In this document: piece by piece, positions 1 to 64,000 of the stretch
Numbering within the stretch: position 1 is the first letter of the stretch
Layout: the number at the start of each line of letters is the position of its first letter
Source of the DNA: Adineta vaga
Lineage: Eukaryota > Animalia > Rotifera
Length of the DNA stretch: 64,000 nucleotides
Assembly (NCBI GenBank): GCA_021613535.1
Contig: CP075494.1
Coordinates: forward strand, 5,332,001-5,396,000
Direction: 5' to 3'
Program-made: the position numbers and the translations under genes
The notes under the pieces: generated by a model
Databases searched by the model: none
Seen by the model: the letters and a program-made list of their open reading frames with translations, nothing else
What the model was told of the DNA's origin: nothing

Positions 1-970
1 TATGAAACAGTGACCAGAAGAATGTTCCACAAATAATAGACATATAAGCTAGACGACGAGTACTTCGTTGTCTTATCAATGCACTTGGTGATGTTATAAG
101 AATTCGATCAATAGAAGCTAAAATTAGATAGAACGGACTTAAAACATTAAATAGAGTGGTGGTATAATGCCGTAAGCGGCAAAGAACTACACTGTAACTA
201 CTAGGATCAATGTTATATCCTGAGCCCATTGTTAAAGATAATAAAGAAGAGAAGATGTAAGCAAAGTTCGCAATATTGTATGCAATAAAATAAATTGAAC
301 ATGGATTTTTTCTTAAATTTTGTTGAGTAAATACAAATAGATTAAGAAGACAACCAATGACTCCTGTTAATATCATAATTGGACCAAAATATTGATATAA
401 ATAATTTTGAACTAAACGCATTGTAATGACTGTATCAGATACTGAAGACATAATTAAATTGCTGGTTTGTTCACACGAATGAAGAAGTTTTTCTCAAAGG
501 ATTGTAGAGAAAAAAATATAGGATGTCGTATTATATACTTTGTCATTTCCAAAGATCTAGCCACTAGACTGATTCAGACAAGCTTTGGCTTTGATGAAAA
601 TTTCATCAGGATATATAATTTAGAATAAGCTTCATTACTTCGTAGTCGCATAAAATCTATTGAAAAGAATTTAATCAGCAAAAACAAAACAAATTGAAGT
701 GGGAAAGATAAGATCTTATCTGTTATTTTTCCTGATGAGAGTAAAAAAACAAGTGATTATATAATTGTTGTATCAGTCATCGGGAGAATGTACTCAGATG
801 TATGAACAAGAGATAATAAGATACTCAATTGAATTGCTACAGGAAATAAAAGGAAAAGAAAACTGCAAATAATACAAGAAATTAGTCAGATTAATGCTTG
901 AAATCATACGACATTGTTTTTCTATAGAAAAATGATTCAAGAAAACAAGTTTGGTCTGTAAATTCTCCTC

Positions 971-990
971 ATATATATATATATATATAT
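971..990. repeat. (AT)n microsatellite
   Basis: About 10 AT units seen directly. Similar tracts at ~21856-21880 and ~30214-30233. Confidence 0.9.
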
Positions 991-1038
991 TTATGTACTT
1001 ATAAATAGAAACAACAAAAACACAATATCAAATTACTC

Positions 1039-1971
1039 CTATTGAAATATGTTTTGAAAATGACGTCGTGTCTGGTTGATAATATTCATGATCTCTTGTC
1101 GATACAATTTTCCACTCAGTGTATATATATAAAACGATGTACAATATGATAAAAAGAACGGAAGCATAGAAATACGAAGAAGAGTTACCATTAACAATGT
1201 TGGATTCGGGACGAAATTAATAATTGTCATCATAACACAAAGTACTGTAGCGCAAAGAACATAGGCGAATACTTGAAAAATCAACATACGCAAAAGTTCA
1301 TTGTCTGAACGACGATATAGTCTTCGATTATTTCGTCCATGTGATTGATTATTGCTATTGATAGGTTGAATAAGTCGTCTTTGAATTCGTATATTCCACA
1401 GAGTCAATAATCCAAATATAACCATCAATATGGGTGGGGCCATTGCATAGAAGATCAATTGAAAAATAGACCAATTTGCATTAAATGTTTGACTAGTACT
1501 AATACATTGAGGAGGATCGGAATCAATTAGATCATAGACAATAAGTAGGGGTATAAAAATTGCCAGAAATATACCCAACATCGTAATGATGATTTTTCGA
1601 GCTATATGAACTTGAGTCAATGAGCGAAGCACAACTGATGAAGATGAACAACAAAACCGATCGAAACTAGCTAATACTAATAGATACGGTGATATATTGT
1701 ATATTAAATAGGATAGGTAACAATTGAGTTTACAAATAATAGACGAATATGAGGAAATTGTTACTCCATAACCATCTGATATTAACGAGATAATAAATAG
1801 AAAACACACGACCAGTAGATTATTTATTGAACCAGCAAGAAAATATTGTGTACATGAATTACGACGAAGTGTTTTACGAGTAAAGATTAATATATTCATA
1901 GTATTACCAAATATTCCAATAATTATCTCCAATGGTAGTATAATACGTAGTAAATGAGTATAAATATCCAT
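1039..1971 (-). CDS. Intronless class A (rhodopsin-like) orphan GPCR
   Basis: Seven hydrophobic segments, TM1 'GIFGN', TM3 'SFDRF' (DRY-like), TM7 'SFYIYTLSGKLYR'. First ATG at 1971. Confidence 0.9.
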   Translation of the reverse strand: MDIYTHLLRIILPLEIIIGIFGNTMNILIFTRKTLRRNSCTQYFLAGSINNLLVVCFLFIISLISDGYGVTISSYSSIICKLNCYLSYLIYNISPYLLVLASFDRFCCSSSSVVLRSLTQVHIARKIIITMLGIFLAIFIPLLIVYDLIDSDPPQCISTSQTFNANWSIFQLIFYAMAPPILMVIFGLLTLWNIRIQRRLIQPINSNNQSHGRNNRRLYRRSDNELLRMLIFQVFAYVLCATVLCVMMTIINFVPNPTLLMVTLLRISMLPFFLSYCTSFYIYTLSGKLYRQEIMNIINQTRRHFQNIFQ

Positions 1972-2731
1972 CGCAAATTTCAAACGAAAAATATAAACGA
2001 TCGATTCTTACAAATTTTGTCAGCAGTCAATGTATATGACTTTCTCTCAAACAAATGTAAAATCTTACAGAGAAAGAAAACTGTTTCTATACAATCGCTT
2101 ATATAGGATTGTGTATTATAGAATTCAGCACAACTTATAACAAGGATATGCTCATTAGAAAGTTTTCTATAGACAGCAACCTACGATTTCGTATACCCTC
2201 AACAACTATACATACAGACCGATCTTCCGAAATCAGCAGAGGCTTAATCAAATGTCGGAAGCAGGAACTATTCATCAAAGAACAGTGAGATCTTAACATG
2301 TATAGCACACCGTGACACTCTGAAATTAATTGGATAGTCGATAGAGAGATGAGAAGAGATCGGATGTTTTGCGAGTTTCAGTGTACTGGATGTCCTGGTA
2401 TTTACATCATCGAATGTACTATTGAGGTAATTCAAGAAGATAGGAGTGTGATGTATAGAGACAAACAAAAGTAAGAAAATTTATCAATATATATCTATCG
2501 ATTTGTCCTCATCATACACTTGATATAACATTGCTGCTAGAATAAAATGTATTTATAAGGAGAAATTTGAAAACAATTTTTTTTAGTGCAACCTCTATGA
2601 AAAGTGAGAGAAGACCCAAAAATTTCTCGACTTAAAACTGATAGTCACTTATTTTTCTTCGAAAAATATATATGAATCCCACAAAAACGTGAAACAATGT
2701 TAATCTAGATTGTCGTTGATACTTCTTCTTT

Positions 2732-4828
2732 CTAATATAATACTCGATAATTCTGATCCCATTGTATTGCTTGATTAATTCCAAAAAATTCATATAGTTC
2801 AAATACTGTATCAATGATAATCACATTTGGAAATTCCCCTGCCGATCGCATGTCTTCATGTTTATTTGAAATAATCAATACAGGTGCATGTGGTACTTCA
2901 GCACGAATTGTTCGAATTACATCAACAGCTGATTGATAGTCATTAAGAGATCCTTCAGTAATAACTCTGAATCGAACATCTTTACGTTGAATATTTTTAC
3001 GAATCTCTGGTGTTTGCATCCAATCTTGAGCTTCTTTTATAGTATTAACCACATGCAGTATGTGCCTTGGTCCATGCGATTGATGTATAATATCATTCGT
3101 TACAAATGAGTGATTGGCAAATTTAGGTAAAATAGGAATGCTGTTGATAAGTTTCTCTGTATGCTTATTCATTATGTCACCGACGATCCATAAGATGAAG
3201 TATCGATGGTGGTGATGATGATGATAATAGTGATAGTAATCGTTTTCTCTTTGAGAAGATATGACTTCGCGAAGTCGTGGTACTGGTAGATATTGATCTT
3301 GTCTGAATGGAAAGATATCTTCTACAAAAACTTCTACATCTTCGATTTCTTCTGTTGGCCATGGATTAGCGAGCGAAAGTTGAGCAACAACACGACAAGG
3401 AATTCGATTAAATATTTCTTCTAATTCTTGGTCACTTACTGGTCTTGATCGATGAGGCCAATGAGGAAGTTGCTGTAAACTTTGTCGTGTCTCTTTTAGT
3501 CTTTTCTTCAATTCTCTTGTATGGTAAACATGATAATGACCTACATGATCATAAGTATAAGCTTCTCCAGTACATTGATCAATAGGATTCAGAAGTATAC
3601 GCAATGAACGACCTTGTTGTTCACATGCACGAAGTCGAGTCATAAAACCTTCATAATCGAAAAGATCAAGAAAATGTGGTGGCATATCGATGGTACATGC
3701 ACAAAGAATATTTCGAGCCAATGCAATAGCTGATTTAATGCCTGTATTCATACCACGGCCACTCCAAAAATGTACACCCATTGCAGCATCACCAACAAGA
3801 CATACTAACATTGTTTTAAATTTTTTCTTATTCGATTTGCCAGATTGTGAGGGTGTGAATGAAAGTATTGATTCTTGTTTTTCCTTAATTTCAAAACGAA
3901 ATTCTCGAACTACACTAGATGTATGTTGAACATTGACTTCTATGGGTACGATGCGATGAACAAATTTTGAACGAATATTAAAAAAATCAAGACCTTGCCG
4001 AATAATTGACCAAACAGATATATGTGAACATTCTTTATAATACTCTAAATTGATAGGTACATTACGTTTTTCACTTCTTTGTAGGCATTCACGTAATTCT
4101 TCATATTCATCCTTGGTCAAACGAGCATTAAGATATCCACGACGACCAGCTGATGAATTGACTAAATAACGAGACTGTGAAGTAGTTAATATACAGTTCA
4201 ATGCTTGATGCAACGGTTCATCCGATGGCGATACATTAGCTGGTATATTGTATGCGACACCACAAGCATATTCTATACCTTCACTCCTAACTTGTATGTT
4301 ACAATAACGACGAACAAATGATTTTGATCCATCTGCACCAACCAGAATATCAAAATTACCTACAAACAAATTAAATTGTTTATTTATGATACAACATATC
4401 TATCTACCCTGAGTTAAACGTTCTGATAATTCATTCAATTGTTCCGGAATCAATTCAATTTGACCACTTCGAACAAATGGCTGAATTAAATCTAAAAGTC
4501 GATCTTCAACTTCTTGAATTGGAATATTTCTCGACGTTGGCCACACACGTTCATTAATATTTACGAAAAGACCTTTTTGAATATAGACCGGCAACTGTTG
4601 TATAACATGATCTTGTAATGTTACTACTTGATCACGACGAATATTGCCTTGTTCTTCAGTTCGCCAACGCATGCTGCCATCTTTGCCCATAATCCATCGA
4701 CCTTCATAAACAATGATTTTCACATGTTTTTTACACATTATCATCGCAAGGTTGATTGCAAATGTCAAACCAATTGGTCCACCGCCAGAAACAATAACAG
4801 TAATAGATGATGGCAATGTGTTCGCCAT
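2732..4828 (-). CDS. FAD-dependent monooxygenase-like protein with C-terminal receiver-like alpha/beta domain; 2 exons (4828-4408, 4359-2732)
   Basis: Flavoprotein hydroxylase fingerprints: 'VIVSGGGPIG' (GxGxxG), 'DILVGADG' (DG) and 'LVGDAA...HFWSGRGMN' (GD). A 48-nt GT..AG intron (4407-4360) joins the two ORFs in frame. Confidence 0.8.
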
Positions 4829-5487
4829 TGAATGAACTTCTTTGCCTAATCGTATATCGATGAACTTGTGATGACTGATTCTGAACAAACTAAGAAATCT
4901 AAGAGCAAAAGAAAATATCTTTAATACATCCAGTTTAAATGTAATGCTTCCAAAATGATATACTTTCGTGGACAAGAAAAAAAAACACAAAATATAAGAT
5001 GGTACAGAAATAAATTATGATGATAGATGGAAAAAAACATATGTAAAATTAGATGTGTAACAGTTATATGTAGCTCAAGTCAGGGAAAAAAGGTAAAGAG
5101 AAAGAGAAAGAGAAAAATAGCAATTCACTGGTAAAAAAAACAAATGTAAATAGTGGTGATTAAGTAAAAATGCGATGTTATTTCATCGAATTTAAACAAC
5201 AATATTCACCAGAAGATAACTTTTAAGGTCGTGAGTGATAGTAACTATAGAATTCGATAATGATGGACATCTACAACTTGAATAGAAATATGATCAGTTC
5301 ATACTTTTTACAAATTACGCGAGGAATTTTAGATATGATACGACTAGACTCTTGCGCTGGCTTAGATATATCATTCTTTTGTTTTCTTTTACTATACACA
5401 TGATTACATGCGAAGCTCTTCGGTCACTTTTCCAATGGAATTTATTACGGTTTTCATATAGATAAAATATTGTTCTAATCGTGAGTA

Positions 5488-5610
5488 ACCAGGCCGGTCG
5501 TTCCGGCCTTCGGAATCGACCGGAACCATCGGGAAAATCCCGATTTTCCGGCACGATCCAACAAGTTCCATAGTTTTCCTACCGGTTCTGTGTGGAACCT
5601 GCCATATACC
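5488..5610. repeat. GC-rich palindromic segment, probable terminus or fragment of a non-autonomous element
   Basis: Local GC far above background. Perfect stems aggccgg/ccggcct (5491-5509) and atcggga/tcccgat (5528-5544). Confidence 0.5.
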
Positions 5611-5926
5611 AACGACAGGATAGCTAGTCCATTTACGAATGCATTATCGTGTAACACGATGGCTATTTGGAAGTACTTATCATCCATATGCAATGAGTAT
5701 CGATGGAGAATTACATCCAATATCTTCTTTCATTATTGATAACAATCAAGTTTTTCGATTATCATTTATTTCTTATCCATTTTTATCCATTATACTATCT
5801 TCTATTGTAATTATTAGCATAACGAAACAAAAGATTTTCTAAATAATAAGTTTTAATATATAAAAATAGTTTGTTCGAAAAACTAATGTGGAAACTACAT
5901 ATGTTTACTTGATGTGAATTGGATTC

Positions 5927-6202
5927 TTAATTATTTCCATTGACAAATGAATATAACTGTTCGAAATATTTATGACCGTTAGGATGATCAAAACTTAACA
6001 TTTGTTCTTTTTCATCTACCTTGATACGATAATGTTGTGGACTTGAACTGTAATTGTGAAGAACTATTGTATTAAAAGCAGATAGATTGGGATCACAATT
6101 GATATTCAATGGACCAATAGAAAGATTTAGATAAACATGATAAGTATCGAAAACTACATGAGGATTGTCATATTTTGTATCAACAAGGAAGAATAGACGC
6201 AT
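5927..6202 (-). CDS. Possible small orphan ORF or terminal exon (91 aa)
   Basis: ATG-started ORF with protein-like composition, divergent from the VPS13 gene. No recognisable motif. Confidence 0.25.
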   Translation of the reverse strand: MRLFFLVDTKYDNPHVVFDTYHVYLNLSIGPLNINCDPNLSAFNTIVLHNYSSSPQHYRIKVDEKEQMLSFDHPNGHKYFEQLYSFVNGNN

Positions 6203-6654
6203 ACATATCTTACAAGGATTTTTAAAGTCTTATCTTTTTTGTTTTTCTTTAGTAAAACTTTCTCATGTCAACAAATATTATATATTTGAGTCATTATGAC
6301 GTATTTACCACAAACGATAGTAGTCGATGGAAAATTCTATCGAAATAAGATAACAGTAGATGTAAATATTTTCGATAATTTTCCCTTCTCCTTGTATGGG
6401 ACTTCATATTTATTTGAGAATATAATTTTATGAAAGTATCATACTGAATAGAGTGTAGACTATGACAACAGTGAAAAGAGTGTTATAAAGAAAAAGAAAG
6501 AAAAAGCGTAGACATGTGCTATTTATTCTTCGCAATGCGAAGGAAAAGAACAGAATGTTTTCTTTTTTGCTGCCAACTTCTAACATGCGTGTTAAAAGGA
6601 AAAAAAATATAATAAATCAAGTTGATCTTACTTTGAAGTTTTAGATTCATTTCA

Positions 6655-9600
6655 ATGTTTGAAACTATTATAGCATCATTTATCAAACGTTATCTCATTC
6701 GTTATATAGATATCAATGTTGATCAATTATCTGCTCAAATTTTATCAAAACAACAGATTACTATTGATAATCTTATATTCAACATAACAACAATCAATGC
6801 AGATATTCGAAAGAAATTCTCTTTACCATTAAGAATTGAATCGATCGATCTTGGACAAATACAATGTTCATTCGTATGGAGTTCATTATTTTTTCGTTCA
6901 ACATCTGCAGCATTTATTATAAAAGTTCAACATGTTCATATTGTTTGTAAAAATCATGATGAACAAACATCAACGGAAACGAATGAAGAAATCGATGAAA
7001 AATACAAACGTAATCAACTCGATTTAGCTGAACAACAATTCGAAAAAGAATGGGAATGTTTTGGTGAAGTTAAACGATCAAGATGGAATGTTCAACGATT
7101 ATTGATGTCTTTTTTTGAAAAACTACAAATTGAAGTTTATGATGTACATATTAGTTATAGAAGTTTGTCAGATCAATCGATTGGATTTACTTGTCAACAG
7201 ATTCAAATTCTCAATAAACCATGTGCTGAAATGATGAGTCGACAAGTAATTCGAATCGATAATCCAGGATTGTATATTACTACAAATATGGTTTCCAAAC
7301 AATCGTATATATTATCTCTTGAAAATTCTATGGAAATCTCACTTACACATAATCATTTTCTTGAGGGTCAACAAGAATATCGTTATGAATTCGAATGCTT
7401 ATTAACTGATTTAAATATTAAATGTAATGTTGAACAGATTCGTATTCTTGCTGACTTGATTCGTTGTATTCAACATTCGAATTTATATCGACGATTTACT
7501 TTTGATACTTGTAGACCTCAAGCAAAAATTTCAAAACAATCAGTAAGAGTATGGTGGCGTTATGCTATTTTATCCGTTCTTCGGCTACAAGCGGAGGTGA
7601 AAGATTCTACAACATGTTTTTGGTTTAATCGTTCGTTATTCATTCATCGTCTACATCGATTAAATGCATATGCACGTTTATATCGTGTATATCTTTTGCG
7701 AACTTCAAATTCTACGAATGAAGATAAATCGATGATAAATGAAATTGAAAAAGAATTTGATTTAGAACATTTATTAATTATCAGACGATCGATTTTTCAA
7801 TGTCGAATTAATGAACAAATAAGTCAAAAACGAGAAGAAATAACGCCATGGTATTTTAATTATGCACAATGGTTGACCTCAAAAATGATTGATTTGTGGG
7901 GACAAACAACAATAAATAGTGACGAACCATTGGATGAAAATGATATCAAAATTCAAGATCAAGTGAATACATTTATTGCAGATTCATTAGAAGATGAAGA
8001 TTTATTGGAAAGTTGTCATCAGGCACAAATCTTTCGATTTAATTTTGTAATCAAATCAATACAAATTGATCTTTTATCATCTAGTCATGTTCAAATTTTT
8101 AATATCGATCTGAAAAACTTCTCTTTAATGGCAGAAATTCGATTACGTCATCGTTCTCTAATGTTTTCTATTCGTTTAGACGATTTCATCATGCGTGATC
8201 TAGCAGAAACAAATGGATTTACGACAATTCTTTCTTCGAATAGAGAATCAGAACAAGTACCAATGTTGGAATTTATCTTTGAAAGAAGAGGAAGAATAAG
8301 AAATTCAGTTCGTATTCATAGTTGTGGCCTGTCTATTACTTGTTGTCCAGCCTCTATTGAACGATTATATCAGTTTTGTGTTTCGACTCTTGGTGAATCT
8401 TCGATGTCAATGTCGTTCTCTTTAACGAATTGGAAGCGAATCAAACATTACATAGTTAGAAATTATCGATCAATACTTGAAGAAATTATGTCGGTCTCAA
8501 AAGTGCGAAATATTCGACGCCGAAATCCCTATTTATTAAAGAAGAATTTTCAAATATATGTAAATATTGCTGCTTTTAAGATAACTGTTGCTTTACAATC
8601 GCAAGAAGCATTAGTTTTCGTTTTAAGTTGTTTGACACTTTCGAATGATACACGAAATGAAGTGAATGAGGATGAATTTTTAACGCCGATAAGTTCTCCT
8701 CCTGCAAATGACGATACATTTGACGTAGAATCTACATATTATTCAATGAATCTAATCACAATCGATCAAACAAGTGAGACAGTTGTTCCTTTAACGTTTA
8801 CGTTTTCTATTCGTAATATACAAATTGGAAACTTAACTGATATCATACAGATCATTGAGATATCCGATGTTTGTTTTCTTATTCATCATCAATACGATTA
8901 CTTATGGCCATTCGTGAATATTTCGGGTGTATTTCCAAAGACTAACCTTTGTTTAGATGTTCAACAAATCCGAAGTCTATACAATGGTCTTACTCCGTGG
9001 ATAACATTTATTAAGCATCTCATTAATCAACAGTCCTATCAATGTGATATTTGGCCAGAATTTAGCTTTTGTTTTGAAGAAACACGCGTGATTTTGAATG
9101 ATAATTTCAAAGCTCTATGTGATCTTCGCGTGTATAATGTTGCCTTAGCGTTCGTCCGGAATAGCATGACTTGTAATCTAGATAGCTTGACTATTTTTGA
9201 TTGTATACAAAAAACTGCAAAGAATGACGAGATTCTATTGAAAATCGAACAAGCTCCAAACAAAAAAGATGGTTTTATTCGAATAAATATGGGTTTTGAA
9301 GCAAAATCTACACTGTCGGATATTGATATGATCATTGATGTGAATACAAATAAGCTGGATTTTGTTCTTAATCCTCAAACAATTTGTATATTACTAAATT
9401 ATTTCTCAACTATGAATCTGTTTACTTTCAATTGTATTCCAATTGAAAACAATACTCTTGTTAAAAGTCTGAAAAAATGTGAACTCAATATTAAATGTAC
9501 ACAAATGAATCTCATCATTGTTAATCCTCTCTCAACAGTAACATGGCCAACTGAAGTTCAATTACAGAATGTTACACTAAACACCATATTATATCCAAAT

Positions 9601-12600
9601 TCAACCTGTGAAATGATGATTAGCAACATTAAAATTTTAAATCGTTTTGATAACTCACTGGTTGTTCATATAAATATTATTTCCGATCAAAGTGAGATAC
9701 CAGCAGTACATGTTTTGATAAGAAATGAAAAGGACAAAGACTTCAATTTGATCATCAAAGTCTGTTCCTTTTCTTATGTTCATTCAAATCATCTACTCAA
9801 CACCATCCAAGAAACATATCGTTATATCAATCAAGCTTGTCACTTTATTGGAAAGCAAACATTTCAAACTAGTGCCTTATCATTACTAAGATGGACTTTA
9901 TGTATCGATGTGAATACATCAACGATTCTTTTATCGAATGACATCGGTCTACAACTTGGTCACATTCGTATTCAAACTAATCATGAACGTTTATTAGATT
10001 TTGACATTAGTATCAATCAACTAGATCTAATACGAAAGAATTTTATATTAGAAAAAAATGTGAAGCACATAGATTCATTGCGATTTTTGGAAAATATGTC
10101 CTTGTGTATCAATCTTGAAGTATCGGATTCATCGATCACGATTAATGTTCAACTAACTAATCTATCTCGTATTTATCTTAGTCAAATCGGAATTCAACTC
10201 TTATCTCAAATTTTACAAACAATATCTACGAATAATCTAACGTCTTCGTCTAAATTTCTTTTCCATCTACAATCAACGCAAATAGTCATTATTTTCCAAA
10301 CGAATCGTCAGAATGAACTAATTACAATATGTGAAGCTCTATTAAATCAATGCCAAATGATATATGAACTCAATGATGTTTTTAAAAAGAACGTTCTTCT
10401 TCGTTTTGATTCAATATCAATTAACAATCGTTTAACTGATCTCGATGAATCTCTCATTGCTTTAACATCACCCACATCAATTCAACTGAACAGTTCACAA
10501 ATGAATGATGAATATGAACAACTAGATATGCGACTCGGCAAGATTAATGTCAGATTTGTTAAATCAACCTGGAAGTTATTATTAGAAATGATGCAAGTAT
10601 TCAATTGCAAAAGTAATCCATCGTTATCTTCATGTTCAAATATTGAAGAAAAGAAAAATGATTACATTTTATTCAATGGTGAACTATCTAGAATCTCAAT
10701 GCATGCTGAATCAATCTCCTGTCTATTTCAAGACAATGAAATCCTACTTATGAATATTGATCTTCAAGGTTTTACTTTTCAAATTCGAACCTATCTAAAA
10801 CAATCCGTCGTAGTTTGGTCTCTCCATAGTCAACTTGATTTCATTTCTATACGAGATTTGACGATTGTCGATCAACTGTACAGTGAACGATTGTGTACTG
10901 ATATTACTACTAAAAAAGTAATTGAGTTGATAATTACGACCGATGATATTGTTCAACTCGATCTGAAATTGACTGCAATTCGATATATCCATACACAAAA
11001 TTTCCTTCTGAAACTTCTCGAATATTTTTATCGTTTTCAACAAAACGAAGATTTCTACAAACGAATTATTCTCAATATCACTCGACAATCGACTGAAATA
11101 CTTTGGAATGTTGCAATGGGAAATCTTACACTCGTATTACCCGAGGATATACGAAAACCACCGGTACTAATTCTGCAACTAGACAGTATCTATTTCAACA
11201 ATCAATCTAAAAAAATGAATAACATACCTTCGCAATTGTATATTACCATAATAGAAATAAAAAATATTACTCTTCATTCCAGCGGTTCAGCTACCTCCAC
11301 ACCTATTCGCTTATCGAATAATTTCTCATCTTTAGTTCGTAAACCGTTCAATATTAACATGACAATTGAACATAATCCAACAGTAGCAACTTACACCATC
11401 AAAATGAACCTTTCATCGATCGATTTTCTCTTGGATTCAAATCATTATTATCTTCTTCAAAACATATTTTATTCTAATTTTGACGAACAATCTATTGTGA
11501 AACTAAGCAATTTATTTTATTCTATTTTTGTATCGAAGAATGAAGTATCAACATCCAACCTTATCCTTAAAATGAAAATTGATCATGTCGGATTAGAAAT
11601 ATTTCTTCTCAAAAGTGGTCTATTAACATTTGAACAACGCCATTCATTGGGTTATACAGAATTAATCAATTTTCATCTATCTTTTGATCAATACTCAAAT
11701 GGACATCAAATTTTACATCTTCATTGTTCGACAATCAAACTTATTGACACACGAGTTCGAAATGAAGATATGATTATGCCATTATTCACACTGTCAAATC
11801 CTCATCAATTAGAAATTCATCTAAATAGAACTAAACATACGAATCAATGTACAATAACCTTGAATTGTATTCGTATTGTATTTGTTATTGATTGGTTTAT
11901 CGAACTCAATAATTTTCTTCATATATTCTGTCAACAACCAATGATCATCACTAATGATATTCCATTTTCATTTTCTGAAGTCCAACTAAATTTAAATCAA
12001 TTTGAATTAATACTTGTTTCAACATTACGTGATCCCTATGCTACTGCTTTGATCTATTCTAGTACAATGATCTTTAATTATGCATCAATCCATCGATCTA
12101 CCGAATGCTTCATAACAGATTTAACAATGCTCACCTGTCAAATTGGAAATATCAATGAAACAAGTATTTCAATCATTGAACCAACAGATTGTTCATTGTT
12201 TATTCATTCATCAAATGAAATATTCGATGAATACATCTGTGAGCTTAATATTCCTATTCTAAACATACGTATATCCTATTCCGATGTTCAAATGTTATAT
12301 TCTCTTTTCCATACTATTTCTCAACAAATATCTCAAGTACAAACACGAAAACCTTTACTTACTACAATCTCTACACTATTTACATCACCAATTCGAGACT
12401 GTCCTACATCTACCTACGATTTATTAAATATTAAATTCGTCAAATTTATTTGTACAGAAATATGTTTATGTCTTATTGATGATTGTTTCGGTATTAATAT
12501 TCCTTTATTAAATATTCATTTGAAACCATTTCAATTTCAAACAATTGAACATACTCTTCATAATCGTATTGAACATTGTGAATTTGAATTGACCATATCG

Positions 12601-15600
12601 TATTACAATCGATTTCAATCAGGATTTGAACCATTAATTGAAACGTGTTCTTTACAAATAGTTCTTATGAGAACGTCTTCAACTACTTCATTATTAATTT
12701 CTTCGAAAGAAACTCTAAATTTAAATTTTACACAAGCATTCTATCGATTATACAATACGATCAAAAAGAATTGGACTTCAGATAAACAAATTTCGAAACA
12801 GAAAACTAATTTTCGTCAAGTTAAACCATTAGAACCTTATTGTTTTACAAATTTACTTGGAAATCCTATTAAATTTCGTACATGGATTTCATCTGAACAA
12901 ATCTTTTCAACGGATGAACATATTGTCAGTGATAATCAGACAATTTCATTTTCTTTTCAATCACATTCTCCTCAAATAAAAAAACGCAAAACTTCAATTG
13001 TTACTTCTCTCTTTCAAACTGATCGTCGAATATTAATAACAATCGATGATTGGCAATGTTTACAGCCAATTTCAATCGATCGTATTGGTACATTCTTTCG
13101 AATTGCTACTTCGTATGATAATGCTTACTTTATCAAACCAACACTTGTTCTCATCAATATTGCTATTACCGAGAATTCTATTCGTTCAATTACTGTGAAA
13201 TCATCAATTGAAATACGCAATCAATTATTAACTGCAGTTGATGTTCGATGTGAATCATGTTTAGATATGATCTATGAATTTCGTTTAGAACCAAATGAAA
13301 GTCGTTCATTACCGATACAATTCAGTTCAATGTTGAAACATATGCATGTTCGACCAGCTGATTTCACACTTGGTTATTGTGATGAACCTATATCTTGGTT
13401 TGAAATCGAACAACAAAATTCATCCAAAGATAAGACTATAAATCGTCAATCATTTCTTCGTACGTGTTCATTCGATGGAAAAGAAGCTGTTTATTACATG
13501 TGTGTACAATCAAAACAAACATGTCTTTTAAATAATCAAGATCAACTACTTTCTGTTTATGAATTATCGATTCATTCACCATTAACTATTTGTAATTTAC
13601 TTCCATGTTCGTTAACTTTAGAAATTCCACCTTATCGTCAAAAATTTGAAATTAGTTCTTACAAATTTCATCGTGAACATACATTGAATATTCTTGAAAA
13701 TATTGATCTTCTCTTTACAACGAATCTCTATCGAATGAATAAATCCTTACATTTACCATCAATAAATGATCTTTATCAAATGAAATATACATATCAACGT
13801 GTTATTTTCTATGATAACATTCAACGAGAATTATTTGTTGATATCAAAATTGTCTGTGCGATCAAATATCGTTTGAAAGTTTTCATATCGGTTCCTTATA
13901 TTCTATTGAATAAAAGTGGTAAGATTTGATCCTTATAATTAACTTAATTATATTTAAATGATCTTCATTTTAGGTATTCCATTGATTTTTAAAGATTCAA
14001 ATTCTAAATTGGAAGCTGCTGGACAAAATACTGACGATGAAGTCATGTTAAATCGTGAACCACTTCTTTTTTCTTTTGATAATTCGAATCGTAATAATAC
14101 ATGTGTCATGCGAGTTGGAACTGGTTTACAACATCATCAGCAAGATGGTCGTCCACAATGGTCATCGAAATTTAGTTTACAACATGGTTCTAGTTATCGA
14201 CAATTACAAGTTCGTTCATCACGTCGATCAATTGATTGGACTTATTCCATTGCTATTGATATTCGTCCAGGAAATGATTATCTCAAAAGAACAAACTTTA
14301 TTTTTCTTAGTGCACGATATATAATCTATAATCAATGTTCATATGATTTATTGATTACACAACGTGCAATAGCACACGAAGAAATGAATTATTTAAAAGT
14401 TTCCAAACAAGCAACTGTAGCTTATCATTGGCCACGCACAGATATGGAACAATTCTTATGTGTACAAATTATTGATGATCAACAGTATCAATTCGTACAT
14501 TGGTCAGGAGGTTTTCCAATTGATTCAACTGATGCATTTCATATCAATATGAGAAATGAAAATAATCAATGTTTCATACTTCGTGTACAAGTTATCGAAC
14601 GAAATGAAACATATTTTGTAGTATTTATGGATGCTAATCGATTACCAGCTCCGTTTCGAATATCAAATCGATCGAATATACCCATTCAATTTTATCAAAC
14701 AGATATTCGACCGGATTCAACGCATTTAATAACGATGATTTCTCCTTATCAATCTGTGGATTATGCATGGGATGAACCAACATTGAAACCAATGATAACT
14801 TGTTCCATTATGGATGGTACGAAAGCAACTTATGATCTTTTGAAATTAGGTTCTGCTGAAGAATTGTACTCATATAATTATATTTATCTTGCATTTCAAG
14901 CAACATTTGAAAATGAAGAATTGATACAAATATCTGATTCTTCATCATATCAATTAGTTATTGAATTTAATGAAGATCGTATTTTTCTTGCGCAACGTCA
15001 AGAAAATAAACGTTCACAATTATGGTATATGACAAATCATGGTGTATTGATTCATATTGGATCGTTATCAGCAACTCCTGATGGAAATAAAAAAAAAGAT
15101 TTCTTTGATGATCTTCGACAAACATATGTATTAGATATTCACGAGTTATCGAATACGAATTGGAATAATTTAACAACAAATTGTACTCAATTAACTGTAC
15201 GACGTTATGATCCGAAACGAATACAAACACAATCATGGCAATTTACTAATCATGGTTATCTATGTTTAAAAGATGCACCACACATGTGTGTACAAGTCTT
15301 CGGTGAACTGAGAACAAATAGTGATGTTTTTCTAGGATCAACAATGTTAGTTTTCTATCTTTGTTTTTTTAATTATCAAATATGATTTGTGTTATTCTTT
15401 TTCAGTGAGAATATCAATCAAATACCATTACCAACGATGTATATTCGGTTATATCAACGTTATCCAGGTTCAGGTGTTTTATATGTATGTGTGAAAGCAG
15501 ATGGACCAACAAATGTACTTGAAATTGATTCTATAAAATCAACTGATTCCTTGAGTATGACAACTGTCATATCAACAATACCATCAACAGTTTATCATCT

Positions 15601-17667
15601 TGATCTTCACCTACCATCAGGTGTAGGTATTTCTATTGTAAATTCGATTAATCATGAATCTGAAGAACTTATCTATATGTTGGCGAATAATATTCATATT
15701 CAATACGACAATAAAGATCATGAACAATCAATTGAAGCAACAATTAATACACTCATTGTTTGTTTGATCTCTTTTTTTCGTTTTCAATTGATCGAAGACT
15801 TTTTGTTTCTGTTCAGATTTCTAATCAATTACTAACGACAACAAAACCATATTTTCTTCATGTAACTTTTGCAGATAATGCATCAGTTCAATCAGCTATT
15901 CATTTTCAAATCAAATGGCAAAAACTTGATTTTAATTTCAAGTAAATTGATATATTCTTTCCTCCTCTATCGAATTTTCTTATCAATTTAATTTAGTCTT
16001 CTTCATATTATACATTCTTGTCAAATCGATATCAATTCTATTTCTATTCAACTTGATGAACTTCTTCTATGGAAATTAATCGAATTTTTCGATATTGAAG
16101 TTTCATCATTATCTTCATTGCTCTTCACAGCTGTTGGCATTGGTAATATGACAAGTGCAGATCGTAAAATTGGATTTAATATTGACAATTACGAAACTAA
16201 TCGAATGCTCTCCTTATTAACTTCGACACATGCCACTCGAATCTATTTTCATAGATTGAATCTATCAGCAATAGATCTCAATTTAAGTGTTTACTGTATT
16301 CCGACAAAACGATATCTTTCATCCCATTTATTAGCAATTAAAAGACAAGCATCATTTCCACTTGTTCCGTTTGAAAATGCTCAAATACATTTGAAATCTT
16401 ACGAGCAAACACATATTTCTAATACTTACGATTTCTTTCTTCTATCAATTACGACACATTATATCCATGTTTGTACACGACAAGCATTGAAAATATTAGG
16501 TAGTGTTGATTTTCTTGGAAATCCATTAGGATTATTACATGATGTGACGGATGGTCTCGTTTGTCTTACTGATCAACGTGGCGTAAGTGGATTAGTTAAA
16601 AATGTAGCACATGGTGTAGCAGATTCGGCATCAAAAGTAACAGGTTCATTATCACATGGAATTGGAAAACTAGTTCCAGATCATGAACAAAATCATCGAC
16701 GAACTACAATAGCAGATAATCATCGAAGTTCAACAATTGGACAAGCGATTCGTCATGGAACAGCAGGTTTAGCAGCAGGATTCTATGGTGGATTGACATC
16801 AATTATCAAACAACCGTATAAAGGTGCAGTCGAAGAAGGTGTTCCTGGATTGATGAAAGGTTTTGCCAAAGGAATTGTTGGAACAGTAAGTAAACCAGTC
16901 GTTGGTATACTTGATTTTACCAATGAAATGGCAACAGTTATTAAGGAAGGTGCACGTTCCTCAAATATAATTTCACAGACACCTATTCGACCAACACGGT
17001 GTCCAGCTAATATTTTAGGTCTACTACAATCGTATTCTCTTTCTGATGCTCAAGGACATTATTTACTATATAAAATGAATAATGGTGATTTGACTGAACG
17101 ATATATCTCACGATGTACAATTTCAACTATCTCAGCCGAGATATCAGATAAAAAGAATTCAACTACAAATAATCAACGAAATAAAATCACATTAGATCGT
17201 ATTGATGTAAGGATTTAGTTTTCGATATTCTATTCTAATGAATAATTTCGTCTTTATAGGCAATGATTACCACTCAGCGTGTTATTATGTATCGAACTGA
17301 TGATAATCCTGATTTTTTCTCTTTTGAAATCATCTATAGTTATGACTTTAACACACCAATGACAGTCAATCCCATTGGTACGTTCTTACTAACCTATTGA
17401 TCTTTCTATAAAAAAAGAAAGACTTTCTCCTTTGTAGAAGATGATAATAATCATGTTTATATTCAATTTCTCTTCGATGTTAAAACTTCATCATCAAAAT
17501 CAAATGCTCTACATCGTTGTAATACACTTGAGCAAGCTTCAATTCTTTCTCGAGATATTCAACGTGCTCAAGAAATATTTCGCGAAGAAAAACTGATCTA
17601 TATCACATCCAATGATGAAGTTGAAGATCATTACAATGAAATCTTTGAAGATCAACAAATTGAATAG
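6655..17667 (+). CDS. VPS13D: VPS13-family bridge-like lipid transfer protein, VPS13D-like; exons ~6655-13918, 13974-15345, 15406-15757, 15817-15941, 15997-17206, 17260-17377, 17438-17667
   Basis: Chorein-N start 'MFETIIASFIKRYLIRYI'; 'YYNRFQSGFEPLIE'; VAB-region 'REPLLFSF' and 'DYAWDEP'; ricin-like 'SQLWYMT'; C-terminal 'ILGSVDFLGNPLGL' and Gly-rich ATG2_C-like helices. Splice junctions keep the frame to TAG at 17665-17667. Confidence 0.88.
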
Positions 17668-17810
17668 AAATCAAACTAAATACAAATGATTCTTTCTAAT
17701 TAAATTTATTTATTCATTTGTTCATCATATCCGAAGAAAAAGAAAAGTAGCAGAACCACAAAAGAACAAAGTTTATATGAGACTATGTAACATCAAAGAA
17801 ACAAAAAATT

Positions 17811-20800
17811 TTAAAAAAGACCTTTTTTCGCCGTTTTTCTAGAAGAAATAAAAGAAATTGAATATTTCAATTGCATCTAAATACAAAACTTACGTTAATG
17901 AACCAATCTGATCAGCAAAACCAGGTTTTGATAAACCTTCTTCCCATTCACGTTTACTACGTTCAAATTCATCACGTTTAGATTGTAAACGTTCTTCTTC
18001 TTGTTGAACACTCAATCGATAAGTTTCCTGAGTTTTTAAAACCTAAAACATAAAAAAAGATTATTCCTTGAACTTCCTCCATCGATGTTCTTACATTCTG
18101 TTTGCTATCTTCAAGTTTTTGTAATTTTTCTGCTACTTTCGAGTGATAGACAGCTTCCATATCACGAGACATTTTCTCCAAACGTGTTTCTGTTTCATTC
18201 CGTTCATCTTCTAATTGTGATAGAAAATTTCTGAAAGAAAAAACAGAACTCCAAAAATAAGAAAGAAAATGATGTTCATTTCAATAATTACTTATTAACA
18301 GATGTTGTATGAAATGTTTTACCATTCTTTGTATCATTTCCATTGAAAGAACTCAATTTTTTGTATCGATAATTTTCATAATGAATATTATGTGTAACAT
18401 CACGTAAATCATTTAAATTCGTTCGAATAAGCATACTTCGCAATGCAATGAAATCACTGTGAACTTCATCTTCAACTAAACAAAACAAAAAAAAAGAATT
18501 TTCTTTTTCCTGATCATTTCAAATGACAAATCTTTACCATCTACAACACCCCAGGCATATTGTCGTACACGTGTACGTTTACTTCCTTTTTCTAATATAA
18601 AATTACTTCCTACAACTGCAAATGGTACTTTATCTTTATAAATTTTTGTTAATTTATTCTCATCATCATCATCACATTCAGGAAATTCATATAATTTCAT
18701 TTTTTCATTGCTTATATCTTGCATTATTGATTTTTTGAATAAACGCAATTCATCCGATGTTAATGAATCAGCTTTAGCAATGACAGGTATAATATTCACT
18801 CGATCATGCAGACGTTTCATAAATTCAATATCCAATGCTTGAAGACTGAAGAAAAGAAAACAAATGCAAATATTTCTGATCAAGAAAAAACTCACTATAA
18901 TAACATACCTATGACCCGTTGGTTGAATAAAATAAAGACAACAATGAACACGATTATCTGTTATATGAGATTTACGAATAACACGAGATTCAGCATTAAG
19001 ATATTCTTCATATTTCGAATCGATATAATCAATAATTGGTTGCCAACTAGAAAGAAAAATATAACAAACAGTTTATTCATTAACGACTACTTGAACAGTT
19101 CAATTATTATAAGTGATCTTGATCCAGACATTCAAAGGACAACATCCGTACTAATCCATTATCGACTTAATAGAATCGATTTACGTAAGTAATATCAAGC
19201 AATTAGGAAAAATAAACAAAAGTAAATTGATGTAAAAGATGTTCTATCTGATAACTTTCATTTTCTTCGACAAGAAAAAAAACTAAACTAAACTTACCAA
19301 TCTGAATTATCAACTGCATCACCGAATCCTGGTGTATCTACAATTGTTAAACGTAATTGAACACCTTTCTCTTTTAATATAATCGAAGATGAATCCATCG
19401 AAACTGTTTTCTTTTTTCTATGAATTGTCGATGGAAAATCTTGACCATAGAGTTCAGTTTGAAATAAAGTATTGATAAATGTGGATTTGCCCAATCCCGA
19501 TTGACCTTAAAATTAATTATGTAAATAGATGAAATTGATCATTAGAAATGTATTGAAAAAAAAAGACATACCGACAACCATTAAATTGAATTCAAATCCT
19601 TTTTTAACAGCTCGTCGATGAACTTGATCGGGTAATGAAACAAAACCAACATTAGAATTGATTTCTCGAATTTTTGGTGCCACTTGTTGATCTCTATTGA
19701 TTGAACTTGTTTCTGATTCTTGACGAGGACGCATTAGTTTTGATATTGTGGAATTGCTTGTTGTTGATCCATAACCATGTGGTGGGGATGGTATTGGTGT
19801 TGAGGTTGGATTATTCACTATGGTTGGATAAAGTGTTGAACGATAATCACCATTCGATGTATGACTATGTGTTGTTGTACTATGAAGAATTGGAGATTGA
19901 TGAAGATCATCTAATGCTAAACGAGTTGATGGACCTTTTATACTTGATGTTGATGATGATGATGATGATGATGGAAGAACTGATTGTGGTAGTGGTATTT
20001 GTGAAGACGATGGTGGAGGAGGGGGAGGAGGAGGAGGCGGAGGAGCGACTGGTGGAGGACCGTCGACTGCTGTTGATTCATTGTTTGTAGAAGTCGTCGT
20101 TTTTGTTGGTGTTGAATTTGGTGTCGATGTTGCTGAGCGTAGATATGGATCAGCACGGCGCTAAAATAGATCATATGAAATTTATTTTATCAAACATCAA
20201 TATTCTTTATTCAAAGCAATTTTTCATTTGTATCATTATGTTCGTATTATCAACCTTCAAACATGTCTTCCGAAACATGTTCTATTGATACAATCATCAC
20301 GTATGTATGATTTTTACATGTTACTTAATCGAAAAAAATATAAACTATTGTTTAGATAAGACGTTGACATGTAATTAAATCTTCGGAGACGTATGAATTC
20401 TTCATGATTCATTTATAATGATGTAATAGCTCCTTTTTTTTCTTTCTAACAAGAAAAGATTATCATAGTGAACAGCACTAATCGCCCAAAGAAAGAGAGA
20501 TTAAACATCTATCATCAATTCTCAAATGATTATTTGGAATTCTAAGCAGATATCCGACTAATGATACATGCAATTCTATGATTCATGTTCGATGTCTATC
20601 AACATTTGTATAACTAACAAATATATTCGAGACGGATTACTAACAAAGTCTTTTGTTTAACTTCAGTTTGATCTTTTCTTATACATCAAACAGAACTAAT
20701 GATTAATCAATTCGGTTTCTTTCTCATCATGTATATATAGTTATATTGAGTATCATTAGCAGTTTCATGTGAAGTCAAACGAAATCAATCAATAGAATAC

Positions 20801-21329
20801 ATATTCTCACTCTCGATGGGAAAAGATCATCGATGCTTTTTATTGTTTTATAACAAGCGAAATGATATGCTACTCGATACAATTGATTAATTCTTTGATT
20901 CGACGAGACAAAACAGTTGTTTTTCAATATATCAGATATATGTCAAGATAAAATTAGATTCGAAATGAAATGTCTCGGATCAAATAAAAGTTAACATACA
21001 TATTTTGATGCTAAATAAGCATGTGGATCTAAAGCTGAATTTGTTCCATTTGTAGTTGTTAGTACATGCGTCATTTGTTTTAAACTTGATAACGGATGTG
21101 TTAAATCAGGTGCTGCTAAATTTTTATATTTATTCATAACTGACGATTGATAACGAGATGATGTCGATGAAAATGATGAAGATGCTAAGGGATTTGTAAC
21201 AACAACAGCAGTTACACCATTGCCATTTGAATGTACTGTTGTTGAATCATTTTCTATGCCATTATTGTGATAGCGTATATTCGTCGTTGACGATTTGGAT
21301 GGACTATCGATAGTTGCTGCTGAAGACAT
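17811..21329 (-). CDS. SEPT7: Septin (SEPT7/peanut-like) with long Ser/Thr/Pro-rich N-terminus; ~9 exons
   Basis: '[27 protein letters not shown]', G1 'GQSGLGKST', G3 'DTPGFGD', G4 'AKAD', septin element 'RQYAWG', C-terminal coiled coil ending 'KKGLF'. Confidence 0.9.
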
Positions 21330-21849
21330 TATTCAAACATTATCTAAAAGGAAATTTGTTTGAATTATGTAATTCGAAGCAAACATAAGAAGAAGAAAAA
21401 ACAAAAAATGACAAGTATTCAAGATGAAGTTGATAGTAAAGACTAGAAAAAAAGAGAGAGAAACGAGTAGTGATGGTTGTGTGTCGATGTTTCTGCTTCC
21501 ATCGATTGTGTATTAACTTCCTGTTCGCTCGTTCATTGTGTGTCCGTCTGCCCTCACTCTCTCTCTCTCTCCCTTTTCTTTCTCTCCGGTCACATCGAGA
21601 AAGAAAAAAGCAAAAAAAACATACGTCTCCCCTGTGCAAATAATCATCAATTTTCTTAAACAGGAAAATAAAACTATTAAAATTTGTCTAACAAAAAACC
21701 TCTCGACTCACTTACGATAATTTCCGAATGACGATTTATTTATTAAATAGATATATCAAGGTCTATTATGGACTGAATTCTATTACTGAAAGACAGGAAC
21801 GTGTCTTTCTCTCCTTCTGTTTATATGTATCTGATAGACGTTTAAATAT

Positions 21850-21883
<34 letters not shown>

Positions 21884-22521
21884 ATCCATTTTCCCGTCCA
21901 AATCGAAGAACAGACAAAAAAAGTAGAGGTCATCTAACAGCTGCATTTCTAATAAGATAGGAAAATTTCGTTCATGCAAGGAATGGTTTCTTCTTTCACA
22001 ACGCACAGTTAAATGATCATCAAATAACGGAGTGAGTTACTTCTGGAGACAATTATGTATCGTTGATGTTCATGTAGACTGACAATAGGCTGCTATTGAT
22101 AAAGAACAAGTGTCTTAGTATGGTGCCGCATATGCATGATTTCTTCTCGATGATGGACACTTTCATTCTATTATTAATGAGATCAATCCCATTCATAAAA
22201 AAAATGTCTCTTTTATCAATTCATGAATATTAATTGAATTACTTAACAATCTAATCTACATTTGCAATATGAAATGAACTTCTTGATTTTGTAGAGATGA
22301 ATGTTCTTCGTTTTTATTCAGTTGATATTGATTACAATATTTTGTCGTTCGATACGAAAAAAAAATCGATGAAATTAAAAATCGCGATTAGTAGACATAA
22401 AAAAAAGATATGTCAAAACATTAAACAGAAATAAAAGCGAGAAAAAAAAGAAGATAATTAAATAAAAAAGACTGGCAAGACTATTTTCCTGAATATTGAT
22501 TCGTTTGTTTATTATTTATTA

Positions 22522-25500
22522 TTATTCTGGAACAACACGCGATCTTTTTATTCGTTTTGTTGCTTGTTTTTTCACTTTCTCAACATAAAGTTCTTCAATT
22601 TCAGCAGCATATTTTAATTCAATAGCTTTCCGTTTTAATTTAAGTGCATCTGTAACTAAACCTGTTTCCGGCGTCCATGATTCAACGACTATTCGAACAC
22701 GTTGAGGAGTTTCAAATCGTTCAATGTGACCTTTTTTACATGCATCTTGAACATCTTTAAGAACTTGTTCATTAAAATCATCGTCATCAATTAACTTTTG
22801 CCATTCTGTTTCACCAAAATACTTTTGTGTATAATTCTAAATTGAAAAGAAAAAAAAAACATCTTCCATTGATAAGTAAGTATAAATAAAATACTTACAG
22901 CCATCTGTTTTGGATTAGGAGATATCAAAACAACGGTATATTCGGCTGATGCTGCTGCACATAAACAACAATTTTCAACGATTGTAAATTTACTAATAGC
23001 CATTTCAACTTTTGATAGAGAAACATATTCACCAGCACGTAATTTTACTAAATCTTTTTTTCGATCTAATTTGTAATAAACAAATCAAAGATAATTTCAA
23101 AAACAAGAAATGAAAACAGACCGATAATTTTCAATGTACCATCAGGAAAAATTTCTCCAATATCACCAGTACAAAAATATCTTGTTCCATCGATTTCTTT
23201 AAAATTAATATTTTCTTTTGCTGCACTAGCATAATAACCTTGTGCAACAACTTTTCCACCAATCAAAACTTCACCTCGAGAATGTGGTTTATCCGTATTT
23301 CTATAATGTCCTTCTTCCCAATCTACTAAACGAACTTCACATGAAACAAGTGGATATCCAGCACGACCTACTGATGTATCATATTCTATTCAAACAAAAC
23401 AACATACTTTTGTTCCTTGACGATATTAATTAGATATTATACATACGATCAGCAATAGTCGCTGCTGCACATGTTTCTGTTAAACCATAACCTTGGAAAA
23501 GTTTTACACAGAGTGCGGCTTGAACGAAACGTTGAGTATCACCGCTGAGAACAGCACCACCACACATCATAGTTTTGACTCGACCACCTAACACCATTTC
23601 ATTTAAACGTGTAAAAATTAATCTAGAAGAGTTTGGTGAAAAGAGAATGAGTGAGTAATTCAATTTACCTGTTCAGATATGGACTATCAAGGCCTTCTTG
23701 TAAACGTTTTACTTTGATTGTATATGCTAGTTGAAATAAATAACGTCGAAAGATATTGGATTGATTGATCTTCTCCAGAACAGTTCTGTAAATTCGATCG
23801 AGAATCGTCTATTATAGAGAACAAATATTGATAGAATATGAAACAAAAAGATAAAATCAAATATCATACTGGTACACAACACATAATATGTGGTCGTAGA
23901 ACTTGTAAATCTCCTTTTTGTCCACGTTTTATTGCTGTTGATTGATCAGTTAATGTCTGTGGAGATGAATAACCCATTTTAATACCCATATAATAAAACA
24001 GAATTTCTTAGAAATAAAACAAATATACGCATCGGTCTTTCAAATTGAATTTAAACATACCACAACAAAGTTCAAGAATATGTGCTAATGGCAGATATGC
24101 TATATAAATATCTCTGTCAGCATTAACCATAGAAAAAACACGTTCCTGTTGACCAGTCATTGCAGCTATGATATTTTCATGTGTAATTAATACACCTAAT
24201 TATCAAAGAATAAAATATTCATTCAATTAAGTATTTGAAAGCTTTCTGTCAGATAGAATGCATTATACAGAAGTCAATATTAAAGCAGTAAGAACAATCA
24301 TCTTTTACCATTTAATTCAATTATGAAACTTGAAATGTATGATTGCTTACATAGATTAGATCATTTCTTGCATAGTAAAATCTATAAATTCAATCATTTA
24401 TATTTTTCCTTTAAAAATATTTCGACTGCTTGATCTATCTATTTTTAATAACTATTCAATTGAAATGTTTTCATATGATTGATTACTATACAGGTAACTA
24501 TATACGTGTATCACATGAGAATAATTTAATTATTATTTCTATATACTATATAAGAAGGAAAAGAAAACAACGTAAACGTACTCTCATTGATAAGGCAATA
24601 GATATTTATTACATTTGCTGACATAACTTCATTATATCTATTACGTATTTGTTTCAATTTTATTCGAAAGGATTATATTCCTGTATTTTGATGTATATAA
24701 CATTCGATTTTTATAAGGTCGGTCCAATGATCTTTGAAATAGAACTAACCTTTGGGTGTACCGGTACTACCACTTGTATACATAATCACAGCAATATCTG
24801 TCTTTTCAGGTCGTTTTTGTAGAATATCATCAGCTAAATGAATACAACTTATAGAAGAAAAAATAAAGTATAAAACCATACGGATTTCGGCATTTCTTCC
24901 TTGTTCTTCTAATTGATGTAAGGATAAAAATTGTTTATTATTTTTATCTTTCGGTATGTTTATCGTTTGTGTTTTAACAAGAGAAGGGAAATAGATGACA
25001 TGGCTAACTCGTGGTGTATGATCTATTGTTTTCTAAACGAATTAAATTCAAATTTGAAGAAAATTATAAGAAGAAAATTCTCTATATTTACATCTAATTT
25101 TGAAAGTAATTCACACGAGGTAATGATAATCGATACTTCAGATTCGTTAATTCCATGTTTAACAGCGTCTTCACCTAATGTCGAATAAAGTGTAACAACA
25201 GTCATAGCATGACGAAAAGCACCAAAGGCAGATAACAACCATTCAGGACGTGTTTCAGAATAAATTAAAATTTTATCACCTGGTTTAGCACCGATAGATA
25301 TCAAACCACGACCAATAGCTTCAATTCGATTAAAAGTTTCACGATAAGTAGTAAATTTATATTCACCCAAAACAAACTGAAATGAAATTAGAATAACAAA
25401 AATTGTCCTTTTTTTGAGTTATGTAAAAACCTTTTTAAAGATTTTTCCATTCGGTTGTTGTTCATCCTCAACATCGAGAATTTCTCGAACACCTTGTGTT

Positions 25501-25826
25501 TCTTTATCAGCAAAATGTGCTAATGTATGATCAGGAATATTCGCTAACGTTTTCACGTACTCATCTGGTGTTGTTCGTAGTTTATTTAAAACATCAACCG
25601 CACGATAAGCTGCTGATGAATCTAAAGGATCAATTCGTTGTGCACGTATTTTTTTCTCTAACGCTACTCGTCTATCGTCTCTTCCGATTGTCATTATTAA
25701 ATTCCAAAATGTTGGCATTTCAATGAATAATAATGATGTCGAATATATCAATATAGTTCGTAATATTGTTATTCCAAATCGTCTGAAAATTGAGTTTACA
25801 GCTGAACTAAATGCTTGAAGAGACAT
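22522..25826 (-). CDS. ACSL4: Long-chain fatty acyl-CoA synthetase (ACSL3/4-like); ~11 exons
   Basis: AMP-binding 'IMYTSGSTGTPKG', 'YLPLAHILE', 'QGYGLTET', 'FCTGDIG', 'DRKKDLVKL..GEYVSL', 'GLVTDALKLKR'. Hydrophobic N-terminus. Confidence 0.92.
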
Positions 25827-26810
25827 ACTAAATAAGGCCGAAACAAAAGTACATGATATTTTCAGCGAACAATATTAATAACAAACTGACAGCAATCAAA
25901 TCTTATCAAACAGCTATATTTTCTTACCATTATTTCATTTATTCGCATGAGAAACAACATAGTTCGTTTTTTTTTCTCGATAGTTTTCTCCGAAGAAAAA
26001 TAGAACAATTTTCTTCAAACTTATTTCATAGAATCTTTCTTACCTAAATACTTTTTTACCAAATGACGTTCGAAAAGATTCAAGTCATTTATTTGTTATG
26101 TAAATATCTTTCTATATAAAAGAACGCGAGCAAAAAACAACGTATGTATTTATATAATATTCTGTTTAGAGTGAAATCAAGTACGCGTGATACAGAATAG
26201 TAGTACGAAGGCAAAGAACAGAAGAAGAAAAAAAGGATGCCTTCAGTGTTTTGCTAGGACATAACAAAAAGAAACAAGAGAAAGAAAAGAAACTACTGAT
26301 ATGAAGTTGATTACTGTTTCGTTCAAGTAATGTCGTTGTTTTGTTCTTAAGACGTCGTTTAATGTTTATTTATTTAGATATCTTCTTTCATTTGTATGTG
26401 ATATGATTCGATAGATATACTAACGGCAGATAATTGAAGTTAATGGACTTAAATGTAGGTGTCTCTAAATAACACACCGAAACGAAAATTGTAATGCAAT
26501 AGAAATCTACTAAATGTCTTTATTTATTATATAAAATGCGTTGAAAGTTGCATCAGTTTAATGGTATTGATTAGCCCAAGGTCAAATATCATAGAAATAA
26601 AGATTTCGACCTTTTCCATGTGTCGAATTGTTGACAAGATAGTTGTTTTATTCAAGTGAGGAAAAAAATTTCTCTTTTTCTAATTAAAAAGTAGAGAACG
26701 TATATATGTTTATTTTCTAAACTTCGGAAAAGGAACTAAAGGACAAGAAGAAAAGAAAAGAAAAGAACGTTAAATCTTTCGGATATTTGTCTTTGACAAT
26801 GCATATGAAT

Positions 26811-27842
26811 TTATCGTGATGATGATGATGCCATTTGTCTTAGTTGATTAAGACAAACTTGTAATGCATCCTGTTCTTGTTTTGCTGTAATTGATTTTTT
26901 AACTTCACTGGTTATCCAATTGATCATGTTCGTTCTTTCGAAATCTTTACGGGCATTTTGAAGTGCTACTTGATAATCTAATCGTCGTTTAACAGCTTCA
27001 TACATTTGTCTCATTCGTTCACGATAAGCTGTTTCTAATGCCATGTGAACGATGTCTTTTCGAGCATCACCTAATTTACCAACACCTTTAGCACGTTCCA
27101 ATGATTCTTCATAACCATGTAACATTTTACCAGCCATTGCTTTTGAATTACTAACGACAGATGTATAACGATCGACTTCTTCTTGATGCCAACCACGAAA
27201 GACATCGCCGACAGTTGGACCGAGTCTAAAACGAAATTAGACAGTAATCACAATATGTTTTATTACTCTATGAAACTTACTTTTTAACAACTGTAATAAC
27301 AGCTGCAGCCAAAATTAAATATTCGGTAAAGTCGTACCATAAAACGATGTATTCTTTACTGAATCCATAAACAAGTAATCCATAGAAAAACATATATGGT
27401 CCAGTAACACCGGTTTTTTCATAGAAAAATTTAAACCATGATTCAGGTACACAATACCAACGTACTGCATTTGGTGCTTCTTGAAGTTTGTACGGTGGAT
27501 AATTAACTAAATCACGTTCAGGCCATTGATCATGAGGCCATAAACGTTTTCCATTGTGTTCCGTTCGCCATTTAATTGATGATAAATCTTTCAATGAATC
27601 TTCCACACGTAAAACTTTTTCATCACTTTTCTTTTCAACTAATGATTTGTCATCTAAATCAATGATTTCAATAAAGAATAGTAGAAGAAAAAAAAAATGA
27701 ATGAATGAATACCTGTTTTCAATGATTTTGCTTTCGCTGATGCATTTTGTAATAAAAGATTTGAAATTGATAATGGTCGAAAAGCAAGTGATAATGGTGA
27801 AGTTCCACCTGATATTAAAGGACGAGTAATCTTCGTGAACAT
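26811..27842 (-). CDS. ATP5PB: Mitochondrial ATP synthase F0 subunit b; 3 exons
   Basis: Targeting-peptide-like N-terminus; 'PESWFKFFYEKTGVTGPYMF', 'SKEYIV', 'MALETAYRER', 'VKRRLDYQV'. Confidence 0.93.
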
Positions 27843-28180
27843 CTGTAATACCAACGAGAACTTTCCTTTAGTCTGATTTTCGCTTCAAATAAACATAAAT
27901 AAACAAGTTTCTAAGGCGACCTCTATTATTCAAGAGTTTCCATCAAAATATTGTTTTTATATTAAGAGAAAAATTTTTCATCGACATTTTTCTAAAATTT
28001 AAATTCGTTCGCTAACTATTATGAAAAATTAGAAAATTTGATTCGAATGGCTTACTTTTCATCAATCAAGAATCGTCTGAGTCATCATCTAGTGAATAAT
28101 CTTTTCTCAATGGTTACAGTTAATATATAGTAATAGAGTAGATTAAACTGATTCATTTTTAACTTTCGAATAGATAATTA

Positions 28181-28770
28181 ATGTTGTCTTTTATTCGTAA
28201 ACGTCTTCCATCCAAAGATCAAAGTTACGAGCACGAGATATGTAAAGTATGATATTTAACAAAGCAATATTGTTGAACTTTTTTCTTTTATTCATTTATT
28301 TTACTTGAAGGAACGTAATAATGAACAGATAAAACAAGTCGACTTAGAAGAAGATTCACGTGTTAATGAAAGAAAGAAGAAAAAGAAAGAAAAAATGAAA
28401 CCATCTATTAATGAACTTGTTATTAGTTCAAGTATTAGAGCAAATCAATCGTATTCTGATATCGATTATCTTCCAATGTCGTTTGGTGGTTTAACAAAAG
28501 CTACTCCTGATTCAAACATATCAGAAACGAACGGTAAAATAATTTATTTAGTTTTTTGTTTTCATATTTAAGATTCTTTCTCAGATTGTTATATAAATCC
28601 GTCAGATATTAATCAAGTAAGAACTATTTATGTACAATTGATTTCATCATTCTGTTTTATTTGTCAAGATTAATCGCGATCAAATACATATGCCAGCAAT
28701 AGAAGTGAACAAATCTCAAGTTATCAATCATCTAGTAGCCATCATTCCGAAAAATTTTGATAGAAAATGA
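28181..28770 (+). CDS. Small spliced protein of unknown function (~140 aa); exons ~28181-28246, 28311-28533, 28585-28616, 28669-28770
   Basis: Four exons joined by canonical ~50-65 nt GT-AG introns keep an open frame from 'MLSFIRKRL' to 'PKNFDRK*'. Contains a basic tract 'RKKKKKEK'. Confidence 0.55.
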
Positions 28771-28924
28771 ACAAATAATTCAAATCTTTCGATCATCGTC
28801 TTTCATGTCTCGTTATTTTTTTTTTGTTATAACAATCAATATTTTGTTTTCTTTCCTAAAATCTTCTTTTTTTACTCAATAAAATTGAAACAGATGTTTT
28901 GCTAAAGCGATTATTATTCTAGAA

Positions 28925-29918
28925 ATGAATTTGCTTGGTATTGATGTTAGTGGTGCATGCGCTACTTTTTCTCGTCTTTGTTATTTCGGTGCACCATGGT
29001 ATTCGGTGATTTTGCAATGGTATCGTCAACAACGATCTGATCATTATCGTTATCCAACTTCAGCTGATGATATTCAAATAGTTTATGAATCAAAGAATTA
29101 TTTTGTTGTAAATAAAGATGATCTTGTTCCAATCGATGCATTTGATGCACCTGCTCAAGTCAATGTTACTAAACAAGTAAAACAATGGTTTCATAAACGT
29201 GAAACTGAACGCTTTCTAAAACAAGATAGACCTGCAACAGACGAACAGACTGAACAATGGAGTAAAAGTTTAGCACAAAAAGTTGAAGATATTCGATATT
29301 GTCATCGACTTGATTTAGGTAACAGTTCTTGTTTTTTTTCTTATTCGAATCAAATCAAATCATTCGCTTGATTTAGGAACAAGTGGTTGTATGTGTTATG
29401 CACGTTCACCAAGTGCAAGTTATCTTGCTTATAAAGCATTTATTGATAAACGTGTTTTGAAATATTATCTAGCACTTGTTCATGGACATCTTCATGCATC
29501 GTATCCAATATTTGTCGATGTTCCAATTGGAGAAAATGCTTCATGTTACGGACGAATTATGTGTACAAGTGATCATCCATATTGTACATCTGCAAAACCT
29601 GCTCAATCTCATATTGATGTTTTGGAACATGGAGAATATGATGGAAAACCAGCAACGAAAGTTATGGTAAGAATTCTAACAGGTAAACGACATCAAATTC
29701 GTCTGCATATGAATTATTTGGGTCATCCAATCATTGGTGATTATCTTTATACTGAACCAATTGATTATAAACCACATCGAATTATGTTACATGCACGATC
29801 ATTAACAATACACACAGAACAAGAATTGATTGATGCATTAGCAAAAGATCCTTTTGTTACTCAAATAGATCCGAAATGGAAAAAAACTCGAACAATTTAT
29901 CCAGTCAATCGATGGTAG
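28925..29918 (+). CDS. RPUSD1: RluA-family RNA pseudouridine synthase (RPUSD1-like); 2 exons
   Basis: 'VVNK', catalytic 'HRLD' followed by GTSG across the intron (~29319-29377), 'TGKRHQIRLH', 'GHPIIGDYLY', 'MLHA'. Confidence 0.88.
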
Positions 29919-30252
29919 TTTTTTTGTTTGAATGATGATATCATCTAGTCTGTTCGTTGTAACTTTCATGTTTCAATAATAAATGATATCTCCGTTTTCT
30001 CAGGATTATAATATTGAATATCTGTTTAATGAATGGTAGCGTTCATTTATATGTAAAATAAATGAACGTTTATGAATATGGTAGATTCATAAGCAAGCAT
30101 CTCTTAGATGGAGTAGGTCAAAGGAGGACATCTTTGAATTGAAAGAAACCTTTGTCAACATGATAATTTCGTTATCATCAAAGCACAATGATGTAATGAA
30201 AATAAAAGATGTTTATATATATATATATATATAAAGCACTCGCGCAGTAGGA

Positions 30253-31380
30253 ATGATGTACTTTGTTGCTTACACTGATATGAAAATGACATCTGCAAAT
30301 CTTTTATTTCTACTTACTATACTTTTGATGATTTTATCATTGAATGCTTCAAATATAAATGAACGTTTACCAACATTTTGGAATGAAGCACCTTCGTCGA
30401 TATCAGATTATCCTTTTGCTTCTAATTATTCATCAGTACAAACACCATTACGAATAATTAATCCATGGTTATATATCGATCGACTTGGTTTATATAAAAT
30501 TTTAATTTTAACAACAACACCATTAATGCCATTTTGTTCGTCATCAAATTTTTCAAATATTCTCTTCGGTCTTCCCACTCAATTCGGATGGCAATATGAT
30601 TCTAATCGATTATTTTCCAATGGAACAAAACAAATTTCTACCGACAGTTGGTGGGCATCAGCTAATTATTATCTGTCAGTCATTCCTTTTCTAGCTGCTG
30701 TGGACGTCGGTATTATTCGACAAGATTCATTTGAATTAGTTCGCCGTGAAGATTTTTGTGCAAATTCTACTGAATGCTTTCATCAAGTTCCCGAAACAAT
30801 GACGAGATGGCGTACTTTTTTCTCTAATTTATTACAGGCAAATTATTGCCGAAGTAATTCATTTGATGATCGTATTATCGATCGATGTTATTTGGGTCCA
30901 ATGTGGTCAGCTCATAGAGTGACTATTCAGCAGGCACTTCCATTAATTGCATCGAAAGTATCTTTATTACCATCGATTACTGAACAACGTTTTGGTATAG
31001 ACTGGGCAAATCTTGTTGATTTTATTGGTATGGCACGTGAAAATACAAATCTATCAAATGTACTCATATATCAAGATCAATTCTTTCCAAAACGACTTTT
31101 ACGAAACGATGATCATCCACCTAATTGTCCAGATTTATCTCCAACAGTTAATCAAGGTTTACAACTTTTATTTTCAATCAAACCAGAATGGCATCCTGAA
31201 ATGATAAAATTATGGACACGAGCAACATGTAATTATGAATCTAGACAAGATGCACAACATGTCTTACAAATAGCAGCAATATCGAAAGCAACAGCAGTGA
31301 AATATTATACTGAGGCTATATTCAAATCACATTTATATAAATGTGATCAAAATGATGTTTTTAAAACTATTAAAAAATAA
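30253..31380 (+). CDS. Secreted Leg1-family (liver-enriched gene 1/C6orf58-like) protein, intronless
   Basis: Signal peptide; motifs 'INPWLYIDRLGLYKILI', 'NILFGLPTQFGWQ..SNRL' and 'SWWASANYYLSVIPFLAA' match my recollection of Leg1 conserved blocks. Confidence 0.8.
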   Translation: MMYFVAYTDMKMTSANLLFLLTILLMILSLNASNINERLPTFWNEAPSSISDYPFASNYSSVQTPLRIINPWLYIDRLGLYKILILTTTPLMPFCSSSNFSNILFGLPTQFGWQYDSNRLFSNGTKQISTDSWWASANYYLSVIPFLAAVDVGIIRQDSFELVRREDFCANSTECFHQVPETMTRWRTFFSNLLQANYCRSNSFDDRIIDRCYLGPMWSAHRVTIQQALPLIASKVSLLPSITEQRFGIDWANLVDFIGMARENTNLSNVLIYQDQFFPKRLLRNDDHPPNCPDLSPTVNQGLQLLFSIKPEWHPEMIKLWTRATCNYESRQDAQHVLQIAAISKATAVKYYTEAIFKSHLYKCDQNDVFKTIKK

Positions 31381-31768
31381 ACATATCTTTGGTAAACCAC
31401 CAAATAATGATTGTCGTTGCGTTTATCCTGGAAAATAAGCTTCGATTTTATTTCACAGATGGTATTTTTTGCTTGTAATGGAATTCATATCATATTCAAT
31501 AAATGAATAGATTGAATTGACTCTATTCTGAGAGTATTTTTACTGATGATCATATATAAGATATGTCCTGCGGATCAATTAATTCATTCACAGAATTCAC
31601 CTTTAATCATATATGAATCATTATGAATCATGAGTTTATCATGTCATTTCACCATTCTATGCGATGATAAGCCACGTCAACATTTTCTATTTTATAATTA
31701 AATCTTTATATCATTTTTAGTTTTCTATCTATACGACATAAGGGAATTTATATTGTACATTGCAACGA

Positions 31769-32439
31769 ATGGGCAATCTTAGAAAAATCTGCATACTATT
31801 TGCGTTCTATGTTGCTTCGCTTTGTATCCTACTTGGGGTACCCATAAGCTCCTTATATGTAGGTTTTACAAAATATGATGACTGTCCATACGAACCATTT
31901 TTAACACAAGGTTTAATTATTTTTGGATGGATGAGCATGGCCTGTAGTATCATTGCATTGATTCTAGTAAGTATACCATTTGTCTGTCTTTCGATATTTC
32001 GTTTGATGAGATAAGAGTATAGTTATTATCAATGCTACATGTATTCTTTTAGACCATTATATCAATTTATAAAACCGATGATTCAGGTACTCATTTGTAT
32101 TATCTTTTATATGCTACTCTCGTAATAGCTATTTATGTTATTAGCGGTGCTATCTTAGCATTTAGTGTAAGTATACTTTCAATGATAAATTTTATTTACA
32201 TATTCCATACACGATCTATTTAGATAACATATGTACTACGCACAAAATCAATTCAGTATCAATCTGAAAATCCCATAGATACAGAGTCATTCTGTCATTC
32301 ATTGGTTTATAATTACTGCATAACTTTTGCCACTATTGCAATTATATTTTCAGCAATATATTTAATTTTTATGATTCGATTTCTTCCTATTGAAGTATAT
32401 AGATGTTTTGGGCGACGACAAAGACATAGAAGACAATAA
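31769..32439 (+). CDS. Small 4-TM membrane protein (TMEM272-like); 3 exons
   Basis: Four hydrophobic segments, 'G...YDDCP.EP' loop and 'FCHSLVY' before the last TM. Introns ~31967-32052 and ~32167-32223 keep the frame. Confidence 0.65.
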
Positions 32440-33533
32440 AGAATAAATATTCAGCCTAGTTCATCGATAGTATGCTGACTACAATATTTTGATGTTTACA
32501 ATCTAGATATGTATGTATAGACAACTAATCGATAACCTTTATGCTATGATGAGCAGATCAAAACTTACTATATTCATTCGCGCATTGTTCACATTAATTT
32601 CGAAAGAAAGTTCATAGTTGAATAATCTCTATACAAACAAGTCATTAATTCTGCATTGTTCACACTTAATCACTTTCTTTTTTAGTTTGAGAAGACTACT
32701 AAAAGAGCATTTCATTCAATACACATTATTTACATTTGTCTTTACACTCTTGCTTGAATATTCATTTCTAAAAATTGCTTCATAGCGACATCTGCACAAG
32801 CCATGTTTGATTGCTGTGAATAAATGAATGAGTTACATTGTAACAGATGAATCATTTGTTTCTTCGGATACATGACATGAAACTATTTGTCATTATAATG
32901 ATGGTATATTCTCCAACATGATGAAATTTAGATTGTCTTGATTCATCATGTTTCATTCATACATAATTCGATGTTCTCATTCAGACAAGTACGCACAGAA
33001 GACATTACATTAATTGAAATAAATATGTATATTTTTGCGATTTTGATCAAACAAAATAATCTGTTTTCGACTTGAAAATAAATCCTTTTTATTTTTATTC
33101 TTTTAAGAATATCTTATTTTATCGAACAATCATCGCGACATATTCCACTGATTACCTACACATATATTCTTTGAGATAACAGGTAAACTATCGTGATAAT
33201 TAGTCATTTTTCTTTTCATTCAGTCTTCTTGATTGAATAATGTTTGTTTCTGTCCATTTATTTCACCATTTCGTTTTTTTTCTTTTCGTTTCTTTCCCTA
33301 TCAATCTATTCAATCGATGTTTGTATTTTTCTTTTCTACCTTGATCATCAAAAGTACAAGAAGAGAAATATCTAAGCGACATACCTTTTCTTCCTTTCGA
33401 TTTGTTTGTCAACATTAGTGACAGACAGACAACGATTGAAAATTGTTTGTGTCCAAAATAGTTGATCGTTTTCTTTATCATTAAACTAATTTGTTTTCTC
33501 ATTTTAGTCGATCAAAATTAATAGAAATAACTC

Positions 33534-35304
33534 ATGGCAGAACCTCCTCCAGCGCCTCCACTTCCTTCATTTCTCACAACAAATCTCACACCGCCCATTC
33601 GTTTAGTTGCAGCTGAAGCTTCGACATTAGTTCCATCACCTAAACATAATCGTTGTAAAATTCAAACAACTAGATTATCTTCTAGAAGAAAATCTCGAGA
33701 TCGTTCATCGAGCTCATCAACATCTACTAGTCGATCATCGTCACCGAGTTCCTTGGCCTCATTTTCTGCTCGTCAAAATTATGAAGAAGATGCAAGTAGT
33801 ATCGACGAGGCAAATGAAGAACTGGCACAATTGCAAGCACGTCTGCAAACTTTACAACGATTATGTGAGTTATATAATGGACGAGAGATTCGAATTGAAA
33901 TTTCATTTCTTTTGAGTTATTAGTATCAACTAATATCTTTTTACACTTTGACTTTATATTAGAAGTGCTTTGGAATTCTCTGCAGACAGTTTTTTTTTAT
34001 CATGAATAGGATCGAGTACATACAAATATTAAGAAGAGAAAATAAAAATCTTTTTTTCCTCTTTCTAGTACCTCGTGATTCACTTCTCTCATTAGATGAT
34101 CAACCTGTAACAGTATTAGTCAATGCCGAATGTCAAGTATGTCTTGAAGAATCTCCAATACGCCCGTTATCTTGTTGTTCATCAACTGTTTGTTCATCGT
34201 GTATTCATTCGTATTTAACATCGCATATAAACGAAGCACAAATACGTATATCATGTCCATCATGTCAACATATTTTAACTCGTGAAGAAATTCTCGGTCT
34301 ATTAATGGAAAAAGATGAAACTGGTGAACTAGCTGAAAAATATAAACGTTTCTTTGCTGATATTAATCGTGAACCACATATTAAAACGTGTCCACAATGT
34401 TGTGCAATAAAGGAAATTGACAAGACGTTATTTGAAGGTATTCGATGGAAGAAGAATATTCCACGACATGTAGTTTGTGATGAATGTCAATTTAATTGGT
34501 GTTTCTATTGTCATGCACCATGGCATGAACGAATGACTTGTAAAGAATATCGTGAAGGAGAAAAATTACTTCGAACATGGGCTGCACAAACAAATAATAA
34601 TCAACAAAATGCTCAACAATGTCCACGATGCAAAGTGAGTTGAAAATAAAAATCTTTTGAGAGTGAAAGCAATTGAATGAAATCTTTTCTTCTTTTCAGG
34701 TATTTATATCACGTAATGGTGGATGTCCACATATGGTTTGTTCGAAATGTCATTGTGATTTTTGTTATAATTGTGGCAAACGACGATTTGGAAATAAATT
34801 TCTTGGCACACATGAAAGTCGATTATCTCCTTTCGGTAAATCTTTCAAATCTTCTCGGTAAAGAATAGAGTATGATGATGATTTCTTTTAGGATGTAAAT
34901 ATAATTTCTATCCAGATAAACCAGCTGTACGTTATACAGTTCGTGGATTAGTTGCAGGCGCTGCAACATTAGCTGCTCCTGTAGCAGCTGTTGGCGCAGT
35001 TGCATTATTAGCTGTTGGAACGACAATCGCTGCACCTACTTATGGAACTTATCGATTAGTAAAACATATACGAAATAAACGTCGAGCGCGTCGTATGCTC
35101 AATCAATTAGCTATTTCATCGGAAATAAGCGAAAGTACCTCTACGAGCATTCATGATAATGGTGATGATGACGATGATGATGAAGATGTGAAGCGTGCTA
35201 AGCAAGCTAGTTTAGAAACTTATCGAGATGAACAAACAAGACAAGGTTTAGTACAAGTTAATATAAATGAAAGTGATGATGATGATGATAGTTTTGATGG
35301 ATAA
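33534..35304 (+). CDS. RNF217: RBR E3 ubiquitin ligase with C-terminal TM (RNF217-like); 4 exons
   Basis: RING1 'CQVC...CC...CSSC...CPSC'; IBR 'CPQC...CDEC..WCFYC..WH...C'; RING2 'CPRC...GCPHMVC..C...FCYNC'; RNF217-like 'HESRLSPFGCKY..YPDKP...TVRG' then a hydrophobic tail. Confidence 0.88.
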
Positions 35305-35754
35305 CTCTAATCATAAATATAAGTGTGATCTAGCTATTTCCTAAAAAAAATAAGCCAAATATATTTTTTCTTCTTGTGCATGCATGTATTGATCTCTCTA
35401 GTACGTTTACTATCACGATTGTGGTTATTTCTATTGCGTTCCGTTTAATCGTAATGTTTTTCTCGTTTATTTTGATACAAAAATATACATATAATTTATT
35501 AGAAATCTTTCCTAAATATTCGGGTTTTACCATATCATTTGATATGATAATCTTCATTTATGAGTGATTTAATTTTTGTTGGCTGATTGGATTATTATAA
35601 TCTATATTTTGTCTATCGAAAGAAATTACATGCCATTTTCTTATATGGATTTAATGCTGTGTTGTCTATGAAAGATGAAGAAAACGTGACAAATGAGTGT
35701 TAAAGGAAATCGAAGGTTTAAAAATGAAAGAACTTTGTAGATATGTAAAAGATA

Positions 35755-37071
35755 ACCCCTGTTGCATAAGTTTTGAGACAAATTTGTTTTATCCGTTTTT
35801 TTCGAACAACAAGCTTTCATTTTTTATTTTTCCTATATAACAAAAGTACTAATGCTACTGTACAAAAAATCAAAAAGAACAGGCTTCATAAGGTCCTTTA
35901 TCAGCAATTCGTCGAAGCTTTTTTGCTATGCCTGAAAACATGGTTTGTACAACTTTAATATCAACTTCATCTAATTTTTTCCTAATTCTTCTCTTCAATT
36001 GATCAATGTTTTGTGCTTCCCAACCACCAGCATATACCATTTGTTCAAGAATAGACCAAAATGTTTCGATTGGTCGAGCTTGTGGACAGTTTTGTGGATT
36101 TTCTTGTTCAGATACAAAACGAATGTTATTTTCATCTAAATATTCGATCACTTGATGAGCATAATGGCTTCTCGCCAGATCAGGCCAGAACAACACATTT
36201 TGTTTAGAATGATTGTTTTGAATAAATGGCATCAAACGAGCTTTAATACAATTATTTAAATAAGTAGTTTTGGTAATAGCTTGTTTTTGTTGTGAGAAGA
36301 AGGGCTCGGAGATACCATATTCGGACACGGCAATCCACACCATAATTTTGGGTTCAAATTTTTTCGTTCGTTTAAATTTTACTTATGGTGGTGCAGCACT
36401 TGGATCAGATGTATAAAAACCACGGTTAGCAGATATCGATTCATTATGTAATAGGAAATACTTTTCATCATCCAACACTAATTCAACATTATCTTCAGAT
36501 AATGCTCGGCATAATCGTCTTGCACGTGTTGGAATTTCATCAAGTTGTTTGTCGGTGTATTTGGGTGCTCGTTTCTTTTTTCGATACGTAATACCCATAG
36601 CTTTTAATTGTCGACTGAGTGTAGAAATATCGACATTAAATTCTGGTTGAATTTGACGTAATGAAACTCCAGTCTTTTGGTCAGTCAAGCGTTTTAGTCG
36701 ATTTAATTGTTGTGTTGATAATTTTTTAGGACGACCAACTCTAGGCTTATCACCAATAGCACCAAATTCTTCATACTTTTTAATGATTCGATATATAGTT
36801 GGACGTGGAATTTGTTCTTGTAAAAAATGATTTACAGTAATTCTTTTTTCATGTTTAGCAAAGTTCACGTAGTGTTGTACAATGCGTTTTTCAAGGAATT
36901 CTCTTTCTGAACGTGCCATTTTATTATGAATAAAGATGAACTAATTTATTTTAGATCAAACTGAACTTCTTTCAACGCTCTATCACGTGATATAGGGAGA
37001 AAGGAAAAAAAGTTTGTTTAACCCGAGATATATATAAAACAAATTTGTCTCAAAACTTATGCAACAGGGGT
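35755..37071 (-). mobile_element. Full-length IS630-Tc1-mariner DNA transposon, DD37E type (1317 bp)
   Basis: Perfect 38-bp TIRs (acccctgttgcataagttttgagacaaatttgttttat at 35755-35792; inverse at 37034-37071) flanked by TA duplications (35753-54, 37072-73). Internal transposase. Confidence 0.96.
35870..36919 (-). pseudogene. DD37E transposase (~349 codons) with one in-frame TAA at 36385-36383
   Basis: HTH N-terminus with GRPKK; 'LDDEKYF', 'FWPDLARSH', 'NCPQARPIE'; 37 residues between the second D and E. The two ORFs are in the same frame, linked by 'VKFKRTKKFEPKI'. Confidence 0.92.
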
Positions 37072-38002
37072 TATGTGTGCGTCATCTGTTGAATCGTTTC
37101 GCAATGGTTGAAGTATAACCAGTAGATAATTCAAAGACAATCTTTCTTTTCAATTTTGTTCATACGTCTTCACTTCATTCGATATAAAACATGATGTACA
37201 ACTGTTTGCTAACTATGATGAGTGAATTAACTTGTATTAGGTATGGTTTTATGTTGAATTCGAATACACAGTAGTATTCTGTTCTTCTTATTACATAGAG
37301 TAATTTAATCGTTAGGAAAAAACCTACATAATGAAATCTCATAAATATTTTTAACGAAAGTCCATGTGATTCATACACAATGTTGTCATTGCAGCATCTA
37401 TACAATCAATTTCATTTATTCTGTATCGTATTTAAAATTTGTTTTTATTGCCGTAATTTCAATGTAATCGTTTGACTAATATTGCAAGTAGTAAAGAAAA
37501 ATCAACAATCATCCGTAAGAAGTAAGTGAGTCGTTTACAAAATTATAGGAAGTAAAATAATAGTGACTCATATGCCATACAATTAGAAATTCCCTTAATT
37601 TGATAAGAAATAATAAATATATTTCATTTGTGAATTGAAATCAAATTAGGCTATAATTTAGAGAGCTGATACTTGTCAACGTTTATTTTCGATCGATCAA
37701 GAACATATAGGATACATATGACTTTGAAAACGAGAGGAAGAGAATGCTAAGTTTTGGAAATAGTGTCGTACGTTTTATTCGATTTACACTGCGTCATATT
37801 AATTGTGAATAATAATGACGACAAGGAAACGAATAAACGATAGATATGAATAATTTTATGCAATAGAGTGAAAAGTGAGATATAGGTGAGGTATATCCAT
37901 TAGTGTTTTATCATGATTCTTCAACTAATTCGATAACAATCAAGAAGCGGCGAAATACTATGTTTTATAATGAATCGTTGTATTTTTAGAATATAAATAG
38001 AA

Positions 38003-39742
38003 ATGGTAGGGTATAGAATTGAGAATCTTGATTCTATTTCACCATCGAATAAATGTCTTCATTGTTCATTCCTGCTGCGAGATCCTGTTCAATTGATTGA
38101 ATGTGCTCATCGTATTTGTCAATCATGTGCCAATACACAATCAGGGTAAGCTTATTCTAGTCAATAATTGTTTGTGTTCTATTCAGTTTGTTTTTCATAG
38201 GGAATTCATCATTTGTCCAGGATGCAAGCAAAAAACATCACGAAACAAAGTAAAAATGCTTAGTCGTTTCTTTTTGTATAAACACAGTTTTGCTTTTTCT
38301 ATTAGTTAAAACTCGATCGAGGTTGTATAAATGATATGCAAAAATTATCGATAGTTTGTTCACTTTGCGATTGGAATGGTTTATTCAAAAATTTTCAGGT
38401 AATATTCTATGCTTTATTTTTGAAGATTTCATTTCATTTGAATTTATTTTAAAGAATCACATGAAAGAAGCTCATTCAAATCCAATATGCGAATATTGTA
38501 ATGAACAATGTCTATGCGTCAATGATCTATATGAACATCTATTCTCTCATTGTCCACAAGTACCTGTAGACTGTTCTTTGAAAGCATTTGGCTGTCAGGA
38601 AAAGGTACAGAGAACAAATCTTTTCTTGTTTTGTAATAAATAGAAATCTTTTGATTTAGATTCGTCGTATCGATCTTTCTAATCATTATTTAACCGAACA
38701 ACATCAAAGAATTATAATCGATTTCATTGTTCAATGGGAAACGTCACTTTTTCGTTTAAGAAATAATCATGCGAATGCTTGTATCAGTCAAATAAACAAA
38801 ACCACGGATGCCCTATTCGCTACTGTTAAAACATTGAAAAATGATCAACAAAATTTACAAAACAAATTGACTGAACACGAATATAATCTAGAAATGATTC
38901 GACAAGATGTATTTAATCGTCGAAACTCTATTGAAGAGCAAGATAAGGATCTGGATATAATGGTAATAAATCAAGAAAATTCTAAAGAAGAAATTATATC
39001 AATGCAAGACAGTCTCAGTAGTACTGTATTATCTTATGATGGAACGTTGACATGGAAAATAACGGATGTTAAACAAAAAATAGGTTAGTAAATTAAATTT
39101 TGAAAAGTATCACTTCATTCATGTTTTATCACTTTTTGACTAAAATCTCTTGACTATTTATTTTAATCAACAACAAGCAATCTATCTAATATAACGTTCA
39201 TTTTAAACTCATCATTCTTTTTTTTTTAAATCTATTTAGAAGCAGCTAGATCTGATGTGGAGCGATCATTTTATTCACCACCTTTCTATTCGTCGCATTC
39301 CGGATACAAAATGTGTCTTCGTTTGTATCCCTATGGTGATGGTAATGCTCGACAAACTCATATGTCATTATATTTCGTTTTACTGCGTGGTGAATTCGAT
39401 GCTATTTTACACTTTCCATTTTGTTTCAACGTGATATTTCAACTACTCGATCAAACTGATGAAGGCAAACATATTTCCGATATACTTAAACCTGATATAC
39501 TATCGAATTGTTTAAAAAGGCCCCGGAGTGATATGAATGTTCCCAGTGGTATATCGACATTTGTTGCACTATCAATCCTCGAACAAGAAAATAATCCATA
39601 TATTCGTGATGATACTATGTTTATCAAAGCAATGGTTGATTTTATCAGCCTACCAAAAGAAATTATATCACCTGTAATGAATACTAGTTCAGGCTTACCG
39701 ATGACTATTCAGGACGCAAGCAGTGAAGATGAAATCGAATGA
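38003..39742 (+). CDS. TNF-receptor-associated factor (TRAF2/3-like): RING, Zn fingers, coiled coil, MATH; ~6 exons
   Basis: RING 'CLHC..LLRDPVQLIECAHRICQSC...CPGC', TRAF zinc fingers, 'SYDGTLTWKI', 'YSPPFYSS..GYKMCLRLY', 'YIRDDTMFIK'. Confidence 0.92.
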
Positions 39743-39849
39743 TTATTGTTTCAAATTCATAGTGTACACTACAGTTTAGATGTTTTTTAGTGCTTTTTAT
39801 TATATAAAAATAAAATAATATCTTTTCTTGTACGAAAAAAAATGAAGTC

Positions 39850-40734
39850 TTATTCTAGTTTTGTATGTGACGACGAAATATTAACACGATAGAACCATCG
39901 AGGATCAAATAGAAAGAAATGCATGGCAAGAATGCCTAATGTCAAATCAGTAAAATTAACAACCAATAAAACTCCAAGATGAAGAGCAAGAAAAGCAAGC
40001 CAATACGCTTTTCGAGTATGGTAGAAAAGCCCTAGAGGAAGAAATGTTATTTCAGCAATGAGTGATCCCCAAGTTGATATCTGAAGAATTAATGGATTTG
40101 CATTGAGTAAGTAATGACATAAAGCATTATCACGTGATAAAGGAGATCGTAGGACATGATGTAATGCACTACCATCAATCCAACTAGGTGATTGTAATTT
40201 ATGTAGACCACTAATTGTATAACCTAATGCATATAAAGTCCATCCACCCCAATATAACCATGGAAAAACTTGAGTGCTAAGTTCAAGTTTTTCTTCATCG
40301 TTGTTCTGTTGTTTCTTGATTTTGATTAAACTGAATGCTAATAGAAGTAGACCAACATAAGGAATGCCAGGATTTGAAATTAAAACATTTCGATTGAATA
40401 AACATGCCCAACCATACCATAAGACGAGCGCAACACACCGTGGAGCAAATATACGTAAGGCAAATACAACTGATAAGCACGATAAAATAATTAGAAATCC
40501 ACTTAGATATGTCGAAGAATGATCAATCCAATTAAGAATATTTGGAAAATATTCATACGTCGGACTCCATTGTGGATCAGCAATCATACCATCTCGACCA
40601 AATAATTCCGTAGCATGGGGTACTAATTGTGCAAAATGAATTGTTAGATAAAGACCAAAAAAGAATTCAAAGATTCGTAATTGACGTACAGTGTACCATC
40701 GTGTACATGTTGTTGATGACGTCGATAACGCCAT
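39850..40734 (-). CDS. HTTM-domain multi-pass membrane protein (vitamin K carboxylase/SdpB-like), intronless
   Basis: 7-8 hydrophobic segments; 'LFNRN..ISNP', 'GYTISGLHKL.SPSWIDG' and 'AEITFLPL...LHLG' fit the HTTM pattern. Confidence 0.72.
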   Translation of the reverse strand: MALSTSSTTCTRWYTVRQLRIFEFFFGLYLTIHFAQLVPHATELFGRDGMIADPQWSPTYEYFPNILNWIDHSSTYLSGFLIILSCLSVVFALRIFAPRCVALVLWYGWACLFNRNVLISNPGIPYVGLLLLAFSLIKIKKQQNNDEEKLELSTQVFPWLYWGGWTLYALGYTISGLHKLQSPSWIDGSALHHVLRSPLSRDNALCHYLLNANPLILQISTWGSLIAEITFLPLGLFYHTRKAYWLAFLALHLGVLLVVNFTDLTLGILAMHFFLFDPRWFYRVNISSSHTKLE

Positions 40735-41091
40735 TATGAGAAGAAATCACAGAAAAATATAACGACAAAAATCTATATATTTTTATGTAGAAAACGAGTA
40801 GAAGTAATTTACGCAAATATGACTCATAGTGACATCACGCTTTTGCCACGACACATAAAAAAACATTTACCGTAGATACATTATGTCGAACAAAAAAAAC
40901 AACTGATGCAACATGCTATATTATTCATATTATTATTGCTTTTGTGACGCTGTTTTTGAAAAGAAATATGCCGTAATTATGGAGTAAATATTGATGGTTT
41001 GAAAGCATACATAATCTTCACTTATTTACTATATGATAAACTTTGTTTCAGATTTTAATCTATTTCTAGTATTTAATCAGACGAAGACAAA
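40735..41091. promoter_or_regulatory. Putative bidirectional promoter with clustered bZIP-type motifs
   Basis: 357-bp gap between divergent ATGs containing TTACGCAA (40809), TGACTCA (40820), TGACATCA (40830) and TGATGCAA (40904). Confidence 0.4.
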
Positions 41092-42399
41092 ATGATCATT
41101 GGATTATTAATTATCGTTTTTGGACTTGCATGTCTTATGATACTCGAACGTCTTTTTCCAGATCAGCCATTAGTTTACGTACCTGGCTGGTGGAAACGTG
41201 TTTTATTGATCAATATCTATCAATTGATAGTTGTTGTGGTCGGTACTTATACTTGGGAAACATGGTTACCTGATGCTCATCTATTTCAATTACGTGCATA
41301 TGTTTCTCCAGTGATGGGTGGTATAATTGCTTATTTAATTCATACATGGGTCTTTTATTGGTTCCATCGTGCTCGACATAATGTTTACTTTTTATGGTTA
41401 TGGTTTCATCAATTCCATCATAGTGCACAACGTATTGAAGCAATTACATCTTTCTACAAAGCACCTCAAGAAATTCTTGTTGATTCGATTATTATGACAG
41501 TCCTACTCTATCCAGTACTTGGTCTTTCTCGAGATTCCAGTATTTGGCTAGCTGCATTCGCTGCATTTGGTGAATATGTTTATCATATGAATATCAAGAC
41601 ACCACAATGGATTGGCTACTTTTTTCAACGTCCTGAAGCTCATCGTATTCATCATTTGCGAAATAAACGTGATCATAGTAAAAATTATGGTGATCTACCA
41701 ATATGGGATATTCTAGGTGGTACATTTGAGAATCCAGAGAGAATGGATCGACCAACAGGCTTTGTGCCTGAAACAGAAAGCCGAGTAATGGATATGATTT
41801 GTGGTCGTGATGTACTTTTAGAAGGCAAACGAAAGACACGACAGGTTTATAAACAACGATATACATATGCTAGTATCATTGCCATATTATGGATTATTCT
41901 TGGACTTGGACAATCGATTGGTTATGTTTTTAACATGTCCAAAGTACGTGGTCTTAGTTTTGCTACAGTTGCTTCTCCATTACCTCTGGTTTTTTCTGTT
42001 GCTCCCAATGGAATGGAAACTTTTTCGACTAGTTTTCGTCTTCAAGTATTTGAACGATTAGAGAAAGAATGTGAACAGAATACAGAATGTAATAACGAGC
42101 AGCTTGTACAAGATACTGTATTGACACCACAACTTTATGGTACACTCAATGATAAACCATATAATTTACGAAATGCATATGGTGTTCTATTTTCTCATGG
42201 ACCTTTCTTTCAAGATGAAAAGACCATTGCTCTCCGTGATCGTGTTTTAAAACATAGCCTTTGTAATGGTGGTCCTCTAGCACGTGCTTTTCATTTACCA
42301 ACAAATACAAGTCGTATTGTTGTACAAGTACATTCGAATACTCAAAGTAAACGATTGAATCATCAAACTGATTGGACAATGTATATTATTTGTAAATAG
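41092..42399 (+). CDS. Fatty acid hydroxylase/sterol desaturase-superfamily di-iron enzyme fused to a TM segment and ~155-aa domain of unknown function, intronless
   Basis: His boxes 'YWFHRARH', 'HQFHHS', 'YHMN', 'HRIHH', then 'NYGDLPIWDILGGTF'. Second module 'ASPLPLVFS...METFS...LTPQLY...PYNLRNAYG'. Confidence 0.85.
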   Translation: MIIGLLIIVFGLACLMILERLFPDQPLVYVPGWWKRVLLINIYQLIVVVVGTYTWETWLPDAHLFQLRAYVSPVMGGIIAYLIHTWVFYWFHRARHNVYFLWLWFHQFHHSAQRIEAITSFYKAPQEILVDSIIMTVLLYPVLGLSRDSSIWLAAFAAFGEYVYHMNIKTPQWIGYFFQRPEAHRIHHLRNKRDHSKNYGDLPIWDILGGTFENPERMDRPTGFVPETESRVMDMICGRDVLLEGKRKTRQVYKQRYTYASIIAILWIILGLGQSIGYVFNMSKVRGLSFATVASPLPLVFSVAPNGMETFSTSFRLQVFERLEKECEQNTECNNEQLVQDTVLTPQLYGTLNDKPYNLRNAYGVLFSHGPFFQDEKTIALRDRVLKHSLCNGGPLARAFHLPTNTSRIVVQVHSNTQSKRLNHQTDWTMYIICK

Positions 42400-42651
42400 A
42401 TGGTTCTCATTTTTTATTTGTGCATTGTACTACTACTATAATCACGAAAGACAATGTAAAACTATATGAGTATTTAGATAATTTCATTTTTTTCCCTTCC
42501 CATTGTGATAATAAGAAGAAACTTAGAGAATATTTATTCTTTATTTTTTATGTATATATAAAGAAAAGGACTGAAAAGACTAATAGTGTTTTACATTGAA
42601 TATAAGACAGAAAAAAAGAAAGAAAGTGAGAACAATCAATAATGAACTGTT

Positions 42652-43416
42652 TTAAACGATATCATGAATCAAAGGTACATCTTTGCCCGTCTTTTCATTG
42701 ATAACTTCTTTTGTATCTACGTTGCTGAGTTTTTCTTTTTTGATTTCTACTTCTTGAGATGATTTCATATTCTTTAATCGTGGATAAACATGAAAAAAGA
42801 AATATAAATAAATCATCGTTTGCATACAACCACCGAAGAACGCGATCGGTTCCAAAATATTTTCGTTATAATAACGATAAATCCAATTGGCAATATAAAG
42901 TGCTCGATACGTTCCTAACATCGACATATAAAATAATATTGTTGTATTCACAGTACCTTGTTTATATGTTAAATTCATTTGAGGGATAATTGCGAGCATT
43001 TCCAAGAAGATCGAAAATCGCCAGAAGAATTCTTTATCAAATTGCCCAATATTTTCCAAAAAGCATGTTATCCAGGCAAGAATATGTGCAAGAATGAGAT
43101 AAGCAAAGATTGGCAATGTATTGATTAATTTATCCCGAGTATGACGAAACACACCGTAGATAAGAATGAGAATCAAATAATGTGATACAAGATAATAAAT
43201 TTTGAAGATTGTATTGTACGCAGAAACACCTTCAAACTGATATGAATAGAATGGATATAAATCCAAATACCGGCACGTAAATGTAATCGCATAGAGCATT
43301 ACGGTTATACCAGAAACCGAGTGGCATGAACGATTTTTAATTATTTGATAAAATAGTAATAAAATCGCTGCTCCATGAATAAGATCAGCAACCAAACGAT
43401 ATTCAGTGAGAGGCAT
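42652..43416 (-). CDS. ER lumen protein-retaining (KDEL/ERD2) receptor-like, divergent intronless paralogue
   Basis: 'YRLVADLIH', 'RSC..VSG', 'CRYLDL', 'YNTIFK', 'FSIFLE.LAIIPQ', 'LGTYRALYIANWIYRY'. Confidence 0.88.
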   Translation of the reverse strand: MPLTEYRLVADLIHGAAILLLFYQIIKNRSCHSVSGITVMLYAITFTCRYLDLYPFYSYQFEGVSAYNTIFKIYYLVSHYLILILIYGVFRHTRDKLINTLPIFAYLILAHILAWITCFLENIGQFDKEFFWRFSIFLEMLAIIPQMNLTYKQGTVNTTILFYMSMLGTYRALYIANWIYRYYNENILEPIAFFGGCMQTMIYLYFFFHVYPRLKNMKSSQEVEIKKEKLSNVDTKEVINEKTGKDVPLIHDIV

Positions 43417-43971
43417 GATTTCGTTTTATTTTATGTTAAACTGATGTGTGTGTACGAGAGAAAAACATGATCATCATTGAATTGAAAACAAGAAAGAACG
43501 CAAAAAAACGCAACGGATCATGAAATACTTTGCTGTCAATTAAAATAAATGAATATTTTTATTCGTATAATATCATGCCAATCATACGTTTAAAGATAAA
43601 ATTTCTTCAAAAACTGTATCAGCTACTCTTAGTTAAACATCAGTAATTATAGAATATGAAATTTTTACGAATTCATAATAGATGTCACTGAATACTCACG
43701 TTTTGCTTTAACAGTTATTAATCACAAAAGATTTTTCATTGCGTATGTATATGAGATGCGATCACCATTATTTTTTCTTTGATATAATAATCAAAGGAAG
43801 TTAATTAAAATTAAAGAAAATATCAAATGGAGCATATAATGAAATTGATGACAAAAATGAGTTTTGATTGATAATAACGGAAAGTTGATTTTCTACTTTA
43901 TCAGAGAAAACCATTACACTATCATTTCTTTGAAGTCTTGCGTACTCAGTAGTCGTTCATTTTTTCTAGAT

Positions 43972-45258
43972 ATGGCTAAACATCAAGATAATTGGGTAAG
44001 ATAAATCATCTATAGAATAAACACAATGAATTTTTTTGTTTTATTTTAGGTAACTATTCCAAGTGAATTAATTGGTTCAATACCTCGTTCAGCTGAATTA
44101 GTTGAAGCACAACGAACGTGCAAAGATGGCGAATTAACCAGAGATCAATTAGCACTTTTACAAGAAAAAGATTTACAAACTGTTCTTTTCGAATTAGAAC
44201 AAACGGGTTCAATACAATTAACAGATGGTGAATTATCAAAACCATCATTTTTCAGTTATTCTGTATGTTATCTTTCCTCATATCTCTAATGGATTGATAA
44301 AAAAATCTTTTGTTATATAGATCTACGAATTAGCTCAATATAAATTTTCTTTTGATGAACGAAATCTTCCTACTATTACGGATGTTCATGGTCATCAACG
44401 TTCATTTCCTCAACTTATCAATGCACCATTTTGTTATGGTACATTTGCTGTTGAATATTTACGTACAGCACAAAAATATACTAAACATCCATTAAAACAA
44501 GCAATCATTGCTCCCTCAGCATTATCACTTGTTTATATGAATGAAACAATTGAACATTATTCAAGAGAAGATTTTCTTAATGATTTAATCAACGAAGCTG
44601 AAAAAGATGTTCGCCGATGTTTAAAAGCTGGTGCCGATAAAGTTCAATTAGATTTTGCTAAAACTGAATTAACTTTAAAAATAGATTCAAATGGAAACTT
44701 ATTAAAAGAATCTATTGAGATTAATAACCGAATGCTAGATCGTTTCAGTTCAGAAGAACAAAAGAAACTAGGAGTTCATGTTTGTTCAGGTTAGTTCCAT
44801 ATTCTCGTCATGAACATCAATATTATCGTTTGTTTTTCATTTCGTTTTCAGCTAATGAAAACGAAAAAAGTCAATCATCTCATGATATTGATTATTTAGA
44901 AGTTTTAGAAGAAGTTTTTCAGTTACATTTAAACAATTTTTATATACAATTATCATCGGAGACAGATCCAGAAAAGATTCTTTCACTTATTGGTCGACTT
45001 ATTCAACCACACCAACGTGTATTTATCGGTGTGATCAATCCAACAAGTCAACGTGTTGAAACAGTTGAAGAAGTTCGAGATATTGTTCTCAAAGCATCAA
45101 GATATATTCCAATGGATCAATTGGGTACAACTGATGATTGCGGTTTTGCTCCATATAATGATGTAGAATCGATTTCAAGAGAAAAATGTTATGAAAAGAT
45201 TCGAGCAAGAATCGAAGGTACAAAATTAGCTGAAGAAATCTTAAATCAACTATTATAA
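43972..45258 (+). CDS. Cobalamin-independent methionine synthase II-like (single-barrel MetE family); exons 43972-43995, 44050-44262, 44321-44789, 44852-45258
   Basis: 'IPSELIGSIPR', 'TDGELSKPSF', 'KQAIIAPSALSL', 'VQLDF', Zn ligands 'HVC' and 'LGTTDDCGF'. Introns keep the frame. Confidence 0.85.
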
Positions 45259-45494
45259 GAACAGAACAACTTCTTCTTCTTATTGTTCGTAGTAGTTTTG
45301 AAAAGCATGTAGTTGTAGTTCGAATTTCAAAAATTAATTCATTCGATTGAAAACAATATAAACTCCATCTTTCGTTGAGAATGTTGCGGTAACCAATCGT
45401 TGTTACCTTTTTCTATCCGTTGGTAGACCATGAGTAATGAATAGATATTGTCTTTTGACTATAGAAATACGAGAAATATTATAATTATGTATGC

Positions 45495-46192
45495 ATGCTT
45501 CAAAAAGAAAAATATAATCGATCGATAACAATGCAAGTACGTAATTTTGGACAGTGCACTCAATGGTTGTTTCTTCTCATTGTATTCATTACGAGTATTG
45601 TTCAAATCACAGCGAAAGATTACTATCAAATCTTAGGAGTAAAACGAAATGTTAGTGAAAGAGAAATTAAACGACAATTTCATAAACTTGGTATGAAAAA
45701 TTCTTTTTTTTCATAATCATACATTACAGTCTTTGCTTTTTGTTAGCTTTGAAATATCATCCTGATAAAAATAAAGATCCGGATGCGGCAACTAGATTTC
45801 AAACGATGACAGAAGCTTACGATGTTTTAAGCGATTCTAATAAACGTCAATTATATGATTCTCAAGGTCATGAATCATTTCAATCCTATCGAAAACATGG
45901 TGAAAATGATTATTCGAAATTTGTCTTTGATACAGACAAGATTCTGAAAGAATTTGATGAATCTATCTCACAAATTAAACATCAATTTCAAAAAATGTAT
46001 AGCGAAACGTACGAACAAATTCGCGAACAGACACAAAATATTGATGCTTTGTTCAAGAATTATCCTGAAATGAATGGACAATTCGATTTAAATAATCTCA
46101 TCAAGGAAGGATTGAATAATTTAAAAGTGAATTTTTTTAAAAAGAATAATCAACAACATTGTAAAATGTCTATGGATGAACAATGTATTTAG
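45495..46192 (+). CDS. ER-targeted DnaJ protein (DNAJB9/ERdj4-like); 2 exons
   Basis: Signal peptide, then 'DYYQILGV', '[10 protein letters not shown]', '[14 protein letters not shown]'. Intron ~45691-45747. Confidence 0.85.
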
Positions 46193-46325
46193 GCTGCGAA
46201 GTTTTTTTTTCTTATATTTTTATTTCAAATTGAATTTGTTGAAAACTTTGTGCGTTTATAAGGAATAAAAAGGACACAAAATATTCGAGAAAAGTATTAG
46301 TTTAGATGAAGGAAACATTTGGATC

Positions 46326-47184
46326 TTAGTTTCGATTGACAACACGTAAATCAGAATCATTGGCATCATCTTGTATTGGATTTCTATCAGGTATCTCTGG
46401 TTGACGAGCTGGTTGTTCATTATCACGATTGTTCTTGTCTTTTCCACGACCTTTATTACCTTTATTTCTATTGCTAAATTTATCATCGTAATCTTCGTCA
46501 CTAAAATCATCTTTTCGATCGTTTGGTTTTCTATGACGGTGACGTTTATGATCATGATGGCGATGATGATGACGACCATGTTTTCGGAAATTTTTGCAAC
46601 CAGGATGATGTTTTCCATGCTTTCGACAAGGTGGATGATCTCTCCAATGTTTGTGTTTGTTCATATGTTTATCATTCTTCCCATGTTTTCCTTTTCGATC
46701 TCTTGATGGTCGGAATTCATCCGAATCGTCATCATCATCATCATCATAATGTCGATCTTTGGATTTCTTTCGATCCGGTGCATTATTTCGATCTTTCTTT
46801 CGATCTCGTCGATTGGAATTATCACCTTCGTCTTCAAAATTTTCATCGTTATTTCGATCAAAAGGTCTCTTCCTATCAGGAACATTTTTACGATTTCGAC
46901 GATCGTCATCAGCATTCACATCGTCGGTATTGGTATTACGATCACGATTTCCAGTATCATCTATTTCAAAATTTTCATCATTTTGATTGTTTTGTAAAGC
47001 ACCTGAACGTCGTGCTGGTTTTACTTTCTGTTGAGCGCTCACTATACAAAAGAAACAACATTATTCATGGTAAACAAGGATTTTTATCATAGAATACAAT
47101 TGTGAAATTCTTACCTGTTGATAAAACAGTTATCCATACGAAGAATACAAGTAAAAGCAATAACGATGAAGAGAAAATTTTCAT
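46326..47184 (-). CDS. Secreted low-complexity charged (D/R/N/K/H-rich) protein; exons 47184-47115, 47041-46326
   Basis: Exon 1 encodes the signal peptide 'MKIFSSSLLLLLVFFVWITVLST'; a GTAAG..TAG intron joins it in frame to 'VSAQQK...'. Confidence 0.75.
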
Positions 47185-47968
47185 CGTAATAAAATATTCT
47201 CTCTTTTCGTTTGTATGTAGAATATTTTGTCTCAATTATATTAATACCAAACATTGGTATTTTATCAGTTGGATCAGTTACTTTTCTTTTGATTTCTAAT
47301 CGAAAAGAGATAGCAACAAAGGTTATAGAATGTGATCTTTTTATACCATCTAAATCCAAATCATTAGAAAAGAATGAAATAATATACCTTTATCTGTAAA
47401 TGCACTCGATATTTGATTTCATATTGAAAAGAGAATTTTCAAAAGATATTTATGAAGAGTATGTTTCCATCAAGTGTAACAAAATCGTCAATGAGAAAAG
47501 AAATACGAAAGATTGTTTTCCAGCTTTCGCGCTAAGTGTTTAAAATAAATATCAAAGTGTTCCAGACATGCCGCTATAGTATACATTTCCTGAGTCATAG
47601 TCAAACATTTTGGAGTAAGTCGACGAATTAAAAGAATAAAAAGCTACATCATATATAATATTCGTATTGTAAATCGAAGCACATGTCTGTCGGAAGTAAC
47701 GATAAACTCGTAAGTAGTTTCATTAAAATGAATAGTAATTAAAATTTCAAATTCTTCTCCTCGATTCATAGTGCATTTATATTGAACGAAACGTGAGACA
47801 ATCGAGAATCGTATACAAACACGTCAATTGATTGATAATATTGTCATAGGTTATAGTAATAGAATGAAGCTGAACTCAAAGGAACGACTTACTACGAACT
47901 TGAATCTATGTTAGTACGAATTCATTTGCGACTCAGGTAACACGAAGTAACATGAACAGATGATTATA

Positions 47969-48715
47969 TTCTTCAAGCGATCGCTTTCGTCAACGAGATG
48001 AAATAATTCTGCAATCAAAGAGTAGTCACGACATTGGAAGTAGTTTAAAATTAACTGTTAAAGTTCTATTAAAGTTGATTAAGAAACAAGCGGCTTATCT
48101 TGTTCTATATTATGAATGTTCGAAAACATATGGTTATAGAATCCAATCACATTTATAAAATTCTTTTTCGATTGAAAAGATGCCAAATTCATTCACTGTA
48201 CAATCGTGACTATCATTTTAAATGACTACACGTATCTTCAATAATTCATTTTACTTCATAGTTAACAAATCTGATAGAATCAAACTTTTCGTCATTTTTA
48301 GAAATTGATGATGATACAAAAAGCAGCTTCGATTTTGAACAGTCATATTCAGTTTGTCATTTGTGCATTTACGGTTTTAATTCATTACGTTGAACAGAAT
48401 GATGAAACACGATTACTAATACTCTGATCAGCGAGCAAATGACACATCACTCTATATTATATTTGTGATAGAAATACATATAAAATTGTATTTAATCATC
48501 TACAGATAACAGCTAGTGAAGAGATTAACAAATTATAGTACTATTCTGAAAACGTTATTGAAGCATTGATTTCAAGTTATAATTATTGTTTGTCGATAAA
48601 TGATATCAGTTTTACACAAGATTATATGGATTTATTCCAAAAATTATTGAAACATAAATCTCAACATATTATAAAAGTGAGACAAATTGGATTAGGACGT
48701 GTTCTGAAAGATTAG
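47969..48715 (+). pseudogene. Decayed fragment paralogous to the helical-repeat gene at 61518-64000
   Basis: Translations 'SDRFRQRDEIIL', 'SNFSSFLEIDDD', 'SHIQFVI' and 'YSENVIEALISSYNYCLSINDISF...LLKHKSQHIIK..QIGLGRVLKD*' align in order to the 825-aa ORF, with stops and frameshifts. Confidence 0.8.
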
Positions 48716-49166
48716 GTACGAATACTGTAGTTGGATTTACTATTGAACATCCAAATCTTTTATCTATCTTCATTGTCGAATTATACAATAGTATTCATGA
48801 TTTTAACACACGACGTATTTGCTATGTGAACGTTACTACTGTAGTAGCTATTCGAATACCTGCAACATTCTTTGCTTTTATCGAACATTGACATGATGGT
48901 GAGAATTTCAAGCGTGCATTGTACTACACAAGTAAACAGCATATGATTATCCACGACGAGCTGCATGTCTAACTTACAAAACATATGTTATAAATGTACA
49001 TATATTCATCTAACCTACGTAACATTGATACTCTTTTTGTTTCTCGAAACACACGTGCGTATTTTTTTTCTCGATTTATGCTGTTCTCTTTTTCTTCTTT
49101 CTACACGGAGAAAGAAAAATCTACGATGCATTATAGGTAACTAGTGTTTTTATTTCGTGTCTAGTG

Positions 49167-50037
49167 ATGATGTCGAACGCCAATATGAAAGTAATATCTA
49201 CGGATGGAGAAGAATTTAATATTAGTTATGATATTGCCAAACAATCAAGATTACTTCATTCATATTTTGATGGTAAGTTTTTCTTCGTGTTGATTATTAT
49301 AAATGTAAATCATTTCGTCCTTGTCAAAATTTTACAGAGAGTTTCGATGAACCAATAAAATTACCTCTTGTTAATGCATCTATTCTGAAATCAGTGAGTC
49401 ACCTCTTCTTCGTTCAATTTGAAGGAAATTATTTCTTACAGGTCATTGATTTTTGTGAACATCATAAAAATGATCCTGAAGCTGAAATTAGCGACGACGA
49501 CGATGATGATGACGATAACAACAATAATATTACTAAAAAAAATGTTCAAGAATTAAAACAGTAAGTTTTTATTCTATTGAACAAAACCGTCGATAACTAC
49601 AAGATAGAGACTGTATAAAATGAAAAATCAATCTATATACTGATTGATAATCACAAACTAGAACATGTGATATAGATGCATACATATTTCTATCTAGAAG
49701 AAAACCCGTCAGTGAATGGGATCGAGCATTCATTCAACGATTTTCTGTTCGTGATGAATCATTGTTTGATATTGTCACCGTATGTGTACTTTTTCTCTTG
49801 AATCTTTCTATATGAAAATTCTTTTCATTTTCTTTTCAGGCTGCTAATTATCTTGATATTCCAATTCTATTAAACACTATTTGTAAATCAATAATTTATT
49901 TAATTAAAGGTAAAACATCGGAAGAAATAAGAGAAATATTTAAAATTGCTGAATTACTCAACGAAACAACAACAACAACAACAGATTCAACATCGAGTAA
50001 TCATTCTGTAACTTCGCAAACTAAAACCAAAACATAA
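49167..50037 (+). CDS. SKP1: SKP1-family protein; ~5 exons
   Basis: '[16 protein letters not shown]', '[23 protein letters not shown]', 'SEWDRAFI', 'AANYLDI..LL...CK.....[13 protein letters not shown]'. Confidence 0.9.
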
Positions 50038-50559
50038 TCTACAATTATATGTAAAAACAATACAGAACCTATCTATTATCTTATTTTTTGTAAAATTTTT
50101 ATACAAGCTTTTATTCTAGCGTACCTTTATTAATAATTAATCTTTTTATTTACAATAAGTTTTATTAATTGAGGATGTCTCGATAAGTGAATATCTATAT
50201 TTTATCCTTTTCTCGATGAAATGGTTTCGTCTGTTCACATTCACAGATTACAAGATAGAATCCAACTAATAATATTCGTGATTGTTTTCAATTGTTTCTA
50301 CTAGAATACTTCTTGAAAATCGAACTCAAATAGAAAAAAATTGCTCCGTCAATTCACAATCATGCAAAACTTCATTGATGATATGTTCATTTGAATAGTT
50401 TTATAGATGAACGATAGTCAATAATTAATCAATAACATTATTTCATAGTAGAATGTGATTGTTCCGAGAGAAAAAACATAGATGAAGAGACGATTGAAGA
50501 CAAAGATTTAGAAAAGAAATAAATTATTTGCTCGCTATTTTGCAATCAGTATATCTTGT

Positions 50560-51790
50560 TTAGTTGTTCATTTCCGAGAACATAGATAATATGTTCCATA
50601 TACATATTGAAAGTTGAACTGATGTCGATGTTTTTAAGAAAGTCTGAGAGTAATTCGCAAGAGATGATTTATCGATATTATCGAAGAAGTTCTTTGTTAG
50701 GTTTACCACTTGATTAGCAATCTGTTTTGAATTACAGTTATTTCGATCACATATAATATTGAAATCATTATTATCTTGATTAAACTCAATTGGTAGATTT
50801 ATATACAAAAATGTCACATCAACAAGACATACATTACTCTACAGATTAAAAAAGAATCGTACATGTGAAATAGAAAAATGAAAGTATTTACTCTGACACA
50901 AGCACGTTGCGGAATACTCGTAGATTTATATTGTCGTGTTATTGAACATTTTGTGCTATTGTCGATTTTTGAACATTCATGACTTGAATTTGAGTTCGTA
51001 TCAAAACACGAAAGTGATTCATTTGTTGCTGGTATCGTTAATAATTCTTTCAAATCTTTGATAAGCTTAGTTAGGTGAGCTGTTTGTCTAATATATTTCC
51101 GTAGAAGTTGATCTATTTCATTGACAATAGAAAAGTTAGAAGAATAACATTGAATTATTAAAATAATTGTCACTTCCTAAAAGTAGTTTTATAATAATAC
51201 GTATAGAAGATCCACTTTTTTTCATAAAATACCATTTTTGATGGAAGAATAACTTTTATATTCTTTCGACTGAGATGTTTTATTCCTATTAGTGTATCGT
51301 TCGAATCTGTTTCATTGGCAGTACTGAAAACGACTGAAGTGATTTGTTTATCATAATCGATCGTAAGAATAGTCCTACATATATCTGCAGAAGTTTGACT
51401 TTCTTTTGAAAAACATTTTATCGGCCATAGATTTTTTCTGGGTAACTCACCCACACCCACCCTCAAGATCATATCCATATACCATTTATTTGTAGTTGTT
51501 CAGTGTGAATAATCGATGGTTAGTAAATCGTTGGACCATGCATCATTTATCGTCACTTGGTATCGAATATCAAATTATAAATTGCATCTTCCTTAATGGC
51601 AGGGTTTCATCTGCTTACACTTAGAGATCATGCTAGAATCTGAGTATTTTCGAAAAAACTGCTCAATCGAATCAGAATTATGTAAAACGACTGATGTTAT
51701 GTAGAATTCCATCTGCACTGTACCTATTTGAACGTTTGTTGACTTTATTACTTGATTACCAACTTGTTTTCAATTACAATTATGTAATAC
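50560..51790 (-). pseudogene. Disrupted gene for a Cys-containing, probably GPI-anchored/secreted repeat protein
   Basis: Consecutive short ORFs in shifted frames with 'LSCFD...C....C', 'CDRNNCNSK' and a hydrophobic tail. Several in-frame stops in 51480-51790 and a frame break near 51170. Confidence 0.45.
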
Positions 51791-53046
51791 TTTGAACTTC
51801 GATGTTCATTTCTAGATTTAAAATGATCGAGTGTCATATTCTGATAAATAATATAGACAATAAACGTCCTTCGAATCAGTTTAGTAGATCAATCTGTAGA
51901 AATCAGTTTCCATTGAATAACTTGATTTTATACATTGTTACTTCATAGAAAGATGTAAATTTAGTTTATTCATTCAGTTGACAATTTCTGAATCAGTTCA
52001 GATGCATAATCAAGAAGACAACAGAGTAATTGTTTGCTTGTAAATGATAGTTGCATTTTTGTAAACAGAAAATCAAAATTTTTCTTCACTGAGTGCAGAA
52101 ATTTAACTTAGAAAATGTTAGCATTAGATTTTCTCATTATAAATCATTATGTAGCTATTTTTACTTACTTGATATTAAAGAAAATCTGATAGAAGTAAAA
52201 CAAACGATTATCCTCTTAATGTCAATTCATTTTCATTGAGTGTCAGAGAGTACGTAACCTATAGCATTTATCAATTGTATATAAACTAGTGAAACATTAT
52301 ATAGATGTCAAAATATATTCTTTCGAATGTCGTCTTTTTTACATCATAATCAGACTCTATGTAAAATGTAAAACGATGTTTCTTTAATTCGTGTAGATCT
52401 ACCGAACTGACTACATGTTTTTCTTGTAAATTAAATAGATTTCGACCAAACTTATCTAATAAGAAATTATAATAAGAAATGAAGAATTCCATTGAGAACG
52501 TTCATTATTTTTTAGAACAAATGGAGAAAATTCGCTTAGTTATTCTTTTATTAAAGAATGATCTATTCTATATAGAATTTACCGTCTAAAAATATATTCC
52601 ATTCAACAATGATCACAACTTTTTACAGCAGTACCTCAATTATCAAATTCTAATATAATATATAATAATTTCCAAATGTAGACCAGAATTAATTAATTAA
52701 TTAATGGTAAAAGAAGGTAGCTTTTCTATTCGATTGTGACAAATTTGTTAATGATCATTTTTTTGTGTTTGCAGCTAGATAAAGCCCAGACACGTAGTAT
52801 ATGTGGAAGTAATCTTTTGATGCGTTTTTTCTGAGGAAAAAAAGAAGCTGTGATATTATCCTCTTACTTTTCTATTAATTTTAAAACATTTGCGAAGAAA
52901 ACGTACGGCATATAGAACAGAACTGACTCTTTCATTCTTCTCCAACATCGTACTGCGATACTTCAAATATCATCTATTTGAAATCGTTTTTATTATCGAT
53001 TGAATCTTTATAAAATATATTCTTAATATACCGTAGAAAGAGCAAC

Positions 53047-53781
53047 ATGCCTGTAACTCTAGTACAAGCTCATGCTATGGTTATGATCATTGCATGGATG
53101 ATTTTCGGTTCAACAGGTATTCTGTTTGCACGATATGGACGAACCATACGTTTAGGAAATCGACGACAACTACTTGGCAAAGCTGTTTGGTTTCAGATCC
53201 ATCGTTTACTTCTTTCTCTTACACCTCTTCTCACACTTCTTGGTTTTTTCCTGATTCTTGTTCGAAAAGGTGGTCAATGGGTTGATCTTCAAGTTGCTGA
53301 TTTGCGATCAATTATTCATTCAATCTTTGGTGGTATCATTGTATGTTGTACAATTGTTCAAATCTGGTTGGCATTGTATCGTTGTCATCCACAAAGTCGG
53401 TATCGTTATATATTTGATTGGAGTCATCGGATAATAGGCATAGCATCATTTAGTCTATTCTTCCCAACAGTATTTCTCATGAGCAGCTTTTTGTCCCAGG
53501 TTCGTCCTCAACTTCTTCCGATTTTCTCCTGTTGGACTGCATGGATGATTGTGATAATCATCGTTCTCGAAAAAATACAATATCATCAACGAAAAAATGT
53601 TTTACCATTGAATAACAATGGTCAAATAGGGAATGGAAATATACGACCAGATTCTGAAACAAGTGCACATGTATACATTGGTAGTCGATATTATAATTAT
53701 ATTAAAATACTTTTGATTTTTTTTCATATAGTTATTAGTATTATTCTATCGATTGTATTTATTGTTTTTATGTGTATATAA
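53047..53781 (+). CDS. Cytochrome b561-domain protein (ferric-chelate reductase FRRS1-like, no DOMON in this ORF), copy 1
   Basis: Four heme-ligand His: 'AHAMVMIIAW', 'WFQIHR', 'HSIFG', 'WSHRIIG'. Six TM segments. Confidence 0.85.
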   Translation: MPVTLVQAHAMVMIIAWMIFGSTGILFARYGRTIRLGNRRQLLGKAVWFQIHRLLLSLTPLLTLLGFFLILVRKGGQWVDLQVADLRSIIHSIFGGIIVCCTIVQIWLALYRCHPQSRYRYIFDWSHRIIGIASFSLFFPTVFLMSSFLSQVRPQLLPIFSCWTAWMIVIIIVLEKIQYHQRKNVLPLNNNGQIGNGNIRPDSETSAHVYIGSRYYNYIKILLIFFHIVISIILSIVFIVFMCI

Positions 53782-54354
53782 TATGAATTGATGTTGTTTT
53801 TATAACGAAATAAATATTTGAGATCGAAATTCTGCCATTTTTTGAATAATATATATACTCAGTTGATTAAAAAGTGTCATATCCGAAATTTCGGCCCATA
53901 TTATGTATAATGCTGAAGATTCGTGACAGTTTCGCTACTTTTGCGTATAAATGAACCTAATATTGATATGTAAAGGTAGAGATATTCAATATTCAGATTC
54001 TATTGAATTCCAAATTGAATGTCGGGAATCGCCAACAGACAGAACTTTGATAGCAGACATAGATTATAAGACTTTGGAACTTTTTTACAAGTTACTTGCG
54101 TGAAAATCAAATTAAGATCAGTTGTACCATTGTTCGATTAGTGTAAAACTCTTATTGCACACCTATGAACTCCCACAGTGATGATGATGATGATGATCTT
54201 ATACTAGATGTTGCAAACCTGTTCTTTTGAAAAAAGAATAAAATCTTGAATAACATCAATTTGAAAGAATAAAATTTATAATCAATACTTTAGAAAATGC
54301 AACAACAACTACAATTAAGAGAGAAACGCCATTACCTAATACGATAGAAAAGCG

Positions 54355-55320
54355 TCAATTTAGAGGACGGACTACAGGACTCTGTCGTTGCCTACAAGGA
54401 ATCATTTTCTTCAGTTTTGTTCTCAATTCAGTCATTGAACTAACGCATACAAATGGTAATAGAAGATTTCCATAAAACACCAAAAAATCTCCATAAAGTA
54501 CTAGATCTTCACTGAGGACGTGGTTTATCCCAAAAAACTGAACAAATTGTATAAGAACATGTGGCACATATATCCCGAGAAATAATGTTGATATTGATAA
54601 TAGTTGAATTGTCATTCTTCGATACTTCCGCCAATGAATGCGTTGACGCATTCGACTTTTTTGACAAATAATACGTATCAACAAACTAATACTAAAAACT
54701 GTAATAATTAATGTTGATATGATATCATTCACAATCATATCCCATAGAGTTAAAAACCGAATATCATAATAACAGAGTGGAGAACCACAGACAACTTCAG
54801 TATAATTATACGTATTTTCACAAGGAGGAAATAGGATTATAATAATACAATAGCAGAAACAGTACATAAGAAGTATTGTCATCGGCATATAATGAAAAAT
54901 GATTATTTTCTTTTTTGTGGTCACTAATCGATCATGAAAAATCAAAATATGTCGTTCCAATGCAGCCCATGCAAAGAGTAGTGTCGTAGTAATACGTAAA
55001 CCTTCATCTGCTACAATCCAAATCATACAAAAGTAAGATGATGTTGGCCAAACATGTTCAAGACGATAATAATTTAGCACCGATGGAATATGTACAAGTT
55101 GAATAAGAATATTTATAAAAAGAAGAAGAATAATAATATGATTATGAAGTGCTTGACGTAATGCTTGATGAAAAATTAGATATGAGAAAGCAAAGATTGA
55201 ACAAATCAATGAAGGAATATGAAACGGTAAAATAATCCAAAATCTTATTGAATAAGAGAAAACAATTGGATTAGATAATAACGATCCGTTCAAAATGGAA
55301 TCATTCAGCTCGTATGACAT
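54355..55320 (-). CDS. Intronless class A orphan GPCR, array member 1
   Basis: 7 TM; 'LRQALHNH', 'ALERHILIFH', 'WRKYRRMTIQLLSIS', 'LLPFVC'. Confidence 0.9.
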   Translation of the reverse strand: MSYELNDSILNGSLLSNPIVFSYSIRFWIILPFHIPSLICSIFAFSYLIFHQALRQALHNHIIILLLFINILIQLVHIPSVLNYYRLEHVWPTSSYFCMIWIVADEGLRITTTLLFAWAALERHILIFHDRLVTTKKKIIIFHYMPMTILLMYCFCYCIIIILFPPCENTYNYTEVVCGSPLCYYDIRFLTLWDMIVNDIISTLIITVFSISLLIRIICQKSRMRQRIHWRKYRRMTIQLLSISTLFLGIYVPHVLIQFVQFFGINHVLSEDLVLYGDFLVFYGNLLLPFVCVSSMTELRTKLKKMIPCRQRQSPVVRPLN

Positions 55321-56196
55321 GTTTTCAATATGAGAATTAAAGAAGACTGTGCATAATAATCTTCGGCTTACTAACTTAGATAAATTTATCTAAGAGTTTT
55401 GTCATTATGTCGTTTTTTATAGAATTCTCTAGAAGAATATAATATCTAAAAAAAGAAAATTATTAGTTAGGATATGTGAGTTATTACAAATGAATCCGAT
55501 TGAATACATTCCATAATTAACATAGGACACAGATTGATATGTGGAAAAAACAATTAATTTGAATGAATGTAAGTAAATTTATCATTGTATAGATCGACAA
55601 ATTACGTCGTATAAAATAAGTCCTGCTGATTTTGCATCATCAAGATATATTTACTCTGTTTAGTAAAAAAGTAGTTTTCAATTGTGACTTTTCTCTTTTT
55701 TCTATCGATACTCTTGGAATATTCTGAAAATTAATTTCATGAAAGACATTCTTTATTAAATATTCATTCCTATAAAAGCTAATAATGTTTATTAAAGTAG
55801 CTTTGTTTCTTCGTTCACATAGCAAGCTCAGATTAGTATTATCATTTTATAAGATATATACGCAGTACGATGTGGTTATTCTCTGGAACAAATATCAGGT
55901 ACTTTTAAAACAAAATTTTAAAACGAATTTTAATTACTCGAAGAAACATATCTTTCCAATTTGTCTAATTAAGAATAGGTTAGATTTCGATAGTTGATTG
56001 TACTCTTTCTTACAGATATTATGCTGTTGAACAACATCTTGTCAGTTAACCCTTTTTGACGACATGTCTTTCTATTACCGTAAGAACCATTAATGAAATT
56101 GAGATGGTTTATATCAATATACATGCTTTCATCACAAATCTTCGTTTCGTACAAAGATCAAAAGTGGTTATATTAAGTAAAAGATACTGTTTTCAT

Positions 56197-57192
56197 CTAT
56201 CGAAGAGCTGGACGATGTGCCAATATTAATGTTTGAGGACGAACTGTCCGAGTTTGTCGCCCAAAACAGAAAAAAATATTTTTCAATTTTGTTTTCAAAT
56301 GAGGTATTGATCCTGCACATACAAATGGTAACAATAAATTACTATAATATTCAAAAAATTCTGCATAGCCCATAAACTCTGATCCAGTATTTTCTGGAAT
56401 ACCGCAAAGATAAAGAAATTCCATGATTATATGCGGTGCATGCAATGTTAAATATAAAAATGAGATTGATAGTAATTGAATTGTCATTTTTCGATAATTT
56501 CGCCAACGAATAGGTAATCGCATTTGACACTTTCGGTATACAATACGACATAAAAGACCACTACTACAAGTAATAATTAGCAATACTGGTGCGACATGAT
56601 TAATTACTACATCCCATATAGTCAATGTTCGAGATTCATAATAACAGAGTGGATAACCACAAACAAGATCGTCATAATCATATGTGTTTTCACATGGTGG
56701 AAATATAATTGCAATCAAATTGTAGCATATACAATAGAGAAAAATGAGAGTTAGTGGTAAATAATGAAAAATAATAGCTTTTCGTTTTGTCGCAACTAAT
56801 CGATCATGAAATATGAAAATATGTCGTTCAATCGCAGCCCAAGCAAAAAACAATGTTATTGAAATATGAAAACCTTCATCAACTGTAATCCAGATGATAC
56901 AAAATGAAGGTACTGATATCCAAACATATTCAATATAATAGAAAACAAGATTCCATAAAATACTTGTTAATTGAACAATAAAATTAATAGACAATAGAAT
57001 GATAATAACATGATTATGAAGAGCTTTTCGTAGTGTTCGTTTAGTAATATAATGATAGAGAACAAATATTGAGCAGATGACAGATGGAATGAAAAACGGA
57101 AGAATAATCCAAAATTGAACTATATGTGGAATAGCAATTTCATGAGAATGTTCGGACGATTCTTCGTGCGAACTACTGTTGTCAATTGACAT
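56197..57192 (-). CDS. Intronless class A orphan GPCR, array member 2
   Basis: Same motifs as its neighbours ('AIERHIFIFH', 'KMTIQLLSIS'). Confidence 0.9.
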   Translation of the reverse strand: MSIDNSSSHEESSEHSHEIAIPHIVQFWIILPFFIPSVICSIFVLYHYITKRTLRKALHNHVIIILLSINFIVQLTSILWNLVFYYIEYVWISVPSFCIIWITVDEGFHISITLFFAWAAIERHIFIFHDRLVATKRKAIIFHYLPLTLIFLYCICYNLIAIIFPPCENTYDYDDLVCGYPLCYYESRTLTIWDVVINHVAPVLLIITCSSGLLCRIVYRKCQMRLPIRWRNYRKMTIQLLSISFLYLTLHAPHIIMEFLYLCGIPENTGSEFMGYAEFFEYYSNLLLPFVCAGSIPHLKTKLKNIFFCFGRQTRTVRPQTLILAHRPALR

Positions 57193-58200
57193 ATTTAAAG
57201 AATGAAAGATAAGCTAAAGATAACTTTTGCAATGAGTTTTGTATTTTTCAGTTCCTCTCGTTCTCATTTTTAGACGCCATTGCTTTAATGAGTTTCCCTT
57301 TCATATGTCAAGAATCTCTCAAATCGCATAAGAGAAAAATATGTTCAGAAAATCCGACGGAAGCTATTAAGGCGAAAAGCTCCTTCGAAAAAGCTTCTGA
57401 TTTTATTAGGAAACGTGTCTTAACTATGGAAATAAATCTAATTTCCAGGTAAATCGCATATACATAGAGATATGCTATTGCATCGATAATTTCTACTTAA
57501 AATATCATTAAAAACTTTTTGTTAATAAAAAATATTCGAAAGACAAAGTTTTCTTCATGCTTGTTTTTGACCTCAAGAAAAGTGATGTGACAAAGTGTTT
57601 ATAGGCTAATATTATGACATTGAGTGTAATACAAAACATTTTCAAAAACTACTGGAATATGCCTCTTTCCTTACATATACGTAAGACTTTTGAAATACAA
57701 GAATTTTTTGAATTATTTAAATTAATATTTATAGTTTTAGTCAAGGGGTTATGGAATATGAACGATTAACTTGTTTTTGTTTTCCATTTAAATCTAATGG
57801 TCTAGACAATAAATTCTCTTGCTTTCATACGGTAAATAAATCTTCTGGTCCTGTTAGGTTATTTAATAGTTAATCACATAGGGTGGATGAATTTATTAAA
57901 GTTTCGTCGTAATCTACTATTGCATAGAAGAATTGCACTGAAATCAAATTATGAGTTGCCTTTATGCGTGGTATTTCGAAAAAACTATAATACAAAAAAA
58001 AACGTCGAAAGATTGAATGTGTTTTTTTGTATTTGATATGTGTATTCTATATAATCTCGAAATTCATTCAAGATATTCGCATGATTTTTGTTTGTAGTAG
58101 TGAGGACTTCTGAGTGGAATTCGAAATATAGAAATTTAATATTTAGCAATACAGCATGATAGTAAATTACATTTGTTTCACAATGCTACAAAAGTTGTCT

Positions 58201-59202
58201 TTATTGTCGATCAATTGCACGACGGGATAATGGCAATGTATGAGGATGAATCAATCGTTCTTGTCGTTTCCAACATAGACAAAACATATTTTTTAATTTG
58301 ATTTTCAATTCAGGCATTGAACCAGCACATACAAATGGTAATAGAAGAGTACCATAATACGCAAAGAATTCAGAATAGACCATAAAATCTGCACCAATCT
58401 CCTCTGAGATACAACATAATTGAAGAAATTCCATGAACATATGTGGTATATAGATAATCAAATACAACAATGAGATTGCTAATAACTGTACTGTCATTTT
58501 TCGATATTTTCGCCAATGAGTTGGTTGACGCATTTGGCACTTCTGATACAATATACGTAAAAGAAGTGTAAAGCTACATAATACAATAATTATAACTGGA
58601 ATGAGATGATTCACTATTACATCCCACATAGCTAATAATTCTTCTTCATAAAAACAAAGTGGTTCACCACATGTAAGTTCTTCATAATTGTATGTATTTG
58701 CACAGGGTGGTAAAATAATCACGATCATAATATAACAAAAACAATAGAGAGAAACAGTAATCGTTGGTGTATAATGAAAAATAATGATTCTCCTGTGGGT
58801 TAGTACTAATCGATCATGAAAAATGAGAATATGTCGTTCAATCGTTGCCCACGCAAAAAGTGCTGTTATTGTGATGAATAATCCTTCATGAATGACAATC
58901 CAAATAGTACAGAAAACAGGGGACTGTGGCCAGACATAGCCTAAATAATAATAGCTAAGTGTGAATGGAATATCTGTCAATTGAACGATAAAATTAACAA
59001 GAAGAAGAATAGTGATAACATGATTATGCAAAGCTTGACGTAGTGTGTGATTAGTAATAAAATGGTACAAGACGAATAATGAACAGATCACTGATGGTAT
59101 GTAGAATGGGAGAATAATCCAGAATCGCATTAAGAGATGAATTGAAATTTCATGTGATGATAATGAAAGATCTTTGAAGGAAGTGTTACCTTTATTTGAC
59201 AT
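58201..59202 (-). CDS. Intronless class A orphan GPCR, array member 3
   Basis: Same motifs. The ATG at 59202 matches the N-terminal length of the paralogues. Confidence 0.9.
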   Translation of the reverse strand: MSNKGNTSFKDLSLSSHEISIHLLMRFWIILPFYIPSVICSLFVLYHFITNHTLRQALHNHVITILLLVNFIVQLTDIPFTLSYYYLGYVWPQSPVFCTIWIVIHEGLFITITALFAWATIERHILIFHDRLVLTHRRIIIFHYTPTITVSLYCFCYIMIVIILPPCANTYNYEELTCGEPLCFYEEELLAMWDVIVNHLIPVIIIVLCSFTLLLRILYQKCQMRQPTHWRKYRKMTVQLLAISLLYLIIYIPHMFMEFLQLCCISEEIGADFMVYSEFFAYYGTLLLPFVCAGSMPELKIKLKNMFCLCWKRQERLIHPHTLPLSRRAIDRQ

Positions 59203-60612
59203 TTTCTGAAAGAAAACATATTTTTGAAATAAAGGAAGAAAAGAATATCTAAAATTATCCTGTTTTCTCCTAGTGTCGCTTTTACACAACAGGTAACTCT
59301 TGATTAAACCATGATTAAAATTCTGTCATCTTTCTGATTAGCAGAAAAAAAGAAGAGATGGATGTTATTTAATTTCTGTTAATATACTCTTTAACTCGAA
59401 TGAACTTTCATATTTTATCCTATCGAAAACTTGCTTCCGGAATAGAAGAAAAAAATGAGCACATTAAATTTATTGTCTTTTTTAATAAGTTGTTCGTTCA
59501 TTATATAAACGAGGCTTTCGTTTTTCTCCTATGAACCTCTCAATAAATCTCATATTTCTAACAAATGGATTCGACACATAAATGAAAATCTGACGCTACT
59601 CAACACAGGACAAAGATAAAGATTTAAAAGAATATTTACATTAGAAGATTATTTTTTTATAAATTTGACATATGATGATATAGAATCTTTTAAAAAGATT
59701 TTAATGAATAATAGTTATCATGATCCCTCTTTGCCTATTGAATGACAGTCAAGCGCAACGAGATAGGTGTCCCTGGTTAAAAAAACATGCATCTAATCTA
59801 CTTCTCATTCCTCTGTGCTTTCTATACAAATAACAGAGATGAACATGTTTTATTAACATTGTTCGATTTTCGGCACAAGATAAACTTCATTAACATCGTA
59901 AACAAGCAAGAATATGTTTTTCCGAAAAAGAATTTTCATTCATTATTTTTTTATAAAAAATAAACTCATTAGTTAGTACGTGCATTTTTTGTGTATTTGA
60001 AAATAAAGTAGACTTTGTAGAATGAGTGGTATTATTTACATGAGATGTGTCAAATCTTTTCACTTTGTAGAAAGTAATTAACCGTTAAAATAATTATTCG
60101 GTTCCAAGCATGGTTATCTCGTGTTAAACTTAAGATTCAAATTTGAACTAATCATTAACACATTAAATTAGTATACATTAAAAAATCGACATATATTGAT
60201 TGTTCAACAAAATTGTTTACACCTCATGCTAATCTTATACATGATGAAAAGAATCAACAACTACTTGTCTCTTTAACTTCTAATTCTGATAAACATAATT
60301 ATACTGTATTTCAACTACTTCAAAATGTCATCAAATGAATATCTATGTAATTTGTTCTTATATGTTACTTTTCAATGTTTAAACAATAACAGACGCAAAA
60401 GATGCATCACAAGATTAGATTAAAGAGTTCTTTCATTTGATTGAAAACTCATTCTTAATTAAGTCTATACAAATAAAATAGAATGCATGTATCGTTGCAT
60501 CTAATTATTCATCTTTCTTTGCCATATAAATACCTACAAACCAATATCTTTAGCTTAACATAAAGTAGAAACAACAACAACAACAGCAACAGCAACATAA
60601 TTAATCTTTGAA

Positions 60613-61368
60613 ATGCCTCTAACTCTAACACAAGCTCATGCTATGGTTATGATCATTGCATGGATGATTTTCGGTTCAACAGGTATTCTGTTTGCACGAT
60701 ATGGACGAACCATACGTTTAGGAAATCGACGACAACTACTTGGCAAAGCTGTTTGGTTTCAGATCCATCGTTTACTTCTTTCTCTTACACCTCTTCTCAC
60801 ACTTCTTGGTTTTTTCCTGATTCTTGTTCGAAAAGGTGGTCAATGGGTTGATCTTCAAGTTGCTGATTTGCGATCAATTATGCATTCAATCTTTGGTGGT
60901 ATCATTGTATGTTGTACAATTGTTCAACTCTGGTTAGCATTGTATCGTTGTCATCCACAAAGTCGGTATCGTTATATATTTGATTGGAGTCATCGGATAA
61001 TAGGCATCGTAGCTTTTATTCTCACTATTCCGACGATCTTTTTGATCATTCTTCTCATGTCACGAAACCGTCCTGATCTAATACCGATTTTCTCCTGTTG
61101 GACTGCATGGATGGTTGTCATAATCATGGTTCTAGAAATAATTCAACAACAACAACGATCAAATATAACACCAGTATCTAATCATGTTCAAATGGATGAT
61201 GCAAAACGAGAAAAGATTCATGAAAATGTCCGCCATGATACTGAAGCAGCTACGAATACGAATATTAATCATCGACGATACGATGAATTCAAATTCCTTT
61301 TACTTACTATGCATATCATAGTCACCCTTACGATTTCCATTGTATTCATTGTGTATATCTGTAAATAA
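60613..61368 (+). CDS. Cytochrome b561-domain protein, copy 2
   Basis: Paralogue of 53047-53781 with the same four His ligands. Confidence 0.85.
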   Translation: MPLTLTQAHAMVMIIAWMIFGSTGILFARYGRTIRLGNRRQLLGKAVWFQIHRLLLSLTPLLTLLGFFLILVRKGGQWVDLQVADLRSIMHSIFGGIIVCCTIVQLWLALYRCHPQSRYRYIFDWSHRIIGIVAFILTIPTIFLIILLMSRNRPDLIPIFSCWTAWMVVIIMVLEIIQQQQRSNITPVSNHVQMDDAKREKIHENVRHDTEAATNTNINHRRYDEFKFLLLTMHIIVTLTISIVFIVYICK

Positions 61369-61517
61369 GATTTATCCTTGAAATCATTACTATTGTGTAT
61401 GAAGAACAATATTTAATTTGTATTTTTATTGTGTGAGAAAAAAGAAAAACATAAAACACACTTTTGAGTTCTTTGAAAACTTGCGTTTAGTATGTAATAG
61501 ATGATTATTTTCTATTC

Positions 61518-64000
61518 CTATTCATCATCATCGTCATTACTACTCACAGATTGATTTAAAAAAGAAGGGTCCCCGTTGTCACTGTTGGCATGCTCAGATA
61601 ATGATGCAGTTGATTGTATTGATGAGTGTTCTCTTGAACGCTTCTCGTATAGACATGAAGCAAGACGTGATACTCTTTCTGATTGAATAAAATCAGCATC
61701 AATTCTATTTAATTCTTCTCGTCGACTGATTTCACTTGCATCTCCTATCAAGTATTTAATAAGAAGCCAGTAGACAACCTCTTTCAATGGACCAGCACAA
61801 TGATAAGTACAACGAGCCCAAAGAGCATCTTGCAATTCAATAAGCCACACATCTTCATTTGAACTCGGGTCTAACATCATGTCGCACAACGCATTTCTAA
61901 CTGGTTGATATGATATGAGTGAAGATTTAACAAGATGAAGAAGTATTTTAACAGCAAGATATCGAACATTCATTGATTTTGATTTCAAATAAGAATATAA
62001 AAGATCTGTAACGGCCTTTTCATCTTTAATTCCAGTAATTCGTGTTATACATTGATAGCATGTATTTTGTATATGTGTATCATCAAATAATGCTTGAACC
62101 ATCATTTCGCAAAATTGAATTGTTAATTCTCCGAACACGGATAAAATAGTTAGACAAGCAGCACGTTGTGGAAAATTATGTTGTTTACTCGTATAGAACA
62201 AAGAAAGCTTGATATCATCTTCACAATTCAAACTTCTAACAGCACCACAGAATGTTTCAGGCATTCGAACAGCAATTAAACTGGCAATTTTTACATATTG
62301 AGGATTTCCATATGACAAATAGTATTCTACAATCCCAAATGGCATGATACGATCAGTAAAATGACGAATGGAATCATATAATTCCATCAGAAAGATGGAC
62401 AGTAGAGAGGGATATTGTTCAATAAATTCAGCTACAGCAATTTCACTGTTCTCTTGTACATCATAAAGAAATATATATGCTGTCGCTTCAATTAATGCAT
62501 GATAACATTGAATATGATCAGCGCCAAGTGTCTCAAATAAGAATGACGTGTCTTTTACAGCACGTCCAAAACCATTACGAGCAGCTTTAACAACATCCTG
62601 TGAGGAATGCCGCAGTAAAATTGCAAATAAGTCTATATCAGCTAGATCGAATGCAATATGATTTACTGAAACACAATAAGTATAACCTGAAATGAAGGCA
62701 ATTAAAACCTCATTGGAATAACTTGGAGTGTCACTACTCAGGTCATTCAATATTTCTTGCACTTTTTCGAATAGATTCTTGTAAGTTGCTCCACTGCATA
62801 TATAACTGAGAGCGGTAGCTGCTGCAATTTGAATTTCCTTGTTACAACAGATTTTAAATAATTCCATTAGCGCTTCGATAGCTATTTGACGTGTCTCTTC
62901 TGTATGATTTAATTCATTTGCTAAACTTACAACTATGGAGACAACGAATTCAGCATGACTTTGCACAACGACATCTGATGTTGCATCACCATCAATCTCC
63001 AAGAAAGGTATGAAATTAGACGCGATCATATCACATAAATAAATGATCAAATCACCAGATATCTTAAATAGATTAGCATATGAGAAAGCATCTGTAATCA
63101 TGTCCGATGTAAGATAAGAAGCTACGATAGGATTTATTGATGATTTCGATCTATTCAATAAATATTCTCTGTTATTTAAGATATAAATCCTATATCTCTC
63201 TAACCAAAGAAATGTCTCCAAATGCGATTGATTATCCACAGTTGTTGTTGAAAGCATTCGACCTAAAGTAAATTTCATCGATGCTGACGTCTGTTGATAA
63301 TGACCTTTTTTCTTAGCTAAAGCTATGATGATGTCTAAACCAAATTTCGAGCTCGTTCGAATATCGTTATCACTATCTGTCCTCATAAGTACTTCTGTTC
63401 GCTGACGAAAACGATCGTTTTCACAACATAATAAATCACACAAGATTGTAGCAACATCAATAGACCATAAATTAGAATTAGCGAGAAGAAGAGTAGCATG
63501 ATAAGCAAATGAAGAAAATTCATTAGAATCCTTCCATTTCAACCAAGATTCTAATAAAAGACGTGCTTTAAATTCGACGATATTCATACGATGTAGAGCT
63601 TTGTTGAGCACTGCAAGAACTTGTCCTAAAGAACTCGACTGTTGTATCGATGCAGCAAATTGAAGAAACTTTGTTAATGCTAATGCTTGTGCTTCGGTAA
63701 AAATTGAACCTTCGAAATGAAATTGATTTGTTATTAATAACTCATCAATAGGAAGCGAATGTTCATTAATTTTCAAACATTGATGTAGATCACTCGTTAG
63801 TTGTAAGAGATATACATTGGACATCAACACTGAAGAAGATAAACTTTCATCGGTAAACACGTTGAAATATTTCTGCAAAACAGTTGATTTTGTATGTATC
63901 TCAATGCTTTCATCTGTTGTATTCTGTGGAAAATACTTTGTTACGGAAGAAAAACTAGAAGACGACAATATATATGGTAATAAGGCTTCATTCACAGCTT
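61518..64000 (-). CDS. C-terminal part of a large alpha-helical (HEAT/ARM-like) repeat protein; 5' end lies beyond the window
   Basis: Uninterrupted frame of more than 825 codons running to the window edge. HEAT-like segments 'LLRHSSQDVVKAA', 'YLKSKSMNVRYLAVKIL', 'EIQIAAATAL'. Confidence 0.7.
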   Translation of the reverse strand, partial: AVNEALLPYILSSSSFSSVTKYFPQNTTDESIEIHTKSTVLQKYFNVFTDESLSSSVLMSNVYLLQLTSDLHQCLKINEHSLPIDELLITNQFHFEGSIFTEAQALALTKFLQFAASIQQSSSLGQVLAVLNKALHRMNIVEFKARLLLESWLKWKDSNEFSSFAYHATLLLANSNLWSIDVATILCDLLCCENDRFRQRTEVLMRTDSDNDIRTSSKFGLDIIIALAKKKGHYQQTSASMKFTLGRMLSTTTVDNQSHLETFLWLERYRIYILNNREYLLNRSKSSINPIVASYLTSDMITDAFSYANLFKISGDLIIYLCDMIASNFIPFLEIDGDATSDVVVQSHAEFVVSIVVSLANELNHTEETRQIAIEALMELFKICCNKEIQIAAATALSYICSGATYKNLFEKVQEILNDLSSDTPSYSNEVLIAFISGYTYCVSVNHIAFDLADIDLFAILLRHSSQDVVKAARNGFGRAVKDTSFLFETLGADHIQCYHALIEATAYIFLYDVQENSEIAVAEFIEQYPSLLSIFLMELYDSIRHFTDRIMPFGIVEYYLSYGNPQYVKIASLIAVRMPETFCGAVRSLNCEDDIKLSLFYTSKQHNFPQRAACLTILSVFGELTIQFCEMMVQALFDDTHIQNTCYQCITRITGIKDEKAVTDLLYSYLKSKSMNVRYLAVKILLHLVKSSLISYQPVRNALCDMMLDPSSNEDVWLIELQDALWARCTYHCAGPLKEVVYWLLIKYLIGDASEISRREELNRIDADFIQSERVSRLASCLYEKRSREHSSIQSTASLSEHANSDNGDPSFLNQSVSSNDDDDE

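Follow-up and report, generated by a model that had tools for sequence, protein, structure and literature searches.

Two genes lie head to head and are divergently transcribed in the window (the whole stretch of 64,000 nucleotides of Adineta vaga DNA analysed here), one encoding a 294-aa HTTM-type membrane protein (ORF 39850-40734, minus strand) and the other a 435-aa fusion protein (ORF 41092-42399, plus strand). Their start codons are separated by 357 bp and both coding regions are without interruption, as an earlier, sequence-only reading of this DNA had stated, although its description of the pair as intronless does not extend to the fusion gene, which carries a 68-nt intron in its 5'UTR. 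The features of the locus are as follows:

39790-39849, minus strand: 3'UTR of the HTTM/VKE-like gene (RNA-assembly contigs 39790-40743, X1, and 39790-40752, X9)
39850-40734, minus strand: CDS of the 294-aa HTTM (GGCX-like, vitamin K epoxidase-like) membrane protein
40198-40200 and 40051-40053, minus strand: codons of K179 and E228, respectively, in the HTTM CDS
40735-40752, minus strand: HTTM gene, short 5'UTR (from RNA contigs that stop at 40743 and 40752)
40753-40856, no strand: presumed compact bidirectional promoter, about 105 bp between transcript 5' ends (from RNA contig ends and sequence, because RNA contigs cannot pin exact start sites)
40857-40983, plus strand: 5'UTR exon 1 of the fusion gene (X1 RNA record, 40857-40983 joined to 41052-42515)
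40984-41051, plus strand: 68-nt spliceosomal GT..AG intron in the 5'UTR of the fusion gene (joint 40983/41052; GTAAAT...TTTCAG)
41092-41841, plus strand: di-iron FA_hydroxylase/desaturase part of the fusion, aa 1-250
41323-41724, plus strand: Pfam PF04116 domain of the fusion, aa 78-211
Plus strand, in the fusion: His boxes H92/H96, H106/H109/H110 and H184/H187/H188
41875-41961, plus strand: transmembrane (TM) anchor of the fusion, aa ~262-290 (hydropathy; helix 9-29 of the C-domain model)
41962-42399, plus strand: C-domain, an unnamed alpha/beta domain, aa 291-435 and stop codon
42400-42568, plus strand: 3'UTR of the fusion gene (RNA contigs reach 42515, X1, and 42568, X9)

Both genes are transcribed, with transcripts present in the RNA assemblies of three studies and the 5'UTR intron spliced, and the short distance between the transcript 5' ends agrees with the earlier proposal that linkage was kept across a divergent promoter region. 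The locus is situated at 5.37 Mb on a 16.9-Mb chromosome. Each gene is present as a single copy in the genome (100.8 Mb, 6 contigs), and a search of the rotifer genome for paralogues or ohnologues of either gene found none. The flanking genes encode a TRAF protein and a KDEL receptor, and the order TRAF, pair, KDEL receptor is shared with Rotaria sp. Silwood1, the conserved synteny that had been proposed as a check. The pair had also been said to stand out as intronless among intron-bearing genes. This is true with regard to the TRAF neighbour, which has three introns, but the KDEL-receptor ORF is likewise uninterrupted and the absence of introns is therefore not special to the pair. The fusion gene has a dN/dS ratio of 0.10 and the HTTM gene one of 0.16, the desaturase part being the most constrained (0.08). 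The pair is a single-copy, expressed and selectively constrained two-gene cassette.

The assignment of the 294-aa protein to the HTTM proteins is upheld by structure. A Pfam search with the protein gave no match at E<=1, PF05090 (HTTM) included; a homologue (P0059) reaches 25.1 bits against PF05090, below the cut-off of 27.7, and many homologues carry a precomputed PF05090 label. The SdpB model TIGR04033 scores 16.4 bits (E=5e-3) against a cut-off of 178.4, and a search of PDB sequences with the sequence profile found no GGCX chain. The AlphaFold model (pLDDT 92.7), on the other hand, matches GGCX alone in the PDB: the best 15 matches are all human GGCX (prob 1.00, TMq 0.52-0.62) and the next match has E=0.2. 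K179 and E228 are invariant in 78 sequences and align to K116/E165 of Harvfovirus VKED, which have been equated with human GGCX K218/D263 (PMC13486548). As modelled, the protein has the GGCX membrane-domain fold, with the catalytic Lys and its acidic partner kept; the likeness to GGCX (PDB 9bvq) spans ~276 columns (TMq 0.60) at an identity of 16-17%. It differs from GGCX in lacking the entire luminal carboxylase/clamp half. Its 294 aa align to the N-terminal membrane half alone, and the luminal region including residues 374-418, which is needed for carboxylation, is absent, as it also is from the viral proteins (PMC13486548).

The fusion protein had been described as a His-box di-iron enzyme joined to an unfamiliar domain, and both parts of this description hold. 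The PF04116 (FA_hydroxylase) match at residues 78-211 scores 88.3 bits (cut-off 31), and all three His boxes (HRARH, HQFHH and HRIHH) are present and invariant in the homologue alignment (A1). Members of the FA_hydroxylase family include sterol, carotenoid and alkylglycerol oxygenases. The clear Pfam match and complete His-box set place the rotifer desaturase in this superfamily (PF04116: sterol desaturases, sphingolipid hydroxylases, OlsE), but it falls in no characterised subfamily and differs in having an extra TM helix and an extracytoplasmic domain fused on. The best curated model is OlsE, with a weak 57 bits against a cut-off of 475, which therefore does not narrow the substrate class; a sequence search gave no PDB relative.

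The C-domain comprises ~145 aa with the motifs ASPLPLVF, ETF, PYN.RN.YG and GPFF and the conserved cysteines C391 and C434. The first three motifs are invariant or nearly so among homologues, and the motif that the sequence-only reading gave is thus real. Hydropathy and the C-domain model indicate that the TM anchor places the domain across the membrane from the His boxes. No match to Pfam or NCBIfam was obtained for the window protein or for a bacterial 154-aa protein, nor to Pfam for any of 62 members, and the PDB returned nothing with the sequence profile or, at E<=1e-3, with Foldseek. A wide fold search (VIA) gave no match with Z>=5 and hardly probed the globular domain, because the TM helix dominated the matches. 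In the Atlas, fold matches are to unnamed bacterial clusters only, while a language-model search places the C-domain nearest a cluster with PF17418 SdpA (0.92, 206/256 features) and DUF5819 clusters. The earlier suggestion of a relationship to SdpA found no support when the C-domain profile was compared with the related DUF5819: hhalign of the C-domain profile (A3) against a 58-sequence DUF5819 (PF19136) profile, built from an exhaustive search, gave a probability of 0.5%, comparisons with single sequences likewise lent no support to an identity with DUF5819, and the PF17418 family search matched the B. subtilis control genome only.

Modelling of the HTTM protein together with the C-domain, another of the proposed checks, gave an ipSAE of 0.86 versus 0.01 for the best control. 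This score expresses the model's own confidence; in a mostly microbial calibration, 51 of 78 solved complexes attained the mark applied to it, as did 2 of 108 mismatched pairs. Three runs agree in at least 92% of contacts, with a partner pLDDT of at least 79. In the predicted interface, residues 290-303 and 355-362 of the C-domain contact residues 105-133 and 178-185 of the HTTM protein, the TM anchor touches HTTM helices, and the invariant motifs of the C-domain fall on the active-site face of the HTTM protein. The two proteins probably form a physical complex. A TM-anchored small protein has also been predicted to dock on HTTM-DCC1 proteins (bioRxiv preprint 10.64898/2026.08.19.745780), and such SdpA/DUF5819 pairs, e.g. 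B. subtilis SdpAB, share with the C-domain an N-terminal TM helix followed by a ~140-aa domain directly upstream of HTTM(-DCC1), as well as predicted docking beside the quinone pocket (the complex model here; 10.64898/2026.08.19.745780). However, they have other conserved motifs, show no sequence-profile relationship to the C-domain in the case of DUF5819, and come without a desaturase. As predicted, the C-domain is an upstream TM-anchored HTTM-docking protein by likeness of working, not by membership in SdpA/DUF5819.

The earlier view of the system as uncharacterised no longer holds in full, since a paper of August 2026 presents a viral counterpart as a putative vitamin K epoxidase-desaturase module (PNAS, PMC13486548). 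In that study viral VKE/VKED and VKOR are expressed during infection, VKOR is the only module-linked activity reconstituted, the coupling of epoxidation to desaturation is put forward as a hypothesis, no Gla substrates were found in the viruses, and the quinol-binding N290 of GGCX is replaced by Ile in the viral proteins (PMC13486548). Among these proteins of Klosneuvirus-like Mimiviridae, the N-terminus of Harvfovirus VKED shares 49% identity with the rotifer HTTM protein, and the desaturases of Barrevirus and Harvfovirus share 44-46% with the fusion protein; rotifer and virus have the same catalytic Lys and Glu, both lack the carboxylase region, and the split layout in opposite orientation is that of Barrevirus (L088) and Fadolivirus. 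The rotifer copy differs in being part of an animal chromosome, in having a rotifer promoter, a UTR intron and no adjoining VKOR, and in belonging to a clade nearest Sylvanvirus and not the viruses of PMC13486548. Homology to the viral pair, phylogenetic nesting and adjacency place the rotifer genes in the VKE-desaturase module. Neither the rotifer copy, the desaturase C-terminal domain nor bacterial operons with DCC1 are mentioned in PMC13486548, and a literature search found no paper linking bdelloids to the module.

The proposed proximity of a desaturase, an 'ASPLPLVF' protein and an HTTM protein is seen in both bacteria and giant viruses. Bacterial operons of a desaturase gene, a separate C-domain gene and an HTTM(-DCC1) gene occur in at least 12 phyla. 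Among 60 bacterial loci, some of which are cut at contig ends, the genes are adjacent in all 47 with a complete trio, and co-directional in the order desaturase, C-domain, HTTM in 40 of these; a separate ~150-aa gene for the C-domain lies directly upstream of HTTM in most of the 60. No further neighbour gene is conserved across the 60 loci. Triple fusions HTTM-desaturase-C-domain number fifteen, one of them in Harvfovirus. The cassette descends from a self-contained bacterial operon encoding a desaturase, a TM-anchored C-domain protein and an HTTM protein often fused to a DCC1-like thiol-disulfide oxidoreductase. Two aspects of the module have been overlooked, namely its third conserved component, the C-domain, predicted on the HTTM active site, and its operon ancestry, with a DCC1 thiol oxidoreductase in the place taken by VKOR in viruses. 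Both sharpen the targets for experiments.

A mechanism consistent with these observations is that both proteins form one ER-membrane complex, in which the TM helix and the ASPLPLVF and PYN.RN loops would dock on the luminal HTTM face beside the Lys179/Glu228 pocket. The docking may complete a quinol site of GGCX type but without the carboxylase part, and may tether to the HTTM protein the di-iron centre, which faces the cytosol. As an epoxidase, the HTTM subunit would oxidise a vitamin K-type hydroquinone with O2, and epoxidation would be coupled to, or in sequence with, the reaction of the di-iron domain, which would use O2 to desaturate or hydroxylate a membrane lipid. Quinone recycling may be provided by DCC1 in bacteria, the adjacent VKOR in some viruses and host VKORs in the rotifer. 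The module chemistry (epoxidase, desaturase) is putative in all members, and the quinol site is a predicted one. As the di-iron centre and the Lys pocket lie on opposite membrane sides, direct coupling is hard to picture. A viral cassette whose products form a complex for quinol-linked lipid modification is on balance the best explanation of the whole, held with moderate confidence, while such modification by the pair, taken by itself, is plausible though somewhat short of probable. More speculative, and rather doubtful at this stage, is that the module represents an unrecognised three-part enzyme class (quinol epoxidase, docking domain and di-iron oxygenase) of bacteria, giant viruses and one animal lineage, in which lipid desaturation or hydroxylation would be driven by a vitamin K/quinol-thiol pool and not by NAD(P)H and cytochrome b5, the active site would need the C-domain as an obligatory subunit, and bdelloids would make an ER-membrane lipid modification made by no other animal. 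If so, this unique modification would explain the persistence of the cassette in bdelloids over tens of millions of years.

The substrate on which the two enzymes act one after the other may also be an isoprenoid quinone, or another lipid of polyprenyl or sterol-like type, and not a fatty acyl chain, the di-iron enzyme for example hydroxylating or desaturating the same quinone or lipid that is held by the HTTM pocket. The range of substrates in the FA_hydroxylase family, the weakness of the OlsE match, a module requiring no further dedicated gene and the START lipid-transfer gene adjoining it in Barrevirus are all compatible with such a role. We regard it as unlikely, as nothing here tells this reading apart from acyl-chain desaturation, and the quinone and sterol content varies among the many host bacteria and rotifers, which would argue for a more universal substrate.

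Still another reading takes the substrate of the HTTM/C-domain complex to be a peptide or protein, which would be modified or matured as in SdpAB-dependent toxin maturation or MloH/GGCX-type carboxylation, with the desaturase as an accessory. The characterised HTTM enzymes GGCX, MloH (cited in 10.64898/2026.08.19.745780) and SdpB all act on peptides or peptide-like intermediates, the language-model search put the C-domain nearest the SdpA cluster, and in bacteria DUF5819 provides another instance of a small TM protein followed by HTTM. This reading is nevertheless improbable: no conserved third or fourth gene appears as a possible substrate source in the 60 bacterial loci, the HTTM protein ends at residue 294 without the GGCX luminal region, and the viruses yielded no Gla substrates (PMC13486548). 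Moreover, the most constrained part is the desaturase, fused to the module in most lineages sampled, and the profile comparison gave a probability of 0.5% for a link between the C-domain and DUF5819.

With regard to the origin of the pair, the best named matches outside rotifers are, for both genes, Tupanvirus, Sylvanvirus, Barrevirus and Harvfovirus (44-50% identity), and no other metazoans are found among the named matches of either gene. In both gene trees, where the viral-type clade consists mostly of unnamed metagenomic proteins, rotifers are monophyletic (100/99) and nested in a giant-virus-type clade, with bacteria on the opposite side (100/99). The sister group is in both cases Sylvanvirus and one metagenomic lineage (the L073 contig), supported by 100/98 in the fusion-gene tree and 97/98 in the HTTM tree; the L073 contig is of 58% GC and of unknown nature. 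A quick mixture-model tree agrees with the careful LG+G4 tree, and an AU test, of a group chosen after tree inspection, rejects a placement of rotifers outside the viral-type clade (p=1.2e-6). The neighbourhoods of homologues, which the earlier reading had advised inspecting, show the pair head to head in 8 viral-type loci (L001, L003, L005, L010, L071-73, L088), and this order and the desaturase/C-domain fusion are common to most viral loci examined, although in Sylvanvirus itself the two genes are co-directional. An IMG/VR scan, limited by its search pattern, gave 3 loci only.

It is therefore very likely that the pair entered the Adineta/Rotaria ancestor as one piece from a Sylvanvirus-like giant virus. 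The cassette arrived as an HTTM gene head to head with a ready-made desaturase and C-domain fusion gene, and since the two parts were already fused in the viral lineage there was no fusion event in the animal. The idea of a co-transferred foreign cluster, two parts of which were then fused, thus stands as regards co-transfer, given the congruent trees with the same sister group, but not as regards the fusion; and where the sequence-only reading had left the donor as prokaryotic or viral, the giant virus is upheld and the bacterium is not. Many genes in bdelloids are of bacterial origin and the bacterial homologues are, at 41-51% identity, near the viral values, but that the pair came straight from bacteria, or represents contamination or vertical metazoan descent, the resemblance to viruses being secondary, is scarcely credible and rejected within the limits of sampling, as rotifers sit deep in a fused, DCC-less viral-type clade away from the bacteria, the architecture (fusion, head-to-head order, no DCC1) is viral, the site lies between animal genes with a spliced UTR intron and synteny kept in Rotaria, and no other metazoan is among the named matches. 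Transfer from a giant virus would make this a clear-cut example of two functionally linked genes passing to an animal as a cassette, with their order kept, fitted with host expression signals and still under purifying selection. The hypothesis of a viral vitamin K epoxidase-desaturase also gains a culturable cellular host that is amenable to RNA study.

No VKOR gene adjoins the pair in the rotifer, or in loci L093 and L094; the host has VKOR at three loci, on contigs C1, C2 and C4, while the pair is on C5. Co-transfer of a viral VKOR to the rotifer was considered and rejected, the intronless copy on C2 being ~50% identical to an intron-bearing host copy and 36% to Barrevirus VKOR. The host genome also encodes a canonical multi-exon GGCX, located on another chromosome than the pair.

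The divergent gene pair seen in the sequence-only reading is borne out by the ORF listing, in which the two start codons lie 357 bp apart:

39850..40734, minus strand, HTTM gene ORF, 294 aa
41092..42399, plus strand, fusion gene ORF (hydroxylase/desaturase with C-terminal domain), 435 aa

The pair is flanked upstream by a TRAF/MATH gene (zf-TRAF and MATH exons) and downstream by a KDEL-receptor ORF. Within the host genome (100.8 Mb, six contigs) each gene matches only itself, and the nearest relatives of both proteins are those of Adineta ricciae and A. steineri (85-86%) and of Rotaria (75-82%). The synteny across bdelloids proposed as a check is found in Rotaria sp. Silwood1, where the order TRAF, HTTM (-), fusion (+), KDEL receptor is identical, and a head-to-head pair is also present on a more divergent rotifer-like contig. 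Assemblies from three studies represent RNA, as the TRAF introns are spliced out. They contain distinct contigs for the HTTM gene (39790-40743 and 39790-40752) and for the fusion gene, one of the latter with 40857-40983 spliced onto 41052-42515, which shows that the 5'UTR contains a GT..AG intron of 68 nt. As this fusion-gene contig starts at 40857 and those of the minus-strand HTTM gene have their 5' ends at 40743/40752, the 5' ends of the two transcripts are only ~105 bp apart. Between Adineta and Rotaria (dS ~1), dN/dS is 0.10 for the whole fusion gene (0.08 for the desaturase part, 0.15 for the C-terminal domain) and 0.16 for the HTTM gene. Both genes are resident in the genome and in use. 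The TRAF and HTTM transcripts are convergent, with 3' ends a few bases apart (39786-39790), and one RNA contig (X5, 38926-40691) spans both genes. Further along, at 44537-45258 (+), two neighbouring ORFs, the second matching the catalytic domain of cobalamin-independent methionine synthase (PF01717, E=1e-6), may by their sequence constitute a split or intron-bearing MetE-like gene, a candidate foreign gene.

The fusion protein carries an FA_hydroxylase match (PF04116, aa 78-211, 88 bits) and three His boxes that are invariant across the aligned relatives. This part is followed by a hydrophilic stretch, a TM segment (aa ~262-290) and the C-domain of ~145 aa, with the invariant motifs ASPLPLVF, ETF and PYN.RN.YG and the conserved cysteines C391 and C434. 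No match to the C-domain was found among Pfam and NCBIfam models, nor among PDB folds for its confidently predicted structure (pLDDT 88.6). A language-model search is the sole pointer from the C-domain to SdpA or DUF5819. The C-domain is not detectably DUF5819, as an hhalign comparison of 62 C-domains with a profile of 58 DUF5819 sequences gave a probability of 0.5%. Two Bacteroidota loci (L077:1375-2816 and L078:318-1836) carry a DUF5819 gene directly followed by an HTTM gene, a pairing of small TM protein and HTTM like that of C-domain and HTTM, but without a desaturase.

The 294-aa HTTM protein itself has no match in Pfam, and its model (pLDDT 92.7) matches human GGCX only among PDB folds (15 top matches with prob 1.00 and TMq 0.52-0.62 over ~276 columns; next match E=0.2). 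K179 and E228, invariant among 78 relatives, align with K116/E165 of Harvfovirus, the counterparts of the catalytic K218/D263 of GGCX (PMC13486548). The luminal carboxylase half of GGCX would begin where the rotifer protein terminates, and judged by this missing luminal region the protein is not a carboxylase. A canonical multi-exon GGCX/HTTM gene is located at G000:C3:5567342-5568443 (L085-L087; PF05090, up to 143 bits), so that an ordinary vitamin K carboxylase is present in the rotifer alongside the viral-type truncated protein. This gene and three host VKOR loci are all unlinked to the pair. An intronless VKOR on contig C2 (G000:C2:4634083-4634484; L080:1396-1956) was considered as a viral gene, but has the appearance of a host paralogue or retrocopy: its ORF is ~50% identical to the copy on C1 and 36% to the Barrevirus VKOR, while the C1 and C4 copies bear introns.

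Beyond rotifers, the named matches to either protein come from giant viruses, namely Tupanvirus, Sylvanvirus, Barrevirus and Harvfovirus. At eight viral-type loci, among them those of Tupanvirus soda lake and Barrevirus and one on a 606-kb contig that also carries a MutS-HNH gene, the HTTM gene lies directly upstream of, and divergent from, a desaturase and C-domain fusion gene. Another 15 proteins of ~700-760 aa, including one in Harvfovirus, are triple HTTM-desaturase-C-domain fusions, while the two Sylvanvirus genes are co-directional, unlike the rotifer pair. A gene for a START lipid-transfer domain (L088:82-756, +) directly adjoins the HTTM/desaturase/VKOR cluster of Barrevirus. In bacteria, the desaturase, C-domain and HTTM are three separate genes, as on a 62-kb Bacteroidota contig encoding, in order, a desaturase (243 aa), a C-domain protein (154 aa; 30% identity to the rotifer C-domain, E=4e-21) and HTTM-DCC1 (403 aa). 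A scan of species-representative genomes gave 60 loci in about a dozen phyla. The three genes are adjacent in all 47 loci that hold all three complete, 40 of which have this order with all genes co-directional; roughly two thirds carry a fused DCC1 domain, and no conserved additional neighbour was found among the 60 loci. The neighbourhood pattern given in the earlier reading is correct for both bacteria and viral-type loci. In Opitutaceae and related bacteria (L034, L039, L041, L047 and L059) the desaturase gene is transcribed away from those for the C-domain and HTTM, so the head-to-head order arose within bacteria too. Three apparent desaturase and C-domain fusions (P0220, P0223 and P0230) are nested among bacteria.

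The fusion-protein tree (64 rows, careful LG+G4; viral-type rows mostly unnamed metagenomic proteins) has bacteria on one side (100/99) and the fused type on the other (100/100), and within the latter the monophyletic rotifers (100/99) group with Sylvanvirus and the proteins P0158 and P0169 at 100/98. A larger quick tree and a mixture-model quick tree concur. When the rotifers are constrained to a position outside the viral-type rows, the log-likelihood drops by 137 units (AU p=1.2e-6), for a group chosen post hoc from the tree. The HTTM tree is concordant, rotifers grouping with Sylvanvirus P0069 and P0039 at 97/98, and P0039 and P0169 are both encoded on contig L073. The two genes thus have the same closest relatives, as predicted by transfer of a single piece of DNA, and the proposed co-transfer is well supported. 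The accompanying idea that two parts fused after transfer does not hold, as the fusion and the head-to-head order are inherited from the viral donor. L073 (JGI 3300055076, 13.6 kb), which bears both genes of one of the two nearest relatives outside the rotifers, has a GC content of 58%, unlike the AT-rich Mimiviridae loci, and may be virus or cell.

The pathway had been presumed uncharacterised; a description of the viral module was published in August 2026, while its chemistry is still hypothetical. A truncated GGCX-like 'vitamin K epoxidase' was described in Klosneuvirus-like viruses, either fused with a 'sterol desaturase' or opposite to one, adjoining VKOR and expressed late in infection, and a coupling of vitamin K epoxidation to lipid desaturation, both activities being putative, was proposed (PNAS, PMC13486548). 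That study is silent on the C-terminal domain and DCC, as well as on rotifers and bacteria bearing such operons. The present analysis newly adds the rotifer's own copy, together with evidence on its expression, its intron, its synteny and the selection acting on it. It also adds the bacterial operon with DCC1 as the ancestral form, and a third conserved component, the C-domain, which probably docks on the HTTM protein. DUF5819, a TM-anchored small protein encoded beside HTTM-DCC1, is predicted to dock on HTTM at the GGCX clamp position (2026 preprint, 10.64898/2026.08.19.745780). The suggested modelling of the analogous pair, HTTM with the C-domain and its TM helix (aa 251-435), gave an ipSAE of 0.86, against 0.01 for the best control, with contact agreement of at least 92% across three runs and partner pLDDT of at least 79; in a mostly microbial calibration, 51 of 78 solved complexes and two of 108 mismatched pairs reach the mark for such models. 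In the modelled interface, two invariant C-domain segments, ASPLPLVF (aa 294-301) and PYN.RN (aa 356-361), meet the most conserved HTTM motifs (105-133) together with 178-185, including K179. Together with the triple fusions, this model supports a physical complex, in which the C-domain would complete the active-site face of HTTM and tie the di-iron domain to it. As the His boxes, by the known topology of the FA_hydroxylase superfamily, face the cytosol, and these and the C-domain lie on either side of one TM helix, the C-domain should be luminal, like the Lys pocket of GGCX. The same position in the module is taken by DCC1 in the bacterial operons and by VKOR in the viral ones, an arrangement that suggests thiol-driven recycling of the quinone.
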